A stretch of 64,000 bases of DNA from an uncultured Gemmatimonadales bacterium (GTDB taxonomy: Bacteria > Gemmatimonadota > Gemmatimonadetes > Gemmatimonadales > GWC2-71-9). The stretch's first letter is position 1. Every line of letters begins with the position of its first letter. This document shows, piece after piece, positions 1 through 64,000 of this stretch. The position numbers and the translations under genes are program-made. The stretch is from NCBI GenBank assembly GCA_963828735.1, contig CAWHFW010000005.1, positions 1,440,001 through 1,504,000 of the forward strand, written 5' to 3'. Under the pieces are notes generated by a model that had not been told where the DNA came from, did not search any database, and was given only the letters and a program-made list of their open reading frames with translations.

Positions 1-154
1 CGAGCTGGTGCTGGCCGAAATCGCCCAGCTCTCACCGGAGGCCAGCGCGGGCGACCGCGAGCTGATTCGTGAAGGCATGGAGCGAGGCGGGGTGCTCTCC
101 CGTCTCCGGACGGTGGTGCCGGCCGGCACCCCCCCAACCCGAGGTGAATTGTGA
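1..154 (+). CDS. 3' end of hypothetical protein (possible anti-sigma-type membrane protein), partial
   Basis: Open frame from base 2: ELVLAEIAQLSPEASAGDRELIREGMERGGVLSRLRTVVPAG...; TGA 152-154 overlaps the GTG start of the next gene. Confidence 0.6.
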   Translation, partial: ELVLAEIAQLSPEASAGDRELIREGMERGGVLSRLRTVVPAGTPPTRGEL

Positions 155-1614
155 TCGCACGGATGTCGTTGGGCATGGCACTGGCCGGCCTGTTCGCGCT
201 CGGCGGCGGGTGGCCGTCGGCGACCCGGCCACCCGACCGGATCGGGCCTCTGCAGGACACCGCCGCGTCACCCGATCCCCGGCCACCCGAAGCCTGGCTT
301 CAGGGCGATCCGGCCGACTCCCTCTACCGCGCGGCACGCGAGGCGCTCGACCGGCGCGACTATCGGCGCGCGGCCGATCTCTTCGCCCAGGTGCCCACTC
401 GGTTCCCGCGGTCCGGCTATGCCGCCGATGCCTACTACTGGCGCGCATTCTCTCTCTACCGCCTGGGGGGCACGGCGCAGCTCAGGACCGCGCTGCAGGC
501 GCTCGATACGCAGCGCGACCGCTACCCCAAGGCCGCCACCAAGGGCGACGCGAAGGCGCTGGCCGGACGCATCCAGGGCGAGCTCGCCCGGCAGGGCGAC
601 CCCGACGCCGTCGCGATCGTGACTGCCGCCGCGGAAGACGTCGTTCGCCCGCCGGTCCCGCCGGTCCCTCCGATCGCACCGGCGCCCCCGACTCCTCCGA
701 CGCCGCCCGTGCCCGGCGACGGTGACGATCGGTGCTCCGACGATGATGACGACACCAAGCTCGCGGCGCTCAATGCGCTGATGCAGATGGACGACGCGCG
801 CGCCCGGCCGATCCTCCAGAGGGTGCTCGCGCGCCGCGACGCGGGGTCGGTCTGCCTGCGCCGGAAGGCCGTCTTCCTGATCGCCCAGGAGAGCGCGGCG
901 GGGGCCGAGGACATCCTGCTCGCGTCCGCGCGCACGGATCCCGACCCGGAAGTGCGGGAGCAGGCGGTGTTCTGGCTGTCGCAGGTGGGCACCGACCGAG
1001 CTGTCGGCGCGCTTGATTCGATCCTCCGGACCTCGACCGATCGGGCGCTGCAGGAGAAGGCCGTGTTCGCGCTGTCGCAGCACGGGAGCGAGCGGGCCAG
1101 CCAGGCGCTCCGCACCTACGCCGAGCGCCCGGACCTGCCCCCGGACCTGCGGGAGAAAGCGATCTTCTGGATCGGCCAGAGCGGCGGGAAGGAGAACGAA
1201 GCGTTCCTGCGGGCCCTCTACGGACGGCTCAAGGAGCAGGACCTCCGCAACAAGGTGCTCTTCTCCTTGTCGCAGGCCGGTGGCCCCGAGAACATGCGCT
1301 GGCTGCTCGGCGTGGCGCGCGACAAGACGCAACCCATGGAGTTGAGGAAGCAGGCCCTGTTCTGGGCGGGCCAGGGCGACGCCCCGATGACCGACCTGGC
1401 GAGCCTCTACGGCTCGCTCACCGACCGCGAGATGCGCGAACAGCTGATCTTCGTCTACTCCCAGCGCGACGAGCCCGCGGCGGTGGACAAGCTGCTCGAG
1501 ATCGCGCGGAGCGACCCCGACACCGAGCTCCGGAAGAAAGCGCTGTTCTGGCTCGGCCAGAGCAGCGATCCACGCGCCGCCAAGGCGCTCCAGGACATCA
1601 TCGAGCAGCCATGA
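151..1614 (+). CDS. Exported HEAT-repeat protein with N-terminal TPR/BamD-like segment
   Basis: Signal peptide; TPR-like ADAYYWRAFSLYRLG; Pro-rich linker; repeated (R/K)xxA(V/L/I)FWL(S/G)Q HEAT units. Confidence 0.85.
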   Translation: MIARMSLGMALAGLFALGGGWPSATRPPDRIGPLQDTAASPDPRPPEAWLQGDPADSLYRAAREALDRRDYRRAADLFAQVPTRFPRSGYAADAYYWRAFSLYRLGGTAQLRTALQALDTQRDRYPKAATKGDAKALAGRIQGELARQGDPDAVAIVTAAAEDVVRPPVPPVPPIAPAPPTPPTPPVPGDGDDRCSDDDDDTKLAALNALMQMDDARARPILQRVLARRDAGSVCLRRKAVFLIAQESAAGAEDILLASARTDPDPEVREQAVFWLSQVGTDRAVGALDSILRTSTDRALQEKAVFALSQHGSERASQALRTYAERPDLPPDLREKAIFWIGQSGGKENEAFLRALYGRLKEQDLRNKVLFSLSQAGGPENMRWLLGVARDKTQPMELRKQALFWAGQGDAPMTDLASLYGSLTDREMREQLIFVYSQRDEPAAVDKLLEIARSDPDTELRKKALFWLGQSSDPRAAKALQDIIEQP

Positions 1615-2360
1615 CCAGGACGATCCTTTCTTGCTGCCTGGTCGCGCTGGCGGCACGACTCGAGGGCCAGACCGTGGCGCAACGCGTCGCGACCGCCCCC
1701 GACGGCACGGTGCGCCTCAGCTTCGCGGCCCGCCGAGGTGTCTGCGGCAACGGCGGCCACAACATTACGATCGTGGACCACGACGAGCACGGGGAGTGGG
1801 AGAGCGATTGTACGCCCGGTCCGGTACGTGTGTCGCTCCGGGTGAAGGGCGGGCGCGTGTCCGATGCGCACGCGTACGTCGGCGGCCGGTGGCGCCCGGC
1901 GCAAGGTCAGACGACCGACCTGGGCACGGTGTCCGCCCCCCAGGCGGCCTCGGACCTACTCACGCTGGCCGAACGGGCGGACGGCGACGCGGATGGACTG
2001 GTCACCGCGGCCACGCTGGCGGACAGCGCGGTCGTCTGGCCCGCCCTTCTCGGGCTGGCCAGGCGGGAGGACGTCGCGCTCGAGACGCGTCGGCAGGCGG
2101 TCTTCTGGCTCGGCCAGGCGGCCGGTGAAGCGGCGACTCGAGGCCTGGACTCGATCACCGCCGACGAGAGCGGCGACCTCGAGGTCCGGAAGCAGGCGGT
2201 GTTCGCACTGTCGCAACGCCCCGCCGACGAGGGCGTGCCGGCGCTCATCCGCGTCGCGCGCACGAACCCGAACGGCGAAATCCGGAAAAGCGCGCTCTTC
2301 TGGCTGGGACAGAGCGAGGACCCGCGAGCGCTCGCGCTGTTCGAGGATCTCCTCCGGTAG
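1611..2360 (+). CDS. Exported HEAT-repeat protein
   Basis: ATGA overlap with upstream gene; signal peptide; RRQAVFWLGQ, RKQAVFALSQ, RKSALFWLGQ repeats. Confidence 0.85.
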   Translation: MTRTILSCCLVALAARLEGQTVAQRVATAPDGTVRLSFAARRGVCGNGGHNITIVDHDEHGEWESDCTPGPVRVSLRVKGGRVSDAHAYVGGRWRPAQGQTTDLGTVSAPQAASDLLTLAERADGDADGLVTAATLADSAVVWPALLGLARREDVALETRRQAVFWLGQAAGEAATRGLDSITADESGDLEVRKQAVFALSQRPADEGVPALIRVARTNPNGEIRKSALFWLGQSEDPRALALFEDLLR

Positions 2361-2410
2361 CGCCTTGGGCGGCGATGAGTCGCCGCCCGCCCCTCCATTA
2401 CATTCCCCGC

Positions 2411-3487
2411 ATGCGGGCTGCCCCCCAGGCGATCCTCGCCGTTTTGCTGCTTCCCGGCTGTGGCGAGAAAGCCCCGCCCGCGCCGGTCGTGACCCTCGTG
2501 GCGGCGCACGACACGGTCCAGACGGCGCTCACGGATGTGACGACCGGCGCGTGGCTGGGCGGAGCCCGATGGGCGGTGCTCGCCCCACCCGATGAGCGCG
2601 TGCTCGTTGCCGACATGGCGAAGCATGCCGCTGCTCCGCTCGGCGCGGGCGGCAAGGACCTGCGCAACCCGTCCACGCTCTTCCGCGCGGGAGACACGCT
2701 GTATGTTGGGGACTGGGGACTGCGCCGCACGTCCCGGTGGACCCTCGACGGGCGCTTCGCCGGCGCGATCCCCACGACGGACGCGGTACGAGGCGTCCTT
2801 CCCCACGCCCGCGATGCCGAGGGCCGGTTCTACCTGGAGCTCCGCCCGCACCCCGGGTCCGATGGTCAGGGGAACCGCGACTCGGCCACGGTCGTCCGGA
2901 CGCCGTCCGGATTCGAGCGGATGGACACCATCGCGCTGCTGGCCCCGCTCGACATCGCCGAGGTGGCCAGCGACGCTGGCCGGCGCTTTGAGCGGCGCGT
3001 GTTCAGTGGGGTGGACCAGTGGGGCGCGCTGCCCGACGGATCGCTGTGGGTGGGGCGGGTCTACGAGAATCGGGTCGACTGGCGGAATCCCGCGGGCCAG
3101 TGGACCCGCGGCGATCCTCTGCCCGACCGGGTGCTCGAGGTGACCCGCTACGATCGCGAGCTCTTCGTCCGCCGGTTTCCGCCCGAGCTTCGCAGCACGG
3201 CCGAGCAGCTTCCGTTCGCTCCCGTGAAACCGCCGTTCGAGGCCGGGCTCACTAGCCCGGCGGGAGATGCGTGGCTGGAGAAGAGCCGCGCACCCGTCGA
3301 TTCGAGTCGCCGCTACCACGTGGTGGACCGCCGCGGCCGGCTGCGGGAGGAGATCCGGGTCCCGGGTTCCGGGCGTATCATCGCGGTCGGGACGGACGCC
3401 GCGCTGGTCGCCGAGCCGTCCCGCGACGGCGTCCGACTGATGCGATTCGACCTTCCGGCCCACGCGGCCGACAGCACGCCACACTAG
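2411..3487 (+). CDS. Lipoprotein, probable beta-propeller
   Basis: Lipobox LLLPGC; GDTLYVGD and PDGSLWV propeller-like motifs; TACATT 6 nt before ATG 2411. Confidence 0.75.
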   Translation: MRAAPQAILAVLLLPGCGEKAPPAPVVTLVAAHDTVQTALTDVTTGAWLGGARWAVLAPPDERVLVADMAKHAAAPLGAGGKDLRNPSTLFRAGDTLYVGDWGLRRTSRWTLDGRFAGAIPTTDAVRGVLPHARDAEGRFYLELRPHPGSDGQGNRDSATVVRTPSGFERMDTIALLAPLDIAEVASDAGRRFERRVFSGVDQWGALPDGSLWVGRVYENRVDWRNPAGQWTRGDPLPDRVLEVTRYDRELFVRRFPPELRSTAEQLPFAPVKPPFEAGLTSPAGDAWLEKSRAPVDSSRRYHVVDRRGRLREEIRVPGSGRIIAVGTDAALVAEPSRDGVRLMRFDLPAHAADSTPH

Positions 3488-3522
3488 TCACCATCACCCG
3501 TTCAGGCCCGGAGGTTCACCGC

Positions 3523-4626
3523 ATGAGGCTGGCCCCGACGTTCTGTGCCATTCTGCTGATCGCCCTCGGATGCTCGCGCGCCGAGAGTCAGGCCGGCCTT
3601 ACGCTCGAGAAGAAGCTGCCGGTCAGCTTTGCCCAGCTGAGCAACGTGGTCGAGCTGGCCAACGGGCGCGTCGCTTTCGCCGATACCAAGGCGAAGCTCT
3701 TCCTCCAGGCGGACCTGCAGACCGGCAAGGTGGATACAGTCGGCACGCGCGTGGACTCACTGATCGCCAACGCGCCGCCCGAGCACTACAAGTTCCCGGG
3801 CTGGGTGGCGCACCTGGCAGGCGACACGGTCGCACTCGTGGACTTCAGCGCCCTGCGGACCACCCTCTGGAACGAGACGGGCAAGCCGCTCGGCGTGCTA
3901 CCGATCGTGGAGGCAGCCGGGCAGGCGCCGGTCCTGGTGTATGACACCATCGGGAACGGGTACAAGGTGGACTACCAGGCGGTCCTCGGCGGCGGGGAGC
4001 CGGGCAAGATTGTCCGCCCGGACAGCGTGCCGGTGCTGCGGATCGGGCTCAAGTCAGGGAAGGTGGATACGGTCGCGAACCTCGCCTCGCCCGACTTCGG
4101 CGACGCCATGTTCGGCGAGCAGGCGCAGCAGGCTGTGAAGGTGTTCGCTCCCAACGACTTCTTCGGCGTGCTTCCGAACGGGACGGCGTGGCTGGCACGG
4201 GGCCACGAGAACCGGGTGGACTGGCGCGCACCGAGCGGCACGTGGACGACGGGCAAGACGCACGAGTATGCCAAGCAGCCCGTGACCCAGGCCGATCGCG
4301 ACCGCGTGCTGGCTCAGGTGCGCGAGCACGGCAAGCAGTTCGGCATGCCGCAGGATCTGCCGATCCAGTATCCCTTCGCCGACAACAAGCCGCCGTTCGA
4401 TTTCGCGCTGGGCCGGCCCAATGGCGAGGTCTGGCTCCAGCGCCCGCGTGCGAAGGAGGATGCTCCGGTCACCTACGATGTGTTCAACCGGAAGGGCGCG
4501 TGGGAACGGGCGGTGGAGTTTCCCATCGGGGCATCGCTGGCGGGGTTCGGGGAGAAGGGGGCGGTCTACGCGTCGATCAAGGAGAAGGACGGCTCGCGGA
4601 CGGTGGGGCGGTTTGCACTGAAGTAG
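3523..4626 (+). CDS. Lipoprotein, probable beta-propeller (paralog-like of upstream gene)
   Basis: GGAGG SD at 3510; lipobox IALGC; GDTVALVD, PNGTAWL, KPPF...GEVWL motifs shared with 2411..3487. Confidence 0.75.
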   Translation: MRLAPTFCAILLIALGCSRAESQAGLTLEKKLPVSFAQLSNVVELANGRVAFADTKAKLFLQADLQTGKVDTVGTRVDSLIANAPPEHYKFPGWVAHLAGDTVALVDFSALRTTLWNETGKPLGVLPIVEAAGQAPVLVYDTIGNGYKVDYQAVLGGGEPGKIVRPDSVPVLRIGLKSGKVDTVANLASPDFGDAMFGEQAQQAVKVFAPNDFFGVLPNGTAWLARGHENRVDWRAPSGTWTTGKTHEYAKQPVTQADRDRVLAQVREHGKQFGMPQDLPIQYPFADNKPPFDFALGRPNGEVWLQRPRAKEDAPVTYDVFNRKGAWERAVEFPIGASLAGFGEKGAVYASIKEKDGSRTVGRFALK

Positions 4627-4655
4627 AGTCCTCGCTCGCACGAGTCCCAGGCAAG

Positions 4656-4683
4656 CATCATCTCGAGCGAAGCGAGGGGACCT
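4656..4683. repeat. Degenerate REP-like intergenic element (copy 1)
   Basis: CATCATCTCGAGCGAAGCGAGGGGACCT; 15-nt core CGAGCGAAGCGAGGG (4664-4678) identical to 27463-27477. Confidence 0.5.
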
Positions 4684-4760
4684 CTCCGGGTGGTGCCGGG
4701 AACATCGCCACGTTCCCGAGCTCTGCTGACGTCATCTGCCGTCATCTGCGCCGGTGGAGG

Positions 4761-5486
4761 TCAGTCCAGGATCGGCGGCTCGTCTCCTGGCGGCGTGTTC
4801 GGGCCCTGGCGATCGGTCCGGCGGCGATCGCGCCGCCGGCCCTCCTCGTACCAACGGCGGGTGATCTCTCCCGCCAGGTCCCGATTGCCCAATCCGAACG
4901 CGAGACCAACGGCGAGGGCCACCGCGCCCAGCGTCAGCGTGAACGCGGCGGTGACGATCTCCTCCGCGACCCCCACCTGCTGCAGCGCCATGAACACCGC
5001 AATCACGACCACCGCGCCCTTCGCCATCTTGGCCACGGTCGGCACGCCGGACACGGTGCCGGCGGAGGCGAGGATCAGGCCGCGGACGAACTCGCCCAGG
5101 ATCATCCCGAGAATCACGATGACGATCCCGGCGATGAGCGTCGGAATGAAGGCCAGCATGGTTCCGAACATCTGATTGATGCTCTCGAGACCGAGCGCCG
5201 TGCTCGCGAGCAGGATCACAACCAGCATCACCAGCCAGAAGATCAGCTTCGCGAGGGCCCGCACCGGATCGAGTCGGGAGCCGGTGCGCACGACCACCTC
5301 GTCGAGCCCACCTGCCGCAGCGACCCGGTTGAAGTCGAGGCGCTTGAGCGTATCGTCCGCCCAACGCTGGATCTGCCGCGCCAGGAAGTAGCCGGTGAGC
5401 AGGATCACGGCCGCGCCGACGAGCGCGGGCACCACGGAGCCGATCTGATCGGCGCCGATGCGGAGTCGCTCCCAGAGTTCGTTCAC
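4761..5486 (-). CDS. CmpX-like / MscS-associated TM-helix membrane protein
   Basis: Repeated P.L(V/I)(G/A)(A/G)..IL..G TM helices; C-terminal LAFGLGNRDLA; GTG start overlaps upstream stop. Confidence 0.8.
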   Translation of the reverse strand: MNELWERLRIGADQIGSVVPALVGAAVILLTGYFLARQIQRWADDTLKRLDFNRVAAAGGLDEVVVRTGSRLDPVRALAKLIFWLVMLVVILLASTALGLESINQMFGTMLAFIPTLIAGIVIVILGMILGEFVRGLILASAGTVSGVPTVAKMAKGAVVVIAVFMALQQVGVAEEIVTAAFTLTLGAVALAVGLAFGLGNRDLAGEITRRWYEEGRRRDRRRTDRQGPNTPPGDEPPILD

Positions 5487-6520
5487 GTTGCCACCTCGAT
5501 CACGAGTTTCCCCATCTGCTCGCCACGTTGCAGCCGGGCGAACGCCTCCGTCGCCCGGTCCATGGGCACGGTGGCGTCGACCACCGGCCACAGCAGCCCT
5601 TCGTGGGCGAGCGCCACGATGGATTGATACTCACGGTGGCTGCCCAGGGTAGAGCCCAGGATACTCCACTGGTGCCAGAAGAGCCGTCGCAGATCGAGTT
5701 GGATCATCGGCCCCGTGGTGGCACCGCAGATCACGAGCCGGCCGCCGCGCCGCATCGCGCGGAGCGAGTCCTGCCACCGGGTCTGGCCGATGCTATCGAC
5801 CACCACGTCGGCCCCGCGGCCGTCGGTGCACCGCCGGACCTCGGCGACGACGTCCTGCGTCGCGTGATTCACCGTCTCGTCGGCGCCGTGCCGCCGGGCA
5901 ATTTCGAGCTTCGCGTCCGATCCGCTGGTCACGAGGACCCGGGCTCCGAGGTGCCGTGCGATCTGGAGCGCGGCCATCGCGACGCCCCCGCCGATGCCCC
6001 AGACGAGCACCGTCTCGCCCGGCTGGAGCGCGGCCCGCGTGACGAGCATCCGCCACGCCGTGAGGGTCGCGAGCGAAAACGCCGCCGCCTGCGCCCACGG
6101 CATCCCGGGTGGCACGGGCGCCAGGTTGACGGCGGGCACGACCACGAACTCCGCCGCCGTGCCCGGCCGGTGCTCGCCGACCACGCGGAAGGTCGAGCAT
6201 AGCGACTCCTCGCCGGCCTGGCAGGCCGAGCAGGCGCCGCAGGAGGTGCCGGGATTGATCATGACCCGGTCGCCCACGCCAACGGTGGTCACGTCGCGTC
6301 CCACGGCCTCGACGATGCCGGCGCCATCCGAGCCCACGATGTGCGGAAAGCTGTACCTCACGCCGGGCAGGCCGTCGGCGACGAAGAGATCGAGGCGGTT
6401 GAGCGCGGCGGCGCGGATCCGGACCAGCGCGTCGCCGGGCGCGTCGAGCGGAGGACGCGGCAGCTCTCGCAGCGCGAGATGCTCGAGCCCGCCGATCCCG
6501 TCGAGGGCGAGCGCTTTCAT
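5483..6520 (-). CDS. Zinc-binding alcohol dehydrogenase / quinone oxidoreductase (MDR family)
   Basis: AAALNRLD, GSDGAG, structural Zn motif CGACSACQAGEESLC, GIGGGVA nucleotide-binding loop. Confidence 0.9.
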   Translation of the reverse strand: MKALALDGIGGLEHLALRELPRPPLDAPGDALVRIRAAALNRLDLFVADGLPGVRYSFPHIVGSDGAGIVEAVGRDVTTVGVGDRVMINPGTSCGACSACQAGEESLCSTFRVVGEHRPGTAAEFVVVPAVNLAPVPPGMPWAQAAAFSLATLTAWRMLVTRAALQPGETVLVWGIGGGVAMAALQIARHLGARVLVTSGSDAKLEIARRHGADETVNHATQDVVAEVRRCTDGRGADVVVDSIGQTRWQDSLRAMRRGGRLVICGATTGPMIQLDLRRLFWHQWSILGSTLGSHREYQSIVALAHEGLLWPVVDATVPMDRATEAFARLQRGEQMGKLVIEVAT

Positions 6521-6533
6521 GGCCGGCGCTCCC

Positions 6534-8753
6534 TCAGAACGAGGGGCTCAGCACCTGCTCGCCGGGGTGCAGCGGCACGAGCACCGGTGTACTGCGGGCC
6601 ACCAGCGGCTGGATGCGCAGCGAGAGTTGCGACTTGCCCTTGCCCGCCTCGGCTACCTTGCCCGCGACATAGGCGATGCGCTCGCCGTCGGGCGAGACGT
6701 CGAGCGTCACCACCGGTTGATCGATCTCGAGCAAGGGGAGCGGCGCCGTCCCGCTCCCGGCCGCCAGACGCATGAGACGCGCCTTGTTGCCCTTGTCGAT
6801 CACGTAGATCAGGTCGCCGGTCGGGAGGTAGCGGGGATTCCCCTCGCGGTCGCCGCTCTTGGTGAGTCGCCGCGTCTCGCCGCCGCCGAGATCGACCTCG
6901 TAGATCTCCGGATTGCCGTCCCGCGTCGAGACGAACGCGACCCGCCGCCCGTCGGGGGACACGTCGGGCGCCCGGTTGCCGCCGGTGGAGGACGTCAGTG
7001 GGCGCGGGTCGGTACCGTCGGCGCGCACGCTCACGAGCTGAGACGAGCCTCCCTGCGGCGTCGCGGTGTAGACGAGGCGCGTGCCGTCCGGGGTCCACAC
7101 CGGCTCCTCTTCCGCGCCCGGATCGGTGGTGATCCGGCGAACGTTGCGACCGTCCGCGTCCATGACATACAGATCGGGGCTGCCGCTCCTGCTCGAGCTG
7201 AACGCGATCCTGGTCCGATCGGGCGAGCGCACCGCCTGGACCGCGCCCCCGGCATCGACCAGCACCGGGAGAAGCGTGTCCGGGCTGTCGGATCGGAGCT
7301 GGTAGATCCCGAAAGCGCCGGCGCGTGTCGACGCCACGAGCAGGTCGGCGGTCACGAAGACGTCGGCCGTCACGGTCTTGCCCCACGGCGCGGCGGCGGT
7401 CACCACCGCATGGCCGGGGCTCACTCCCCGGACCTCGCCGGCGCTCACCGCCGCGATGTCCGCGTGGTCGCTGCTCCATTGGACGGCTGCGGGGCCGATG
7501 GGCTTGTTGTTGTCGTCCCGCAGGGTCGCGGCGAGAGTCGTCCGCTCGCCGGGTCCGAGGCCGATGCGGGGCCGATCGAGACTGAGGACGCCAGGGACCA
7601 CCTGGACGCGCCACACCACGGGATCGAAGGCGCGGAGGCCCACGGTGAGCGTCGTCGCCCCGGTGTCGCGCGCCGTCAGCGTCCCGGTAGCGCGATCGAA
7701 CCCGGCCACCCCCGTGTCACCCACCGTCCACGCGATTCGCGCCTCGGGAATCGGCGTGCTGTCCGCCGCCTGGGCGACGGCACTGAACTGGCGGACCGAG
7801 TGCAAAGGGACCTGCATCGGATCGGCCATCGGCTTGGGCGAGACCACCAGCCTCTGTGCCAGCCGGTGAACGAGCAGCGCCGTTCGGCGCTCCTGGCCGA
7901 AGCCGCGCATGACGATTTCCGTGCGACCCGGCGCCCGCGCCGTCACGATGCCCGTCGAGTCCACCGAGGCGACGGCGGTGTCGGCCGATTGCCACTGCAC
8001 GCCCCCCCGAATGCCGCGGTTGCTCTGCGAGGGGACACGCACGCTCAGGGTTTCCGCGTCCTCCGGCCCCAAGACCCCGCTCGCGCCGGCGAGCGCGATG
8101 TCCGCCGATTCGACCTCGACGGGCAGTGTGGCCATGAGGCCTCCGGTCGCGCTGGCCTCCACGATGCTCTTGCCGGGCGTCACGCCGGTCACGAGCCCGG
8201 TGCTGTCTACCGTGGCCACCTCGGGCTTGAGCGATTTCCAGATCACCCGTCCCACCGCGCCAGCCGACCCGTCCTCGTGCAGCGCCTGGGGCGTGACCAG
8301 GATGGTCTCGCCCGGGAGCAGCATGGCCGTGGTCGGATCGAGCGTGAGAAGGGCGCCGCCCGTGCCCCCGCCCGCTCCTGCGCCCGTGATCAATACCGCC
8401 AACGACGCCCGGCGGCCCTGGGTGCGCGCTTCGACCTTCGCGAGGCCGGCGGCGATGCCCAGCACGTTGCCGTCGCGCGAGACCCGCGCGATGGCCGTGT
8501 CCGAGCTCCAGAAGGTGAACTTGGCCGACGGGATCAGGTTGCCCTGCCGGTCATACGCCGTGGCGAAGATCGGCTGCCTCTGACCGACGGCGAGCGTCAT
8601 CGTCTCGGGCGTGACCTGGACCTCGCTCGCGGTCTGGGCCTGGAGAGGTGCGGCCAGGCCGACCGCGAGGACGAGCCCCCTGGCCGCAAGACGGACGGGA
8701 CGCTTCGGACGCCGGAACCCGTGGCAGTCCGTTGGCAATCGGAGAGATGTCAC
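6534..8753 (-). CDS. Exported protein with tandem Ig-like (Big_2) domains and C-terminal TolB/PD40 beta-propeller
   Basis: Repeated WSSDTAIARVS / WKSLKPEVATVDSTG Big_2 motifs; SPDRTRIAFSS, PVWTPDG, SPDGRRVAFVS PD40 repeats; start uncertain. Confidence 0.85.
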   Translation of the reverse strand: MTSLRLPTDCHGFRRPKRPVRLAARGLVLAVGLAAPLQAQTASEVQVTPETMTLAVGQRQPIFATAYDRQGNLIPSAKFTFWSSDTAIARVSRDGNVLGIAAGLAKVEARTQGRRASLAVLITGAGAGGGTGGALLTLDPTTAMLLPGETILVTPQALHEDGSAGAVGRVIWKSLKPEVATVDSTGLVTGVTPGKSIVEASATGGLMATLPVEVESADIALAGASGVLGPEDAETLSVRVPSQSNRGIRGGVQWQSADTAVASVDSTGIVTARAPGRTEIVMRGFGQERRTALLVHRLAQRLVVSPKPMADPMQVPLHSVRQFSAVAQAADSTPIPEARIAWTVGDTGVAGFDRATGTLTARDTGATTLTVGLRAFDPVVWRVQVVPGVLSLDRPRIGLGPGERTTLAATLRDDNNKPIGPAAVQWSSDHADIAAVSAGEVRGVSPGHAVVTAAAPWGKTVTADVFVTADLLVASTRAGAFGIYQLRSDSPDTLLPVLVDAGGAVQAVRSPDRTRIAFSSSRSGSPDLYVMDADGRNVRRITTDPGAEEEPVWTPDGTRLVYTATPQGGSSQLVSVRADGTDPRPLTSSTGGNRAPDVSPDGRRVAFVSTRDGNPEIYEVDLGGGETRRLTKSGDREGNPRYLPTGDLIYVIDKGNKARLMRLAAGSGTAPLPLLEIDQPVVTLDVSPDGERIAYVAGKVAEAGKGKSQLSLRIQPLVARSTPVLVPLHPGEQVLSPSF

Positions 8754-8890
8754 CGGCAGTGATGTCCGGGAAAGAGGAGGTGTGCGATAATAATAGCGCA
8801 CGCCGGGCGAGGTCGCATCGGAGGCCTCCGGCGGCGCGCCGGGATCGAGGTACCCGGGAAAGCGCGGAATGCCGGCCTCGATGTGCGCCG

Positions 8891-8915
8891 TAACACTATT
8901 GGCCACAAAGTGTTA
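8891..8915. promoter_or_regulatory. Inverted repeat / IHF-like site in divergent intergenic region
   Basis: TAACACT-N11-AGTGTTA perfect 7-bp dyad; contains CAA-N4-TTA. Confidence 0.4.
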
Positions 8916-9124
8916 TACTGGCGGACAACACCCTTGAGGAGCGGCCGCGGGCGACGGCATTCCAGCGCACGCCATCAGGATCGGTCTGCGTCGGGTGTGC
9001 GTGTTTCGAGCCTTGCAGAAGGCATCAAGATGTGCATGTTATATCAGCATTCATCCACCCCAGCACAGGCGCACGCGGGTCACCGCCGATGATTGCGCCG
9101 CACCTGCGATCGGAGGAAGCGAAG

Positions 9125-9589
9125 ATGGCCGAGCTTCATTATATGGAAATGGGCTGGTCCGGCTCCGGCTGGATGGATCCGTTGCCGACGGACCCGCCGG
9201 CCCCAACCACACCTCCGGCCGCGCCAGCGCCTGCCGCCAGGTCCACGGCGCGGGCCGGCGCCGCCATGCCGCCGACCACCGCGGCCAAGCCCACGCGGAA
9301 GGCCGCGCCCTCGGCCAGCAAGAAGGCGCCGAAGAAGGCCGCCAAGAAGGCCGCCAAGAAGGCTGCCAAGAAGGCCGCGGCAAAGGGTGCGAAAAAGGCC
9401 GCGAAGAAGGCCGCCAAGAAGAGCGCAAAGAAATCCGTGAAGAGGATCGTACGGCGGGCGAAGCGGGGCGCGAAGCGCGCAGTCCGGCGCGCGAAGAGGG
9501 TGGCGAAGCGGGGGGCGAGAAAGTCCGTCCGGCGGGCGAAGAAAGCGACGCGGGGCGCGAAGAGGGCCGCCAGGCGCCGCCGTCGCTGA
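9125..9589 (+). CDS. Histone H1-like, Lys/Arg/Ala-rich putative nucleoid-associated protein
   Basis: GGAGG SD at ~9112; tandem KKAA repeats (AAGAAGGCCGCC units) then KR.AKR..RRAK repeats; ends RRRRR. Confidence 0.7.
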   Translation: MAELHYMEMGWSGSGWMDPLPTDPPAPTTPPAAPAPAARSTARAGAAMPPTTAAKPTRKAAPSASKKAPKKAAKKAAKKAAKKAAAKGAKKAAKKAAKKSAKKSVKRIVRRAKRGAKRAVRRAKRVAKRGARKSVRRAKKATRGAKRAARRRRR

Positions 9590-9600
9590 GCCAGGTCGCG

Positions 9601-11448
9601 CTAGGCGCTGGACTGGGACCGAGCCAGCGCCGCCGCGCAGTTGATCAGCGCGATGTGGGTGAAGGCCTGCGGAAAGTTGCCGAGGAACGCGCCCGTGGGT
9701 GGGTCGATCTCCTCGGAATAGAGCCCGACGTGATTGGCGTGGCGCAGCATGCGGCGGAACACCCGCTCGGCGCGCTCCCGCTCGCCGATCATCGTCAGGG
9801 CCTGCGCCAGCCAGAAGGTGCAGATCGAGAAGGCGCCTTCTTCCCCTTCCAAACCATCCGAATGACGGTACCGATACACCAGCTCGCCATCGGCGCTGGT
9901 GAGCTCGCGGGCGACCGCGAGCACGGTCGTCTGGACTCGCGGATGGCTCCACGGAAGGAAGCGCACCATCGGGATGGCGAGCGCCGCGGCGTCGAGCGCG
10001 TCGTCGTCGTACGCCTGCGTGAACGATTGGTGCCGCTCGCTCCACCCGCGGACCAGGATCTCCGCGTGGAGCGTATCGCGCTGGACCTTCCATTCGGCGG
10101 CGTTGCCTTCCAGCCCGAGCTCTTCGGCCATGCGGACGCCGCGATCCATCGCCACCCAGCTCATGACCTTGCTGAAGACGTAGTGGCGCACCTCGCCCCG
10201 CACCTCCCAGATGCTGGAATCGGGAAGCTGCCAGTTTCGGCTTACCCAGTCCACCAGGCCGCGCAGGACCCGCCAGGTGCCTTCCGTCATCTCGTGGTTA
10301 CGGCGCCAGATGTCGGCCGTCTCGAGAACCTCGCCGTAGACGTCGAGCTGCAGCTGTCCCGCGGCACCATTTCCGACCCGCACGGGCCGTGATCCGCGGT
10401 AGCCGGACAGGTGATCGAGCTGCCGCTCCACCAGGTCGCGGCGCCCGTCGATCCCGTACATGATCTGCAGGTGGCCCCCGCCCTCGTGGCGGCACACCTT
10501 CTTCAGGAAGCGCATGAACTCGTCGGCCTCGCGTCGGTGGCCCACCGCGTCGAGAGCGGCCAGGGTGAACGCCGCGTCCCGGAGCCACACGAAGCGGTAG
10601 TCCCAGTTCCGAATGCCGCCGATGGTCTCGGGCAGCGAGGTCGTCGGGGCGGCGATGATCGCGCCGGTCTCCGCGTGGGTGAGTAACTTGAGCACGAGCG
10701 CCGAGCGCTTGACCATGCCGCGGAACGGTCCGCTGTACCGGACGCCAGCCGCCCAACGGGCCCAGAAGGCCGCCGTGATGTCAAGCTTGCGCTGGCTTTC
10801 GTAGCGGTCCACCGGGTGGATGTCGTCGTCGTCGTAGCGCAGCACCACCCAGCGCTCCTCGCCCTTCTCGGCGGTGAAGCGAGCGGTCGCGGCGGACTGC
10901 TCGACGAGCCATTCGAACGGCTTGGCGCTCGAGAGCGTGAGGACCTGGTCGGTGCGGTCGGTGGCGAAGAGCCCGTTCCGAAGCAACTCGAGCCGCGTGG
11001 CCCGGGCCCCGTACTCGAAGCGCGGCATGAAGATCATCTGCATCGGCACCCGGCCGCGGGTGCAACGGACCTGCCGGTGGATCTCCGGGTGCGGGCTGGA
11101 CGGACGGCCGTCCTCGTCGACCGGCATGAAGTCGGTCAGGACGACGACCCCGCCCGCGGTGCGGAACGTGGTCTCGAGGATGTTGGTGCGAGGGAGGTAC
11201 CGCTGGGTGGAGGTCCACTCCACCGCGGGCCGGACCGACCAGGTCCCGCCGCGCTCCTGGTCCAGGATGGCGGCGAAGACGCTACCGCTGTCGAACCGTG
11301 GGAGGCAACACCAGTCGATCGCGCCGTCCAAAGCGATCAGCGCCGCGGTCCGCATGTCACCGATCAGCCCGTAGTCACTCAAGGCAGGGGCCGCCGTCGG
11401 CCGGCGATCCGCCGCGTCGGGCGCAGAATCGAACTGGAGGTTCGTCAT
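9601..11448 (-). CDS. Glycoside hydrolase family 15 (trehalase/glucoamylase-like)
   Basis: DYGLIGD, AAPTTSLPE.IGG.RNWDYRFVWLRD, QLDVYGE, SIWEVRG, LGNFPQAFTH motifs. Confidence 0.92.
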   Translation of the reverse strand: MTNLQFDSAPDAADRRPTAAPALSDYGLIGDMRTAALIALDGAIDWCCLPRFDSGSVFAAILDQERGGTWSVRPAVEWTSTQRYLPRTNILETTFRTAGGVVVLTDFMPVDEDGRPSSPHPEIHRQVRCTRGRVPMQMIFMPRFEYGARATRLELLRNGLFATDRTDQVLTLSSAKPFEWLVEQSAATARFTAEKGEERWVVLRYDDDDIHPVDRYESQRKLDITAAFWARWAAGVRYSGPFRGMVKRSALVLKLLTHAETGAIIAAPTTSLPETIGGIRNWDYRFVWLRDAAFTLAALDAVGHRREADEFMRFLKKVCRHEGGGHLQIMYGIDGRRDLVERQLDHLSGYRGSRPVRVGNGAAGQLQLDVYGEVLETADIWRRNHEMTEGTWRVLRGLVDWVSRNWQLPDSSIWEVRGEVRHYVFSKVMSWVAMDRGVRMAEELGLEGNAAEWKVQRDTLHAEILVRGWSERHQSFTQAYDDDALDAAALAIPMVRFLPWSHPRVQTTVLAVARELTSADGELVYRYRHSDGLEGEEGAFSICTFWLAQALTMIGERERAERVFRRMLRHANHVGLYSEEIDPPTGAFLGNFPQAFTHIALINCAAALARSQSSA

Positions 11449-11533
11449 CGTCCCAAGTATAACGCCGACCCTGAGGGAACTTGCATGGGCTCCGCGACCC
11501 GTCCACCTTCCTAGGTCCTTTCCCACCGACCGC

Positions 11534-12898
11534 ATGCGTCTCGTTCAGCCACACGCGATCGCCCTGCTCCTGCTGGCGATCGCCGGAATCGCGGCCTGCC
11601 GGCACGCGCCGCCCGACGGCGTCGCGCTGATCGGGGCCACCCTCATCGACGGGAGCGGCGGGCCGCCGCTACCCGACGCGGTGATCGTCGTGCGCCGCGG
11701 CCGCATCGAATCCGTCGGGACCCGGGCTGGCTTCGAGCTGCCCGCCAAAACGGTCGAGGTGAACGTCGCCGGGCGATGGATCATCCCCGGCCTGATCGAC
11801 GCGCACGCACATGTGGAGCGATGGGCGCTTCCCAGATACCTCGCCTGGGGCGTCACCACGGTGCGCGATCTCCACGGGCAGCTCGATTCCATCCTGCACC
11901 TGCGCGAACAGGTCAACACCGGCGCCGTCCGGGGGCCGCGCATCTACAGCGCGGGCGCGATGATCGACGGCCTGCCCACGACGTACCCCGACGCCCTCGG
12001 CGCCAACAGCCCGCGCGACGCCCGCAAGGCGGTGGATCGTCTGGTCAACGCGGGCGCCGATCTGATCAAGGTCTACACCCGGGTGGACCAGACGCTTCTC
12101 ACGGCGGTGCTCGACGAGGCACACACGTTCAATCTTCGCGTCGCCGGCCATCTCGGACTGGTGGACGCCGTCACCGCCGCCAAGGACGGCATCGGGAGCA
12201 TCGAGCACCTGAGCGGCGTCCCCGAGGCCGCGCTCGCCGACGCGTCGTCGCTCAAGGCCGCCCATTACCGCGGCTTCTTCGCTGGCTGGACCGCCTTCGA
12301 GCGAAGCTGGGTAGGACTCGATTCGGCCGAACTGGACCGGGTGGCCAAGGCCGTGGCGGAACAGGGCACGATCATGGTGCCGACCCTCGTTCTGCACGAG
12401 ACCTTCAGCCGCCTCGACGATCCGGCGGTGCTGCAGGACACGATGCTCCGCGCCGTGCCCGAGTTGCAACAGCGGCGGTGGAACGTGCCCGACATGGTCC
12501 GGCGGGCGGGATGGACCACGGAGGACTATCCGTCCTTCCAGGCCGCGCGCCCGCGGCAGGACCAGTTCCTCCGCCTCTTCGCCGCCGCGGGCGGCCGGAT
12601 CGCGACCGGCACCGACGCGTCGAATCAGCTGCTCATCCCGGGATACAGCGAGCACCGGGAGCTGGAGCTACTGGTCGGGGCGGGCCTGTCGCCCCGCGAC
12701 GCCCTCCTCGCCGGCACACGGAACGGAGCGCTGGTGCTGGGCGTCGATTCGCTCGGGCTCATCGCTCCCGGCAAGGCGGCTGACCTCGTGGTCCTGCGAC
12801 AGGACCCGCTGGCCGACATCCGGAATACCCTCGCCATCGACCGCGTCATGCTGCGCGGCTCCCTGTTCTCCGCCGACTCCATTCGAAAGGGCTGGTAG
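11534..12898 (+). CDS. Amidohydrolase family lipoprotein
   Basis: Lipobox IAAC; PGLIDAHAH, SIEH, GTDA, GLIAPGKAADLVVL motifs. Confidence 0.88.
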   Translation: MRLVQPHAIALLLLAIAGIAACRHAPPDGVALIGATLIDGSGGPPLPDAVIVVRRGRIESVGTRAGFELPAKTVEVNVAGRWIIPGLIDAHAHVERWALPRYLAWGVTTVRDLHGQLDSILHLREQVNTGAVRGPRIYSAGAMIDGLPTTYPDALGANSPRDARKAVDRLVNAGADLIKVYTRVDQTLLTAVLDEAHTFNLRVAGHLGLVDAVTAAKDGIGSIEHLSGVPEAALADASSLKAAHYRGFFAGWTAFERSWVGLDSAELDRVAKAVAEQGTIMVPTLVLHETFSRLDDPAVLQDTMLRAVPELQQRRWNVPDMVRRAGWTTEDYPSFQAARPRQDQFLRLFAAAGGRIATGTDASNQLLIPGYSEHRELELLVGAGLSPRDALLAGTRNGALVLGVDSLGLIAPGKAADLVVLRQDPLADIRNTLAIDRVMLRGSLFSADSIRKGW

Positions 12899-12902
12899 GC
12901 GG

Positions 12903-13220
12903 ATGGCGCTCGGCCGCGTTCTCCTGGCCTGCGCCGCGGTCGCGGCGTGGCTGGTCGGATGGCAGTCGGCGGAACGCCGACGCGCCGGTGGGCCCGTCCT
13001 ACCGCCGGCCCGGGAGCTCGGTGAGCTCGCCGGCGAGGCATTGCTGGTGACCCTGTTCGGCGCCCTCTGGTTCGGCAGTCTCGGCGCGGGCGCGTGGTGG
13101 CTCGTGTTCCTCCTGGTCGGCGCGCTTCGGGAGTGGCCGATCCGGTCCCCGCGCGAGGTCGCGCGCATCTTTCGGCTGGTCGGGGCTGGCGGCCTCCTCG
13201 CGTGGGTCGTCCCCTCGTGA
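12903..13220 (+). CDS. Small hypothetical membrane protein
   Basis: Several hydrophobic helices; 4 nt after upstream stop and overlapping the next start. Confidence 0.65.
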   Translation: MALGRVLLACAAVAAWLVGWQSAERRRAGGPVLPPARELGELAGEALLVTLFGALWFGSLGAGAWWLVFLLVGALREWPIRSPREVARIFRLVGAGGLLAWVVPS

Positions 13221-14101
13221 GCCCCACGGTGCTCGAGCGCCTGTCGCTCTACTTCAGCGCGCTCCACACCCGCCAAGCGCTGGTCGCCCGGGCCGCGATG
13301 GGCGTGAGAGATGTCGAGGACGCTGGGCTGGCGGCCCGACTGACCAGCGAGCTCGCGGCGGAGATTCGGAGCGACGGCAGCGTCGGCGGCGCAGCGGTGC
13401 CCACGATCTGGCGGGTGCACGAGCTGATGGACCTGGGGCGATCCGTCGACGACCCCGCCGTGGCGCGCGCCGTCCGCTGGATCCTCGATCGGCAGGGGGT
13501 ACCGGGCGCGTACGGCGAGGGATGCGACAAGACCCGCCATGCGCAGCGCGTCTGCCAGCACTACATCGCCGGTTTCTTCTCCCCGGCGGCGGCGACGGAG
13601 CGGCTGGCGCCGATCACGCTGCCCAACGGCAAGGCCTTCCGCGCCGAGCCGGCGGCACGGTTCGCGATCAGCTGCCTCGCGCTTCGCGCGGTACTTCGAG
13701 CGGGAGTCCAGGACCGATCCTCGGTCGTCCGCCATCTCGACAGCCTTCGCCTCCTGGCCGAGGGGTGGACCGAGTGGAATGGCTTCTTCGCCCCCGACGC
13801 GATCGTCGCCGGAATCCACGCACTCGCGCTCGGCGGGCCGGCGTACCGCGCGACCGTCGAGCGGTTGGTCGAGGTGGTGGCGTCGCAGCAGCGGCTCGAC
13901 GGACAGTGGGCCAGCGCCGACCTGTTCCAGACCATCGAGGCCCTGGTGGCGAGCGACCTCCCGTCCGCCAAGGCCACGGTCCGCCGCGCGGTGCGGGTCC
14001 TCGAGGAACGCCAGCGGCCGGATGGCAGTTTCGGCACGACTGCCCAGCAGGAGCGCGCACTGATCGGCGTCCGGGCACTGCTCTGGGTGGGAATGACCTG
14101 A
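13217..14101 (+). CDS. Hypothetical protein with prenyltransferase/terpene-cyclase-like (QW) repeats
   Basis: GTGA overlap; IRSDGSV, QRLDGQW, QRPDGSF motifs. Confidence 0.65.
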   Translation: MSPTVLERLSLYFSALHTRQALVARAAMGVRDVEDAGLAARLTSELAAEIRSDGSVGGAAVPTIWRVHELMDLGRSVDDPAVARAVRWILDRQGVPGAYGEGCDKTRHAQRVCQHYIAGFFSPAAATERLAPITLPNGKAFRAEPAARFAISCLALRAVLRAGVQDRSSVVRHLDSLRLLAEGWTEWNGFFAPDAIVAGIHALALGGPAYRATVERLVEVVASQQRLDGQWASADLFQTIEALVASDLPSAKATVRRAVRVLEERQRPDGSFGTTAQQERALIGVRALLWVGMT

Positions 14102-14227
14102 TCCTCGACGCAGCTCGGCCGGTATGTTCGACCGGAGGGCAGGTGTAACTTCCGGACGGATACGACGCCCCGGGCATGAGCCCGCCGCGATCCCTCGATT
14201 CCCTGGCGACTCTCTGACGGCGCGATC

Positions 14228-15304
14228 ATGACGGATACCCCCACCGCCTCCAAGCCCCGGCTCCGGCTCACGTCCCTCTCGCATGGAGCGGGCTGCGCCT
14301 GCAAGCTGGGCTCGGTGGACCTCGGCCAGGTGCTGCGGCACCTGCCGACCGTCGTGGATCCGCGCGTTCTGGTGGACGCCGCGACGCGGGACGATGCCGC
14401 CGTGTTCCGCCTGAGCGACGACCGCGCGCTCGTCGCGACGACCGACTTCTTCACGCCTATCGTGGACGACCCACGGGCCTGGGGTGCGATCGCGGCGGCG
14501 AATGCCCTGAGCGACATCTACGCGATGGGCGGGACCCCGCTCTTCGCGCTCAACCTGGTCGGGTGGCCCCGAGACAAGGTCCCCTTCGACGTACTGGGCG
14601 AGGTGCTGGCGGGCGCGGTCGAGATCACGGAGCGCGCGCGCTGCCCGATGCTCGGCGGACACTCGATCGACGTGCTGGAGCCGATCTTCGGCCTCGTGGC
14701 AATCGGCGAGGTGCACCCCGATCGGGCGCTCACCAATGCCGGCGCCTGCGCCGGCGATTTGCTCGTGCTCACGAAGCCGCTGGGCACCGGCATCCTGTCG
14801 ACGGCGCTCAAGCGCGATGCGTTGCTCGAGGCGGGGATGGCGGAGGCGGTCCGCTCGATGACCACGCTCAACGAGGGCGCCGCGCGCGCGGCCCTCGCCG
14901 TAGGCGTCAGCGCCGCCACCGACGTCACCGGGTTCGGCCTCCTCGGCCATCTGGGGAACATGCTGCTGGCGAGCAAGGTGGGCGCTGAGATCGCGTTTGA
15001 AGCGCTGCCGATCCTGCCGCATGCGCTGAGCCTCGCGGGCCGCGGGATCGTTCCGGGCGGATCGCAGCGGAACCTGGCGGCCGCCGACCAGGTGGAATGG
15101 GCCGAGGATCTCACGCCGACCGAGCGGATCATCTGCGTGGACGCCCAGACCTCGGGCGGGCTGCTGCTGGCCGTGCCGCCAGAGAACGAGGCGGCGCTCC
15201 TGGCAGCGTTACGCCAGGCGGAGACCCCGGCCACGGCCGTGATCGGCCGGCTCACCGAGGGTCCGGCCGGCCGGGTGCGGGTGACCCGGAAGCTCGAGCG
15301 ATAA
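14228..15304 (+). CDS. selD: Selenide, water dikinase (selenophosphate synthetase), Cys form
   Basis: SHGAGCACK, DDAAV, TTDFFTPIVDDP, AANALSDIYAMGG, GGHS, TDVTGFGLLGH, DAQTSGGLL. Confidence 0.96.
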   Translation: MTDTPTASKPRLRLTSLSHGAGCACKLGSVDLGQVLRHLPTVVDPRVLVDAATRDDAAVFRLSDDRALVATTDFFTPIVDDPRAWGAIAAANALSDIYAMGGTPLFALNLVGWPRDKVPFDVLGEVLAGAVEITERARCPMLGGHSIDVLEPIFGLVAIGEVHPDRALTNAGACAGDLLVLTKPLGTGILSTALKRDALLEAGMAEAVRSMTTLNEGAARAALAVGVSAATDVTGFGLLGHLGNMLLASKVGAEIAFEALPILPHALSLAGRGIVPGGSQRNLAAADQVEWAEDLTPTERIICVDAQTSGGLLLAVPPENEAALLAALRQAETPATAVIGRLTEGPAGRVRVTRKLER

Positions 15305-15330
15305 CCGGCCGCGCCCGACCGGCCTCACCG

Positions 15331-15555
15331 ATGTCTCCCGTCCGCTGGACTGCCGATCGCATGGATCAGCTCGAGAGCGCGGCGCGCCGCGGCCAGCGGG
15401 TCGCGCTCTCGCGCCGCGGCACGGAGTACATCGTCGTCGCCCTCCGGGTGACGACCGAGGACCGCCATGAGGTGCTGGTCGGCTACCTGCCCATGACCGG
15501 CGACGAGCTGACCTTCCGGCTGGATCAGATCGACAGCTTCCAGGTCGTCGGGTGA
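15331..15555 (+). CDS. Small hypothetical protein
   Basis: MSPVRWTADRMDQLESAARRGQRVALSRRGTEYIVVA...; GC3-biased codons; stop overlaps rnhA start. Confidence 0.65.
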   Translation: MSPVRWTADRMDQLESAARRGQRVALSRRGTEYIVVALRVTTEDRHEVLVGYLPMTGDELTFRLDQIDSFQVVG

Positions 15556-16175
15556 GCGGTATCGCGGTCCTGCACCTCGACGAGAGCTGCCTCGGCAATG
15601 GCCGCGAAGGCGAGAACCCAGGGGGCGGGGGCGGACTCATCGAGGCCCGGAGCGGCAGCCGGCGGATCCAGCGAAGGGACTTCTATATCAGTGCGCCGGC
15701 CACGACCAACAACCGGATGGCCCTCGCCGGCGCGACCGCGGCATTGGACCTTCTGGCCAAGAAAGGTGCGCGGCTCAAGGTCCTCATGGTTTCCGATTCG
15801 CAATACCTGGTGAAGGGCATGCGCGAATGGGTCCCTGGGTGGGTCGTGCGGGGATGGAGGCGGAAGGAAGGCCCGATCGAAAACCTCGAGCTCTGGAAGG
15901 CCCTGCTCGCGAGCTCGCGACGGCACGACGTGCAGTGGACCTGGGTGCGCGGGCACAAGGGTCACGCGAAGAACGAGTACGCCAACGACCTCGCGGTGAA
16001 GGCCGCCCGGGAGCAGATCGCGTCGGACGGAATCGTGGAATCGGGATTCGGGGAGTGGCTGGCGGGAAACCAGACGAAGGGACTGTACCTCGAGTACGAT
16101 CCGGATGAGGCGTTCGCGGCCCTCGAGCGGCGGCTGGCCGCGGACGAGGCATTCGCCTTGGCGGAGGGGCGCTAG
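15552..16175 (+). CDS. rnhA: Ribonuclease HI
   Basis: LDESCLGN, TTNNRMAL, SDSQYLVKGM..W...W, ENLELWKAL, WVRGHKGHAKNEYANDLA. Confidence 0.92.
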   Translation: MSGIAVLHLDESCLGNGREGENPGGGGGLIEARSGSRRIQRRDFYISAPATTNNRMALAGATAALDLLAKKGARLKVLMVSDSQYLVKGMREWVPGWVVRGWRRKEGPIENLELWKALLASSRRHDVQWTWVRGHKGHAKNEYANDLAVKAAREQIASDGIVESGFGEWLAGNQTKGLYLEYDPDEAFAALERRLAADEAFALAEGR

Positions 16176-16284
16176 ACGCGATCGAGTCGCGATCAGGCGC
16201 TCGAGCGGCGGAAGGCCCCGGACTGACGCGCAGGCTCGATCCATCCGTACCCTCAGCGGACTCGTCGCCGCGGCATCGGCTTCC

Positions 16285-16313
16285 TTGACACTGTTCTCGG
16301 CGACCTCTAACCT
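16285..16313 (+). promoter_or_regulatory. sigma70-type promoter
   Basis: TTGACA-N17-TAACCT upstream of 16344. Confidence 0.65.
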
Positions 16314-16343
16314 GCGACACCGACCGTCTCCCGCGAGGCCCGA

Positions 16344-17012
16344 GTGACCGATCTGGAGCGCTTCTTTCGGCAGCTCGTCGCGAATCTCGCCGCGAGCGAT
16401 CCGGCACGCCTCCACCATCCGATCCCGCTCGAGGACATCCAGGAGTCGATCGTCCCCTACCGGTCGAACCGACGCGCCCTCCATCTGGACAGCAGCGAGG
16501 ACTACGAGATGGTCCTGCTGCGCCTGTGCGCGGGAGAGGGGAATCTGGTGCGTACCGAGCCGGAGCAGGCCCGTGTGCGCTTTGCCGAAGAGCTTGGGAG
16601 CCCCAATCCCGATCTGGACGTGCTCCACAAGATCGAGCACGTCGTGGTGTCCCTGCGCTCGGAGCCCCTGGCGCGCGCGCTCGAACCCGAGCCGGACGAG
16701 CACCTGCCGTATGCACCGCCGTCGTTCTCGGCGCCGCCCGTCCTGCCCGCGCCGGCACTCGACCTTCCCGAGCTCGACACGATGGAGCCGCTCGACGACC
16801 TGGTCGGCGAGGACGTTGCGGACGAACACCAGGTGGCAGGGGCGCCGCATTGCCTGTATTGCGGAGACACGCTGCCCGCCGACCGGGCGGTGCGCTTCTG
16901 CCCGCATTGCGGCCAGCGTCAGGCGCCTCCGGAGTGCCCCCACTGTCACAACGAGGTCGAGCCTGGCTGGCGACACTGCGTGAGCTGCGGGGCGGCGCTC
17001 GGGGAACGGTGA
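16344..17012 (+). CDS. Double zinc-ribbon domain protein
   Basis: C-terminal CLYC..CPHC..CPHC..CVSC; acidic/Pro linker. Confidence 0.8.
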   Translation: MTDLERFFRQLVANLAASDPARLHHPIPLEDIQESIVPYRSNRRALHLDSSEDYEMVLLRLCAGEGNLVRTEPEQARVRFAEELGSPNPDLDVLHKIEHVVVSLRSEPLARALEPEPDEHLPYAPPSFSAPPVLPAPALDLPELDTMEPLDDLVGEDVADEHQVAGAPHCLYCGDTLPADRAVRFCPHCGQRQAPPECPHCHNEVEPGWRHCVSCGAALGER

Positions 17013-17047
17013 GTCGGGCCGGCGCCGATATTCTGTTTCGGTGAGGT

Positions 17048-18310
17048 ATGCCAATGGCGTGGACCTCCACCCTTCGCCCGCAGGACGTCGTCGCCGTCAT
17101 CATGGGCGGCGGCGCCGGCACCCGCCTCTTCCCGCTGACCAAGGATCGCGCCAAGCCGGCCGTGCCGCTCGCCGGCAAGTACCGCCTGGTCGACATCCCC
17201 ATCAGCAACTGCCTCAACTCCGACCTCCGCCGGATCTTCCTCCTCACCCAGTTCAACAGCGGGTCGCTGCACCGCCACATTCAGGAGAGTTACCGGTTCG
17301 ACAACTTCTCGCCCGGATTCGTCGAGATCCTCGCCGCGGAACAGCGGATCGACCGCACCGACTGGTATCAGGGCACCGCCGACGCCGTGCGTCAGAACCT
17401 GCTCCACGTCAACTCCTATCCGCACCGCCTGGTCCTGATCCTCTCGGGTGACCAGCTCTACCGCATGGACTACCACACCATCCTGGAGCAGCACGTGGCG
17501 AGCGGCGCCGAGGTGACGGTGGCGACCACCCCGGTGGGGGCGCAGGTGGCGGGTGGCTTCGGCATCATGGAGGTGGCGGAGAGCGGACGGATCACCCGCT
17601 TCGTGGAGAAGCCGACGGACCCGGCCGTGCAGGCCGGCCTGCGCGGCTATCCGGATCGGCTGCCGGCGTCGATGGGGATCTACGTGTTTGACCGCGACGT
17701 GCTCGACGACGCGCTGGCCGCACCCGAGGTGGACTTCGGCAAGCACATCATTCCCACGCTCATCGAGACCCGACGGGTCCACGCCTTCCAGCACGAGGGG
17801 TACTGGGAGGACATCGGAACCATTCAGGCGTTCTTCGAGGCGAATCTCGATCTCTGCGAGCCGTTGCCCCAGTTCAACTTCTACGACGCGAACTCGCCGA
17901 TCTACACCCACGCGCGCTACCTCCCGGCCACGAAGATCATCAAGAGCCAGATCGAGCGATCGATCATCGCGGATGGCTGCATCATCAATGACGCCCACAT
18001 CGAGCGCTCGGTCGTCGGTGTGCGCAGCCGGATTCAGTCCGGCGCGACCATCCGCAGCGCGCTTGTGATGGGCGCCGACTACTACGACAGCCCTGACCGG
18101 CTGCCCGTGCCCGGCGCCCCGATCATGGGGATCGGGCATGGGGCATGGATCGAGCGGACCATCGTGGACAAGAACGCCCGGATCGGAGATGACGTTCGCA
18201 TCTCGCCCGACGGCAAGCCGACGCTCTTCGACGGGCCGAACTACTACATCCGGGATGGCATCGTGATCATCCCGAAGAACGCGGTCATCATGAGCGGAAC
18301 CGTGATCTGA
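17048..18310 (+). CDS. glgC: Glucose-1-phosphate adenylyltransferase
   Basis: GGGAGTRLFPLTKDRAKPAVP, WYQGTADAV, ILSGDQLYRMDY, FVEKP, ASMGIYVF, YWEDIGTI. Confidence 0.96.
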   Translation: MPMAWTSTLRPQDVVAVIMGGGAGTRLFPLTKDRAKPAVPLAGKYRLVDIPISNCLNSDLRRIFLLTQFNSGSLHRHIQESYRFDNFSPGFVEILAAEQRIDRTDWYQGTADAVRQNLLHVNSYPHRLVLILSGDQLYRMDYHTILEQHVASGAEVTVATTPVGAQVAGGFGIMEVAESGRITRFVEKPTDPAVQAGLRGYPDRLPASMGIYVFDRDVLDDALAAPEVDFGKHIIPTLIETRRVHAFQHEGYWEDIGTIQAFFEANLDLCEPLPQFNFYDANSPIYTHARYLPATKIIKSQIERSIIADGCIINDAHIERSVVGVRSRIQSGATIRSALVMGADYYDSPDRLPVPGAPIMGIGHGAWIERTIVDKNARIGDDVRISPDGKPTLFDGPNYYIRDGIVIIPKNAVIMSGTVI

Positions 18311-18352
18311 GGCCCGGCGGTCCCGGGGCGTGCGGCCACTCGCGCGTTTTGC

Positions 18353-18381
18353 TTGAAGTGGCCCCCGGGCGCGGGCATATT
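18353..18381 (+). promoter_or_regulatory. Possible sigma70-type promoter
   Basis: TTGAAG-N17-CATATT upstream of thiolase. Confidence 0.45.
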
Positions 18382-18428
18382 CCCGGGAGAATGTCGCGCG
18401 TCCGTTCCACCTCTTGGAGTGCCTCCGG

Positions 18429-19640
18429 ATGAGTCGGCCCGCCTGGAGCCCGGGCGTCGTCCTTCTCTCCGGCGTCCGCACCGGCTTTGGCGCCTTCGGG
18501 GGCGCCCTCAAGGACCTCTCCGCCATCGACCTCGGTGTCGTCGCCGGGCGGGCCGCCCTGGATCGGGCCGGCGTCGAGCCCGGCGCCGTCGGTCACGTCA
18601 TTTTCGGCAACGTCCTCCAGACCTCCGCCGACGCCCCCTATCTCGCCCGTCACATCGGCCTCAAGGCCGGGCTTCCCATCGAGACCCCTGCCGTCACGGT
18701 CAACAGACTCTGCGGTTCCGGGTTCGAGGCCATCATCCAGGGCGCTCACCGTATCCTGCTCGGTGAAACCGACGTCGTGCTCGCCGGCGGCACGGAATCC
18801 ATGAGCCAGGCGCCGCACGTCGTGCGGAGCGCGCGTTGGGGACTGCGGCTCGGGCCGCCGGCACCGCTCGAGGACTCGCTGTGGGAGGCCCTCCGCGACA
18901 CGCACTGCGGGCTCTCGATGGCCGAAACCGCGGAACGCCTCGCCGAGCGGTACCACATAGGGCGTGAAGCCGTGGACTGCTTCGCCGCGCGGAGCCAGGC
19001 TCGCGCGAAGGCCGCGTGGGACGGCGGCGCGTTCGCCGACGAGGTGGTGCCAGTCACGCTGACGGACCGGAAAACGAAGCAGCCGGTCGCTTGGGCGGCG
19101 GACGAGCACATGCGTCCGGACACGACGCCCGAAGGTCTCGCCAAGCTCCCGCCCTACTTCCGGAAGGATGGCGTGGTGACGGCCGGCAACGCATCCGGCA
19201 TCGGCGATGGCGCGGCCGCGCTGGTAGTCGCGAGCGAGACCTTCGCCCGGGAGCGGGGCCTCGAGCCACTCGGCCGCCTCGTGGGATGGGGCGTTGCCGG
19301 CGTGGACCCCACGATCATGGGCATGGGGCCGGTCCCGGCGGCGCGCCGGGCGCTGGCGGATGCCGCGCTCGCGCTCGAGGACATGGACCTGATCGAGGTC
19401 AACGAGGCGTTCGCCGCCCAGTATCTGGCGGTCGAGCACGAGCTCGGGCTCGACCGGGAGCGCACCAACGTGGACGGCGGCGCCGTGGCCTTGGGCCATC
19501 CCCTGGGCGCCAGCGGCGCTCGGATCACCGCGCATCTGCTCCATGCGCTCCGCCGCCGCGGCGGACGGTACGGCCTTGGCGCCGCCTGCATCGGTGGCGG
19601 ACAGGGCGCCGCGGTTGTCGTCGAAGCCTTTCCCGCCTGA
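18429..19640 (+). CDS. Acetyl-CoA C-acyltransferase (thiolase)
   Basis: [40 protein letters not shown]. Confidence 0.94.
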
Positions 19641-19650
19641 GGACCGCTCC

Positions 19651-20520
19651 ATGGAACTCCTGTTGCCACTGCTCGCCGTCGCCGTCCTCTATTCCTTCGT
19701 GAGCCTGCGCGTGGTCCGCCAGTACGAACGCGGCGTGACATTCTTCCTGGGGCGGTTCTGGGGCACCAAGGGCCCGGGACTCATTTTCCTGCCGGCGGGC
19801 TTCGCCGCGCAGAAGCGGGTCTCGCTCCGGATCATGGCGCTCGACATCCCCCCGCAGGACGTGATCACCAGGGACAACGTCTCCGTCAAGGTGAACGCCG
19901 TGCTCTACATGCGGGTGACCGACCCCGCGAAGGCGATCATCGAGATCGAGGACTACCTCTACGCCACGAGCCAGCTCGCCCAGACGACGCTGCGCTCGGT
20001 GCTCGGGGAGGTCGAGCTGGACGAGCTGCTGTCCGATCGTGAGAAGATCAACGCGGTCCTCAAGAAGATCATCGACGAGCGTACGGACCCCTGGGGCATC
20101 GAGGTCTCCGCGGTGGAGGTCAAGGACGTGGATCTTCCCGACCAGATGAAGCGCGCGATGGCGCGCCAGGCGGAGGCCGAGCGTGAGCGGCGCGCCAAGG
20201 TCATCGCGGCCCAGGGCGAGCTGCAGGCTTCGCACACCCTGGCAGAAGCCGCGGCCACGCTCGCGCGCGAGCCCAGCGCCATCCAGCTCCGGTATCTCCA
20301 GACGGTCACCGAGATTGCCGCGGAGAACAACTCGACCACGATCTTTCCGATCCCCATCGAGCTGTTCAAGCCGTTCCTGCAGGCGCAGGCTGCCCGCCCC
20401 GCGTCGCCCCCGGCCGTCGACCAGGGCGAGCCGCCCGGGCCGGCGCTGCCGGCCGCCGATCTCTCCACCCTGATGTCCACGCTCCGCCTCGGCGCAGCCC
20501 GGACGCCGCCGCAGGAATAG
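19651..20520 (+). CDS. SPFH/slipin (stomatin-like) membrane protein
   Basis: [49 protein letters not shown]. Confidence 0.92.
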
Positions 20521-20521
20521 C

Positions 20522-21352
20522 ATGGGCGAAGGCACGCCTCCCCGCATCGATCGGGCGGCGCTGGAGCGGATCATCCAGCGCGCCGCGGAGCTGCAGACCT
20601 CCGAGCGCGACCTGGCGGACGAGCTTACCCCGGATCAGGTCCTCGCGCTTGGCCGCGAGGTGGGGATTCCCCAGCAGTACCTGCAACGCGCGCTGCTCGA
20701 GGAGCGCACGAGACTCGTCACGGTGGAACCCGCCGGCGGGTGGGAGCGGCTAGCAGGCCCCCCGCGGGTGATGGCCCAGCGCACCGTCCAGGGCGATGTG
20801 AGCTCGGCCGAAGCGGCGCTCGTCGAGTGGCTCGAGGAAAAGGAGCTCATGTGCGTCCAGCGGCGACAACCCGGGCGAATTACCTGGGAGCCGTTGGGCG
20901 GCATGGCGGCGGCATTGCGACGCTCGACCGCGGCGTTCAGCCGCGGCAGCGCCGCGCTGTTGCTGAGCCGGGCCGACACCGTGTCGGCCACGGTGATCGC
21001 GTTGGAGCCGGGGTGGTGTCACGTGGGCCTCACCGCGGAGGCGAGGAAGGCCCGCGCCGAGTACGTCGGCGGCGGCGCCGCGCTCGCGGGGGCCGGTGTG
21101 CTCGGTGCGGGGCTGATGGTGGTGCTCGGCGCGCTCCTCCCGGTGGCACTCCTCCCGGTGCCCGTGGCGCTGGGTGTCGGCTACGGCGTCGCGCGCCAGT
21201 ACCGGCCCGCGCTCGCCCGGCTGCAGCTCGGACTCGAGCGTGCGCTCGACAATCTCGAACAGCACGGGACGCCCAGGCAGCATCGCCTGCCGGGTCGCTC
21301 GCCCGGGCTGCTGGGAATGCTCGCGGAGGAGATCAGGCGGTCGTTGCGGTAG
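20522..21352 (+). CDS. Hypothetical membrane protein
   Basis: N-terminal RIIQRAAELQ...LGREVGIP helical motif; C-terminal hydrophobic hairpin; 1 nt after slipin stop. Confidence 0.75.
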   Translation: MGEGTPPRIDRAALERIIQRAAELQTSERDLADELTPDQVLALGREVGIPQQYLQRALLEERTRLVTVEPAGGWERLAGPPRVMAQRTVQGDVSSAEAALVEWLEEKELMCVQRRQPGRITWEPLGGMAAALRRSTAAFSRGSAALLLSRADTVSATVIALEPGWCHVGLTAEARKARAEYVGGGAALAGAGVLGAGLMVVLGALLPVALLPVPVALGVGYGVARQYRPALARLQLGLERALDNLEQHGTPRQHRLPGRSPGLLGMLAEEIRRSLR

Positions 21353-21439
21353 GTCCGTCGATCGCGCGATGCCCCGAACCCGCGCCGGAGCCGGGATCCG
21401 GACCAGCGCCCGATTCCACCCCGAGCACGGTGACTCCGC

Positions 21440-22327
21440 ATGACCGAGATCTTCCGCATCGGCGTCCTGGGCTGTGGCCAGATGGGCAGCGGCATCGCGC
21501 AGGTTGCCGCCATGGCCGGGCTCTCAACCGTGGCGCGCGACCTGGAGGCCGGCCTGCTCGCCAAGGGCGAGCGCGCCATCCAGCAATCGCTCGATAAGCT
21601 GGTCGAGAAGGGGAAGCTCGATCCGGCGGCACGAGCGTCCGCGCTCGCGCGCCTCTCCTTCACGATCCACCTGTCCGACCTGGCCGACTGCGACCTGGTC
21701 ATCGAGGCGGTCACCGAGAGCCTCGAGCTCAAGAACGAGCTGTGGCGCGCCCTCGATTCCGTTTGCCGGCCGGAGACGATCTTCGCCTCCAACACCTCGA
21801 GTCTTTCGATCGGCGACATGGCGGCGTCCACCGGGAGGCCCGACCGGTTCGTGGGCCTCCACTTCTTCAATCCGGTGCCGCTCATGCCACTGGTCGAGGT
21901 GGTACGGGCCGTGGCGACGTCCGCCTCGACCTTGGAGGCCGCCATGACCTTCAGCAGGCGGCTCGGCAAGGAGCCGATCGCCGCGCAGGACCGCTCGGGA
22001 TTCGTCGTGAACCGGCTGCTCGTCCCCTACCTGCTCGACGCCGCGCGAGCACGGGAATCCGGCCTCGCGTCCACCGCCGACATCGACCGCGGCATGCAGC
22101 TCGGCTGTGGCCATCCCATGGGCCCGCTCGCACTCCTGGACTTCGTGGGCCTCGACACCGTCGTCCGGATCGCGGAGATCATGTTCGAGGAGTTCCGCGA
22201 GCCCCGGATGGCGCCGCCACCCCTTCTCCGTCGCATGGTGACCGCGGGCCTGCATGGCCGGAAATCCGGTCGGGGGTTTTATGATTATTCGACCAATCCC
22301 CCCACCCCCATCGATCTGGGACTCTGA
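21440..22327 (+). CDS. hbd: 3-hydroxybutyryl-CoA dehydrogenase
   Basis: GCGQMGSGIA, VIEAVTE, ASNTSS, GLHFFNPVP, GFVVNRLL, GHPMGP, GRKSGRGFY. Confidence 0.92.
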   Translation: MTEIFRIGVLGCGQMGSGIAQVAAMAGLSTVARDLEAGLLAKGERAIQQSLDKLVEKGKLDPAARASALARLSFTIHLSDLADCDLVIEAVTESLELKNELWRALDSVCRPETIFASNTSSLSIGDMAASTGRPDRFVGLHFFNPVPLMPLVEVVRAVATSASTLEAAMTFSRRLGKEPIAAQDRSGFVVNRLLVPYLLDAARARESGLASTADIDRGMQLGCGHPMGPLALLDFVGLDTVVRIAEIMFEEFREPRMAPPPLLRRMVTAGLHGRKSGRGFYDYSTNPPTPIDLGL

Positions 22328-22336
22328 GGAGACCTG

Positions 22337-22978
22337 ATGCTCGGCTACGACTGGCCCCGGCTCCATGCCGCCCTCAACGACCTTCCGGCCGCGCTGCTGC
22401 TCGTGTCGGTGCTGTTCGAGCTGACGAGCCTCATCCTGCGCAAGCCGGCGCTCAGGGTGGTGGGGTTCTGGACGCTCGTCATCGGCGCGATCGGGGGCGC
22501 CCTGGCCGTGATCTCCGGGCTTCAGGCCGAAGAGCACATCGACCATGGCGAGGCCGTGCATCGGGCCATGGAGACCCACGAGAAGCTCGCCCTCATCACG
22601 CTCGGCATCTTCGCGGTCGTTGCGATCTGGCGAATTCTGAGAGAGACCCGGATGGCCGGAGCCGAGCGAGCGCTGGTCCTCGCCCTCTCGCTCGGCGGCA
22701 CGGGATTCCTGCTGGCGACCGCGTCGTACGGCGGGCGGCTGGTCTTCGACCACGCGGCCGGGATCCGGACTCCGGTGCTCGAGGAGGAATTGCACGAGCG
22801 CGCCGAGGGCCACCACCATCATGGAGGCGAAGGCGAGGAAGGCGAGGATCACGACCACGATGCGCCGGCCGCCACCACGGATTCTGCCACTGCCCCGGCC
22901 GGGGGAATGACGGATTCGGCCGAGTCCGCCGGCCACACGCATACGCACGCCCCTGGCACTCCGCCGCACAAGGACTGA
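22337..22978 (+). CDS. DUF2231-like membrane protein with His/acidic C-terminal tail
   Basis: LHAALNDLP, four TM helices, GGRLVFDH; tail HHHHGGEGEEGEDHDHD...HTHTH. Confidence 0.8.
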   Translation: MLGYDWPRLHAALNDLPAALLLVSVLFELTSLILRKPALRVVGFWTLVIGAIGGALAVISGLQAEEHIDHGEAVHRAMETHEKLALITLGIFAVVAIWRILRETRMAGAERALVLALSLGGTGFLLATASYGGRLVFDHAAGIRTPVLEEELHERAEGHHHHGGEGEEGEDHDHDAPAATTDSATAPAGGMTDSAESAGHTHTHAPGTPPHKD

Positions 22979-22982
22979 CGGC

Positions 22983-23546
22983 ATGCGCCGGCTGTGCTGC
23001 CTGGCCGCAATCGTCCTGCTGGGGTGTCAGCCCACCTCGTCGCGTCCTCCGTTCCCACCTGTGCCGGAAGCCGCCTCGACGGAGATCCGGCTCTCGCCCG
23101 GCGACGCCACCCGCCTGCTCGCGGAGGCGCTGCGCGAGGATTCGATCCCCCCCAAGCGGGTCGAGCTGCACGACACGTGGCTGGAGTCGAGCTGGTTCGA
23201 CCCCGCGACCGGCCACGACGTCAAGCATCGTCCGGTCGGGCTGAACGTCGTGCGGGTGCGCGCGTGGGCGGATCCGACCCGGCCCGGCAGCAGCAAGGTG
23301 ACGGTGGAGACGGTCTATCGCCCGGTCGCCGATCCCTCGCTGCCCCAACGCGACCTGGACCGCCAAGTGCCGCGCGATCATCCGGTGGCCATCAAGGTGC
23401 GCGCGACCCTGCAGGACCTGGTCAAACGCTACGGCGGTCCGCCTCCGCCACCCGCGGCGGCCGGTCAGCCGCCCGCGGAGGAGAGTGAGCCTGCGCCGCC
23501 TGAGGACACCGAGGAAGAAGCGCCCTCGGACCAGCCGCAGAGCTGA
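22983..23546 (+). CDS. Hypothetical lipoprotein
   Basis: Lipobox VLLGC; Pro/acidic C-terminus. Confidence 0.7.
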   Translation: MRRLCCLAAIVLLGCQPTSSRPPFPPVPEAASTEIRLSPGDATRLLAEALREDSIPPKRVELHDTWLESSWFDPATGHDVKHRPVGLNVVRVRAWADPTRPGSSKVTVETVYRPVADPSLPQRDLDRQVPRDHPVAIKVRATLQDLVKRYGGPPPPPAAAGQPPAEESEPAPPEDTEEEAPSDQPQS

Positions 23547-23596
23547 GCGGCTGCGACTCGCGCCCCACGACGGGCGAAGGCGATACCATGACGCGA

Positions 23597-23630
23597 AACG
23601 GGGAGCAGGCTCGAAGGCCTGCTCCCCGTT
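23597..23630. terminator. Bidirectional terminator-like hairpin between convergent genes
   Basis: Perfect 14-bp stem AACGGGGAGCAGGC / GCCTGCTCCCCGTT, 6-nt loop. Confidence 0.7.
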
Positions 23631-23651
23631 CGTCTCTCCGTAGCCGCGATC

Positions 23652-24446
23652 TCAAATCACGTAAGCCTGGACCCACTCCTCCAGCTGCCGCAGGTTGAGC
23701 AGAGCGTCCTTGCACGGCCCCGATGGGAGAGTCATCGTGAGACCGAGCACGGGAATCTTTCCTGCTACGTCGTGCAGACCGCTCACCATGTCACGCTCGC
23801 ACGCCACCGCGACGACGGCCCGCGGACGGCGCTCCCGAATGACCCTGCGGGCCAGCTGGCCACGCGTCGCCACGAACACCGGCACGCCGTACTTGCCCGC
23901 GATCCCCAGCACACCATCCAGCGTCTCTTTCGACAGGCAGCGCGGGATCAGCAGCAGGAGCTCCCCTTTGCCCACCTTGCGCCCACGAAGCAGCGCCAGC
24001 GCGTTGTAGACCTTGACCGACGCGTTTTCCACCCAGTCGCGCCGCCCGAATCGATCGGCGACGCGCGAGGTGAGGCTCATCAGCCGAAGGAACGGGCCGC
24101 GTTCCGCCAATCGCTCGGGCAGGAGCGGCCGCTTCGCCGCATAGGAGAGGAAAAGGACGCCCCACCACACCCAGAGGAGGACGGCGGCAGCTCCGAGCGC
24201 GGTCCAGAGCACGGACGGAATCGAGCTCTGGAGCTCCCCGAGACGCGGACCCAGCAGGTAGAGAACGAGAGCCACGACCGCCAGTCCCGCCGCGAGCGCC
24301 ACGCCCGACCAGACGAAGAACAGGACCGGCGAGGAGTCGTAGTTGCCCTGATTGGGCAGGGGCTTGCCGTCCCACTCGTCCCACTCGTGGCCGAGGCGAC
24401 GGTCAACGTCGATATGGATCAGTTGTGCGCGGGCAGGCTCCGGCAT
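23652..24446 (-). CDS. DUF116 family membrane protein
   Basis: Two TM helices then LLLIPRCL, VATRGQLARR, VAVACERDM.SG, GPCKD. Confidence 0.85.
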   Translation of the reverse strand: MPEPARAQLIHIDVDRRLGHEWDEWDGKPLPNQGNYDSSPVLFFVWSGVALAAGLAVVALVLYLLGPRLGELQSSIPSVLWTALGAAAVLLWVWWGVLFLSYAAKRPLLPERLAERGPFLRLMSLTSRVADRFGRRDWVENASVKVYNALALLRGRKVGKGELLLLIPRCLSKETLDGVLGIAGKYGVPVFVATRGQLARRVIRERRPRAVVAVACERDMVSGLHDVAGKIPVLGLTMTLPSGPCKDALLNLRQLEEWVQAYVI

Positions 24447-24531
24447 ACCGGGAGAAGATACTCCCCGGTGAGAGGTCACTGCAACATTCGGCGGGGGCGC
24501 CTCCCTGGTACCCGTGAGCCGAGAACTCACC

Positions 24532-24807
24532 TCATCTGGCCTTGCGCAGCTTCGGAACGACCCACAGGAGCAGCAACGCGCCCAACACTCCGAGGACGAT
24601 CCCGCCCACACCGGATACGTGCAACAACCTGCCCAGCAGCCCCCCGACGAAGGACCCTCCGATCCCCAAGAGGATGGTCATGCCGGCGCTCATCGGATTC
24701 GGACCCGGCATCAGCGCCCGAGCGAGCAGGCCGACGATCCCTCCCACAGCCACCATCACGAGCAGAACGACGACGATCCCCATGGTGGTGCCTACTGCCG
24801 TGCCCAT
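24532..24807 (-). CDS. GlsB/YeaQ/YmgE (transglycosylase-associated) membrane protein
   Basis: GGIVGLLARALMPG, TILLGIGGSFVGGLLG, VLGALLLLW. Confidence 0.85.
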   Translation of the reverse strand: MGTAVGTTMGIVVVLLVMVAVGGIVGLLARALMPGPNPMSAGMTILLGIGGSFVGGLLGRLLHVSGVGGIVLGVLGALLLLWVVPKLRKAR

Positions 24808-24971
24808 AGACGCGCCTCTCTCGATCGGGGCAGTTCTGGCCTTCGATTGAACAGGCGCTCGCTGCCGAGCCATTCGTCGGTCCTTCCAAACACGACTGCC
24901 CCGGCTTCGGCCGCAACTGAACTTTGGTACAAGTCCGCCGACCTGCCGCAACGTCGGGTTACCTTTGCTCC

Positions 24972-26582
24972 ATGCTGCCTCCTCCGCCGATACGCGGCAT
25001 CTTCCGGACGGATCACCGCGCGCGGGCCGCATATGCCGAAGGCGCCGGCATCTTCCGGATCCTACCGGCCGCCGTGTGCGTGCCGCAGGACCGCGAGGAC
25101 CTCGCCTCGCTGGCGCACTGGGCGTCGGCGCACCGGGTCGCGCTCGTGGCGCGCGGCGCCGGCAGCGCCATGGGAGGCGGGAACGTGGGCGACGGCGTGA
25201 TTGTCGACCTGACCGCGTTGCCCCGGCGGGTGGAGGTCGACGGGCCCGCGCGCCGCGCAAAGGCCAGCGCAAGCGTCACCCTCGCCGACCTCAACGTCGC
25301 CGCCGACCGGGCCACGCTTCGTCTGCCGCCCGATCCGTCCAGCGCCCGGTGGGCGACCCTCGGGGGCATCGTGTCCACCAACGCCGCCGGCGCCCGCACG
25401 GTCCGCTACGGCAGCGTGCGCCGCTGGGTGGAGGCGCTCGAGCTCGTGACCGCCGACGGCGAAGTCACCGACCTCCGTCGCGGCCGGCCGCCGGCGCAGC
25501 GCACGCTGGCGCTCGAGCGGTTCGAGGCCGATGCGGCGCCCGCCATCCGCGCCGCCGCCGAGCAGGTACGCGCGCGCTTCCCCCATACCCGGAAGAACTC
25601 CTCGGGCTACGCGTTGGACGCGTGGCTCGAGACGGGCGACCTCGTCGACCTTCTCATCGGCGCCGAGGGGACACTCGGCCTCGTCACCTCGACCGAGTGG
25701 CGGCTCGACGCGCTGCCCGCGGCGCGGGCAGGCCTCAAAGTCGCGCTCCGGACGCTCGACGCCCTGGGCGATGCCGTCACCGCGCTGCTCGCGCACGACC
25801 CGTCGGCCGTCGAGCTGCTGGACCGGACCTTCCTCGAGCTCGTCGGCGAGGTCGGCCCCGAAGCCGTGCTGCTGGTGGAGATGGAGCGGGAGGACCAGCA
25901 GGAGGCGCGAGCCGCGGTCGAGCGCGCCGCAGAGGCCGTGGAACCCTGGGCCGCCGGCATCGATACCGGCCTCACGCCGGCCGCGTCCGAGCGGCTGTGG
26001 TCACTCCGCCACGCCGCGAGCCCGATCCTCGCGGGCCTCCCCGAGACGCGTCGCTCCCTGCAGGTCATCGAGGACGGCTGCGTGCCGGTGGATCGCCTGG
26101 CCGACTACGTCCGCGTCGTCCGTGAGGCGGCGGCCGAGCGGGACCTCGCGGTGGTGATCTTCGGCCACGCAGGCGATGGTCACGTCCACGTGAACCTGCT
26201 GCCCGAGGTCGGGCGGCCTGGATGGGAGGACAGTGTGGCCTCCTTGCTCCAGGCGGTCACGGATGCGCTCGTCCGGCTGGGCGGCACCCCGTCGGGCGAA
26301 CACGGCGACGGCCGGCTCAGGGCCAGCCTGCTCGGCCGGGTGTACGGCGACGACATCGTCGACCTCTTCGCCCGGGTGAAGCGCGCCTTCGATCCCCTGG
26401 GAATCCTCAATCCAGGCGTTATCCTTCCGTCCGGCGAGCCGCCGATCGGTCGTCTCAAGGTCGGTACGCACGCCATCGCACTTCCCGACGACATCGCCCG
26501 CGCGCTCCGGCGCATCGAGCAGCGCGGTGGATACGCGCAGAGCCGCCTCGAGCTGGCGGACAACGACCGTCGTGAATCGTGA
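24972..26582 (+). CDS. FAD-binding oxidoreductase (GlcD/D-lactate dehydrogenase-like)
   Basis: RGAGSAMGG, PDPSS..ATLGG..STNAAG, GAEGTLG, GHAGDGHVH, SGEHGDG, FDPLGILNPG. Confidence 0.9.
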   Translation: MLPPPPIRGIFRTDHRARAAYAEGAGIFRILPAAVCVPQDREDLASLAHWASAHRVALVARGAGSAMGGGNVGDGVIVDLTALPRRVEVDGPARRAKASASVTLADLNVAADRATLRLPPDPSSARWATLGGIVSTNAAGARTVRYGSVRRWVEALELVTADGEVTDLRRGRPPAQRTLALERFEADAAPAIRAAAEQVRARFPHTRKNSSGYALDAWLETGDLVDLLIGAEGTLGLVTSTEWRLDALPAARAGLKVALRTLDALGDAVTALLAHDPSAVELLDRTFLELVGEVGPEAVLLVEMEREDQQEARAAVERAAEAVEPWAAGIDTGLTPAASERLWSLRHAASPILAGLPETRRSLQVIEDGCVPVDRLADYVRVVREAAAERDLAVVIFGHAGDGHVHVNLLPEVGRPGWEDSVASLLQAVTDALVRLGGTPSGEHGDGRLRASLLGRVYGDDIVDLFARVKRAFDPLGILNPGVILPSGEPPIGRLKVGTHAIALPDDIARALRRIEQRGGYAQSRLELADNDRRES

Positions 26583-26623
26583 GCCTGGGACCCACGGCCC
26601 GACTCCCGACTCACGCCTTACGA
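26569..26623. repeat. Degenerate heptamer-built inverted repeat
   Basis: GTCGTGAATCGTGAGCCTGGGA ... TCCCGACTCACGCCTTACGAC; similar to 40094-40135. Confidence 0.4.
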
Positions 26624-26633
26624 CACCATTCCC

Positions 26634-27386
26634 ATGGACATCTTCCGCGAGCCCCGCGTCACCCTCATCGCCCGGCCCCAATTCCTGGAGCCCGCCCACC
26701 TCCCCATCCAGTGGAAGGGCGAGTCGAGCGACGGCGAGCGCATCGCCGAGTTTGCCGGGCGGCTGTGCTACATGAGCCAGCACAACCCGGCGGGCCGCTC
26801 GACGGCCGAGTACCTGCGCAACATCCTGCGGCAGGGTCACGGCTCGGTGTTCGAGCACAGCACGTACGTCATGCTTATCGAGGGGATCTCACGCAGCTGC
26901 AGCCACGAGCTGGTGCGACACCGGGCGGGGTGGGGCTACTCGCAGCTGTCCCAGCGGTACGTCGACGAGTCGCACGCCGCGTTCGTCATGCCCCCGGCGA
27001 TCCAGGGCGACGCGGCACTGGAGGCCGCCTGGACCCGGCAGGTCGAGGCCGCGCAGGCCGCTTATGTCACCGCGGTCGAGCACCTCATGGCGCGGTATGA
27101 GTGGGTGGAGGACCGCGTGCACCGTCGGAAGCTGGCCCGCGAGGCTGCGCGCAGCGTCCTTCCCAACGCGACCGAGGTGAAGATCGTGGCGAGCGCGAAC
27201 GTCCGCGCCTGGCGGACGATGCTGGAGCTCCGTCTCGGCGAGGGCGCGGAGCTGGAGATCCGCCGCATGGCCGTCGCGTGCCTCCGGACGCTCCAGCGCG
27301 AGGCGGCGGCGCTGTTCGGCGATTTCGAGATCTACTCCTCGAGCGACGGGAGCGAGGCCGGACGCGTGGGATTTCACAAGGTGTGA
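26634..27386 (+). CDS. thyX: FAD-dependent thymidylate synthase
   Basis: AGRLCY, GHGSVFEH, SHELVRHR..GYSQLSQRYV, AREAARSVLPNAT, N.RAWR, EIRR. Confidence 0.95.
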   Translation: MDIFREPRVTLIARPQFLEPAHLPIQWKGESSDGERIAEFAGRLCYMSQHNPAGRSTAEYLRNILRQGHGSVFEHSTYVMLIEGISRSCSHELVRHRAGWGYSQLSQRYVDESHAAFVMPPAIQGDAALEAAWTRQVEAAQAAYVTAVEHLMARYEWVEDRVHRRKLAREAARSVLPNATEVKIVASANVRAWRTMLELRLGEGAELEIRRMAVACLRTLQREAAALFGDFEIYSSSDGSEAGRVGFHKV

Positions 27387-27454
27387 GGCGTTTTGAGAGG
27401 GCGGCGATGGCGAAGGCGCGGGGCTCGATCATGGCCCCATCCGGCTGAACGTCA

Positions 27455-27543
27455 CGTCCTCCCGAGCGAAGCGAGGGATCCTGTCGACGAATGGTCGAGC
27501 CATTCCGCCGCGAGGTCCCTCGAACATTTTCCCTCTCGGGGAG
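27455..27543. repeat. Degenerate REP-like palindromic element (copy 2)
   Basis: CCCGAGCGAAGCGAGGGATCCT ... AGGTCCCTCG...CTCGGG; core identical to 4664-4678. Confidence 0.5.
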
Positions 27544-27660
27544 CGCATTTCCCTCGTACATCCCGATGCGCGTCTCGTCCGCACCGTCGCCATCGCCTGC
27601 TTCATCGCGCCGTCGTCCTCGGTGTCTCGAAACTCGTGGCATGAATTCTGGTAAAAACTA

Positions 27661-27689
27661 TTGTGCGACCGAACCCTTTTCCTTACTTT
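27661..27689 (+). promoter_or_regulatory. sigma70-type promoter of ATP-grasp/GNAT/KamA operon
   Basis: TTGTGC-N17-TACTTT in an AT-rich patch. Confidence 0.55.
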
Positions 27690-27717
27690 AGTTTCGTCGA
27701 AGTCTTCAAGTCGTTGC

Positions 27718-27745
27718 GGCTCGTCTCTCGCGGACGGCCTTTTTT
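27718..27745 (+). terminator. Terminator-like hairpin + U-tract in 5' leader (candidate attenuator)
   Basis: GGC(T)CGTC-TCTCGCG-GACGGCC-TTTTTT just before SD GAGGAG (27749-27754). Confidence 0.5.
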
Positions 27746-27759
27746 GTAGAGGAGATCCT

Positions 27760-28866
27760 TTGGCAGTTCGGATCGGACTCGCCTTCAATCTCAAACCCAG
27801 TGCGCCGGCGGATACCGCAGCCGGGGCCACGCTCGACTCCCCTCCTTCGGACGATCCCAACAGTCGGGCGCTCCGCGACGATCTCCCTCAACCCGATCTC
27901 TACGCCGAGTGGGACGAGCCCACCACCATCGATGCGGTGGAGCGCGCGCTCAGATCCGTCGGCCAGGTCTATCGGCTCGAGGCCAACGCCAGCTTCCCCG
28001 CGCGGCTCGCACTCATCCAGCCGGACTTCGTGTTCAACATCGCCGAAGGGCTCTACGGCCCGAACCGCGAAGGGCACGTCCCGGCCATCTGCGAGTTCCT
28101 CGGCATCCCATGCCACGCCTCGGATCCGCTGACCCTCGGCCTCGCGCTCGACAAGCGCCGCGCCAAGGAGGTCATGTCCTACCACGGCGTGCCCACGGCC
28201 CCGTTCGTTCTGGCCAGGAGTCCCGCCGACGCGCGGAACGTGCAGCTGCCCTTCCCCCTGTTCGTGAAGCCCGCGTTCGAAGGGTCGGGGAAGGGCGTGA
28301 GCGTCCGGAGCGTCTGCAAGACCCGGAGCCAGCTGGTCAAGCAGGTCTCCAAGCTCCTCGCCACCTACGCCGAGCCGGTGCTCATCGAGACCTACCTGCC
28401 TGGTCCCGAGTTCACGGTCGCGGTGCTCGGCAATGGCGACGAGGCTCGCTGCCTGCCCATCGTCGGCATGGACTTTGAAACGTTACCCAAGGGCGCGCCG
28501 CCCATCTACGGCTACGAAGCGAAGTGGCTGTGGGACTCGCCGGCGCATCCGCTGGAGATCTTCGACTGCCCGGCCCGCATTCCGGAATCGCTGGCCGAGG
28601 ACGTCCGCGCCGCCGCCCTGGCGGCCTATCGCGCGCTCGAATGCCGCGACTGGTGCCGCATCGACATCCGCTGCGACGCCGCCAATCGCCCGATGGTCGT
28701 CGAATTGAACCCGCTGCCGGGCATCCTGCCCGACCCGCGGGACAATTCCTGCTTCCCGAAGGCCGCTCGCGCCGCCGGGATGAGCTACGACGAGCTGATC
28801 CGTGAGGTCGCCGACGTCGCGTGGCGCCGGATCAGCGGCCGTTCACTCCTGGCGGAGGTGGCGTAA
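27760..28866 (+). CDS. D-Ala-D-Ala-ligase-like ATP-grasp protein 1
   Basis: TTG start after GAGGAG; VFNIAEG, LALDK, FVKPAFEGSGKGV, IETYLPGPEFTV, RIDIR, ELNPLPG. Confidence 0.88.
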   Translation: MAVRIGLAFNLKPSAPADTAAGATLDSPPSDDPNSRALRDDLPQPDLYAEWDEPTTIDAVERALRSVGQVYRLEANASFPARLALIQPDFVFNIAEGLYGPNREGHVPAICEFLGIPCHASDPLTLGLALDKRRAKEVMSYHGVPTAPFVLARSPADARNVQLPFPLFVKPAFEGSGKGVSVRSVCKTRSQLVKQVSKLLATYAEPVLIETYLPGPEFTVAVLGNGDEARCLPIVGMDFETLPKGAPPIYGYEAKWLWDSPAHPLEIFDCPARIPESLAEDVRAAALAAYRALECRDWCRIDIRCDAANRPMVVELNPLPGILPDPRDNSCFPKAARAAGMSYDELIREVADVAWRRISGRSLLAEVA

Positions 28867-29876
28867 TGAAGGTGGCGATCCTGTACGATGCCGGCAGCGA
28901 CGAGTGGAGCCCGCAGGACGTGGCGGCGGTCGTGGGCAACGTCCACGAGGTGCGCGACGTCCTCCGGCGCCGGGGGCACGAGGTCGAGCTGCTTCCCGTC
29001 CGCCTGGGCGACTTCCGCTGGCTGAGCCGGATTCGCCGTGTCGATCTGGTGTTCAACCTGTGCGAGGGCATCAACGGGCACGCCCGGTACGAGGAGATGG
29101 TGGTCGGCACGCTCGAGCTGGCCGGCGTACCGTTCACCGGCTGCCGGACGTGGCCCACCACCGTCTGTCACCGCAAGCACATCGCCAACACCCTCCTGTC
29201 GGCGGCCGGCCTTCCGGTGCCCGCCTTCATGCTGGCCCAGGCCAACAAGACGCCGGCGGAGTTTCCGCTCCCGGCCATCGTGAAGCCCTCCGCGGAGGAC
29301 GCGAGCGTCGGCATCGACAATGGGGCCGTCTGCACCTCGAAGCGCGCGCTCAAGAAGCGCGTGGCCCTCATGCTCGAGCAGTTCGAGGAGGTGCTGGTCC
29401 AGGAGTACGTGGCCGGCCGGGAGTTCAACGTCGGCTTCGTCGGCAAGCGGATGCTTCCGGTCGCCGAGATTCGCTTCGACGGCATGCCGGACGGGTCATG
29501 GCCCATCGTGGGCTACGCCGCCAAGTGGATTCCGGGGAGCCCCGAGGACGAGGGGACCCAGCCCGTGTGTCCCGCCGAGGTCCCGGCCGATCTGGCCAAA
29601 CGGCTCTGCGAAGTGGCGCGCGAGGCCTGGTTGCACATGTCGGGTGGCGAGGGCTACGGTCGAGTGGACCTCCGGGTCAACGGCGATGGGCAGCCCTACG
29701 TGCTCGAGGTAAACCCCTGTCCCGATCTCTCGAGCAACGCCGGCCTGGCCCGGATGGGCCGCGCGTTCGGCTGGAGCTACGACGACCTCGTCATGCAGAT
29801 CGTGGACGAGGCCCTCACGCGCTCGCAGAGCCACCGCGCGGCCGCCGCCCTCGTCAGCGGGGTGTCCGCCGCGTGA
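28866..29876 (+). CDS. D-Ala-D-Ala-ligase-like ATP-grasp protein 2
   Basis: TAATG overlap; VFNLCEG, IVKPSAEDASVGI, QEYVAGREFNV, GYGRVDLR, EVNPCPDL. Confidence 0.88.
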   Translation: MKVAILYDAGSDEWSPQDVAAVVGNVHEVRDVLRRRGHEVELLPVRLGDFRWLSRIRRVDLVFNLCEGINGHARYEEMVVGTLELAGVPFTGCRTWPTTVCHRKHIANTLLSAAGLPVPAFMLAQANKTPAEFPLPAIVKPSAEDASVGIDNGAVCTSKRALKKRVALMLEQFEEVLVQEYVAGREFNVGFVGKRMLPVAEIRFDGMPDGSWPIVGYAAKWIPGSPEDEGTQPVCPAEVPADLAKRLCEVAREAWLHMSGGEGYGRVDLRVNGDGQPYVLEVNPCPDLSSNAGLARMGRAFGWSYDDLVMQIVDEALTRSQSHRAAAALVSGVSAA

Positions 29877-30370
29877 GCGGCACGCTCACCCTGACCTCCC
29901 TCCGAAACCTCACCGCGGCCGACCGCGGCCGCATCGAGGGAATCAGCCGTGCGGTGGAGCTCTTCCGCGAGGACGAGATTCCTGTCGCCCTCGAAGTCTT
30001 CGACGGCGCCGTCGCCGGCTCGCCCGACTACATCGCCCTCGGCGCCGAGCACGACGGCGCGCTCGCCGGCTGGATCTGCTGGGGCCCCACTCCCTGTACC
30101 GTTGGCACTTACGATCTCTACTGGATGGCGGTGGATCCCGCGCTGCACGGCGCCGGGATCGGCACCGCCCTCCTCACAGCCATGGAGCGCCGTCTGGACG
30201 GGATCGCCCGACTCATCGTCGTGGAGACCGCAGGCCGGCCCGAGTACGCCGGCACACGCGCGTTCTACGAGGCGCGCGGATACCGAGCGGTGTCCCGGAT
30301 TCCCGATTTCTACGCCCCGGGCGACGATCAGGTGGTGTACGTGAAGGCCCCGGCGGCAGCACGGCGGTGA
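29873..30370 (+). CDS. GNAT family N-acetyltransferase
   Basis: GTGA overlap; YDLYWMAVDPALHGAGIGTALL (motif A), TRAFYEARGY, DFYAPGDD. Confidence 0.88.
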   Translation: MSGTLTLTSLRNLTAADRGRIEGISRAVELFREDEIPVALEVFDGAVAGSPDYIALGAEHDGALAGWICWGPTPCTVGTYDLYWMAVDPALHGAGIGTALLTAMERRLDGIARLIVVETAGRPEYAGTRAFYEARGYRAVSRIPDFYAPGDDQVVYVKAPAAARR

Positions 30371-30406
30371 CGGTCCGCGATCTCCGCAAGGAGGATGGGT
30401 AGCGAT

Positions 30407-31522
30407 ATGGAAACGTGGCAAGAAGTCCTGAAGAGCAACTCGATCCGGTCGCTCGACCTGCTCGCGGCCAAGTTCGGTCCCGAGCATTTCCCCGATCTCG
30501 ATCGCCTGCGCCTAGCAGCCGAGAACTTCGAGTTCCGTATCTCGCCGGCCATGGTGGATCTCATCAAGTCGCCGGACGACCCGATCTGGCGCCAGTACAT
30601 CCCCACGGTCGAGGAGCTGGACATCAGGGACGGCATCGTGGACTCGCTCAACGAGGACGCGGACAGTCCGGTGCCGAACATCACCCATCGCTACCCCGAC
30701 CGGGCACTCTTCCTCGTTTCCCCGGTGTGCGCGAGCTATTGTCGCTTCTGCACCCGCCGGCGCAAGGTGGGTGACCCCGAGAAGATCCCGATGTCGCAGT
30801 TCGAGAGCGCCTTCCAGTACCTCGAGCAGCACACGGAGATCCGTGACGTCATCATGAGCGGCGGCGATCCACTGCTCCTCAACGACCGACGTCTCGAGGC
30901 CATCCTGACCCGGCTCCGGGCCATTCCGCACCTCCAGATCATCCGGATCGGGAGCCGGGTACCCTGCCATCTGCCGGAGCGGATCACGCCCGAGCTCACG
31001 ACGATGCTCAAGCGCTTTCATCCGCTGTTCATCAACACGCACTTCAACCATCCGGACGAGCTCACCCCGGCCGCGGTCGCGGGCCTGGGCCGCCTGGCCG
31101 ACGCGGGCATTCCGCTCGGGTGCCAGACGGTGCTGCTCAAGGGCGTGAATGACGATCCGGCGGTCATGAAGGAGCTGATGCAGCGGCTGCTCATGGCGCG
31201 GGTCCGGCCGTACTACATCTACATGGCCGATCAGGTGGCCGGCGCCGAGCATTTCCGGACCACCGTACAGACGGGTATCCGGATCATGGAGGCGCTCCGC
31301 GGCTGGACCAGCGGCCTCGCCAACCCGCATTTCGTCATCGACGCCCCGGGCGGCGGCGGCAAGATTCCGTTGCTCCCGGAGTATGTGATCAGCATGAGTG
31401 ACGAGGAGGTCGTGCTCCGGAACTTCCGGGGACAGCAGTATGTCTACCGCCAGCCCCGCGAAACGGGCGTGATCGAGCTCAAGAAGCCGAGGAAGCGCGC
31501 CGCGAAGCGTAGGTCGGCGTAG
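30407..31522 (+). CDS. kamA: KamA family radical SAM enzyme (lysine 2,3-aminomutase type)
   Basis: THRYPDR, CASYCRFCTR (CxxxCxxC), SGGDPL, THFNHP, QTVLLKGVND, YMAD, VIDAPGGGGKIP (PLP Lys). Confidence 0.9.
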   Translation: METWQEVLKSNSIRSLDLLAAKFGPEHFPDLDRLRLAAENFEFRISPAMVDLIKSPDDPIWRQYIPTVEELDIRDGIVDSLNEDADSPVPNITHRYPDRALFLVSPVCASYCRFCTRRRKVGDPEKIPMSQFESAFQYLEQHTEIRDVIMSGGDPLLLNDRRLEAILTRLRAIPHLQIIRIGSRVPCHLPERITPELTTMLKRFHPLFINTHFNHPDELTPAAVAGLGRLADAGIPLGCQTVLLKGVNDDPAVMKELMQRLLMARVRPYYIYMADQVAGAEHFRTTVQTGIRIMEALRGWTSGLANPHFVIDAPGGGGKIPLLPEYVISMSDEEVVLRNFRGQQYVYRQPRETGVIELKKPRKRAAKRRSA

Positions 31523-31653
31523 GTAAATCGACGCGACGGCGAGGGCGGTCGGCGAAACAGCCGGCCGCCCTCGTCATTGGTGGCACGCTCCACCCTACCG
31601 ACCACCCTCCGCCGGTCTCATATTGGGAAACCCTCCCACCACCCGGATCGCAG

Positions 31654-33468
31654 ATGCCGTTCGAGTCGCGGCCGACCGCCCATCCGCAGCCGAAGGTCCA
31701 TGGCATTGCCCTCATGCTCGCCGCGGCGCTCGCCTGCGGCGGTGGGGACCGCCACGGCGGGAACTTCGTCAACATGTACGACAACGCGTTCAATGCCGCG
31801 GTCGTGCGGGTGCCGGTCGGCGTCCGGGTGAAGTGGATCAACGTGGGGAAGAACGTGCACAACGCCGTCGCGGCCGATGGCTCCTGGTCGACCGCCGGGA
31901 AGAACGGCCCCGACATGGCCCCTGGCGCCGAGCAGGACGTGATCTTCGCCAAGCCTGGTGTCTATCGCTACTACTGCAGCTACCACGGCACCCGCGACGG
32001 AAAGGGCATGGCAGGCGTGGTCGTCGTCGGGGACGTCGCGTACAGCCCGGGGCCGCGCGGCGCGCAGAAAGCGGTGGCCGATGCCACCGGCGCCGTGCGG
32101 CGGGTGCCCCGCGAGTATCCCACGATCCAGGCCGCCGTCGATGCCGCCGCGCCTGGCGATCTCGTCCTCGTGGACCGCGGCGTGTACCACGAGGAAGTCA
32201 CCGTCACGACGCCCTCCCTCACCATTCGGGGAGTGGACCGGAACGAGACCATCGTCGACGGCGAGTTCGTCCGCGGCAACGGCGTCGCGGTATTGGCCGA
32301 CGGCGTGGCCGTCGAGAACATGACGGCGCGGAACGCCGTGCTCAACGGCTTCTACTGGACCGGGGTCACGGGGTTTCGCGGGAGCTGGCTCACCGCTTAC
32401 AACAACGGCGACTACGGGATCTACGCGTTCGATGCGCGGGACGGGCTGTTCGAGCACTCCTACGCCTCCGGCTCGCCGGACTCCGGGTTCTATATCGGGG
32501 AATGCTACCCCTGCCACATCGTCATTCGGGACGTCATCGCAGAGCACAACGCCATCGGCTACTCGGGCACGAACTCCGGCGGTGAGCTGTACGTCGTCAG
32601 CTCCGTCTGGCGCAACAACCGGTCGGGGCTCGTGCCCGCCTCGCTCGATCTGGAGCTGAACCCGCCCCAGCGCGAGACCGTCATTGCCGCGAACCTGATC
32701 GTGGGCAACAGCAACCCCAGCGCGCCGGCGGCGGCGTTGCCGTCAATCGCGTATGGGAACGGCGTGCTGATCGGTGGCGGCGTCGGTAACGTGGTCGAGC
32801 GCAACGTCATTGCGGACCATGAGCAGCACGGCGTCCTCATCACGCCCATGTACGATCGGAACTGGTGGCCCGCGCGCGACAACGTGGTCCGCGAAAACCG
32901 CATCGTTCGCTCCGGCCGGGCCGATCTGGCCCTGGGCGGCCCCGCGAGCTTCGGGAACTGCTTTGCCGGTAACCGGTACAAGGTCGCGGCGCCGGCGGGA
33001 CTCGAGCTGTTCCATGGCTGCGCCGGGCTGCGGCTGCCGCTCGGCTTCGATCCGCTGCCGCTCGTCTCGGTGGTGGGTTACCGCGGGTTTACCGTGGGCC
33101 ACCGCACGTTTCCGGACTGGCGGACTCAGCCGGTGCCGGAGCCGCAGGCAGTTATGCCCAACGCTGTCACCGCCCCGGCGCGACCCGCGGTCCGGGTGTT
33201 CGAGACCCTCGGCTTCGACTTGGCTCGGGCCCAGCTTCCCGCCGGCGCCGAGGCCGTTCTCACCCAAACGCCGGTGACCGTCCGGCCGATGGCGTCACCC
33301 GGTTCCATGGGTCGTGTGCTCGCCAGCGCCACGTTCTGGCTGATTCCCTTGCTGGCGCTCGCGTGGCTCACCCGCGGCCGGCGGCGTCCGATCCGGTTCG
33401 CGTTGGGCGCGCTCGCACTGTATGCCCTTCTGCTCGCCGTCACGTCGGTGATCTATGGACGCTTCTGA
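31654..33468 (+). CDS. Cupredoxin + right-handed parallel beta-helix protein with C-terminal TM anchor
   Basis: Lipobox-like ALAC; type-1 Cu motif HNAV...YYCSYH..GM; YPTIQAAVDAAAPGD beta-helix start; two C-terminal TM helices; start uncertain. Confidence 0.82.
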   Translation: MPFESRPTAHPQPKVHGIALMLAAALACGGGDRHGGNFVNMYDNAFNAAVVRVPVGVRVKWINVGKNVHNAVAADGSWSTAGKNGPDMAPGAEQDVIFAKPGVYRYYCSYHGTRDGKGMAGVVVVGDVAYSPGPRGAQKAVADATGAVRRVPREYPTIQAAVDAAAPGDLVLVDRGVYHEEVTVTTPSLTIRGVDRNETIVDGEFVRGNGVAVLADGVAVENMTARNAVLNGFYWTGVTGFRGSWLTAYNNGDYGIYAFDARDGLFEHSYASGSPDSGFYIGECYPCHIVIRDVIAEHNAIGYSGTNSGGELYVVSSVWRNNRSGLVPASLDLELNPPQRETVIAANLIVGNSNPSAPAAALPSIAYGNGVLIGGGVGNVVERNVIADHEQHGVLITPMYDRNWWPARDNVVRENRIVRSGRADLALGGPASFGNCFAGNRYKVAAPAGLELFHGCAGLRLPLGFDPLPLVSVVGYRGFTVGHRTFPDWRTQPVPEPQAVMPNAVTAPARPAVRVFETLGFDLARAQLPAGAEAVLTQTPVTVRPMASPGSMGRVLASATFWLIPLLALAWLTRGRRRPIRFALGALALYALLLAVTSVIYGRF

Positions 33469-34448
33469 TGCCTGATCTCTCGCGGCGAGACCTGCTGCGG
33501 GTGGGCGCGGGCTTCGCCGCCGGTGCCTTGAGTGCCGCGGTGTACGGGCTGCGGCACCGCGAGCCGCACGCGAATACGGCCTTTGCGGTCCCCCCGATCC
33601 AAAGCTACGGCCACGGAGTAGAGCCGCCGCCGGAGCTCGGTGCGGCAGCCCTGGACCTCTCGCTCAGGCCACCTGCGCCCCGGGAGGGAAGAGGCAGCAC
33701 GACGGTTTCGGCGGACCTCTGGGTATCCGAGCAGCCGGTGCCCGTGGCGCGCGACGTACGGTTCGCCGGATGGACCTTCAACGGAGGCATTCCAGGGCCG
33801 ATCCTCCGGGCCCGCGAAGGCGACGAGATCGCCATCCGGCTGCGGAATCTCGGCAGTCGTCCACATAACCTGCATCTTCACGGGCGGCACGATGTGAGAC
33901 AGGACGGTTGGCAACCGGTCCCGCCGGGCGGCGAGGCCCTGTACCGCATGCGAGCGGAGCCGTTCGGCCTCCATCCGTACCACTGCGATGCCTCGCCGGC
34001 CGCGGAGCATATCTCGCACGGACTCTACGGGATCTTCATCGTCGATCCGCCCCGGGGCCGCACGCCGGCTCACGAGGTGGTGCTCGTATTGTCGGGGTTC
34101 GACCTGGATGGAGACGGCCGGAACGAGCTCTACGGCTGGAACGGAGTGGCGGGGTTCTTCGAGCGGTTTCCGATCAAGGTGCCTGCGGGTGCCCTCGTCC
34201 GGGTGTACCTGATGAACATGGTGGCCGACGACCCGGTGGCGTCCTTCCACCTCCACGCCGAGACCTTCGATGTCTTCCGCAGTGGCACGCGTCTGGCGCC
34301 CGACGAGCGAACTGATGTCGTCACGCTGGCGCAGACCGAGCGGGCCATTCTCGAGTTCCGACTGCCGCGTCGCGGCCGATACATGTTCCACCCACACCAG
34401 CGCCACATGGCCGAACGCGGCGCGATGGGATGGTTCGCCGCGGTGTAG
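33468..34448 (+). CDS. Tat-exported two-domain multicopper oxidase-like protein
   Basis: TGATG overlap; SRRDLL Tat motif; FNGGIPGP.LRA.EGD, HNLHLHG, YHCD...H...GLYG, FHLHA, YMFHPH. Confidence 0.85.
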   Translation: MPDLSRRDLLRVGAGFAAGALSAAVYGLRHREPHANTAFAVPPIQSYGHGVEPPPELGAAALDLSLRPPAPREGRGSTTVSADLWVSEQPVPVARDVRFAGWTFNGGIPGPILRAREGDEIAIRLRNLGSRPHNLHLHGRHDVRQDGWQPVPPGGEALYRMRAEPFGLHPYHCDASPAAEHISHGLYGIFIVDPPRGRTPAHEVVLVLSGFDLDGDGRNELYGWNGVAGFFERFPIKVPAGALVRVYLMNMVADDPVASFHLHAETFDVFRSGTRLAPDERTDVVTLAQTERAILEFRLPRRGRYMFHPHQRHMAERGAMGWFAAV

Positions 34449-34450
34449 GT

Positions 34451-36070
34451 CTACCTGTCCGCCCTCCACCGCCTGAGCCCGCTCGCCCAGCTGTACGGAT
34501 CGATATCCACGTCGTCCACCCGCCGAGACACGACGGCGACGTTCGCCGGCGCATAGAGAAAAATCGCCGGCGCGTCCGCGTTGAGCGTGTCCATCGCTCT
34601 CCGATAGAGCACGCGTGCCGAATCCACCGCCTGCGCCCGCGTGGCCCGCTCGAAGAGTGTGTCGAATGCGGGATCGGCATAGTGCCCGTAGTTGAGCGCA
34701 CCCCCTCGCGTCCATTGGTCGGCAAGTCCTCGGGGGCTGGGCTCGTCGAGCCACGCGCCGATGTAACTGTCGAACTGGCCTTTCCCCAGCCGCTCCTGGA
34801 AGACAGGGAAGTCCACCGCCGTCACCGTCACGGCAGCGCCGACCGCCTGCCACATCGCCTGCAGCGCCACGGCGATCTGTTTCCGCGTGGGGCTCGTGCC
34901 CGGCACGAGGATGTCGAACGCCAGGGCGCGATCGTCCCGCCGTCTCGTGCCTGCGGTATCCGCGCGTCGCCATCCCGCTGCATCCAGCGCGCGACCGGCC
35001 TGCGCGGTGTCGAATGGGAGCGTCCGGATGTCGTCGTCCCAGATCCACAGAAGCTGCGACATCGGTCCCGGTGGCGCCTTGGCGTCGTGCCCAAACGCGG
35101 AGCGCGCCAGGGTCTCGCGGTCCACCGCGAGCGCGAGCGCCCGCCGGGTCGCGACGTCGCCGAGCACCGGATGCGGGGCGGCTCCTTCGCCGCTCCGAAT
35201 GCGAAAGCCCAGGAATCCGTAGGTGGCGGATGCGTAGGGCACGAGTCGCAGGGTGGGATCCGCCGCCGCCCGCTGGGCGTTCTGCGGGCTGCCCGCCGTC
35301 TCGAGCACGTCCGCCTCGTGGCTCAGCACCAGGTTGAGCGCGGCGTCCGGATCCTGCACGAAGCGCCACACCACTTCGCGAATCGGCGGACGCGCGCCCA
35401 TCGCGCTGTCCGCGACCAGACGTACGTATTCGGCGCGCCTCCATTCGGCGATGCGGTACGGCCCGCTCCCCACCAGGTGGGCGATGGTCGTGTCGGCCGA
35501 CCAACGGTCCCGTGGCACCTGGGACCAGATGTGGCTCGGCAGCACACGGACATGGTACGTCGCGTCGAACAGCTCCTCGGCAGACGGCTGTGCGAACCGC
35601 ACGAGGATCGTCGTCGAATCCTCGACCGTCACGGTGAGCCTGTCCTCGAGGTACGGCCGCGCGGGCGCGTCCAGCGCGGAGTCGGCGAACGCCTCGAATG
35701 AGAACCGCACGTCCTCCGCGGTCACCGGCCGGCCATCCTGCCATCGGGCCGCCGGTCTCAGGTGAAACCGCCACGTGACCGAGTCCACGTGCTCCCACCG
35801 CGCAGCGAGGGCTGGCCGATAGGCCGAGGTGTCGATGGGTGCGGCTCCCGGCGCGAGATCAGCCAGCCGCTCGTAGACCTGATCTCCGATGTCCCGCGCC
35901 ACGGTCTCCACCGCGAGCGGCGGCAGCAGGTGGCTGGGATCACCGGTCGCGGCGATGACCAGCCGGCCGCAGCGAGCACAGTCGGCGGTTTCGGAGCGAC
36001 AGGCGAGGGCGAGGACGGCCAGGGCCACGACGGCGACGGCTCGGACCCATCGCACCGGAAGCGAATGCAC
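34451..36070 (-). CDS. Peptide/nickel ABC transporter substrate-binding lipoprotein (SBP family 5)
   Basis: Lipobox ALAC; PALA..W, WRFHLR..WQDGRPVTAEDVRFSF, VGSGPY, RRALALAVDR. Confidence 0.88.
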   Translation of the reverse strand: MHSLPVRWVRAVAVVALAVLALACRSETADCARCGRLVIAATGDPSHLLPPLAVETVARDIGDQVYERLADLAPGAAPIDTSAYRPALAARWEHVDSVTWRFHLRPAARWQDGRPVTAEDVRFSFEAFADSALDAPARPYLEDRLTVTVEDSTTILVRFAQPSAEELFDATYHVRVLPSHIWSQVPRDRWSADTTIAHLVGSGPYRIAEWRRAEYVRLVADSAMGARPPIREVVWRFVQDPDAALNLVLSHEADVLETAGSPQNAQRAAADPTLRLVPYASATYGFLGFRIRSGEGAAPHPVLGDVATRRALALAVDRETLARSAFGHDAKAPPGPMSQLLWIWDDDIRTLPFDTAQAGRALDAAGWRRADTAGTRRRDDRALAFDILVPGTSPTRKQIAVALQAMWQAVGAAVTVTAVDFPVFQERLGKGQFDSYIGAWLDEPSPRGLADQWTRGGALNYGHYADPAFDTLFERATRAQAVDSARVLYRRAMDTLNADAPAIFLYAPANVAVVSRRVDDVDIDPYSWASGLRRWRADR

Positions 36071-36113
36071 GCGTACCTCGTGAATAAATGAAGGAGGATG
36101 ACCGACGAGCCAC

Positions 36114-36130
36114 TGCATCGTCACGATACA
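36114..36130. promoter_or_regulatory. Candidate enhancer (UAS) for sigma54 activator
   Basis: TGCATCG-TCA-CGATACA 17-bp near-palindrome about 100 bp upstream of the -24 box. Confidence 0.45.
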
Positions 36131-36225
36131 TCCATGGAATACAGCAATGCAGCCGCGCGACTTCCCGATGGACGGTACGACAGTGTATGTTGTTGTGCGA
36201 TAATTCCTTGCGAGCACATGGCCGG

Positions 36226-36241
36226 TCGGCACGTCCGTTGC
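36226..36241 (+). promoter_or_regulatory. sigma54 -24/-12 promoter
   Basis: TCGGCACGTCCGTTGC = GGCAC-N5-TTGC, adjacent to a bEBP gene. Confidence 0.72.
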
Positions 36242-36285
36242 CTTCAGGGGGGCCGCCATCAGCCCCCAACTTTCTGGAGACATCC

Positions 36286-37080
36286 ATGCGCCGTCCAGTC
36301 CTTACTTCTGTCGCTTTCGCCGTGGCCGCGCTCGCTGCCTGCAGCGAAGGTGGAAGCCCGTCCTCCGACCCGCAGGTGAACTTCAACGTCGCGACTCGCC
36401 CGGCTTCGGCGGCTGCAATGTCGTCTCTCGCCATGGCCACCGCGGGTACGCCCGAGACCTTCACCGACGGCAGTAACACGCTGATCGTCGAGCAGGTTCA
36501 GATGGTGCTCCGCGAAATCGAGCTCAAACGGGTCGAGACTGCGAGCGGCTGCGACGACTCGGATGCTTGCGAGAAGCTCGAGGTTGGCCCGCTCCTGTTG
36601 GATCTGCCGCTCGGCGCTGGCGGCGCCGCGCACAGCTTCAGTGTCGACGTGCCCGCGGGCAGCTACGACGAGGTCGAATTCGAGGTCCACAAGCCTTCCA
36701 ACGATGACGCCTCCGACGCGGCGTTCCTCCAGGCGCATCCAGAGTTTGCAGGCGTCAGCGTCAAGGTCGCCGGCACCTACAACGGACAGCCGTTCACCTA
36801 CGTGACCGACCTCGATGCCGAAGAAGAGATCGAGCTCAACCCGCCGCTGGTGACCGCCGAGTCCACCGCGACGGACCTGACGCTGCTGGTGGACCTGGAC
36901 CGCTGGTTCCGTGACGGCGCGAACCACCTCGTGGACCCCGCGACCGCCGGCGCCGGGAACGTTAACGACAACCTGGTGCGAGACAACATCCGCGGCACGC
37001 TGCGCGCCTTCGAGGATGAGGACCACGATGGGACCGACGACCATCACGGCGGAGCCGACGACGGCCCCTTGCATGACTGA
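36286..37080 (+). CDS. Lipoprotein (DUF4382-like) with Asp/His-rich C-terminus
   Basis: GGAG SD; lipobox LAAC; VLREIELKR, GPLLLDLPL, VPAGSYDEVEFEVHK. Confidence 0.75.
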   Translation: MRRPVLTSVAFAVAALAACSEGGSPSSDPQVNFNVATRPASAAAMSSLAMATAGTPETFTDGSNTLIVEQVQMVLREIELKRVETASGCDDSDACEKLEVGPLLLDLPLGAGGAAHSFSVDVPAGSYDEVEFEVHKPSNDDASDAAFLQAHPEFAGVSVKVAGTYNGQPFTYVTDLDAEEEIELNPPLVTAESTATDLTLLVDLDRWFRDGANHLVDPATAGAGNVNDNLVRDNIRGTLRAFEDEDHDGTDDHHGGADDGPLHD

Positions 37081-37095
37081 TCCCGCGGACCCGGC

Positions 37096-38436
37096 GTGAG
37101 CGAGCATCCCTGGCTCATCGCCATGGTCGAGCTCTCGGACAGCTTCGGCGCCAGCCTCGCGCAGCTGGCCCGGGAGCTTCGCGCGGGGGTCGTGATGTGG
37201 CGCCCCGACGAGGACGTGACCCCGCCGGCCGGTGCGGCGGTGCTGCTGCTGCTGGCGGGCGGTGAGGAGAGCGCCGCCATCGATCTGCTGACCGAGCTCC
37301 CGTCCCGGGGAGCGCCGGTCTACGTGGTGGGTGCGGCGGCCGATCACCGCCTCGCTGCGGCCGCCGTTCAACGCGGCGCACGGGACTACTTCGCCCTGCC
37401 GGATGACCTCGACGTCCTGCGCCGCTCGCTCGAGCGCGAGGCGCGCGAGGCACACGGGCGGGCTGAAGCCGGTCGGTTCGCGGAGGCCGAGCGGAGCGCC
37501 ATCGGGTTCGAGGCCATTCTCGGCCGGAGCGCGGCCCTGCGCCAGACGCTGGACCAGGCGGCACGGGTCGCGTCGCACCGGGATGTGACCGTGCTCATCG
37601 GGGGAGAGACCGGGACGGGAAAGGAGCTCCTGGCTCGGGCCATCCACTACGGCGGGCCACGCGCAGCGCACCCGTTCGTCGAGATCAACTGCGCGGCCAT
37701 CCCGGCCAACCTGCTCGAGAGCGAGCTGTTCGGCCACGAGCGCGGCGCGTTCACCGGCGCGATCGCCGCCAAGCCCGGCCTCTTCGAGCTCGCGCACGGG
37801 GGCACCCTGCTGCTGGACGAGATCGGCGCGCTGCCACTCGAGCTCCAGCCCAAGCTGCTCCGTGCGCTCGAGTCTCGGGCGATACGGCGCGTGGGCGGGC
37901 AGCAGGGGCGGCAGGTGGATGTCCGGGTGATCGGCGCCACCCATCTCGATCTCGCGGCCGCCGCCTTGCGAGGCGAGTTCCGCGAGGATCTGTTCTACCG
38001 CCTCAACGTCGTGGCCCTGACGCTGCCGCCCCTGCGAGAGCGGGATGGGGACATCGAGCTCCTGGCCGAGACGTTCCTTGCGCGCATCGCGAACGGGTAC
38101 GGCCTTCCGGTGCCCCCGCTCACGCCTGACCTGCGGACCGCGCTGCGGGCCTATGCGTGGCCGGGAAACGTGCGCGAGCTCAGGAACGCGGTGGAGCGGG
38201 CGCTGGTCCTTTCGCCCCGGGGCACCGTGCGCGCGGAGGAACTCATCCCCCCGCCGGCGCGGGTGAGCGCGCGCGGCGGCTCGACGCTGCCATTCCCGGC
38301 CACGATCGACGTCCTGGTTCGCGCCGCCGCGCGAGCGATGCTTGAGCTCGTCGGCGGCAACAAGAGCGAGGCTGCACGGCGGCTCGGCATCTCGCGACCG
38401 CGGCTGCAGCGGCTGCTCGACGGAGAGCCGGACTGA
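37096..38436 (+). CDS. sigma54-dependent enhancer-binding protein (Fis-type HTH) with degenerate receiver
   Basis: GETGTGKE, ESELFGHERGAFTGA, LLDEIG, FREDLFYRLNV, WPGNVREL, GNKSEAARRLGISR. Confidence 0.93.
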   Translation: MSEHPWLIAMVELSDSFGASLAQLARELRAGVVMWRPDEDVTPPAGAAVLLLLAGGEESAAIDLLTELPSRGAPVYVVGAAADHRLAAAAVQRGARDYFALPDDLDVLRRSLEREAREAHGRAEAGRFAEAERSAIGFEAILGRSAALRQTLDQAARVASHRDVTVLIGGETGTGKELLARAIHYGGPRAAHPFVEINCAAIPANLLESELFGHERGAFTGAIAAKPGLFELAHGGTLLLDEIGALPLELQPKLLRALESRAIRRVGGQQGRQVDVRVIGATHLDLAAAALRGEFREDLFYRLNVVALTLPPLRERDGDIELLAETFLARIANGYGLPVPPLTPDLRTALRAYAWPGNVRELRNAVERALVLSPRGTVRAEELIPPPARVSARGGSTLPFPATIDVLVRAAARAMLELVGGNKSEAARRLGISRPRLQRLLDGEPD

Positions 38437-38463
38437 AGCGCCGGCCACACCCTGGAGACTGAC

Positions 38464-39081
38464 ATGCGTTCCGTTCGCGTCCTGCGTTCCTTCATAGCCG
38501 CCGCCCTCGCCGGCCTGGCCGTCTCGTGCTCCGACTCGGCGGGCCCCGACGCCAGCAAGCCGCCGGAGGAATTGAACGTCGTCCACGTGGCGCCGTCCAG
38601 CACGGCGCTGTTCAACGCCGCCGACAGCTTCTACGCCAAGCGCGGAGAGGATCGAGAGGTCCGGATCTACTTCCAGGACGGGAGCGGCGGACAGGGCGAG
38701 GAGTACCTCCGCCTGCGCGTGGACGCGAACTCACTCTCGGCCCTGCCCGACGGCACCCCGATCGCCGAGGGCGACTCGGTTCTCATTCACGTGCGCGTGG
38801 TGGATCCGGCCGAGATGCTGTTCGAGCTCCAGCCGTCGGGGCTGACCTTCAGCTCTGGTGCGCCGGCGCGGCTCAAGATCCACTATGACCACGCGGACGG
38901 CGACCTCAACGATGACGGTGTCGCCAACGGCGACGACGACGCCATCGAGAGCACGCTCTCGATCTGGCGGCAGGAGAACCCGGGCGACCCGTTCGTGCGC
39001 CTCACATCGGTGCTCACGGTCGAGACCGACGAGGCGGATGCCGACCTGACCGGCTTCAGCCGCTACGCGCTGGCCTACTGA
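38464..39081 (+). CDS. Hypothetical lipoprotein
   Basis: GGAG SD; lipobox AVSC; DGDLNDDGVANGDD Ca-loop-like motif; ends GFSRYALAY. Confidence 0.75.
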   Translation: MRSVRVLRSFIAAALAGLAVSCSDSAGPDASKPPEELNVVHVAPSSTALFNAADSFYAKRGEDREVRIYFQDGSGGQGEEYLRLRVDANSLSALPDGTPIAEGDSVLIHVRVVDPAEMLFELQPSGLTFSSGAPARLKIHYDHADGDLNDDGVANGDDDAIESTLSIWRQENPGDPFVRLTSVLTVETDEADADLTGFSRYALAY

Positions 39082-39088
39082 CTCGCCG

Positions 39089-40096
39089 ATGACGCCCACG
39101 CCGTTCGCGGACGACGCCATGCAGCAGCTCCGGGAGCTGGTGCGAGCGGGCCGCTTCAGCGAGGCACTGGAGTGGTATCGCGGCGTCGAGACGACGCCGG
39201 CGGGACGCCGCGGCGACGCGCGGCTGCTCGCCGCCACCGCCGCCACCCGACTGGGCGAGTTTCCCGTCGCCGAGACCCTGGCGGGCGAGGCGCTCGCGGC
39301 CTTCCGCGCGCGCGGCGATACCGACGGGAGGATGCGCGCGCTCAACCTGCTCGGCGTCATCCGGTTCGAGCGCGGCAGGCTGGGCGAGGCCGAGCAGTCG
39401 CTCGCGGAAGCGCTCAACCTGGCGACCCAGCTGGGTGACAGTCTCACCGCGGCGCGGGCGTGCAACAACCTTGCGTCTGCCATCCATCTGCGAGGCCGGC
39501 CGGGCGAGGCGCTGGGGCTCTACCGGGGGGCGCTCCTCGCCTACCAGCGTCTCGGCGACCGGCGCGGCACGGCGGAGGCGTACCACAACCTCGGGCTCAT
39601 CTACCGCCAGCTCGGCGACTGGCGAAGCGCGGAGGATGCCACCGGCGAGGCGCTGCGCCACGCCGAGGTCGTGGGCGAGCGCGGACTTCTCGCCCTCGCG
39701 ACCACTGGCCGGGCCGAGTTGATGGCGGAGCGCGCCCAGCTCCCGCAGGCGAGGCAGGAGCTGGAGCGTGCCGCCAGCTGGGCGGCCGAATCCGGCGACG
39801 AGGTTGGCCGCGCCGAAGTCGAGCGGGTCCGAGCGCTCGTGGCGTACAAGGATGGCCATCTGGAAGCCGCGCTCGAAGCGGCGGAGGCCGCCCTCGCGAC
39901 CGCCCGCACCTATGACAGCGCGCTGCTCGCCGCCGAATGCGCGGCGCTCGTCGCGCTCACGCTCAAGCGGCTCGGCCGTCACGCGGACGCGGATCGGCGC
40001 CGTGTCGAGGCGGAGGAGGGGTTCCGTCGGTTGGGAGCGGAGCCGCTCGTGAAGCGACTGACTGATGAATGGAAAAGGTCCGGTCGGAAGGGGTGA
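39089..40096 (+). CDS. Tetratricopeptide repeat protein
   Basis: ALNLLGVI, ACNNLASA, AYHNLGLIY TPR units; no signal peptide. Confidence 0.85.
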   Translation: MTPTPFADDAMQQLRELVRAGRFSEALEWYRGVETTPAGRRGDARLLAATAATRLGEFPVAETLAGEALAAFRARGDTDGRMRALNLLGVIRFERGRLGEAEQSLAEALNLATQLGDSLTAARACNNLASAIHLRGRPGEALGLYRGALLAYQRLGDRRGTAEAYHNLGLIYRQLGDWRSAEDATGEALRHAEVVGERGLLALATTGRAELMAERAQLPQARQELERAASWAAESGDEVGRAEVERVRALVAYKDGHLEAALEAAEAALATARTYDSALLAAECAALVALTLKRLGRHADADRRRVEAEEGFRRLGAEPLVKRLTDEWKRSGRKG

Positions 40097-40135
40097 GGGT
40101 GGATCGTGGGCCCGTAACTCACGATCCACCGCTCA
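40094..40135. terminator. Hairpin between convergent genes (bidirectional terminator-like)
   Basis: TGAGGGTGGATCGTG ... CACGATCCACCGCTCA long stem with one bulge. Confidence 0.55.
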
Positions 40136-40139
40136 TGGA

Positions 40140-42185
40140 TCATGATGCGACGGCATGCTCCTTCTGATTCTCGGCCGCCACCTTCGCTGCGACGTCGGGA
40201 GGCGCCTCGGCGTAGCTGTGAAACTTCTCGCGGTGCGCGCCGCGCCCGTGGGTGATGGAGTGCAGCGTCGTCGAGTACTTGTAGAGCTCGGCCTCGGGCA
40301 CGATCGCCCGCACCTTGGTGAGCCGGCCATCCTGCTCGGTGCCGAGGATCTGCCCGCGGCGGGCGCTGAGGTCGCCCATCACGTCGCCGAGCACGTCTTC
40401 CGGCGCCCAGGCCGTGACCTCGATCAACGGCTCGAGCAGCACCGGCCGCGCCTTGGGCGCCACGTTCCGGAAGGCCAGGATGCCGGCCATCTTGAACGAC
40501 ATTTCGTTCGAGTCCACATCGTGGTACGAGCCGTCGAAGCACTCCACCTGGAAGTCCACCATCGGGTAGCCCGCCACCACGCCGCGCTCGGCTGATTCCT
40601 GGACGCCGCGGTCCACCGCCGGGATGTACTTGTTGGGGATGACACCGCCCACGATCTCGTCCACGAACTCGTAGCCGGCACCTCGCGGTCTCGGCGCCAT
40701 GCGGATCCAGCAGTCGCCGTATTGCCCGCGACCGCCGCTCTGCTTCTTGTGCTTCCCCTGGCCCTCGGCCTTGCCCTTGATGGTCTCGCGATAGGCGATG
40801 CGCGGTCGGGCGAGCTCAGCGTGGACGCCGTACTTCCGCTCGAGACGCTGCAGGATCGTCTCGAAGTGACGCTCGCCCATGCCGTGAATCAGCGTCTGGC
40901 CCAGCTCGGAGCTGTATTCGAAATGGAAGGTCGGGTCTTCCTCGTGGAGCTTGTGCAGCCCGGCCGCCAGCTTGTCTTCCTCGCCCCGCTGCTTCACGAC
41001 CACGGCGGACGTGGCCTCCGATTCCGGCAGCGGAATGGGCGGCAGGCGCAGGGGCGCGTCGCGCCGGCTGAACGTGTCACCCGTGTGCGTGTCCTTGAGC
41101 TTGGCGACCGAACCGATGTCGCCCGCGCTCAGGCGCTCGACCTCGATCCGCTCCTTGCCTTGCTGGATCGACAGGTGGTTCAGCTTCTCGGCCACCTCGT
41201 GCTCGGCGTTCCAGACTTCGTCGCCATTACGGATGTCGCCCGCATACGAGCGGAACAGGGTCACGTCGCCCACGTGCGGCTCGGACATGGTCTTGAAGAC
41301 CCGCCCGACCAGCGGCGCCTCGAGGGGCGACGGGCGCTCGGCCGGCGAGGGGAACAGCTCCACCATCTTGCGCAGCAACGTCCGGAGCCCGAACGTCTGC
41401 GTCGCGCTGCCGCAGAAGAGCGGCACGATCTGCCCGGCGAGCATCGCCTTCTTGACCGCGCCGATGAACTGCTCGCGCGGAATCTCCTCACCCGCGAGGT
41501 AGCGCTCGATCAGGTCGTCGTCCGTCGAGGCGACGGCCTCGGTCAGGTGCTCGTTGTATTCCTGGAAGCGTGCCTGATACTCGTCTGGAATCGGCACCAC
41601 CTCGTTCTCGCCTTTGCTCGCCCCCTTCTTGTAGAGGTGGCAGTGACCCGAAAACAGGTTGATGATGCCGTGGAAGTCGGGGCCGTCACCGATCGGGACC
41701 TCGACCGGCACGACCTTGGGGGTCAGATGGGCCTTCACGTTGGTGAAGACCCGCTCGAAGTCCGCGTGCTCCTTGTCCATGAGGGAGACGAACAGGAGTC
41801 GGGGCAGATGCAGCTGGTCGCAGACTTCCCAGGCGCGTTCGGTGCCCACCTCCACCCCGCTCGTGCCGCTCAGCACGACGACGGCGGCGTCGGCCGCGTG
41901 CAGGCCGGTCACGACTTCGCCGAAGTAGTCGAGGTAACCCGGAGTGTCGATGAGGTTGAGCTTGGTATCCATCCACTCGGCGTAGCCGAGCGCGAGGTTG
42001 ATCGAGTGCTGCCTGGCGATTTCGTCCGGGGAGTAGTCGGTGAGCGTGGTACCGTCTTTGATGCTGCCGTGGCGCCGGCTGGATCCGGATACCCAGGCGA
42101 GGGCGTCGACGAGCGACGTCTTGCCGCTGGCCCCGTGGCCGACGAACGCCACGTTGCGAATGGCGTTGGAGCCATAGACCCTCAT
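40140..42185 (-). CDS. fusA: Elongation factor G-like protein (EF-G2 type, stand-alone)
   Basis: GHGASGKT, DTPGY, GMGERH, YRETI, HKKQSGGRGQYG, DGSYHDVDS, LLEP; SD AGGAGG. Confidence 0.9.
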   Translation of the reverse strand: MRVYGSNAIRNVAFVGHGASGKTSLVDALAWVSGSSRRHGSIKDGTTLTDYSPDEIARQHSINLALGYAEWMDTKLNLIDTPGYLDYFGEVVTGLHAADAAVVVLSGTSGVEVGTERAWEVCDQLHLPRLLFVSLMDKEHADFERVFTNVKAHLTPKVVPVEVPIGDGPDFHGIINLFSGHCHLYKKGASKGENEVVPIPDEYQARFQEYNEHLTEAVASTDDDLIERYLAGEEIPREQFIGAVKKAMLAGQIVPLFCGSATQTFGLRTLLRKMVELFPSPAERPSPLEAPLVGRVFKTMSEPHVGDVTLFRSYAGDIRNGDEVWNAEHEVAEKLNHLSIQQGKERIEVERLSAGDIGSVAKLKDTHTGDTFSRRDAPLRLPPIPLPESEATSAVVVKQRGEEDKLAAGLHKLHEEDPTFHFEYSSELGQTLIHGMGERHFETILQRLERKYGVHAELARPRIAYRETIKGKAEGQGKHKKQSGGRGQYGDCWIRMAPRPRGAGYEFVDEIVGGVIPNKYIPAVDRGVQESAERGVVAGYPMVDFQVECFDGSYHDVDSNEMSFKMAGILAFRNVAPKARPVLLEPLIEVTAWAPEDVLGDVMGDLSARRGQILGTEQDGRLTKVRAIVPEAELYKYSTTLHSITHGRGAHREKFHSYAEAPPDVAAKVAAENQKEHAVAS

Positions 42186-42217
42186 GGCCTCCACCTCCTT
42201 GCGAATGTTGGATTCTC

Positions 42218-42246
42218 AAGGTGGCGGGCGGCCGTGGAGTTGTCAA
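42218..42246 (-). promoter_or_regulatory. sigma70-type promoter for EF-G paralog
   Basis: TTGACA-N17-CACCTT on minus strand. Confidence 0.55.
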
Positions 42247-42480
42247 ATCACGGATCGTCGCCGCTCGTGGCTCGTTGCAGACGGACCGCGCCGGGGACCT
42301 GCAGACCGGCGCCGCCGGGAGCAGGCAGGCACTCGGCGGCCAGGACCGTATCGGCCACGGCCAGCCCGCCGAGCCTGAGAGTAAGGAGCGCCGATCGGAA
42401 TCGGTCGCACCTGACGTGGGCGAGGTGCACCCGAACCAGGAAGATCCTCCAGCTCGAGTCCCATCCGTCAGGGAGGCCCC

Positions 42481-44376
42481 TCAGCGGTATCCCGCCGCCT
42501 GCAGCTGAAACAGCTCCGCGTACAACCCGCCCTGCGCCACCAGTGCCTCGTGGGTGCCGTGCTCGACCAGCTCGCCGTCGCGGAGCACCAGAATCCGGTC
42601 CGCCATGCGCACCGTGCTGAACCGATGGGAGATGAGCACCGCCATCCGCCCGGCCGTGAGCTCCGAGAACCGCAGGAAGACCCCGTACTCCGCCCGGGCG
42701 TCGAGCGCGGCCGTCGGCTCGTCGAGGATGAGCAGCTGCGCATCCCGCATGTACGCGCGCGCCAGCGCCACCTTCTGCCACTCCCCGCCGGAGAGATCCA
42801 CCCCGTTCTCGAAGCGGCGGCCGAGCATCTGGTCGTAGCGGCCCGCGAGCCGGGCGGCCACCGTGTCGGCCAGGCTCCGCTGGGCCGCCGTCTCGATCCG
42901 CGGCTCGTCCTCCCGCGCCGCGATGTTGCCGACGGCGATGTTCTCCTTGAGCAGGAAGTCGTAGCGGACGAAGTCCTGAAAGATGACCCCGACGTTGCGG
43001 CGCAGGCTGTCCACGTCGTACTCCCGGAGATCAACCCCGTCCAGCAGGATACGTCCTTCGGTGGGGTCGTAAAGCCTGGCGAGCAGCTTCACCAGCGTCG
43101 TCTTTCCCGCGCCGTTCTCGCCCACGAGCGCGAGGCGCTCGCCTTGGGCCAGGGAGAAATCGAGGTGACGCACCGCCCATCCCTCGGCGCCGGGATAACG
43201 GAACCCCACGTCCTCGAACACGAATCCCGTTCGGATTGGCTCGGGGACCTTCCGGCCCTCGGGGTTCCGGCGGATCCCCGGCTCGAGCTCGAGAAAGGAG
43301 AAGAGGTCGTCGAGATAGAGGCTTTGCTCGAATACCTGCGACAGCGACAGCAGCACCCGCTGGATCAGGTCGCGGCTCTGCCGGAACGAGCCCGCGAGAA
43401 ACGTGAGCACGCCGATCGTGAAGAGCCCCGCGGGCGAGCGGTAGCCGGTGACGGTGAGGTAGATGATGACCGCGTACGCGCCATAGTATCCCAGCGTACC
43501 GAGCGCGGCGAGGAGCGTCGAGACGAAGCTCCGCCGCACCGCCAGGCGCTTGTTGGCCTCGTAGAATTCCTGGCTCAACCGGTCGTAGCGGTCCACCAGA
43601 AAGTCCGACAGCCCGAAGAGCTTGAGCTCCTTGGCGGAGATGTCGCTGGCCCCGATGTAGCGGAGGTAGTCGAGCTGTCGCCGCTCCGGCGTCCAGGAGT
43701 ACAGCAGCGAGTAGCCGAGCGAGGCGAAGTGGGTCTCGCCCAGCAGGGACGGGAGCACTGCGATCACGAGCAGGACAAGCAGCCAGGGGACGTAGACGGT
43801 GAGCGCGGCCGCCAGGGTCGCCAGCGTGATCGCGTCCTGGACCGTGGCGAGCAGGAGGGTGAAGAGCCCGATCCGGCCCACCGTCTGCCGCCGCGCGCGT
43901 TCGAGCTTGTCGTAGACTTCCGAGTCCTCGAATTGCTCGAGGTCGAGCGTCGCGGCGTGCCGCATGAGCTCGACGCTGGTCTGATTCGCGAACAGGTCCC
44001 CCAGCAGGCTCTCGAGCAGCGCCGAGAGCCGCGCGAGCGCCTCGCCGATGAGGGCCACCGCGAGCTCGAGCGCCAGCAGCTCGACGAGCCGCCGCCAGTC
44101 CACCGTGCCGCCGTGGCCCGCCACGCCGATCGCCCGGACCACCTCGTCGACGATCAGCTTGCCGATCCAGAGGACCACCAGCGGCACGAACGAGCGAGCC
44201 ACCCGCAGCACCAGGATGCCGGCGACGTAGCGCGGCTCCGAGTGCCACACCAGCCGGAGCAGGCGTGGGACGTGCTTCAACGCGTCGACGCGTTCGCGCC
44301 ACCCCGGCTTGGGCGTGTCGGGCTTACGGGCCCCCCGGTTGGGCCGTACGATTGGGTGCTGAAGCGGCAACGTCAT
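42481..44376 (-). CDS. ABC exporter, fused permease/ATP-binding protein
   Basis: N-terminal TM domain; GENGAGKTT, LSGGEWQK, ILDEPTA, ISHRFST. Confidence 0.92.
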   Translation of the reverse strand: MTLPLQHPIVRPNRGARKPDTPKPGWRERVDALKHVPRLLRLVWHSEPRYVAGILVLRVARSFVPLVVLWIGKLIVDEVVRAIGVAGHGGTVDWRRLVELLALELAVALIGEALARLSALLESLLGDLFANQTSVELMRHAATLDLEQFEDSEVYDKLERARRQTVGRIGLFTLLLATVQDAITLATLAAALTVYVPWLLVLLVIAVLPSLLGETHFASLGYSLLYSWTPERRQLDYLRYIGASDISAKELKLFGLSDFLVDRYDRLSQEFYEANKRLAVRRSFVSTLLAALGTLGYYGAYAVIIYLTVTGYRSPAGLFTIGVLTFLAGSFRQSRDLIQRVLLSLSQVFEQSLYLDDLFSFLELEPGIRRNPEGRKVPEPIRTGFVFEDVGFRYPGAEGWAVRHLDFSLAQGERLALVGENGAGKTTLVKLLARLYDPTEGRILLDGVDLREYDVDSLRRNVGVIFQDFVRYDFLLKENIAVGNIAAREDEPRIETAAQRSLADTVAARLAGRYDQMLGRRFENGVDLSGGEWQKVALARAYMRDAQLLILDEPTAALDARAEYGVFLRFSELTAGRMAVLISHRFSTVRMADRILVLRDGELVEHGTHEALVAQGGLYAELFQLQAAGYR

Positions 44377-44407
44377 CCTGAGGAAGCTAATCGCCGGAGA
44401 CGCCCCG

Positions 44408-45016
44408 ATGCCTCACATCGATTGGTCCAGCCTGTGGTTCAACCTGGCGCACTTCGGCACGCCGGACAGCACGACGCACCCGGTCTCCCTCGCGGAGAAA
44501 GTGCTGCGCCCGGCGATCGTGTACCTGCTGCTGGTTTTCCTGCTGCGGCGGATGGGCAGGCGCATTCTGGCGCAGCTCAACCCCTTCGATTTCGTCGTCC
44601 TGCTCACGCTCTCGAACACGGTCCAGAACGCGATCATCGGGAACGACACGTCCCTCCTGGGCGGCGCGATCGGGGCGGGCGCGCTGATCGCGGTCAACGC
44701 GCTGCTGGTCCGGTTCTACTATCGCGGCCCCGAGGTGCAGCAGCTCTCCAAGGCGGACCTGGATGCGGTCCTGATCGCGGGAGGCCAGCCGCAGGAGCGG
44801 GAGATGCGCCGGCTCCACATCAACGCAGGCGAGCTCACGGCCAAGGCGCACGAGCGTGGGTTCGACAGCCTGGATGAGGTCGACTTCGCGGTGCTCTACC
44901 CCAACGGGACCATCTATTTCCGCGGCAAGGAGTCGGCGTCGGAGAACGCGCACTACGAGGAGATCATCCGGCGCCTCGATTCGCTCGGCGCCCAGGTCGC
45001 GGCGCTCCGCGGATAG
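44408..45016 (+). CDS. DUF421/YetF family membrane protein
   Basis: LRRMGRR.LAQLNPFDFVVLLTLSNTVQNAII; three TM helices and soluble C-terminus. Confidence 0.85.
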   Translation: MPHIDWSSLWFNLAHFGTPDSTTHPVSLAEKVLRPAIVYLLLVFLLRRMGRRILAQLNPFDFVVLLTLSNTVQNAIIGNDTSLLGGAIGAGALIAVNALLVRFYYRGPEVQQLSKADLDAVLIAGGQPQEREMRRLHINAGELTAKAHERGFDSLDEVDFAVLYPNGTIYFRGKESASENAHYEEIIRRLDSLGAQVAALRG

Positions 45017-45086
45017 ATCGGCCGCCCGCCGCGCGCGAGGACGGGTCGAGTTACCGCTCACTCCGGCGGCTCACTATCTTCCCGCC

Positions 45087-45797
45087 ATGCCACCCACCAC
45101 CACCGCGTTCGTCACCGGCGCGACCGAAGGGATCGGTCGCGCCACCGCCTTCGCCCTCGGGCGCGCCGGCTTCGCCGTGGGCGTTTGCGCCCGCACGGCC
45201 AATCGGGTGGACGGGCTCGTCGCCGAGCTCCGCGCCGAGGGGATCGCCGCGGCGGGCGCCGCCGCCGATGTGGGCCAGCCGGAGGCCGTGACACGGGCGG
45301 TCGCCCACGTGTCCGAGGAGCTCGGCGAGATCGGGCTTCTGGTCAACAACGCGGGCGTGCTGATCGCTCGGCCGTTCGAGGAGCTGACCCTCGAGGACTG
45401 GGACACCACGATGGCCACCAACCTGCGCAGCCTCTACCTGGTGACGCGGGCCGTCCTCCCTGGAATGCGCCGGCGGCGCGAGGGCACGGTGGTGAACGTC
45501 GCGAGCCTGGCCGGCCGGAACGGCTTCGTCGGCGGAACTGCCTACACGGCCTCCAAGCATGCCGTGCTCGGCTTCGCCCGCTCGCTGATGCTCGAGGTCC
45601 GGAAGGAAGGCATCCGGGTGATCACGATATGCCCGGGCTCCGTGGACACCGATCTGCTCCGCGACCAGCCCATGCTCAAGTCCGATCCGCAGCGCATCCT
45701 TCAGGCGGACGATGTGGCGCAGGCCGTCGTCGACGCGGTCCGGCTCCCGTCCCGCGCCCTGGTCAGCGAGATCGACCTCCGGCCGACCAACCCGTAG
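45087..45797 (+). CDS. Short-chain dehydrogenase/reductase
   Basis: TGATEGIG, LVNNAG, S...YTASK, ICPGSVDT. Confidence 0.92.
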   Translation: MPPTTTAFVTGATEGIGRATAFALGRAGFAVGVCARTANRVDGLVAELRAEGIAAAGAAADVGQPEAVTRAVAHVSEELGEIGLLVNNAGVLIARPFEELTLEDWDTTMATNLRSLYLVTRAVLPGMRRRREGTVVNVASLAGRNGFVGGTAYTASKHAVLGFARSLMLEVRKEGIRVITICPGSVDTDLLRDQPMLKSDPQRILQADDVAQAVVDAVRLPSRALVSEIDLRPTNP

Positions 45798-45799
45798 CC

Positions 45800-46015
45800 G
45801 TGCCGGGCATCTTCGTCAGCATGTGCGTCTGTCGCCATATGCCATTCGAGCGGCTGCTGCCGCTCGCACGCGCCGGTGGTTGGGGACTCGACGAGATCGC
45901 CCGCGCGACCGGGTGCGGCGCGGGCTGCGGCCTTTGCCGCCCCTACCTGCGGCGGATGCTGGCCACCGGCGAGACCGAATTCCACGAGCTGCTGGTCGAG
46001 GATCACGACGCGTGA
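45800..46015 (+). CDS. BFD-like [2Fe-2S]-binding small protein
   Basis: CVC ... TGCGAGCGLCRPYL; GTG 2 nt after SDR stop. Confidence 0.8.
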   Translation: MPGIFVSMCVCRHMPFERLLPLARAGGWGLDEIARATGCGAGCGLCRPYLRRMLATGETEFHELLVEDHDA

Positions 46016-46124
46016 GCCGGCCGATTCGAATCCGGCGCCTCCTCGGCCACGGCCGTCTTCCAGTTCAGCTCCCTACCGAACGCCCGGTCCGCCACGTTTC
46101 GGTCGGCGACGCGGAATGAAGCCC

Positions 46125-46153
46125 TTGAACACTCAGGGCCGCAGGTCCACCTT
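46125..46153 (+). promoter_or_regulatory. Promoter implying a leaderless mRNA for RAPP leader 1
   Basis: TTGAAC-N17-CACCTT, ATG 7 nt after the -10 box. Confidence 0.5.
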
Positions 46154-46160
46154 TCAGCCG

Positions 46161-46499
46161 ATGCCATTCGGCCGCCTTCTCCGGCTGTTCCTCCTGGCCC
46201 TCCCGCTCACGCTGGGCATGGCCAGAGGCGCGGAGCATTCCCGCCCCGCGGCGGCCGATCCGGTCTCCACCATCAGCGCTCCGCGGGAATCGCTCCCGCC
46301 GCCGGTCCACGACGAGGCGACCTGCGCCTTCTGCCAGGCCGCCATTTTCCCGCCCTGCGCCCCACAGCCGACGACCGTCTCGCTCGACGCGCTCGGCGTC
46401 GTTCGCCAGGAGTGCGCCGCGGCCGACGAGGCCACGCCGCACTTCACTACCCACCGCCTCACCACCACCCGGGCACCACCTACGCTCCGTTCGGCCTGA
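46161..46499 (+). CDS. DUF2946-like leader protein (signal peptide, H-x4-CxxC, C-terminal RAPP)
   Basis: MPFGRLLRLFLLALPLTLG...HDEATCAFCQ...TTRAPPTLRSA*. Confidence 0.75.
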   Translation: MPFGRLLRLFLLALPLTLGMARGAEHSRPAAADPVSTISAPRESLPPPVHDEATCAFCQAAIFPPCAPQPTTVSLDALGVVRQECAAADEATPHFTTHRLTTTRAPPTLRSA

Positions 46500-46547
46500 C
46501 GCGCGCGCCCATTCCGGGCGCGCCACTCAACCGTACTCGGAGCGTCC

Positions 46548-47960
46548 ATGTCCGTCCGAATCCGGACGGTCGCCCTCCTTGCCTTCTGGCTGGGGGGGGC
46601 GACCGTCGCCAGAGCCCAGGTCCCCCGGGGTGCCACCGCTGATTCGGTGGCGCGAGGCCTGGGCCCGGCCGATTCGCTGGAGCTCACACTCAGGTCCGAC
46701 TGCGTGGGAGCGAACGCGGACACCACGACACCGGGATCCGCCGAGGTGCCCCGCGACCTGCTGTGCCTGACCCGCCAGCAAGCGATCGCTCAAGCGTTGG
46801 CCAAGAACCCCCAGCTCCAGGTGGCGGCTGAGCAGGTCGCCCAGGCGCACGCGCGAAAGGTCCAGGCCACTGCGATGCCTGACCCCCAGTTCGCCGCCGC
46901 CTTCGACCAATCGCAGGGCCTGTTCGGCGCCGGGGGCGCCAGCGAGCGGAGCCTCGCTGCGACCGTCACGATCCCGTTCATCGACAAGTTCCGACTGCAG
47001 GGCCGGGTCGGGACGGCGGACGTCCGCTCCGCCGACTTCTCCGCCGCACTGGTCCGGCAACAGCTCACCTCGGCGACTTCACAAACGTACGACTCGCTCC
47101 TCGCCTCGCTCCGCCGCGAGCGGGATCTGCGGGAGGCCAAGGCGCTGGCCCAGGACTTCGTGCGACGAGCGGAGGCGCGGTATAACGCCGGGACGACGCC
47201 GAAGCTCGACCTCGTGCGGGCGCAGGTGGAGCTGGCGCGGACCGAGAACGATCTCATCGGAAACGAGCGCGACGTGGCCAACGCGCGCGCGGCCCTCAAC
47301 CGGCTCGTCGGCCGTCCGCTCGGTGCCCCGATCGCCGCCGCCGATTCCCTGGGCGTGCCGCCGGCGCCGCCGGACCTCGACCGGCTCGTGGCCGCCGCCA
47401 TGGCCGCGCGGCCCGAGCTCGGGAGCCTGAAGAGTCAGGAGGCGGGCGCGCGCGCGGCCTCCGGACTGGCGCGGGAGTACTGGCTTCCCGATCTCACCGT
47501 CGGCATCAGCCATGATTACGCCGATCCCGGGCCAGGCTACATCTTCAGCGGCGTGTCGCTGCCGATCCCGCTCTTCTTCTGGAATCACTCGCGCGGAGAG
47601 ATCGCCGAGGCGCACCACCACGAGCTCGAGTTGGCAGCGGCGTACCAGGACCTCGAGCAGCAGGTGGGTCAGGACCTCCGCGCGGCCTATGCGGCCGCGG
47701 CCGCCGCCCTCCGCCAGGCCGTCTACATCCGCGACCAGATCCTCCCGCTCGCTCGCCAGGCCTACCACATCGCCTCCGTCAGCTATGGCCTCGGGGGCTC
47801 TTCGGCCCTGGACCTGCTGGACGCCCGGCGCAACCTGCTCGACGCGGAAAGCCAGTACACCGACGCGCTGGCGGCCGCCAACGATACCCGCGCGGAGCTC
47901 GAGCGCGCGGCCGCCACTCCGCTGGATTCGCTCGAGACCGGAGGCACCAATGACCGATAA
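46548..47960 (+). CDS. TolC family outer-membrane efflux protein (CzcC-like)
   Basis: Signal peptide; ALAKNPQL, ARYNAG....DLVRAQVE, SLPIPLFFWNHSRG, YGLGGSSALDLLDARR. Confidence 0.9.
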   Translation: MSVRIRTVALLAFWLGGATVARAQVPRGATADSVARGLGPADSLELTLRSDCVGANADTTTPGSAEVPRDLLCLTRQQAIAQALAKNPQLQVAAEQVAQAHARKVQATAMPDPQFAAAFDQSQGLFGAGGASERSLAATVTIPFIDKFRLQGRVGTADVRSADFSAALVRQQLTSATSQTYDSLLASLRRERDLREAKALAQDFVRRAEARYNAGTTPKLDLVRAQVELARTENDLIGNERDVANARAALNRLVGRPLGAPIAAADSLGVPPAPPDLDRLVAAAMAARPELGSLKSQEAGARAASGLAREYWLPDLTVGISHDYADPGPGYIFSGVSLPIPLFFWNHSRGEIAEAHHHELELAAAYQDLEQQVGQDLRAAYAAAAAALRQAVYIRDQILPLARQAYHIASVSYGLGGSSALDLLDARRNLLDAESQYTDALAAANDTRAELERAAATPLDSLETGGTNDR

Positions 47961-49104
47961 GCCCGCGCTCGGCTCGGCCCTCATGCTGGTCGCGGCCACC
48001 GTCGCCGCGTGCAGCGGCGGCTCGCGCCGGAGCGATCCCGGCGACAGCACCACAACCTCAGCGGGCCAGGTCGGCACGGTCGAGCTCGACACCGCGCAAC
48101 GCTCGCGGATTCACGTAGAGAAGGTCGCGCCAGAGACCTACAGGGCCAGCGTCACCACCACCGGCACGGTGGCCTTCAACGGCGACCGATCCACCCAGGT
48201 GATCGCGCCCATCTCGGGCCCGGTCTCGCGGATCCTGGTGTCGCCTGGGGCCCGAGTGGAGCGCGGGCAGCCGCTCGCGATCGTGTCGTCGCCGGACTTC
48301 GCCGAGGCGGTCGCCTCCTACCGCAAGGCCGAGGGCGCGTGGCGGAACGCGTCGCGCATCGCCAGCCTGGACGAGCAGTTGTTCGCCAACGACGCGCTGG
48401 CCCGGAGCGACCTCGACCAGGCCCGGACCGACCTGGCCGCGGCCACGGCGGATCGGGAGGCGGCGCTGTCGCAGCTCCGATCGCTGGGTCTCGACGAGAC
48501 GGCAATCGACGCCATTCGCGATGGCAAGTCGGTCTCGGCGGGCGAGAGTGCCGTCCGCGCGCCGATCGCCGGCACGGTGGTCGAAAAGCTCGTTACGCCC
48601 GGCCAGCTCCTGCAGGCGGGCGCCACGCCGTGCTTCACCATCGCCGATCTCTCCACGGTGTGGGTCATGGCCAACGTGTTCGAGAGCGACCTCGGCGCGG
48701 TCCGGCGCGGAGAGGCGGCCCTGATCACGACCAACGCGGCTCCCGACACCCTGCCCGGCCAGGTGGACTACGTCGCCGATCTGGTGGATCCGTCCACCAA
48801 GGCCACCGCCGTCCGCGTACTCGTACCGAACAAGGCGCGGCTGCTGCGGCGGGACATGCTCGTGCGGGTGACGATCCGGGGCCTCACGCCGAGCACCGGC
48901 CTCCTGGTACCGGTCGCGGCGGTGCTGCGGGACGACGAGAATCTCCCATACGTCTATGTGGCGTCGCCGGGCGGCTTCGCACGCCGGCGGGTGGACCTGG
49001 GCGGTCGGGTCGGTGACCGGTACGAGATCGCATCGGGGCTCGAGCCCGGCGAATCGGTAGTGACCGACGGGGCGCTCTTTCTCGAAGGCGCGTCCACCCA
49101 GTGA
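47950..49104 (+). CDS. RND efflux periplasmic adaptor (CzcB-like lipoprotein)
   Basis: Lipobox VAAC; APISGPV...GARVERGQPL, RAPIAGTVV, IADLSTVWV, GLEPGESVVTDGA. Confidence 0.9.
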   Translation: MTDKPALGSALMLVAATVAACSGGSRRSDPGDSTTTSAGQVGTVELDTAQRSRIHVEKVAPETYRASVTTTGTVAFNGDRSTQVIAPISGPVSRILVSPGARVERGQPLAIVSSPDFAEAVASYRKAEGAWRNASRIASLDEQLFANDALARSDLDQARTDLAAATADREAALSQLRSLGLDETAIDAIRDGKSVSAGESAVRAPIAGTVVEKLVTPGQLLQAGATPCFTIADLSTVWVMANVFESDLGAVRRGEAALITTNAAPDTLPGQVDYVADLVDPSTKATAVRVLVPNKARLLRRDMLVRVTIRGLTPSTGLLVPVAAVLRDDENLPYVYVASPGGFARRRVDLGGRVGDRYEIASGLEPGESVVTDGALFLEGASTQ

Positions 49105-52100
49105 GCGACATGCCGGACGTGCCGAGCCCGTCCACCACTACGCGCCGATCCTTCATCCACCGTATCGTCGCGCTTGCGCTCGCCCAGCCGGCGGTGGTGA
49201 TCGCCGGCGCCGCCGCCGCAGCGGCGGCCGGCGTGTGGGCGTTCTCACAGCTTCCGATCGACGCCTATCCAGACCTGTCGTCGCCGACGGTCGAGATCAC
49301 GACACAGTGGCCGGGCCACGCCGCCGAGGAAGTGGAGCGGCTCCTCACCGTGCCGATCGAGACCGAGATGAACGGGCTGCCGGGCCTGGACGTTGTCCGC
49401 TCGATCTCGTTGTACGGGCTGTCCGACGTCCGGCTTGTGTTCAAAGACGGCACCGACAACTACTTCGCGCGCGAGCGGGTGTTCGAGAAGCTGCGCGACG
49501 TGGACGTTCCCGACGGCGTTTCGCCCGACGTGGCCCCGCTGTTCTCCCCCTCCGGCCTGGTGTACCGCTACGTCCTGCAGAGCCCCGACCGCTCCCCCAT
49601 GGAGCTCAAGACGATCCAGGACTGGGTGCTGTCGAAGGCCTACAAGGCCGTGCCCGGCGTCGCCGACCTGTCGGGGTTCGGGGGCCAGACGATGCAGTAC
49701 CAGGTCGTCCTCGATCCGACCCGGCTCGCCGGCGCGGGCCTCTCGGTTCCTGCGGTCGCCGAAGCGCTGGGCTCGAACAACGGCAACGCGGGTGGAGGAT
49801 TCTACTCCGAGGGTGGGCAGTTCTATTACGTGCGCGGCCTGGGGCGCCTCCAGGTGCCCGAAGACATCGGCAAGGTCGTCCTCGCCGTCAAGAATGGCAC
49901 GCCGATTCTCGTGCACGACGTCGGCCAGGTCGTCATCGGGTACGCACCTCGCCTCGGACAGTTCGGGTTCAACGACCAGCCAGACGCCGTCGAAGGCGTC
50001 GTGCTGATGCGCACCGGGGAGCAGGCGCAGACCGTGCTCAAGGGCGTCGAGGCCGAGACCGCGAGGCTCAACTCGACCGTGCTGCCCAAGGACGTGCGGG
50101 TCGTGCCGTTCTACGACCGGAGCGACTTGATCCGGCTGACCACGCGGACGGTCGAGGGAAACCTGCTCCGCGGGATCGTCCTGGTGATCGCCGTCCTCAT
50201 TTTCTTCCTGTTCGACTTCCGGGCGGGACTCATCGTCGCCGTGACGATTCCGCTGGCCCTGCTGATCGCGTTCATCTGCCTCGACCTGCGCGGTGTGCCT
50301 GCCAACCTGCTCTCCATCGGCGCCATCGATTTCGGGATCCTCGTGCATGGCGCCGTCGTGATGGTCGAGAACATCTACCGAAGTCTGGCTCGGCGATACG
50401 GAACCGTGTACTCCATCCGCGAGGTCATCGCGGAGGCGTCCGCGGAGGTGGACCGGCCGGTGGTCTACGCCATCGCGATCATCGTCGCGGGATTCCTTCC
50501 GATCTATACGCTCTCCGGGCCCGCGGGCCGGCTGTTTCGGCCCATGGCGGACACGACCATCTTCGCGCTCGCCGGCGCCCTGGCGATGACGCTGACGCTC
50601 GTCCCGGTGCTCTGCGCCGTGTTCCTCCGGGGTGGCGTGCACGAGCGGCGAAACGTCGTGTACGAAGCCGTGCTTTCGGCGTACGCTCGTGCCCTGGACC
50701 GCTGTCTCGCCTATCCTCGCGCCACCGTCCTCGCCTCGGTCGGGCTGTTCGCCGCGGCACTGCTGCTGACCAGCGGCATCGGTGCCGAGTTCATGCCCCA
50801 TCTCGACGAGGGCGCGCTCTGGGTCCGGGCGACCATGCCCGCGACCATCTCGCTCGAGGAGTCGTCCAAACTCGTGCCGCAGTTCCGCCGCATCCTCAAG
50901 AGCTTTCCCGAGGTCACGGTGGTCGCGTCCGAGCACGGGCGGCCGGACGACGGCACCAATCCCACCGGATTCTTCAATGCGGAGTTCTACGTCGGCCTCA
51001 AGCCCTACGGCGATTGGCACGGCCGCTTTCACAGCAAGCCCGAGCTCATCGACGCCATGAACCAGAAGCTCTCCGTCTTTCCCGGCGTGAGCTTCAACTA
51101 CACCCAGCCCGCGGAGGATGCCGTCGACGAGGCCGAGACCGGGCTCAAGAGCGCGTTGGCGGTGAAGGTATTCGGTCCGGACCTCCAGGTGCTGGAGGCC
51201 AAGGGGCGGGCGATCGAACGGGTGCTGCACCGGGTGCCCGGCATGAGCCGGATTACCGTGGTGGAAGAGCTGGGTCAGCCCAGTCTCACACTCACCATCG
51301 ATCGCGACCGGATCGCGCGCTATGGCATCAACGTGGCCGACGTGAACGCCCTGATCGAGGCGGCAGTCGGCGGCGTCGCCGCGACCTCGGTGGTGCAGGG
51401 CGAGAAGTCGTTCGACCTGGTGGTCCGGCTGGAGCCCCGGTTCCGGGAGACGCCGGAGCAGATCGGCGAGATCCTCGTCGCGGCCCCGGACGGGCAACAG
51501 ATTCCGCTCCGGGAGCTCGCGACCATCGGTGTAAACAGCGGCGCGTCGTTCATCTACCGCGAGGACAACTCGCGGTATATCGGCGTGCAGTTCGCCGTGG
51601 AGGGACGGGATCTCGCGGGCACCGTGCAGGAAGCGCAGCGCGAGGTCCGGGCGGCTGTGCCCCTGCCGCCGGGGTATCAGGTAGTCTGGGGTGGGGAGTA
51701 CGAGGAGTACACCGCGTCGCGGACCCAGCTCGCGGTGGTGCTGCCGCTCACGGTCGCGCTCATCTTCGTGCTGCTGTTCGCCCTCTACCGGAACTTCAGC
51801 TTTCCACTGATCACGGTGATCGGGGTGGTGCTTTCCGCTCCCGTCGGCGGATTCCTCGCCCTCGCCCTCACCGGGACTCCGTTCTCGGTGTCGTCCGGCA
51901 TCGGCTTCCTGGCGCTGTTCGGAGTGTCGGTGCAAACCGCGGTGGTGTACATCTCCCACGCCAACGAGCTTCGCCAAGGCGGTGTGGCCATCGCCACGGC
52001 CGTGCATGAAGCCGCGCTGAACCGGTTGCGGCCCATCATGATGACGGCGCTGGTCGCCGCTTTGGGACTGCTCCCGGCGGCCGTGTCCACCGGCGTCGGG

Positions 52101-52229
52101 TCCGACTCGCAGCGCCCGTTCGCGATGGTCATCGTAGGCGGGCTGTTCTCACGACTCCTCATCAGCGTGTTCCTGATGCCCGTGCTCTATGCGTACGTCG
52201 CCAGGGAGAATGACCGGCTGGAGGTGTGA
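49101..52229 (+). CDS. CusA/CzcA family heavy-metal efflux RND transporter
   Basis: LPIDAYPD, AEEVER, SLYGLS, ANLLSIGAIDFG, LFRPMA, EFMPHLDEG, RLRPIMMTALVA, QRPFA. Confidence 0.93.
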   Translation: MSDMPDVPSPSTTTRRSFIHRIVALALAQPAVVIAGAAAAAAAGVWAFSQLPIDAYPDLSSPTVEITTQWPGHAAEEVERLLTVPIETEMNGLPGLDVVRSISLYGLSDVRLVFKDGTDNYFARERVFEKLRDVDVPDGVSPDVAPLFSPSGLVYRYVLQSPDRSPMELKTIQDWVLSKAYKAVPGVADLSGFGGQTMQYQVVLDPTRLAGAGLSVPAVAEALGSNNGNAGGGFYSEGGQFYYVRGLGRLQVPEDIGKVVLAVKNGTPILVHDVGQVVIGYAPRLGQFGFNDQPDAVEGVVLMRTGEQAQTVLKGVEAETARLNSTVLPKDVRVVPFYDRSDLIRLTTRTVEGNLLRGIVLVIAVLIFFLFDFRAGLIVAVTIPLALLIAFICLDLRGVPANLLSIGAIDFGILVHGAVVMVENIYRSLARRYGTVYSIREVIAEASAEVDRPVVYAIAIIVAGFLPIYTLSGPAGRLFRPMADTTIFALAGALAMTLTLVPVLCAVFLRGGVHERRNVVYEAVLSAYARALDRCLAYPRATVLASVGLFAAALLLTSGIGAEFMPHLDEGALWVRATMPATISLEESSKLVPQFRRILKSFPEVTVVASEHGRPDDGTNPTGFFNAEFYVGLKPYGDWHGRFHSKPELIDAMNQKLSVFPGVSFNYTQPAEDAVDEAETGLKSALAVKVFGPDLQVLEAKGRAIERVLHRVPGMSRITVVEELGQPSLTLTIDRDRIARYGINVADVNALIEAAVGGVAATSVVQGEKSFDLVVRLEPRFRETPEQIGEILVAAPDGQQIPLRELATIGVNSGASFIYREDNSRYIGVQFAVEGRDLAGTVQEAQREVRAAVPLPPGYQVVWGGEYEEYTASRTQLAVVLPLTVALIFVLLFALYRNFSFPLITVIGVVLSAPVGGFLALALTGTPFSVSSGIGFLALFGVSVQTAVVYISHANELRQGGVAIATAVHEAALNRLRPIMMTALVAALGLLPAAVSTGVGSDSQRPFAMVIVGGLFSRLLISVFLMPVLYAYVARENDRLEV

Positions 52230-52290
52230 GCCCTGTGCTCTTCGCCTGGAATTACCTAGACCGTCACTACGCGCGCGTGGCTGGAGCCGT

Positions 52291-52626
52291 TTGACCGTGC
52301 TCGCCCGGGTCCGCGCCTGGCTCCTTCTCGCGCTCTTCCTGGGCGCGGGCACCAGCCTGCCGAGCGCGGACGCGCTGCTGCACCACCAGCATCCCGAGCC
52401 GTTCCGGGTGCACTACGACCCGGCCGGCGGGTGCGCCGAGCACGCGGATCACTGCACGCTGGGCCGCACGCCGCCGGGCTCGAGGGCGGTGGCGCCGGTC
52501 ATGCTCGTGGTCCGTGTCGGACCGAACAAGCCGTCGCATGCCATCCGCACCCCGTCCGCGCAACTGTTCGATGCGCGGACCTCCTTCCTCCCTCCGTCCC
52601 GAGCTCCTCCGGCGCCGCCGATCTGA
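52291..52626 (+). CDS. DUF2946-like leader protein 2 (signal peptide, His/Cys cluster, C-terminal RAPP)
   Basis: RVRAWLLLALFLGAG...HHQH...HYD...CAEHADHC...PPSRAPPAPPI*; start TTG 52291 or GTG 52297. Confidence 0.72.
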   Translation: MTVLARVRAWLLLALFLGAGTSLPSADALLHHQHPEPFRVHYDPAGGCAEHADHCTLGRTPPGSRAVAPVMLVVRVGPNKPSHAIRTPSAQLFDARTSFLPPSRAPPAPPI

Positions 52627-52705
52627 CGGGACCTCCCGTCCGAACATCGCGGCTCCCCGGGCGCACCCATGCGCCGGGGTCATGCTCCCTGAACCGGAGG
52701 CTCGA

Positions 52706-54979
52706 ATGGTTACGCTGCTTCTGGCGGCGGCGCTTGCCGTCGCCGCGGGTCCGTCGCGGGCGGCGGCGCCCGCGCCTGCCGCCGTGCTCACCGGCACCGT
52801 CACCGACAGCGCCGGCGCCCCACTGGCCGACGTCCGAGTGCACGTGCCCGAGCTTGGGCGCGGAACGACCACCGACGCCGAGGGCAGGTTCACGCTGCCC
52901 CAAGTGCCGTCGGGCACCTACGAGGTTGCCTTCTCCCGCATCGGCTATGCTCCGCTCGTCCACCGAGTCACCGTCGGCGTTCAGCCCGTGATCCTCGCGG
53001 TGTCGATGCACTCCTCGGCCGTCGAGCTGCCGGAGGTGCAGGTGACGGCCACCCCGAATGCCACCACCGCGCTCACATCTCCCCAGCCGATCAGCATCCT
53101 CGATCATGACAACCTGCGGGTCGCGCAGGCGCCGTCGCTCGGCGAGACGATCAGCGGACTCGCCGGCGTCCACAGCATCAACCAAGGCCCGGCGATCGGG
53201 AAACCGGTCATCCGGGGCCTCAGCTCGAGCCGCGTCCTCGTGCTCGACAACGGCCAGCGCATCGAGACGCAGGGCTGGGGTGACGAGCACTCGCCCAACA
53301 TCGAGACGGCCGACGCCGAGCGGATCGAGGTCATCCGGGGGCCGGCGAGCGTGCTGTACGGCTCAGACGCGCTCGGTGGCGTGGTCAACGTGGTGAAACG
53401 CGACCTGCCGGACGCGATCGGGCGAGACCCGCTCTTCCGCGGCGCGCTTTCGGTCGCGTACAGCACGAACAACCAGCAACCCGAGGGGACCGCGCAGGTC
53501 GATGGGGCCACGGGCGGGCTCGGCTTCCGGGCGTCGGTCACCGGCAGGATGAGCGACGATTTCACCACCCCGGTAGGCGACGTGTTCAACACCGGCAACA
53601 GCGCGGTGGCCGGGAACGGCTCGGTGGGCTACCGCGGGAGCTGGGGGTCGGTGCGTGGTGACTTCGTGTACCGCGACGAGAAGCCGGAGCTTCACGACGA
53701 CGCAACAGCGACGCCATTCCAGCGCATCGGCGACACTCGCGCCGGAATCAGCGCCAACCTCCCGATCGGCCAGTCTCGCCTCGAGGTGATCACGGGGTTC
53801 GAGCGAAACCGCCGGCGGGAGTTCGAGGAGGCCGGCTCCGAGGAGGTGGCGTCTGGCCTGCTCGCCAGCAGCTTCAAGGCCGACGCCCGGTTCCATCACG
53901 AGCCCCTCGGCCGGCTCACCGGCCTCGTGGGCCTGCAGGCCTTCTTCGACGACTTCACCGTGTCCGGGGTGGACCAGCACCTGATCCCGAGCAATCAGGC
54001 ACGGAACGTCGGAGTTTACGCCTTCGAGCAGCTCGACATCGACCGCTGGACGCTCTCGTTCGGAGCTCGCTACGACTACCGCCGGCTGGACGTTACCGCG
54101 GACCCGCCACCGCCGATCGGCACGGGAACGCCCGCGCAGGCCCGCACGTACAGCTCAGTGGTCGGCAATTTCGGCGCGCTATTTCACGTGAGCGAGCCCG
54201 TCGCGCTGGTGGTCAACGTCGGACGCGGCTTTCGGGCACCGCAGCCGATCGAGCTGTTCGCCAACGGTGTGCACGAAGGGACGATCCAGTACAGCGTCGG
54301 GAACCCGGAGCTCGAGAACGAGACGTCGATCAACACCGACTTCGCTGTCCGGGTCCAGAGCGAGAGGGTGAGCGCCGAGCTCGGTGCGTTCGGTAACTTC
54401 ATCAACAACTACATCTACTTCCGGCCGACCGGGACGTATGACTCACCCTCGGGCGGGTTGGAAGATCCGTGCTCGAATCCCGACACGTTCTCCTGCTTCC
54501 AGAAGTTCCAGGCGGTTCAGGGCGACGCCCGCCTCGCCGGCTTCGAGTTCTCGGCCGAGTACCACCCGACGCCGTACCTGCACCTAAGCGGTACGGCGGA
54601 CTACACCCGCGGCCAGAACCGCTCCGTCGACCAGCCGCTCCCGCTGGTGCCGCCGTTCCGCGCGACCTACGGCGCGCGGTTCGAGGGCAAGGGCAACCGC
54701 ACCTTCCTGAATCCCTATGTGTCGGTGAGTGGCGAGACCAACGCGCAGCAGACGAAGCTCGATCCCGACGACTTCGCGCCTCCCGGATACACGCTGGCCA
54801 ACGCTGGCGCGGGAGTCGGACTGACCGCGGGCGCTCGGGTAGTCAATATCGACGTGACTCTCCGGAATGTATTCGACAAGGAGTACCAGACCTTCCTGAG
54901 CCGCTACAAGTTCGCGACGGATCCCATCGTCCTGGATCCGGGCCGTAACCTGACGATGCGCATCAGCACGGATTTCTGA
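52706..54979 (+). CDS. TonB-dependent receptor (likely divalent-metal uptake)
   Basis: GGAGG SD; carboxypeptidase-regulatory-like N domain; GKPVIRG, QGWGDEH, IEVIRGPASVLYGSDALGGVVNV, ELFANGVHEG, C-terminal F. Confidence 0.93.
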   Translation: MVTLLLAAALAVAAGPSRAAAPAPAAVLTGTVTDSAGAPLADVRVHVPELGRGTTTDAEGRFTLPQVPSGTYEVAFSRIGYAPLVHRVTVGVQPVILAVSMHSSAVELPEVQVTATPNATTALTSPQPISILDHDNLRVAQAPSLGETISGLAGVHSINQGPAIGKPVIRGLSSSRVLVLDNGQRIETQGWGDEHSPNIETADAERIEVIRGPASVLYGSDALGGVVNVVKRDLPDAIGRDPLFRGALSVAYSTNNQQPEGTAQVDGATGGLGFRASVTGRMSDDFTTPVGDVFNTGNSAVAGNGSVGYRGSWGSVRGDFVYRDEKPELHDDATATPFQRIGDTRAGISANLPIGQSRLEVITGFERNRRREFEEAGSEEVASGLLASSFKADARFHHEPLGRLTGLVGLQAFFDDFTVSGVDQHLIPSNQARNVGVYAFEQLDIDRWTLSFGARYDYRRLDVTADPPPPIGTGTPAQARTYSSVVGNFGALFHVSEPVALVVNVGRGFRAPQPIELFANGVHEGTIQYSVGNPELENETSINTDFAVRVQSERVSAELGAFGNFINNYIYFRPTGTYDSPSGGLEDPCSNPDTFSCFQKFQAVQGDARLAGFEFSAEYHPTPYLHLSGTADYTRGQNRSVDQPLPLVPPFRATYGARFEGKGNRTFLNPYVSVSGETNAQQTKLDPDDFAPPGYTLANAGAGVGLTAGARVVNIDVTLRNVFDKEYQTFLSRYKFATDPIVLDPGRNLTMRISTDF

Positions 54980-55045
54980 CGTGCCTTGCTTCATCGCGCG
55001 ACGTGGCCGAGCCGCACGACTTGAGGGCCGCTGTCCGCCTTGCCG

Positions 55046-56572
55046 TCAGCGGACCTTCTTCCAGCCGGGCAGGTAGGGCGGCACCAGCAGCGCAGTCCGC
55101 CGCAGCAGCTCGAGGTGGGACGCGACGATGTCCGCGAGCTGCTGCGCCGCGCAGAGATGTGCCTCGCGGAGGATGGCCGGAGGCTTCGCGGTGAGAACCA
55201 GCGCACCGTGGATGCGCCCGGCCACTCGAAGCGGCACGAGGAGGCGCGCTTCGTCCTCCACGAGCTGGAACGAGTTGGGCAGCTCGCCCAGAAGCACACG
55301 GGCCAGCGTCGTTCCCCCGACCGGAATCAGGGGCAGATCCGGCAGAGGCCGGCGCTCGCCGGGCTCCAGGAGCACCACGCGATCGCCCTCGCTCAGCCGG
55401 ATCGCGAAACGCATGTCGTCGAACGGCAGGATGCGCGCCGCCAGGTCCGCCACCCGGCGCGTCGTGTCGGCGAATTCGGTTCCGGTCGCGAGCATCTGCG
55501 CGGCGTCGAGGAGGCTCGGACCCGGAGGCGAAGACGCGACCGGCGGCTGAGCCGGTGACGCGGCCCCGACCAGCATCGTCACTTGCGCCGCGATCAGCCC
55601 ACCGACGCGTCGAAGCAACTCGGCGTCGACCTCACTGTACAGATCCGCGCCGATGCCGCCGGCGAGGAGATAGGCAACCAGCCCGCCCAGCCCGCAAACC
55701 CGCGTGCCCACCACGGCGCGGAGCTCCGCGCCGACCGGCTCCTCCACGGTGAAGTAGCCTCGAGGCCAGTGGGGATCCTGGTAGCTGTCCGCGATGACCA
55801 CCGTCTCGCGATCACCGAACAGCGCGGCGAGATCGAGGTGTTCGCGTCCGATGACGAGGGATGGGTCGGACCAGAGTGCCCCCGCCGAGTGCTCGCCCAG
55901 CCGGTAGGCGCGCGTCCCATTCGCGTCCGCCAGCAGAAGCTCGAGGTGATCGTGCGGCAGCACCTGGTCCAGCGCCCGCCCGAGCTCCGTGAGATAGAGC
56001 TGCGGCGAGCCGGCGTGCGCGCCGGCGTAGGCCACCGCGTCCACGAGCGCCGCGATGCGCGTCGCCTCAGGCGCGTGATCGGGCGAGGCACTCCACTGTC
56101 TCGCCATCCGCCCGAGCATCGGCGCGAGCCGCTGCGCGGCGACGTCGAGCAGGAGTCGCTCCTCCTCGCCGTACTGCTCAGGCCGCAGGTCCGCCGCGAG
56201 AACGAGCCCGACGTCGCGCCGGCCGGACCGAACCGGCGCGCACGCCACCGAGCCGTAGCCGGCCTCCCGCACGACGTCTTCCAGCAGCCCGACCTGCGAG
56301 CGCTCGAGCTGCGGGGTCGGCAGCGGAACCGAGAGGTCGTCCTGAGCCAGCGCCTCCGGGCCGAGCAGCACCGCGCCGCCGTGCAGCGGATAGAGCCAGA
56401 CTCCGAGCAGATCGTGCGGGAGGTCGGGGGCGAGCGCGTTTGAGAGCGCAGAGTGCCAGGTGGCGAGCGCGTCGGGATCGGCCAAGCCCTGCTCGGCCCG
56501 CAGCAGGGGCACGAGCGGTTCGCCCCTGGGTGCGGGGTCTGGATGGCGAGGACTTGGTGGATCCGGGGACAT
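55046..56572 (-). CDS. Multi-GAF-like domain protein without recognisable output domain
   Basis: Three repeats of LP(H/F)D.. followed by GAF-like xxP(L/V)R..GR..G(L/A)(L/V)L segments; start may be GTG 56512. Confidence 0.7.
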   Translation of the reverse strand: MSPDPPSPRHPDPAPRGEPLVPLLRAEQGLADPDALATWHSALSNALAPDLPHDLLGVWLYPLHGGAVLLGPEALAQDDLSVPLPTPQLERSQVGLLEDVVREAGYGSVACAPVRSGRRDVGLVLAADLRPEQYGEEERLLLDVAAQRLAPMLGRMARQWSASPDHAPEATRIAALVDAVAYAGAHAGSPQLYLTELGRALDQVLPHDHLELLLADANGTRAYRLGEHSAGALWSDPSLVIGREHLDLAALFGDRETVVIADSYQDPHWPRGYFTVEEPVGAELRAVVGTRVCGLGGLVAYLLAGGIGADLYSEVDAELLRRVGGLIAAQVTMLVGAASPAQPPVASSPPGPSLLDAAQMLATGTEFADTTRRVADLAARILPFDDMRFAIRLSEGDRVVLLEPGERRPLPDLPLIPVGGTTLARVLLGELPNSFQLVEDEARLLVPLRVAGRIHGALVLTAKPPAILREAHLCAAQQLADIVASHLELLRRTALLVPPYLPGWKKVR

Positions 56573-56585
56573 ACACTCCCCGGGG

Positions 56586-56600
56586 GCAGGAGGTATGCCG
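56586..56600 (-). promoter_or_regulatory. Possible sigma54 promoter for GAF gene
   Basis: CGGCATACCTCCTGC (GG-N10-GC) on minus strand with IHF-like CAA-N4-TTG at 56631-56640. Confidence 0.4.
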
Positions 56601-56757
56601 TCGGTAGCAGGTTGCGATGTCCATGGGCGGCAACAACTTGTGGCTTCTCGGCTGACGGTGTGGCACGCGTGAGCGCCTCGTTCGTGGCGTCCTGCCCGCC
56701 TCCGTTGCAGGCTGCTTCCGGGACGTCTGGAGGCGGAACCCTAGATAGGACGCCACG

Positions 56758-56787
56758 TTGACATACCCCTACCCCCTATATTAAGCT
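56758..56787 (+). promoter_or_regulatory. cop operon promoter with CsoR-type operator in the spacer
   Basis: TTGACA-N18-TAAGCT; ATACCCCTACCCCCTAT (C-tracts flanked by ATA/TAT). Confidence 0.65.
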
Positions 56788-56821
56788 CCCTTGCATCCCC
56801 TCTCGCCCCCGGAGCACGCGG

Positions 56822-57031
56822 ATGCGACATCTCACCCTCCATATCGAAGGCATGAGCTGCGGCCATTGCCTCAACGCGGTCAATCGAGCGCTCGCAGGGC
56901 TGCCTGGCATCGAGATCGAATCGGTCACCATCGGGCGGGCAAACTTGCGCTACGACGAGCGCACCATGGACTCCGAGCGCATCGAAGCCGCGGTCACCGA
57001 AGCGGGATATCGGGCCACGGGCGTGTCATGA
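56822..57031 (+). CDS. copZ: Copper chaperone (HMA domain)
   Basis: [15 protein letters not shown]; 69 aa. Confidence 0.9.
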
Positions 57032-57411
57032 CCACCGCGCAGCTCGCCGTCACGTTGTTGGGCCTCGCGGCCATCGCGTGGGTCAACTGGTACTTCTTCA
57101 TCGCCGGTCGTCGCGCGGTGACGGCAGACGTCGAGCGCGGCGGAGCCCAGCGCGTGCGCATCGAGGTGAAGGGCGGCTACACCCCCGCGGTAATTCGCGT
57201 CCGTGCCGGCTCTCCCGTCCGCCTCGATTTCCACCGCGACGAGACCAATCCCTGTACCGAGGAGGTCGTCCTTCCGGCCTTCGGAATTCGCACGTTTCTC
57301 CCGGCCCATCGAACCACGTCGGTGAGCTTCACGCCCGGCGAGGGGAAGTTCGAGTTCGCGTGCGGCATGGGCATGGTGCGAGGGACTATCGTCGCGGAGA
57401 AGGTCGAGTAG
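57028..57411 (+). CDS. Membrane-anchored cupredoxin-domain protein (CupA-like)
   Basis: ATGA overlap; N-terminal TM ending [20 protein letters not shown]. Confidence 0.88.
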
Positions 57412-57413
57412 AC

Positions 57414-59681
57414 ATGTCGGACGCCCTGACCGCTTCGACCGATTCCTGCACCATCCCGGTCACCGGGATGACCTGCGCCGCGTGCAGCAGCCGGGTGCAG
57501 CGGACGCTCGAGCGCACGGACGGAGTTTCGTCGGCCAACGTCAACCTCATGACCGGCGCGGCGACGGTCGCCTACGATCCGTCGGTAACATCGCCCGAGC
57601 GCCTGGTCGACACCATTCGCGGTACCGGGTACGGGGCGCAATTGCCGCTGCCGAACGAGTCGAGCGAGGCGCTCCTGGACGCCCAGGACGCCGCGCGCGC
57701 CGAGGAGGTGCGCGATCTGCGCGGCAAGTTCGCGCTCGGCGCGACGGTCGGCCTCGGCATCATGGCGCTCGCCATGACGCCCACCGGCTCGGGCGATATC
57801 GGCCGCTATGCCGCGCTGGCGCTCACGCTGCCGGTGGTCGGCTGGGCGGGACGGCATTTCTACACGCGCGCGTGGGGCGCCTTCCGGCACCACGGCGCCG
57901 ACATGAACACGCTGATCGCTGTCGGCACCGGAACCGCGTTCGTCTTCAGCGCCGTCGTGACGGTGTTCGACGACTGGTTCGCCGCCCACGGGGTCGAGCC
58001 GCACGTGTACTTCGAGGCGGTGGTGTGGATCATCGCGCTCGTGCTGCTCGGGAACCTGCTCGAGGCCCGGGCGAAGGGTCAGACGTCCGGCGCCATCCGT
58101 CGGCTCATCGGCCTGCGTCCGGCGACGGCACGTGTGCTTCGCGACGGGCGAGAGGAGGACGTGCCGCTCGCGACGCTTCGAGTCGGCGACGAGGTGCTGG
58201 TCCGCCCCGGCGAGACTGTGCCCGCCGACGGCACCATCGTCGACGGCGCGAGCAACCTGGACGAGAGCATGCTCACCGGCGAGCCGATGCCGGTGCCGAA
58301 GCGAGTCGGCGACCGGGTGATCGGAGCCACGCTCAACCGGAACGGAGCGTTCCGGTTCCGCGCCGAGCGGGTGGGGAACGCGACCGTGCTTTCGCGGATC
58401 ATCCGTCTCGTGCAACAGGCGCAGGGCAGCAAGGCGCCGATCCAGCGGCTGGCCGATCGCATCTCGGCGGTGTTCGTCCCCGTGGTGCTGTCGATCGCGA
58501 TCCTGACGTTCGTCGTCTGGTTCGACCTTGGGCCCGCGCCGGCCTACTTGCACGCCCTCGTGTCCGCCGTGACCGTGCTCATCATTGCCTGCCCCTGCGC
58601 CATGGGGCTTGCCGTCCCGACGGCGGTGATGGTCGGAACGGGACGCGGCGCCGAGCTCGGGGTGCTCATCAAGGGCGGCGAGCCGCTCGAGCGGAGCCAT
58701 GCCCTCGACACGATCGTCTTCGACAAGACGGGGACGATCACCGAGGGCCATCCCGCGGTACAGGCGGTCGAGCTCGCCCCCGGTAGTGGCGTCGCGAGCG
58801 AGGCGGACCTCCTCGAGCTCGCCGCGGCGGTCGAGCGGCTCAGCGAACATCCGCTGGCCGACGCGATCGTCGCGGAGGCCGAGCAGAGGGAACGGGCCGC
58901 GGGTCGCGCGACCGACTTCGAGAGCCGCACGGGCAAGGGCGTGCTCGGGACGGTGGCCGGGCGCCGGCTCGCAGTCGGCAACCTCGCCCTCATGAGTGAT
59001 CTCGGCGTCGAGGTGGGTGCTCTCGCGGCTCGAGCCGAGGCATTGGCCACGCTGGGATGGACTCCAGTGTACGTTGCCGTGGATGGCGCACTGGCCGGCA
59101 TCGTCGCGATCGCGGACCCGGTGAAACCCACCAGCGGGAAAGCCATCGCCGAGCTGCGTCGCCTTGGCCTCGAGTCGATCATGCTCACCGGCGACAGCCT
59201 TCGGACGGCGGAGAGCGTCGCGCGGAGCGTCGGAATCACGCGCGTGCTCGCCGAAGTGGCGCCGGACCGGAAGCTGGATGAGATCGGTCGCCTGCAGGCG
59301 GAAGGCCGCGTGGTCGCCATGGTGGGCGACGGCCTCAACGACGCGCCCGCCCTCGCGCGTGCCGACGTGGGCATCGCGATGGGCACCGGCACCGACGTGG
59401 CCATCGAGGCCGGCGCGGTCACGCTGATGCGCGGCGACCCGCTCGGCGTCGTGACCGCCATCCGCCTGGCCCGGACGGTCATGCGAGTCGTCAAGCAGAA
59501 CCTGTTTTGGGCGTTCGTCTACAACGTGATCGGCATTCCGGTGGCGGCGGGCGTTCTGTATCCGGCGTTCGGTCTCCGCCTCACGCCGGCGATGGCCGCG
59601 GCCGCCATGGCCGTGAGCTCGGTGAGCGTCGTGTCCAACAGCCTGCGGCTTCGCCGCTTCACGCCCGGAGGTGCGTCATGA
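57414..59681 (+). CDS. copA: Cu(I)-translocating P1B-type ATPase
   Basis: GMTCAAC, TGE, IACPCA, DKTGT, SEHPL, GDGLND, YN, MAVSS. Confidence 0.95.
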
Positions 59682-60013
59682 GTCTGCCCGTCGCCCCTTG
59701 CGCTTGTGGCCGTCCCGGGGATGGGACCCATGCCGTGGCGGTGGATCCCGAGATCAAGCGCGCGGTGCTCACTCGGCTCCGGCGCATCGAAGGCCAGGTG
59801 CGCGGCCTGCAGAAGATGGTCGAGGAGGAGCGGTACTGCGCGGACGTACTCATGCAGGTGTCGTCGGCGCAGGAGGCGCTCCGGGGTGTGAGCCGCTCGC
59901 TCCTGCACAATCACCTGAAGCATTGCGCCGCCGAGGCGATCCGCTCGGAGGATCCCGCGCAGTCGGAGGCGATGTACGAGGAGCTGCTGGACCTCGTGTT
60001 CCGGGCGCGGTAA
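59678..60013 (+). CDS. csoR: CsoR family copper-sensing repressor
   Basis: [25 protein letters not shown] (C-H-C ligands); ATGA overlap with copA. Confidence 0.9.
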
Positions 60014-60033
60014 CGGGCGGGCGGGCGTCCCGG

Positions 60034-61521
60034 CTACACCGCGCCCACCCGCCGCATGTCCCGCTCCACCGTCCGCACCGCTCCCACCACCGTGACCCCG
60101 CCGACGATCACGACAAACGGCAGCAACAGGACCGCTCGGTCGAGCCCGAACCGGTCGCTCAGGGTCCCGACCAGCGGCAGGGCGATCGCGTCGCCGGCGA
60201 GGTGGATGAACAGGAGATACGCGCCCGCCACCGTCGCACTGATCCGGGGTGGGACCACGTCGAAGATCACCGCCGTCATCGGCCCGTTGTACCACGAGAG
60301 ACAGAAGAACGCGACCGCGAAGACCGCCTGAAACAGGTCGGGATCCCGGATGGTGAGCAGCCAGAGCGCCAGAGGCCCTCCGAGGAGCAGGCCGAGCGCG
60401 ACGACGAGGACGCGCGCCGTCTCGAAACGACGCCGCAGCCAGTCCGCCAGAATGCCGCCGAAGAGCGTGCCCGCCGTTCCCGCGATCAGCCCCCACTTCC
60501 CGAGTAACGCTGCCGCTGCCGCCGCGCTCAGCCCAAGCTCCCGCGAGACGAACGTCGGCCCCCAGCCGACGATGCCGTTGAGTCCGAACGAGATCATGGC
60601 GCCGGCCGCGAAGATGTACACCAGGGTGGGCGTGTGCAGCACGGTGCGGCCCGCGCGCACGATGTCGGCGAACGCGCCCTCGATGCCGCCGATGGCCGCC
60701 TCCTCGGCCTGATCGCCGGGCGTCCGGCGCACCCAGCGCAGGATGGTGGCGGCGAGACCCAGGCCGACCGCTCCGCTGAACACGGCCAGGTCCATCTTCG
60801 AGTCGGCGCCGTAGGCCCGGTCCGCCCAGATCGCGGCGACCCCGCCGACGCCGATCCCCGCAAGCAGCGGCCAGAGGTGCCGGAACAGCGGCATCGCTCC
60901 GATCTCGAAATCGCGGAGGAAGGAGCGCACCGTGAGGCGCTCCGGGGCACGCACGGGGTCTTGGAGGCGGGAGACGAGCACGGCGAGGATGAACCCCGGC
61001 ACGCCTACGGTCATGAACGCAACGCGCCAGCCGTACGCGCCCGCGAGATGGCCGCCGAGGAGCAGCCCGATCACGCCGCCGAGCGCGATGCCCGAGGAGA
61101 GAATCCCCATCGCCACCGCGCGGCCGCGGCCCGGGAAGAAATCCGCCACCAGCGACGATGCCGCCGGCCCATAGGCCGCCTCTCCCACGCCGACCAGCGC
61201 CCGGCAGGTGAAGAGGTGCCCGAACGTCTTGACCAGGCCGCTCAGGAAGGTGAAGGCGCTCCACACCGTCACGCCACCCGCGATCACCGCCCGCCGGGAG
61301 CGCAGATCGCTGAGCACTCCGAACGGCAGCGCCGCGACCGAGAAGACGAAGATGTAGGCGGAGCCGAGCCAGCCGAGCTGCGAGTCGCTCAGCGCGAGGT
61401 CACGCTTGATCGGCTCGAACAGCGCGAAGATGACGTTGCGGTCGATGTAGTTGAGGAGATTGATGAGGGCGAGCAACCCGAGGGCGTACCATTTGTACGC
61501 TCGCGACGGTGGCGCGGTCAC
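60034..61521 (-). CDS. MFS transporter (spinster-like)
   Basis: [36 protein letters not shown] start overlaps DHS stop. Confidence 0.9.
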
Positions 61522-62693
61522 CGCCGCGCCACCGTCTCGGCTCCCCCGGCACCCGGATGCAGGTGGGACAGCGACTCCTCCGCCCGCTCGTCCCGGAACG
61601 CGAGTGCCGCCCGATACTCCTGGATCAGGCGGTTCATCATCGCCTCTCGACGGCCATACAGCCGCTTGAGCGGGCGGGCCGCACGCTTCTCCCTGGCGTA
61701 GGCCGTGAGCAGTGGAAGTGCGATCGAGTTGTCGCTGTACACCACGACGGTGCCGGGCAGCTGGTCCGGATCGATCTTCCCCCAGCTCACCGCTTCGGCC
61801 GGCGTCGCGCCCGAGAGGCCGCCCGTGTCGGGGCGCGCGTCAGTCATCTGCAGGAAGTAGTCGTGGCCCCGCTCGTCGATGCCCAGGACCTCCTGAATCT
61901 GCGGCTCGGTCTGCAGCATGAAGTTTTTGGGACTCCCACCGCCCACGATCAGCACTCCGCTCTTGCCGCCGGTGCGCTTCGCCTCGAGGACGATGCTGGC
62001 CGTCTCGTTGACGTCCGCGCTCACGTCGAACCGGAGCTGGCTGCCGGCCAGCGCCTGCTCGGCCACGTTCATCCCGATCGAGCTGTCGCCCGGCGAGCTG
62101 GTGTAGAGCGGCACCTCGAGCTCGTGCGCGGCGGCCAGCACCGAGCGCCGGCTCAGGCCGAGCGCCTGTTCCCGCTCGCGCACGTAGCCGCCGAGTAGGT
62201 AGTGGTATTCCGCGGTGCTCATCGCGCGCTGGAACTCCTGGCGGGCCGAGACCTCGCGGATGAACTTGTCCGTCGAGAGCAGCACGTTGTAATCGAAGAA
62301 GATGTCGTAGATCCGGACCACGCCCTTGTCCCGGAGCTCGACGTCGTCCGCGTTGGGCGTCCCGCGGTGCATCGCCAGGCCGAGCGCGAAGTGTGCGTCG
62401 TGGTAGAGATTCGCGCCGGTCGAGATCACCCAGTCGACGAATCCCGACTCCATGAGCGGGATGAGGCAGCTCATGCCGATCCCCGCGGGCGTCATGGCGC
62501 CCGTGAGCGTCATTCCCACCGTGGTGTCGGGCTCCAGCATGCGCTGGGTGAAGAGCTGGCACCCCTCTCGCAGCCGGCCCGCGTTGTACGCGAGGAAGGC
62601 GTTATCGATCAGCGCGGCCACGGTTTCCTTGCCGGAGATCGCGGTCGGCTCGATGCGCTGGCCCCGCAGATATTGGGCTGACGGTCTGGTCAT
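61518..62693 (-). CDS. Deoxyhypusine synthase-like protein (probable homospermidine synthesis)
   Basis: [43 protein letters not shown] (catalytic Lys). Confidence 0.92.
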
Positions 62694-62702
62694 GCGATTC
62701 CT

Positions 62703-63479
62703 CTACCGGGGAGGCCGAGCGTGGTCGGCCGTCATGCGGGCGATGTCATCGACCGGCTTCTCGGCGCGCGCCTCGATGACGATGCGCGCGGCCTCCTCGG
62801 GGTCGTCGGTGACGCGGAACAGGAGAAGATCGGTCGGATTGATTTTCCGCTCTTCGGCGACGGTGCGGGTGAGCCAGTCCACGAGCCCCGCCCAGTACGC
62901 GCTGCCGAATAATATCACCGGGAAGTGCTTCACCTTTCCGGTCTGGATCAGGGTGAGCGCCTCGAACAGTTCGTCCAGCGTCCCGTACCCGCCGGGGAAG
63001 ACGATAAAGGCGGTGGCGTACTTCACGAACATCGTCTTGCGAACGAAGAAGAACTTGAAGTTGAGGCTCCGGCTCAGGTACGCATTCGACCCCTGCTCGA
63101 ACGGCAGTTCGATGTTGCAGCCGATCGAGAGGCCGCCGCCCTCCATGGCGCCCTTGTTGGCCGCCTCCATGATGCCCGGTCCGCCGCCCGTGATGACGGG
63201 AATGCCGGCCTTGGCCAGCAGCATGGCCGTCTGGACCGCCTTGACGTAGTGCGGGTCGGCGGCCTGCGTCCGTGCCGATCCGAAGATGGTGACGCCGTCG
63301 CTCACGTCGGCGAGGTTGTCGAAGCCCCAGACGAACTCGCCCATGATCCGCAGGACACGCCACGAGTCGGACTTGAGGAAGAGCTGCTCCGGCCGCTGCG
63401 GGGATGGACTCTCCAGCAGCTGCTCGTCTTCGGTGGGCAGCTTGTTGTCGCTCAGGCGACGGTACGGGCTGTTAGTCAC
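62703..63479 (-). CDS. LOG family (TIGR00730) nucleotide phosphoribohydrolase
   Basis: IFGSAR, ITGGGPGIMEAAN, FFVRKTMF, PGGYGTLDELFE. Confidence 0.92.
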   Translation of the reverse strand: MTNSPYRRLSDNKLPTEDEQLLESPSPQRPEQLFLKSDSWRVLRIMGEFVWGFDNLADVSDGVTIFGSARTQAADPHYVKAVQTAMLLAKAGIPVITGGGPGIMEAANKGAMEGGGLSIGCNIELPFEQGSNAYLSRSLNFKFFFVRKTMFVKYATAFIVFPGGYGTLDELFEALTLIQTGKVKHFPVILFGSAYWAGLVDWLTRTVAEERKINPTDLLLFRVTDDPEEAARIVIEARAEKPVDDIARMTADHARPPR

Positions 63480-64000
63480 GGGTCAGGAGCTCGATGGCGG
63501 CCCGGTGGTCGTCCGGGACGTTGTAGAAGTAGGGAGAGATGCGGACGTGCCCCGGCCGGCTGTCGACCACGATTCCCGCATCGGCCAGGCGGCGTACGTC
63601 GGCCGCGGGATCGGCGCTCGGCAGCATGACGATGCCGGTCCGGTCCTCGGGCCGGGGCGCCACTTTGGGTCGAAGTCCCGCGGCGCGGGCCTCTTCGATC
63701 AGGTCCTCGGTGAGCGCCATCGTTCGCCGGCGGAGGTCCGCGGCGCCCAGCTCCTCGAGCACGTCGAGGCCGCCGAGTTGCGCGTAGACCGGCATGAGTG
63801 CCGGTGTTCCGCCCTCGAGCCGGCGGGCGTCGTCATGCGGCTCGAACGAGCGCGCGTTGAACTGAAACTGGTCCCGGTGCGCGAACCAGCCGGTCGCGCG
63901 GGGAGCGAGCGTCGGCCAGAGCTCCGGGCGCGCGTACATGAACGCGACGCCGGTGCCGCCGATCATCCACTTGAGCCCGCCGCTGCAGTAGAAATCGACG
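63472..64000 (-). CDS. Aminotransferase class V / kynureninase-like PLP enzyme, partial (5' end outside window)
   Basis: VDFYCSGGLKWMIGGTG (PLP Lys), GWFA, RRLEGGTP, RISPYFYN. Confidence 0.88.
   Translation of the reverse strand, partial: VDFYCSGGLKWMIGGTGVAFMYARPELWPTLAPRATGWFAHRDQFQFNARSFEPHDDARRLEGGTPALMPVYAQLGGLDVLEELGAADLRRRTMALTEDLIEEARAAGLRPKVAPRPEDRTGIVMLPSADPAADVRRLADAGIVVDSRPGHVRISPYFYNVPDDHRAAIELLTRD

Follow-up and report, generated by a model that had tools for sequence, protein, structure and literature searches.

Analysis of the window (the whole stretch of 64,000 nucleotides of Gemmatimonadales DNA studied here) identified, directly upstream of a gene for a TonB-dependent receptor, a small leader gene that is real, conserved and, judging from comparison of homologous sequences, under codon-level selection; it appears to work like CruR and CutF, with RNA wiring of the SecM type. 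The class of systems is already published, as are its ingredients, namely RAPP leaders in front of TonB receptors (CruR; EMBO J 2025), His-only variants, and stems that mask the Shine-Dalgarno (SD) sequence. In the reading that we consider probable, a leader of the CruR/CutF type would stall the ribosome on RAPP codons that are complementary to the SD of the receptor gene, the stall would free this SD, and metal bound at a His-x3-Cys site would shut the receptor off. The features of the locus are listed in Table 1.

Table 1. Features of the leader-receptor locus and of the preceding efflux operon (positions in the window)
Feature	Position	Strand	Basis or remark
First RAPP leader, H-x4-CxxC, heads efflux operon	46161..46499	+	RAPP at 46470-46481
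Heavy-metal efflux genes	46548..52229	+	profile searches
TolC-type gene	46548-47960	+	
CusB-type gene	about 47950-49104	+	
CusA/CzcA gene	49101-52229	+	TIGR00914 above cut-off
Leader ORF, 109 aa, CruR/CutF-type architecture	52297..52626	+	ORF, 57 homologous loci
Basic, then hydrophobic N-terminus of leader	52297..52368	+	conserved alignment pattern; helix 2-30 in model
Candidate metal ligands D25, H30, H39, C46, H49, C53	52369..52455	+	homolog alignment
Stretch of 60 nt rich in C (30) and poor in G (12); candidate site for Rho loading, like that of cruR	52550..52609	+	
RAPP arrest-motif codons CGA GCT CCT CCG	52600..52611	+	motif conservation
Anti-SD CCTCCGG (two Pro codons + one base)	52606..52612	+	exact complementarity, fold, codon tests
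Inner hairpin 1, overlapping stop codon	52625..52640	+	fold; no consensus over 18 loci
Inner hairpin 2	52655..52679	+	fold; no consensus over 18 loci
Receptor ribosome-binding site, CCGGAGG then CTCG	52694..52704	+	sequence
TonB-dependent receptor, 757 aa, ZnuD-like	52706..54979	+	profile and alignment

Conservation of the leader and its candidate sensor

At E<=1e-100, a search with the receptor gave matches in 124 of the order's 401 genomes, a tally that includes G090, the DNA of which was left out. We examined 115 Gemmatimonadales loci, 5 from the first search for relatives and the best 30 plus 80 of the remaining receptor matches; once two duplicates and a locus lacking upstream DNA had been set aside, 57 distinct loci had the leader ahead of the receptor gene and 55 more distant ones did not. 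In these 55 loci, a leader ending in Pro-Pro (an NGPP-type ending was sought) was not found either; an RPPP match in L134 was dropped as the end of an ordinary gene. Of 251 genomes searched in the order, 124 contain matches to the leader profile, often several each. The proposal that this is a RAPP leader, made previously from the letters of the window alone, is borne out by its conservation: in the alignment of the 54 intact sequences (three of the 57, with broken or cut N-termini, were left out), Arg102, Pro104 and Pro105 are invariant and the Ala is retained in 51. Because RAPP-like tetrapeptides are common by chance in the window (dozens across its six frames, at a GC content of 69.5%), the motif counts only through this conservation. 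In the window leader, RAPP is followed by four codons, APPI, and by the TGA that ends at 52626, 79 nt ahead of the receptor ATG at 52706.

The coordinates of the leader and the position of RAPP in the earlier note stand, with the exception of the start codon: the in-frame TTG at 52291 that it had chosen is the alternative, and the GTG at 52297 is the likelier start because ATG or GTG occupies the equivalent codon in L002, L035 and L003. The N-terminus may function as a signal peptide or membrane anchor, as its sequence pattern suggests. The AlphaFold model of the leader has a pTM of 0.29, too weak for a fold search.

The most conserved part of the putative metal site is a single pair of residues, His49 (53 of 54 leaders) and Cys53 (54 of 54), which in the window form the motif H-x3-C-T-L-G, without CXXC; among the homologs, CxxC occurs in four of the 54 leaders and CxxH in six. 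The other candidate ligands are less conserved (D25, 40/54; H30, 40/54; H39, 42/54; C46, 19/54). It had been suggested that the sensor is a C-x6-C arrangement in a His-rich setting, but this spacing is found in only 19 of the 54 leaders, so C-x6-C was rejected as the sensor; the His motifs HHQH and HYD, singled out at the same time, are kept only in part among the homologs. An alignment of homologous leaders, which the earlier note had called for, revealed a nearly fixed distance between H-x3-C and RAPP, 46-49 residues in 55 of the 57 leaders. In the window leader, Cys53 lies 48 residues ahead of the RAPP Arg. In CruR, 45 residues separate CXXC from RAPP, that is, 48 from the first Cys (PMC9426467), so that Cys53 holds the place of the first Cys of CruR; the first RAPP leader of the window also has its first Cys 48 residues ahead of RAPP.

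Pfam and NCBIfam gave zero matches for either RAPP leader of the window; a DUF2946 search, also called for beforehand, left the window leader unmatched by PF11162 at E<=1 and gave weak matches for 12 of the 54 homologs (best E 0.0012), and one look-alike cluster in the Atlas is 11% DUF2946. When the profile of the leader family was compared with the first leader of the window, only the RAPP end aligned (probability 0.8%). Among the 120 of 214 protein matches listed, none carries an informative name. The CutF-like class is defined by rules, namely a length below 150 aa, Pro-Pro within 15 residues of the end, a same-strand gene within 1,000 nt, a cleavable Sec signal peptide and a Cys/His motif; the window leader has 109 aa, Pro-Pro at 104-105, a gap of 79 nt, a basic and then hydrophobic N-terminus of conserved pattern, and the putative metal site with His49 and Cys53. 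It is probably a member of this rule-defined class, and falls outside strict DUF2946. Five RNA runs shared less than one tenth of the sequence words, and the three that were assembled yielded short pieces from relatives, none of them spanning leader and receptor.

Complementarity of the RAPP codons to the receptor SD

The base pairing proposed from the sequence proved exact in both its letters and its coordinates: CCTCCGG and CCGGAGG (52694-52700) are perfect reverse complements of each other, and CGAG (52600-52603) is complementary to CTCG (52701-52704), with a 2-nt bulge. Across the 330-nt leader, CCTCCGG is the only perfect 7-mer complement of the SD region.

To judge the codon choice, we compared the RAPP codons with several controls. 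The first Pro codon of RAPP is CCT in 39 of the 57 loci and CCC in two; 18 leaders lack CCT at this position. In Ala-Pro-Pro sequences of 1,620 genes of this genome, the share of CCT is 8.3%; in the leaders themselves, CCT accounts for 36 of the 547 other Pro codons and is found in 9 of the 52 other Pro-Pro pairs; and in the receptor genes (56 of the same loci), the share of T does not exceed 27% at any of 166 fourfold sites. If GCT-CC is also counted, CTCC is present within the Ala-Pro-Pro codons of 46 of the 57 leaders. Free synonymous variation of the RAPP codons, named in advance as an outcome that would refute the proposed switch, is therefore not what the homologs display. Slow decoding is an unlikely cause of the preference for CCT because the second Pro codon, the one expected in the A site, is CCT in only four of the 57 leaders. 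Coding regions are, in general, depleted of sequences that resemble an anti-SD (PMC12697547), which makes their retention here more telling.

The complementarity is also specific to the partner. With receptor starts chosen by a script rule (SD strength and hydrophobicity), the mean duplex energy between leader and SD is -14.5 kcal/mol for native combinations vs -12.4 kcal/mol for permuted ones, and the native duplex is stronger than the swapped one in 18 of the 25 informative pairs among 28 tree-independent pairs (Wilcoxon p=0.008); with a segment upstream as the control, the native combination is favoured in 15 of 26 pairs (p=0.18). Core columns carry no information on covariation because they are fixed by the anchoring; among the 15 columns included in the test, one is significant, with the second Pro wobble covarying with the base before GGAG (16 of 37 Watson-Crick pairs vs 8.4 expected; p=0.002, uncorrected). 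The Arg codon CGA is weakly associated with TCG after the SD (p=0.04).

The minimum free energy and centroid folds of 52580-52730 both contain a long helix between RAPP and SD along with the two gap hairpins of the earlier note, which are thus recovered (-70.2 kcal/mol; z -3.09; none of 200 shuffles reached so low an energy). RNAalifold did not find a consensus structure in 18 aligned loci of the 57, and the named helix in these 18 loci is modestly above shuffles (covariation, 23/500; paired cells, 54/500); Rfam covariance models gave no matches at E<=1 across 45500-57500. In the predicted folds of the 57 loci, the SD is paired with the RAPP codons in 27 and with the codons just after RAPP in 16, so the view that the RAPP codons themselves mask the SD applies to the former group and has to be widened for the latter; both sets of codons would be under a stalled ribosome. 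The probability that the SD is paired with the RAPP region exceeds 0.5 in only 33 of the 57 loci, and when the upstream RNA is left free to refold, there are only three loci in which blocking the ribosome footprint makes the SD more open by over 0.3.

We then calculated the cost of opening the initiation region, with the segment covered by the ribosome and everything before it removed. For the window, the computed cost falls from 16.2 to 8.8 kcal/mol without the 34 nt that would lie under a stalled ribosome; the mean drop over the leader loci is 3.0 kcal/mol vs 0.6 for an upstream control segment. Against a background of 120 genes of this genome, sampled from 311 eligible ones, a drop of at least 7.4 kcal/mol is seen in two and the open value of 8.8 is reached by 4%; the closed state is ordinary for the genome, with 36% of the genes equally closed. 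Synonymous recoding is predicted to lower the cost from 16.2 to 13.3 (first Pro codon only) or 11.5 (four codons). Taken together, prediction and comparison point to an SD-masking stem under the stalled ribosome and support the view that the RAPP codons are under codon-level selection toward SD complementarity.

The receptor, its sister groups and the other targets

The best solved relative of the receptor is ZnuD (E 3e-29; the next, 7e-15), and the closest named relatives are from Gemmatimonadales. Receptor residues E194, H195, E374 and H523 align with Asp99, His100, Glu340 and His499, the four high-affinity zinc ligands of ZnuD from Neisseria meningitidis (PMC4557270), if the chain and paper numberings differ by a constant offset of 14 residues, as we infer. 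The histidines of WGDEH and NGVH, previously taken as marks of a divalent-metal receptor, are among these aligned positions, and in the leader-bearing receptors the four positions are occupied by E/D (56/56), H (56/56), E (48/56) and H (55/56). Thus, in sequence, the receptor looks like an importer of a divalent metal. It differs from ZnuD in scoring far below the cut-off of NCBIfam NF038289 (135.6 bits vs 950) and in having an extra N-terminal domain; furthermore, control of ZnuD is exerted on the DNA, by Zur.

A hint at the sign of control comes from receptors without the leader. The palindrome TTAG-N6-CTAA, described as a DtxR site (10.1101/2025.03.07.641123), is present in 22 of the 24 closest leaderless receptor loci fetched vs none of the 57 leader loci; one of the other two has a copy with one mismatch and one lies behind an Nramp gene. 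The 31 receptors at the greatest distance likewise lack the box. A divergent gene adjoins the box in four loci, and the one that was tested is of the DtxR family; in the genome of the window, the box occurs twice, once upstream of an MntR-like gene followed by mntH. Such either-or occurrence of leader and operator in sister receptors is a rare hint of the sign of control: a DtxR/MntR-type operator in the leaderless sister group points to an importer that is shut off when metal is sufficient. Receptors with the leader and those with the operator form separate groups in the receptor tree, with low support (0.27 and 0.69, respectively), and no direction of replacement is claimed because of this weak support. 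The position of Glu374 is E in only two of 18 operator-bearing sister receptors, so the metal of the operator group may differ from that of the leader group.

The leader of the window follows an efflux operon that ends 67 nt ahead of it; neither a sigma-70-like promoter nor a terminator consensus was found in 52000-52750. Between 2 and 5 kb downstream are genes for a copper-type P-ATPase and a cupredoxin. Among the 57 leaders, 12 are directly behind an ABC-3 metal permease gene, and four leaders behind efflux genes were seen in longer loci. Leaders of this family also precede other genes: 51 further targets comprise another class of TonB receptors (25), porin-like proteins (19), ZnuD-like receptors (4) and TolC-type proteins (3), the porin-like gene belonging to a type that precedes a gene of the ZnuA family. 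(We assigned the labels 'porin-like', 'sensor kinase' and 'ApbE-like' by reading the sequences; they are not the output of a tool.) The genome to which the window belongs, 97.5% complete, yielded no gene of the ZnuA family. The opening effect is repeated in 41 of the 51 further loci, those with clear starts (3.4 vs 0.6 kcal/mol), where the duplex permutation test gives p=0.004; CCT is weaker at leaders of other targets (17/50; TolC-homolog leaders, 10/28). Among 28 leaders before TolC homologs, 20 have CxxC, seven lack it and one is mixed, so that the His type also serves efflux; given that TolC/efflux operons, which are headed by CxxC-less leaders as well, would be expected to be on with metal, the leader motif leaves the sign unfixed.

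Proposed mechanism, alternatives and known systems

Under the preferred reading, the leader would be translated and, at low metal, the ribosome would stall on the Pro-Pro codons, presumably with the two codons in the P and A sites by analogy with CruR, ApdA and ApdP. The stalled ribosome would cover the anti-SD codons and leave the SD free, so that the receptor is made; binding of metal to the nascent His-x3-Cys site just beyond the exit tunnel would release the stall, whereupon the last leader codons would pair with the SD and turn the receptor off. Activity at low metal is suggested by the genomic context. As for the metal, zinc is the leading candidate, although somewhat short of an even chance; manganese or iron come next at a clearly lower level, and copper and all other metals trail equally. 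The earlier idea of tuning to nickel or cobalt is unsupported, the context favouring zinc, manganese or iron.

The closest parallel is CruR (Bp2923, DUF2946/PF11162), which precedes the TonB receptor BfrG in Bordetella pertussis (PMC9426467) and whose arrest, with the second Pro in the A site, has been demonstrated (PMC12992588). The two share a small leader of exported type, a C-terminal RAPP, a Cys 48 residues earlier, a C-rich stretch and a TonB receptor downstream. Unlike CruR, the family described here mostly lacks CXXC, precedes a ZnuD-like rather than a copper receptor and belongs to a different phylum; the gap is 79 nt in the window vs 162 nt in cruR; and CruR, which acts by way of Rho, encodes its RAPP with frequent codons, in contrast to the rare codon that is retained here and pairs with the SD.

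Control could be mainly transcriptional, as in CruR: the stalled ribosome would shield a C-rich Rho site and release by metal would lead to Rho termination before the receptor, with the SD pairing secondary or serving to uncouple translation for Rho. We consider this unlikely as the main mode of control, although CruR-type termination may act, alone or in addition, because both a C-rich stretch and a rho gene are present. The excess of C over G spans 52510-52690 and recurs in the homologs (50% C and 21% G on average in the 36 nt ahead of RAPP), and CruR works in this manner, its Rho site containing Pro codons of the rare CCT type (PMC9426467). However, a Rho site predicts neither T at the wobble position of the first Pro (39/57, with CCC in 2/57) nor partner-specific complementarity, and the gap is short (median of 83 nt vs 162 nt in cruR).

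CutF, which precedes cutO in Rhodobacter capsulatus, combines a signal peptide, a Cys/His site, a proline-rich end and an SD-masking stem opened by stalling (10.1101/2022.11.11.516240 = PMC9973294); the window leader has a signal-like N-terminus, a putative Cys/His site, a proline-rich end and a predicted SD-masking stem. The stem of CutF is described as intergenic, whereas here the 5' arm consists of the arrest codons, and copper turns the target on, whereas the target here is an importer-type receptor; clusters of CutF-like leaders with His-only types and TonB neighbours have been described (10.1101/2025.02.05.636593; PMC9973294). The sign could therefore be the opposite one, metal binding outside the membrane prolonging the stall and turning the gene on, possibly with copper and jointly with the efflux operon. 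The position of the leader behind the CusA/CzcA operon, with no terminator found in 52000-52750, makes such a sign possible, and the leaders that head efflux operons, the opening of the SD stem in CutF on copper binding (10.1101/2022.11.11.516240) and the copper-type genes downstream agree with it. We nevertheless regard it as improbable, in view of the importer-like receptor, the metal-dependent repressor site of the sister group and the ABC uptake genes, which precede more leaders (12/57) than do efflux genes (4, in longer loci).

The combination of a signal-like N-terminus and RAPP is also the design of ApdA, ApdP and SecM, and all targets found are exported proteins, so the leader might monitor export, its His and Cys being structural. 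This is very improbable: the target classes that can be named handle metals or lie within operons that do, and the distance to the putative stall site is fixed for His49 and Cys53, both of which are nearly invariant. The pairing as a mere by-product of Pro-Pro codons, which resemble an anti-SD anyway in GC-rich DNA (CCN CCN gives four of its five bases, and RNAalifold found no consensus over 18 loci), is largely refuted by a free wobble T eight times commoner than in the genome and by the advantage of native pairs over swapped relatives (18/25).

The wiring that we favour, in which arrest codons form the anti-SD arm, has a precedent in design because secM folds in this way onto the secA SD: in the computed fold of Escherichia coli K-12 secM-secA, the arrest Pro codon and the codons next to it pair with the secA SD region. 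SecM differs in sensing export, in its RAGP motif and in having no metal site. The leader further resembles the 'TonB-related' RAPP/RGPP class of signal-bearing leaders before TonB receptors across Gram-negative phyla (PMC12992588), in the main text of which we found no mention of an RNA mechanism, codon analysis, zinc or Gemmatimonads. In the open-access literature searched, we found nothing on these Gemmatimonadales leader genes, on RAPP leaders that respond to zinc or manganese or on RAPP codons being selected for an anti-SD role (see also PMC10987492 and PMC7897499).

More tentatively, the leaders might form a ribosome-run regulon of metal uptake in Gemmatimonadales, in which His-x3-Cys leaders would sense zinc or manganese and, by means of stall codons that also serve as the anti-SD, gate both ABC uptake operons and ZnuD-like receptors, in place of the DtxR/MntR operator of the sister receptor group. 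In the literature that we found, an action on such leaders has been shown for copper alone; if this possible regulon is real, it would include the first arrest-peptide sensor for a non-copper metal in that literature. The His-x3-Cys RAPP leaders thus offer a compact test of whether nascent-chain sensing extends to zinc or manganese. They also allow a test of whether selection can act on a single pair of codons both as the stall site and as the arm of an RNA switch.

Metal genes and the first RAPP leader in the window

The genes just downstream of the ZnuD-like receptor (Table) make up a metal-homeostasis cluster. At the first RAPP leader, the predicted fold pairs the Shine-Dalgarno site of the TolC gene with codons that follow RAPP, not with RAPP itself; among loci of TolC homologs, 28 of 29 carry a leader.

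Table. Metal-related features of the window
Feature	Position	Content
First RAPP leader region, including gap	46161-46547	H-x4-CxxC; 5' of efflux operon
Downstream metal genes	56791-60013	cupredoxin-domain gene; heavy-metal P-type ATPase gene; small ORF, presumably CsoR-like

Further targets of the leader family, and RGPP-ending ORFs

The most common other target of the leader family is a second class of TonB receptors (L252, L256, L262 and 21 related loci), in which the plug motif GEVHIRGQHAEY is conserved. An exported protein of about 460 aa is encoded 3' of the leader in loci L250, L260, L265, L272, L275-L277, L282-L284, L286, L288-L291, L294, L296, L301 and L303; it resembles the product of the gene preceding a ZnuA-family protein in L003/L005, ends with GPHKHETY in L250, and yielded no Pfam match and no NCBIfam match among 6 tested. 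This protein is possibly an unnamed outer-membrane metal channel.

Small ORFs ending in RGPP were also observed. One, in the genome of the window (contig C2, ~40046, minus strand), lies 5' of a gene for a 116-aa exported protein containing an HLHGY motif, and His-rich RGPP leaders are found at Bacteroidota relatives of the receptor (8 loci: L006, L007, L012, L022-L025, L027), two of them with CCT as the first Pro codon.

Several loci are irregular: L001 contains two Shine-Dalgarno-plus-ATG sites, 100 and 169 nt downstream of the leader, with a short ORF starting at the nearer one; the receptor frame of L003 (also L043) is broken after 135 codons; the leaders of L076 and L078 appear to be frameshifted close to the N-terminus; and L127-like fragments were grouped with L003/L043, L076 and L078.

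Operators of the leaderless sister receptors

The genome of the window contains a second exact TTAG-N6-CTAA (contig C6, 117146), flanked by genes for a prepilin-peptidase-like protein and an unknown membrane protein, which may be a chance occurrence. A CobW/COG0523-type GTPase gene (L189:2249-3313) is located 3' of one sister-group receptor. Among the leaderless sister loci (L088-L111), 22 of 24 possess TTAG-N6-CTAA, a DtxR/MntR-type operator, 5' of the receptor start, frequently in tandem copies; the operator-bearing sister receptors are TonB receptors and candidates for regulation by manganese or iron.
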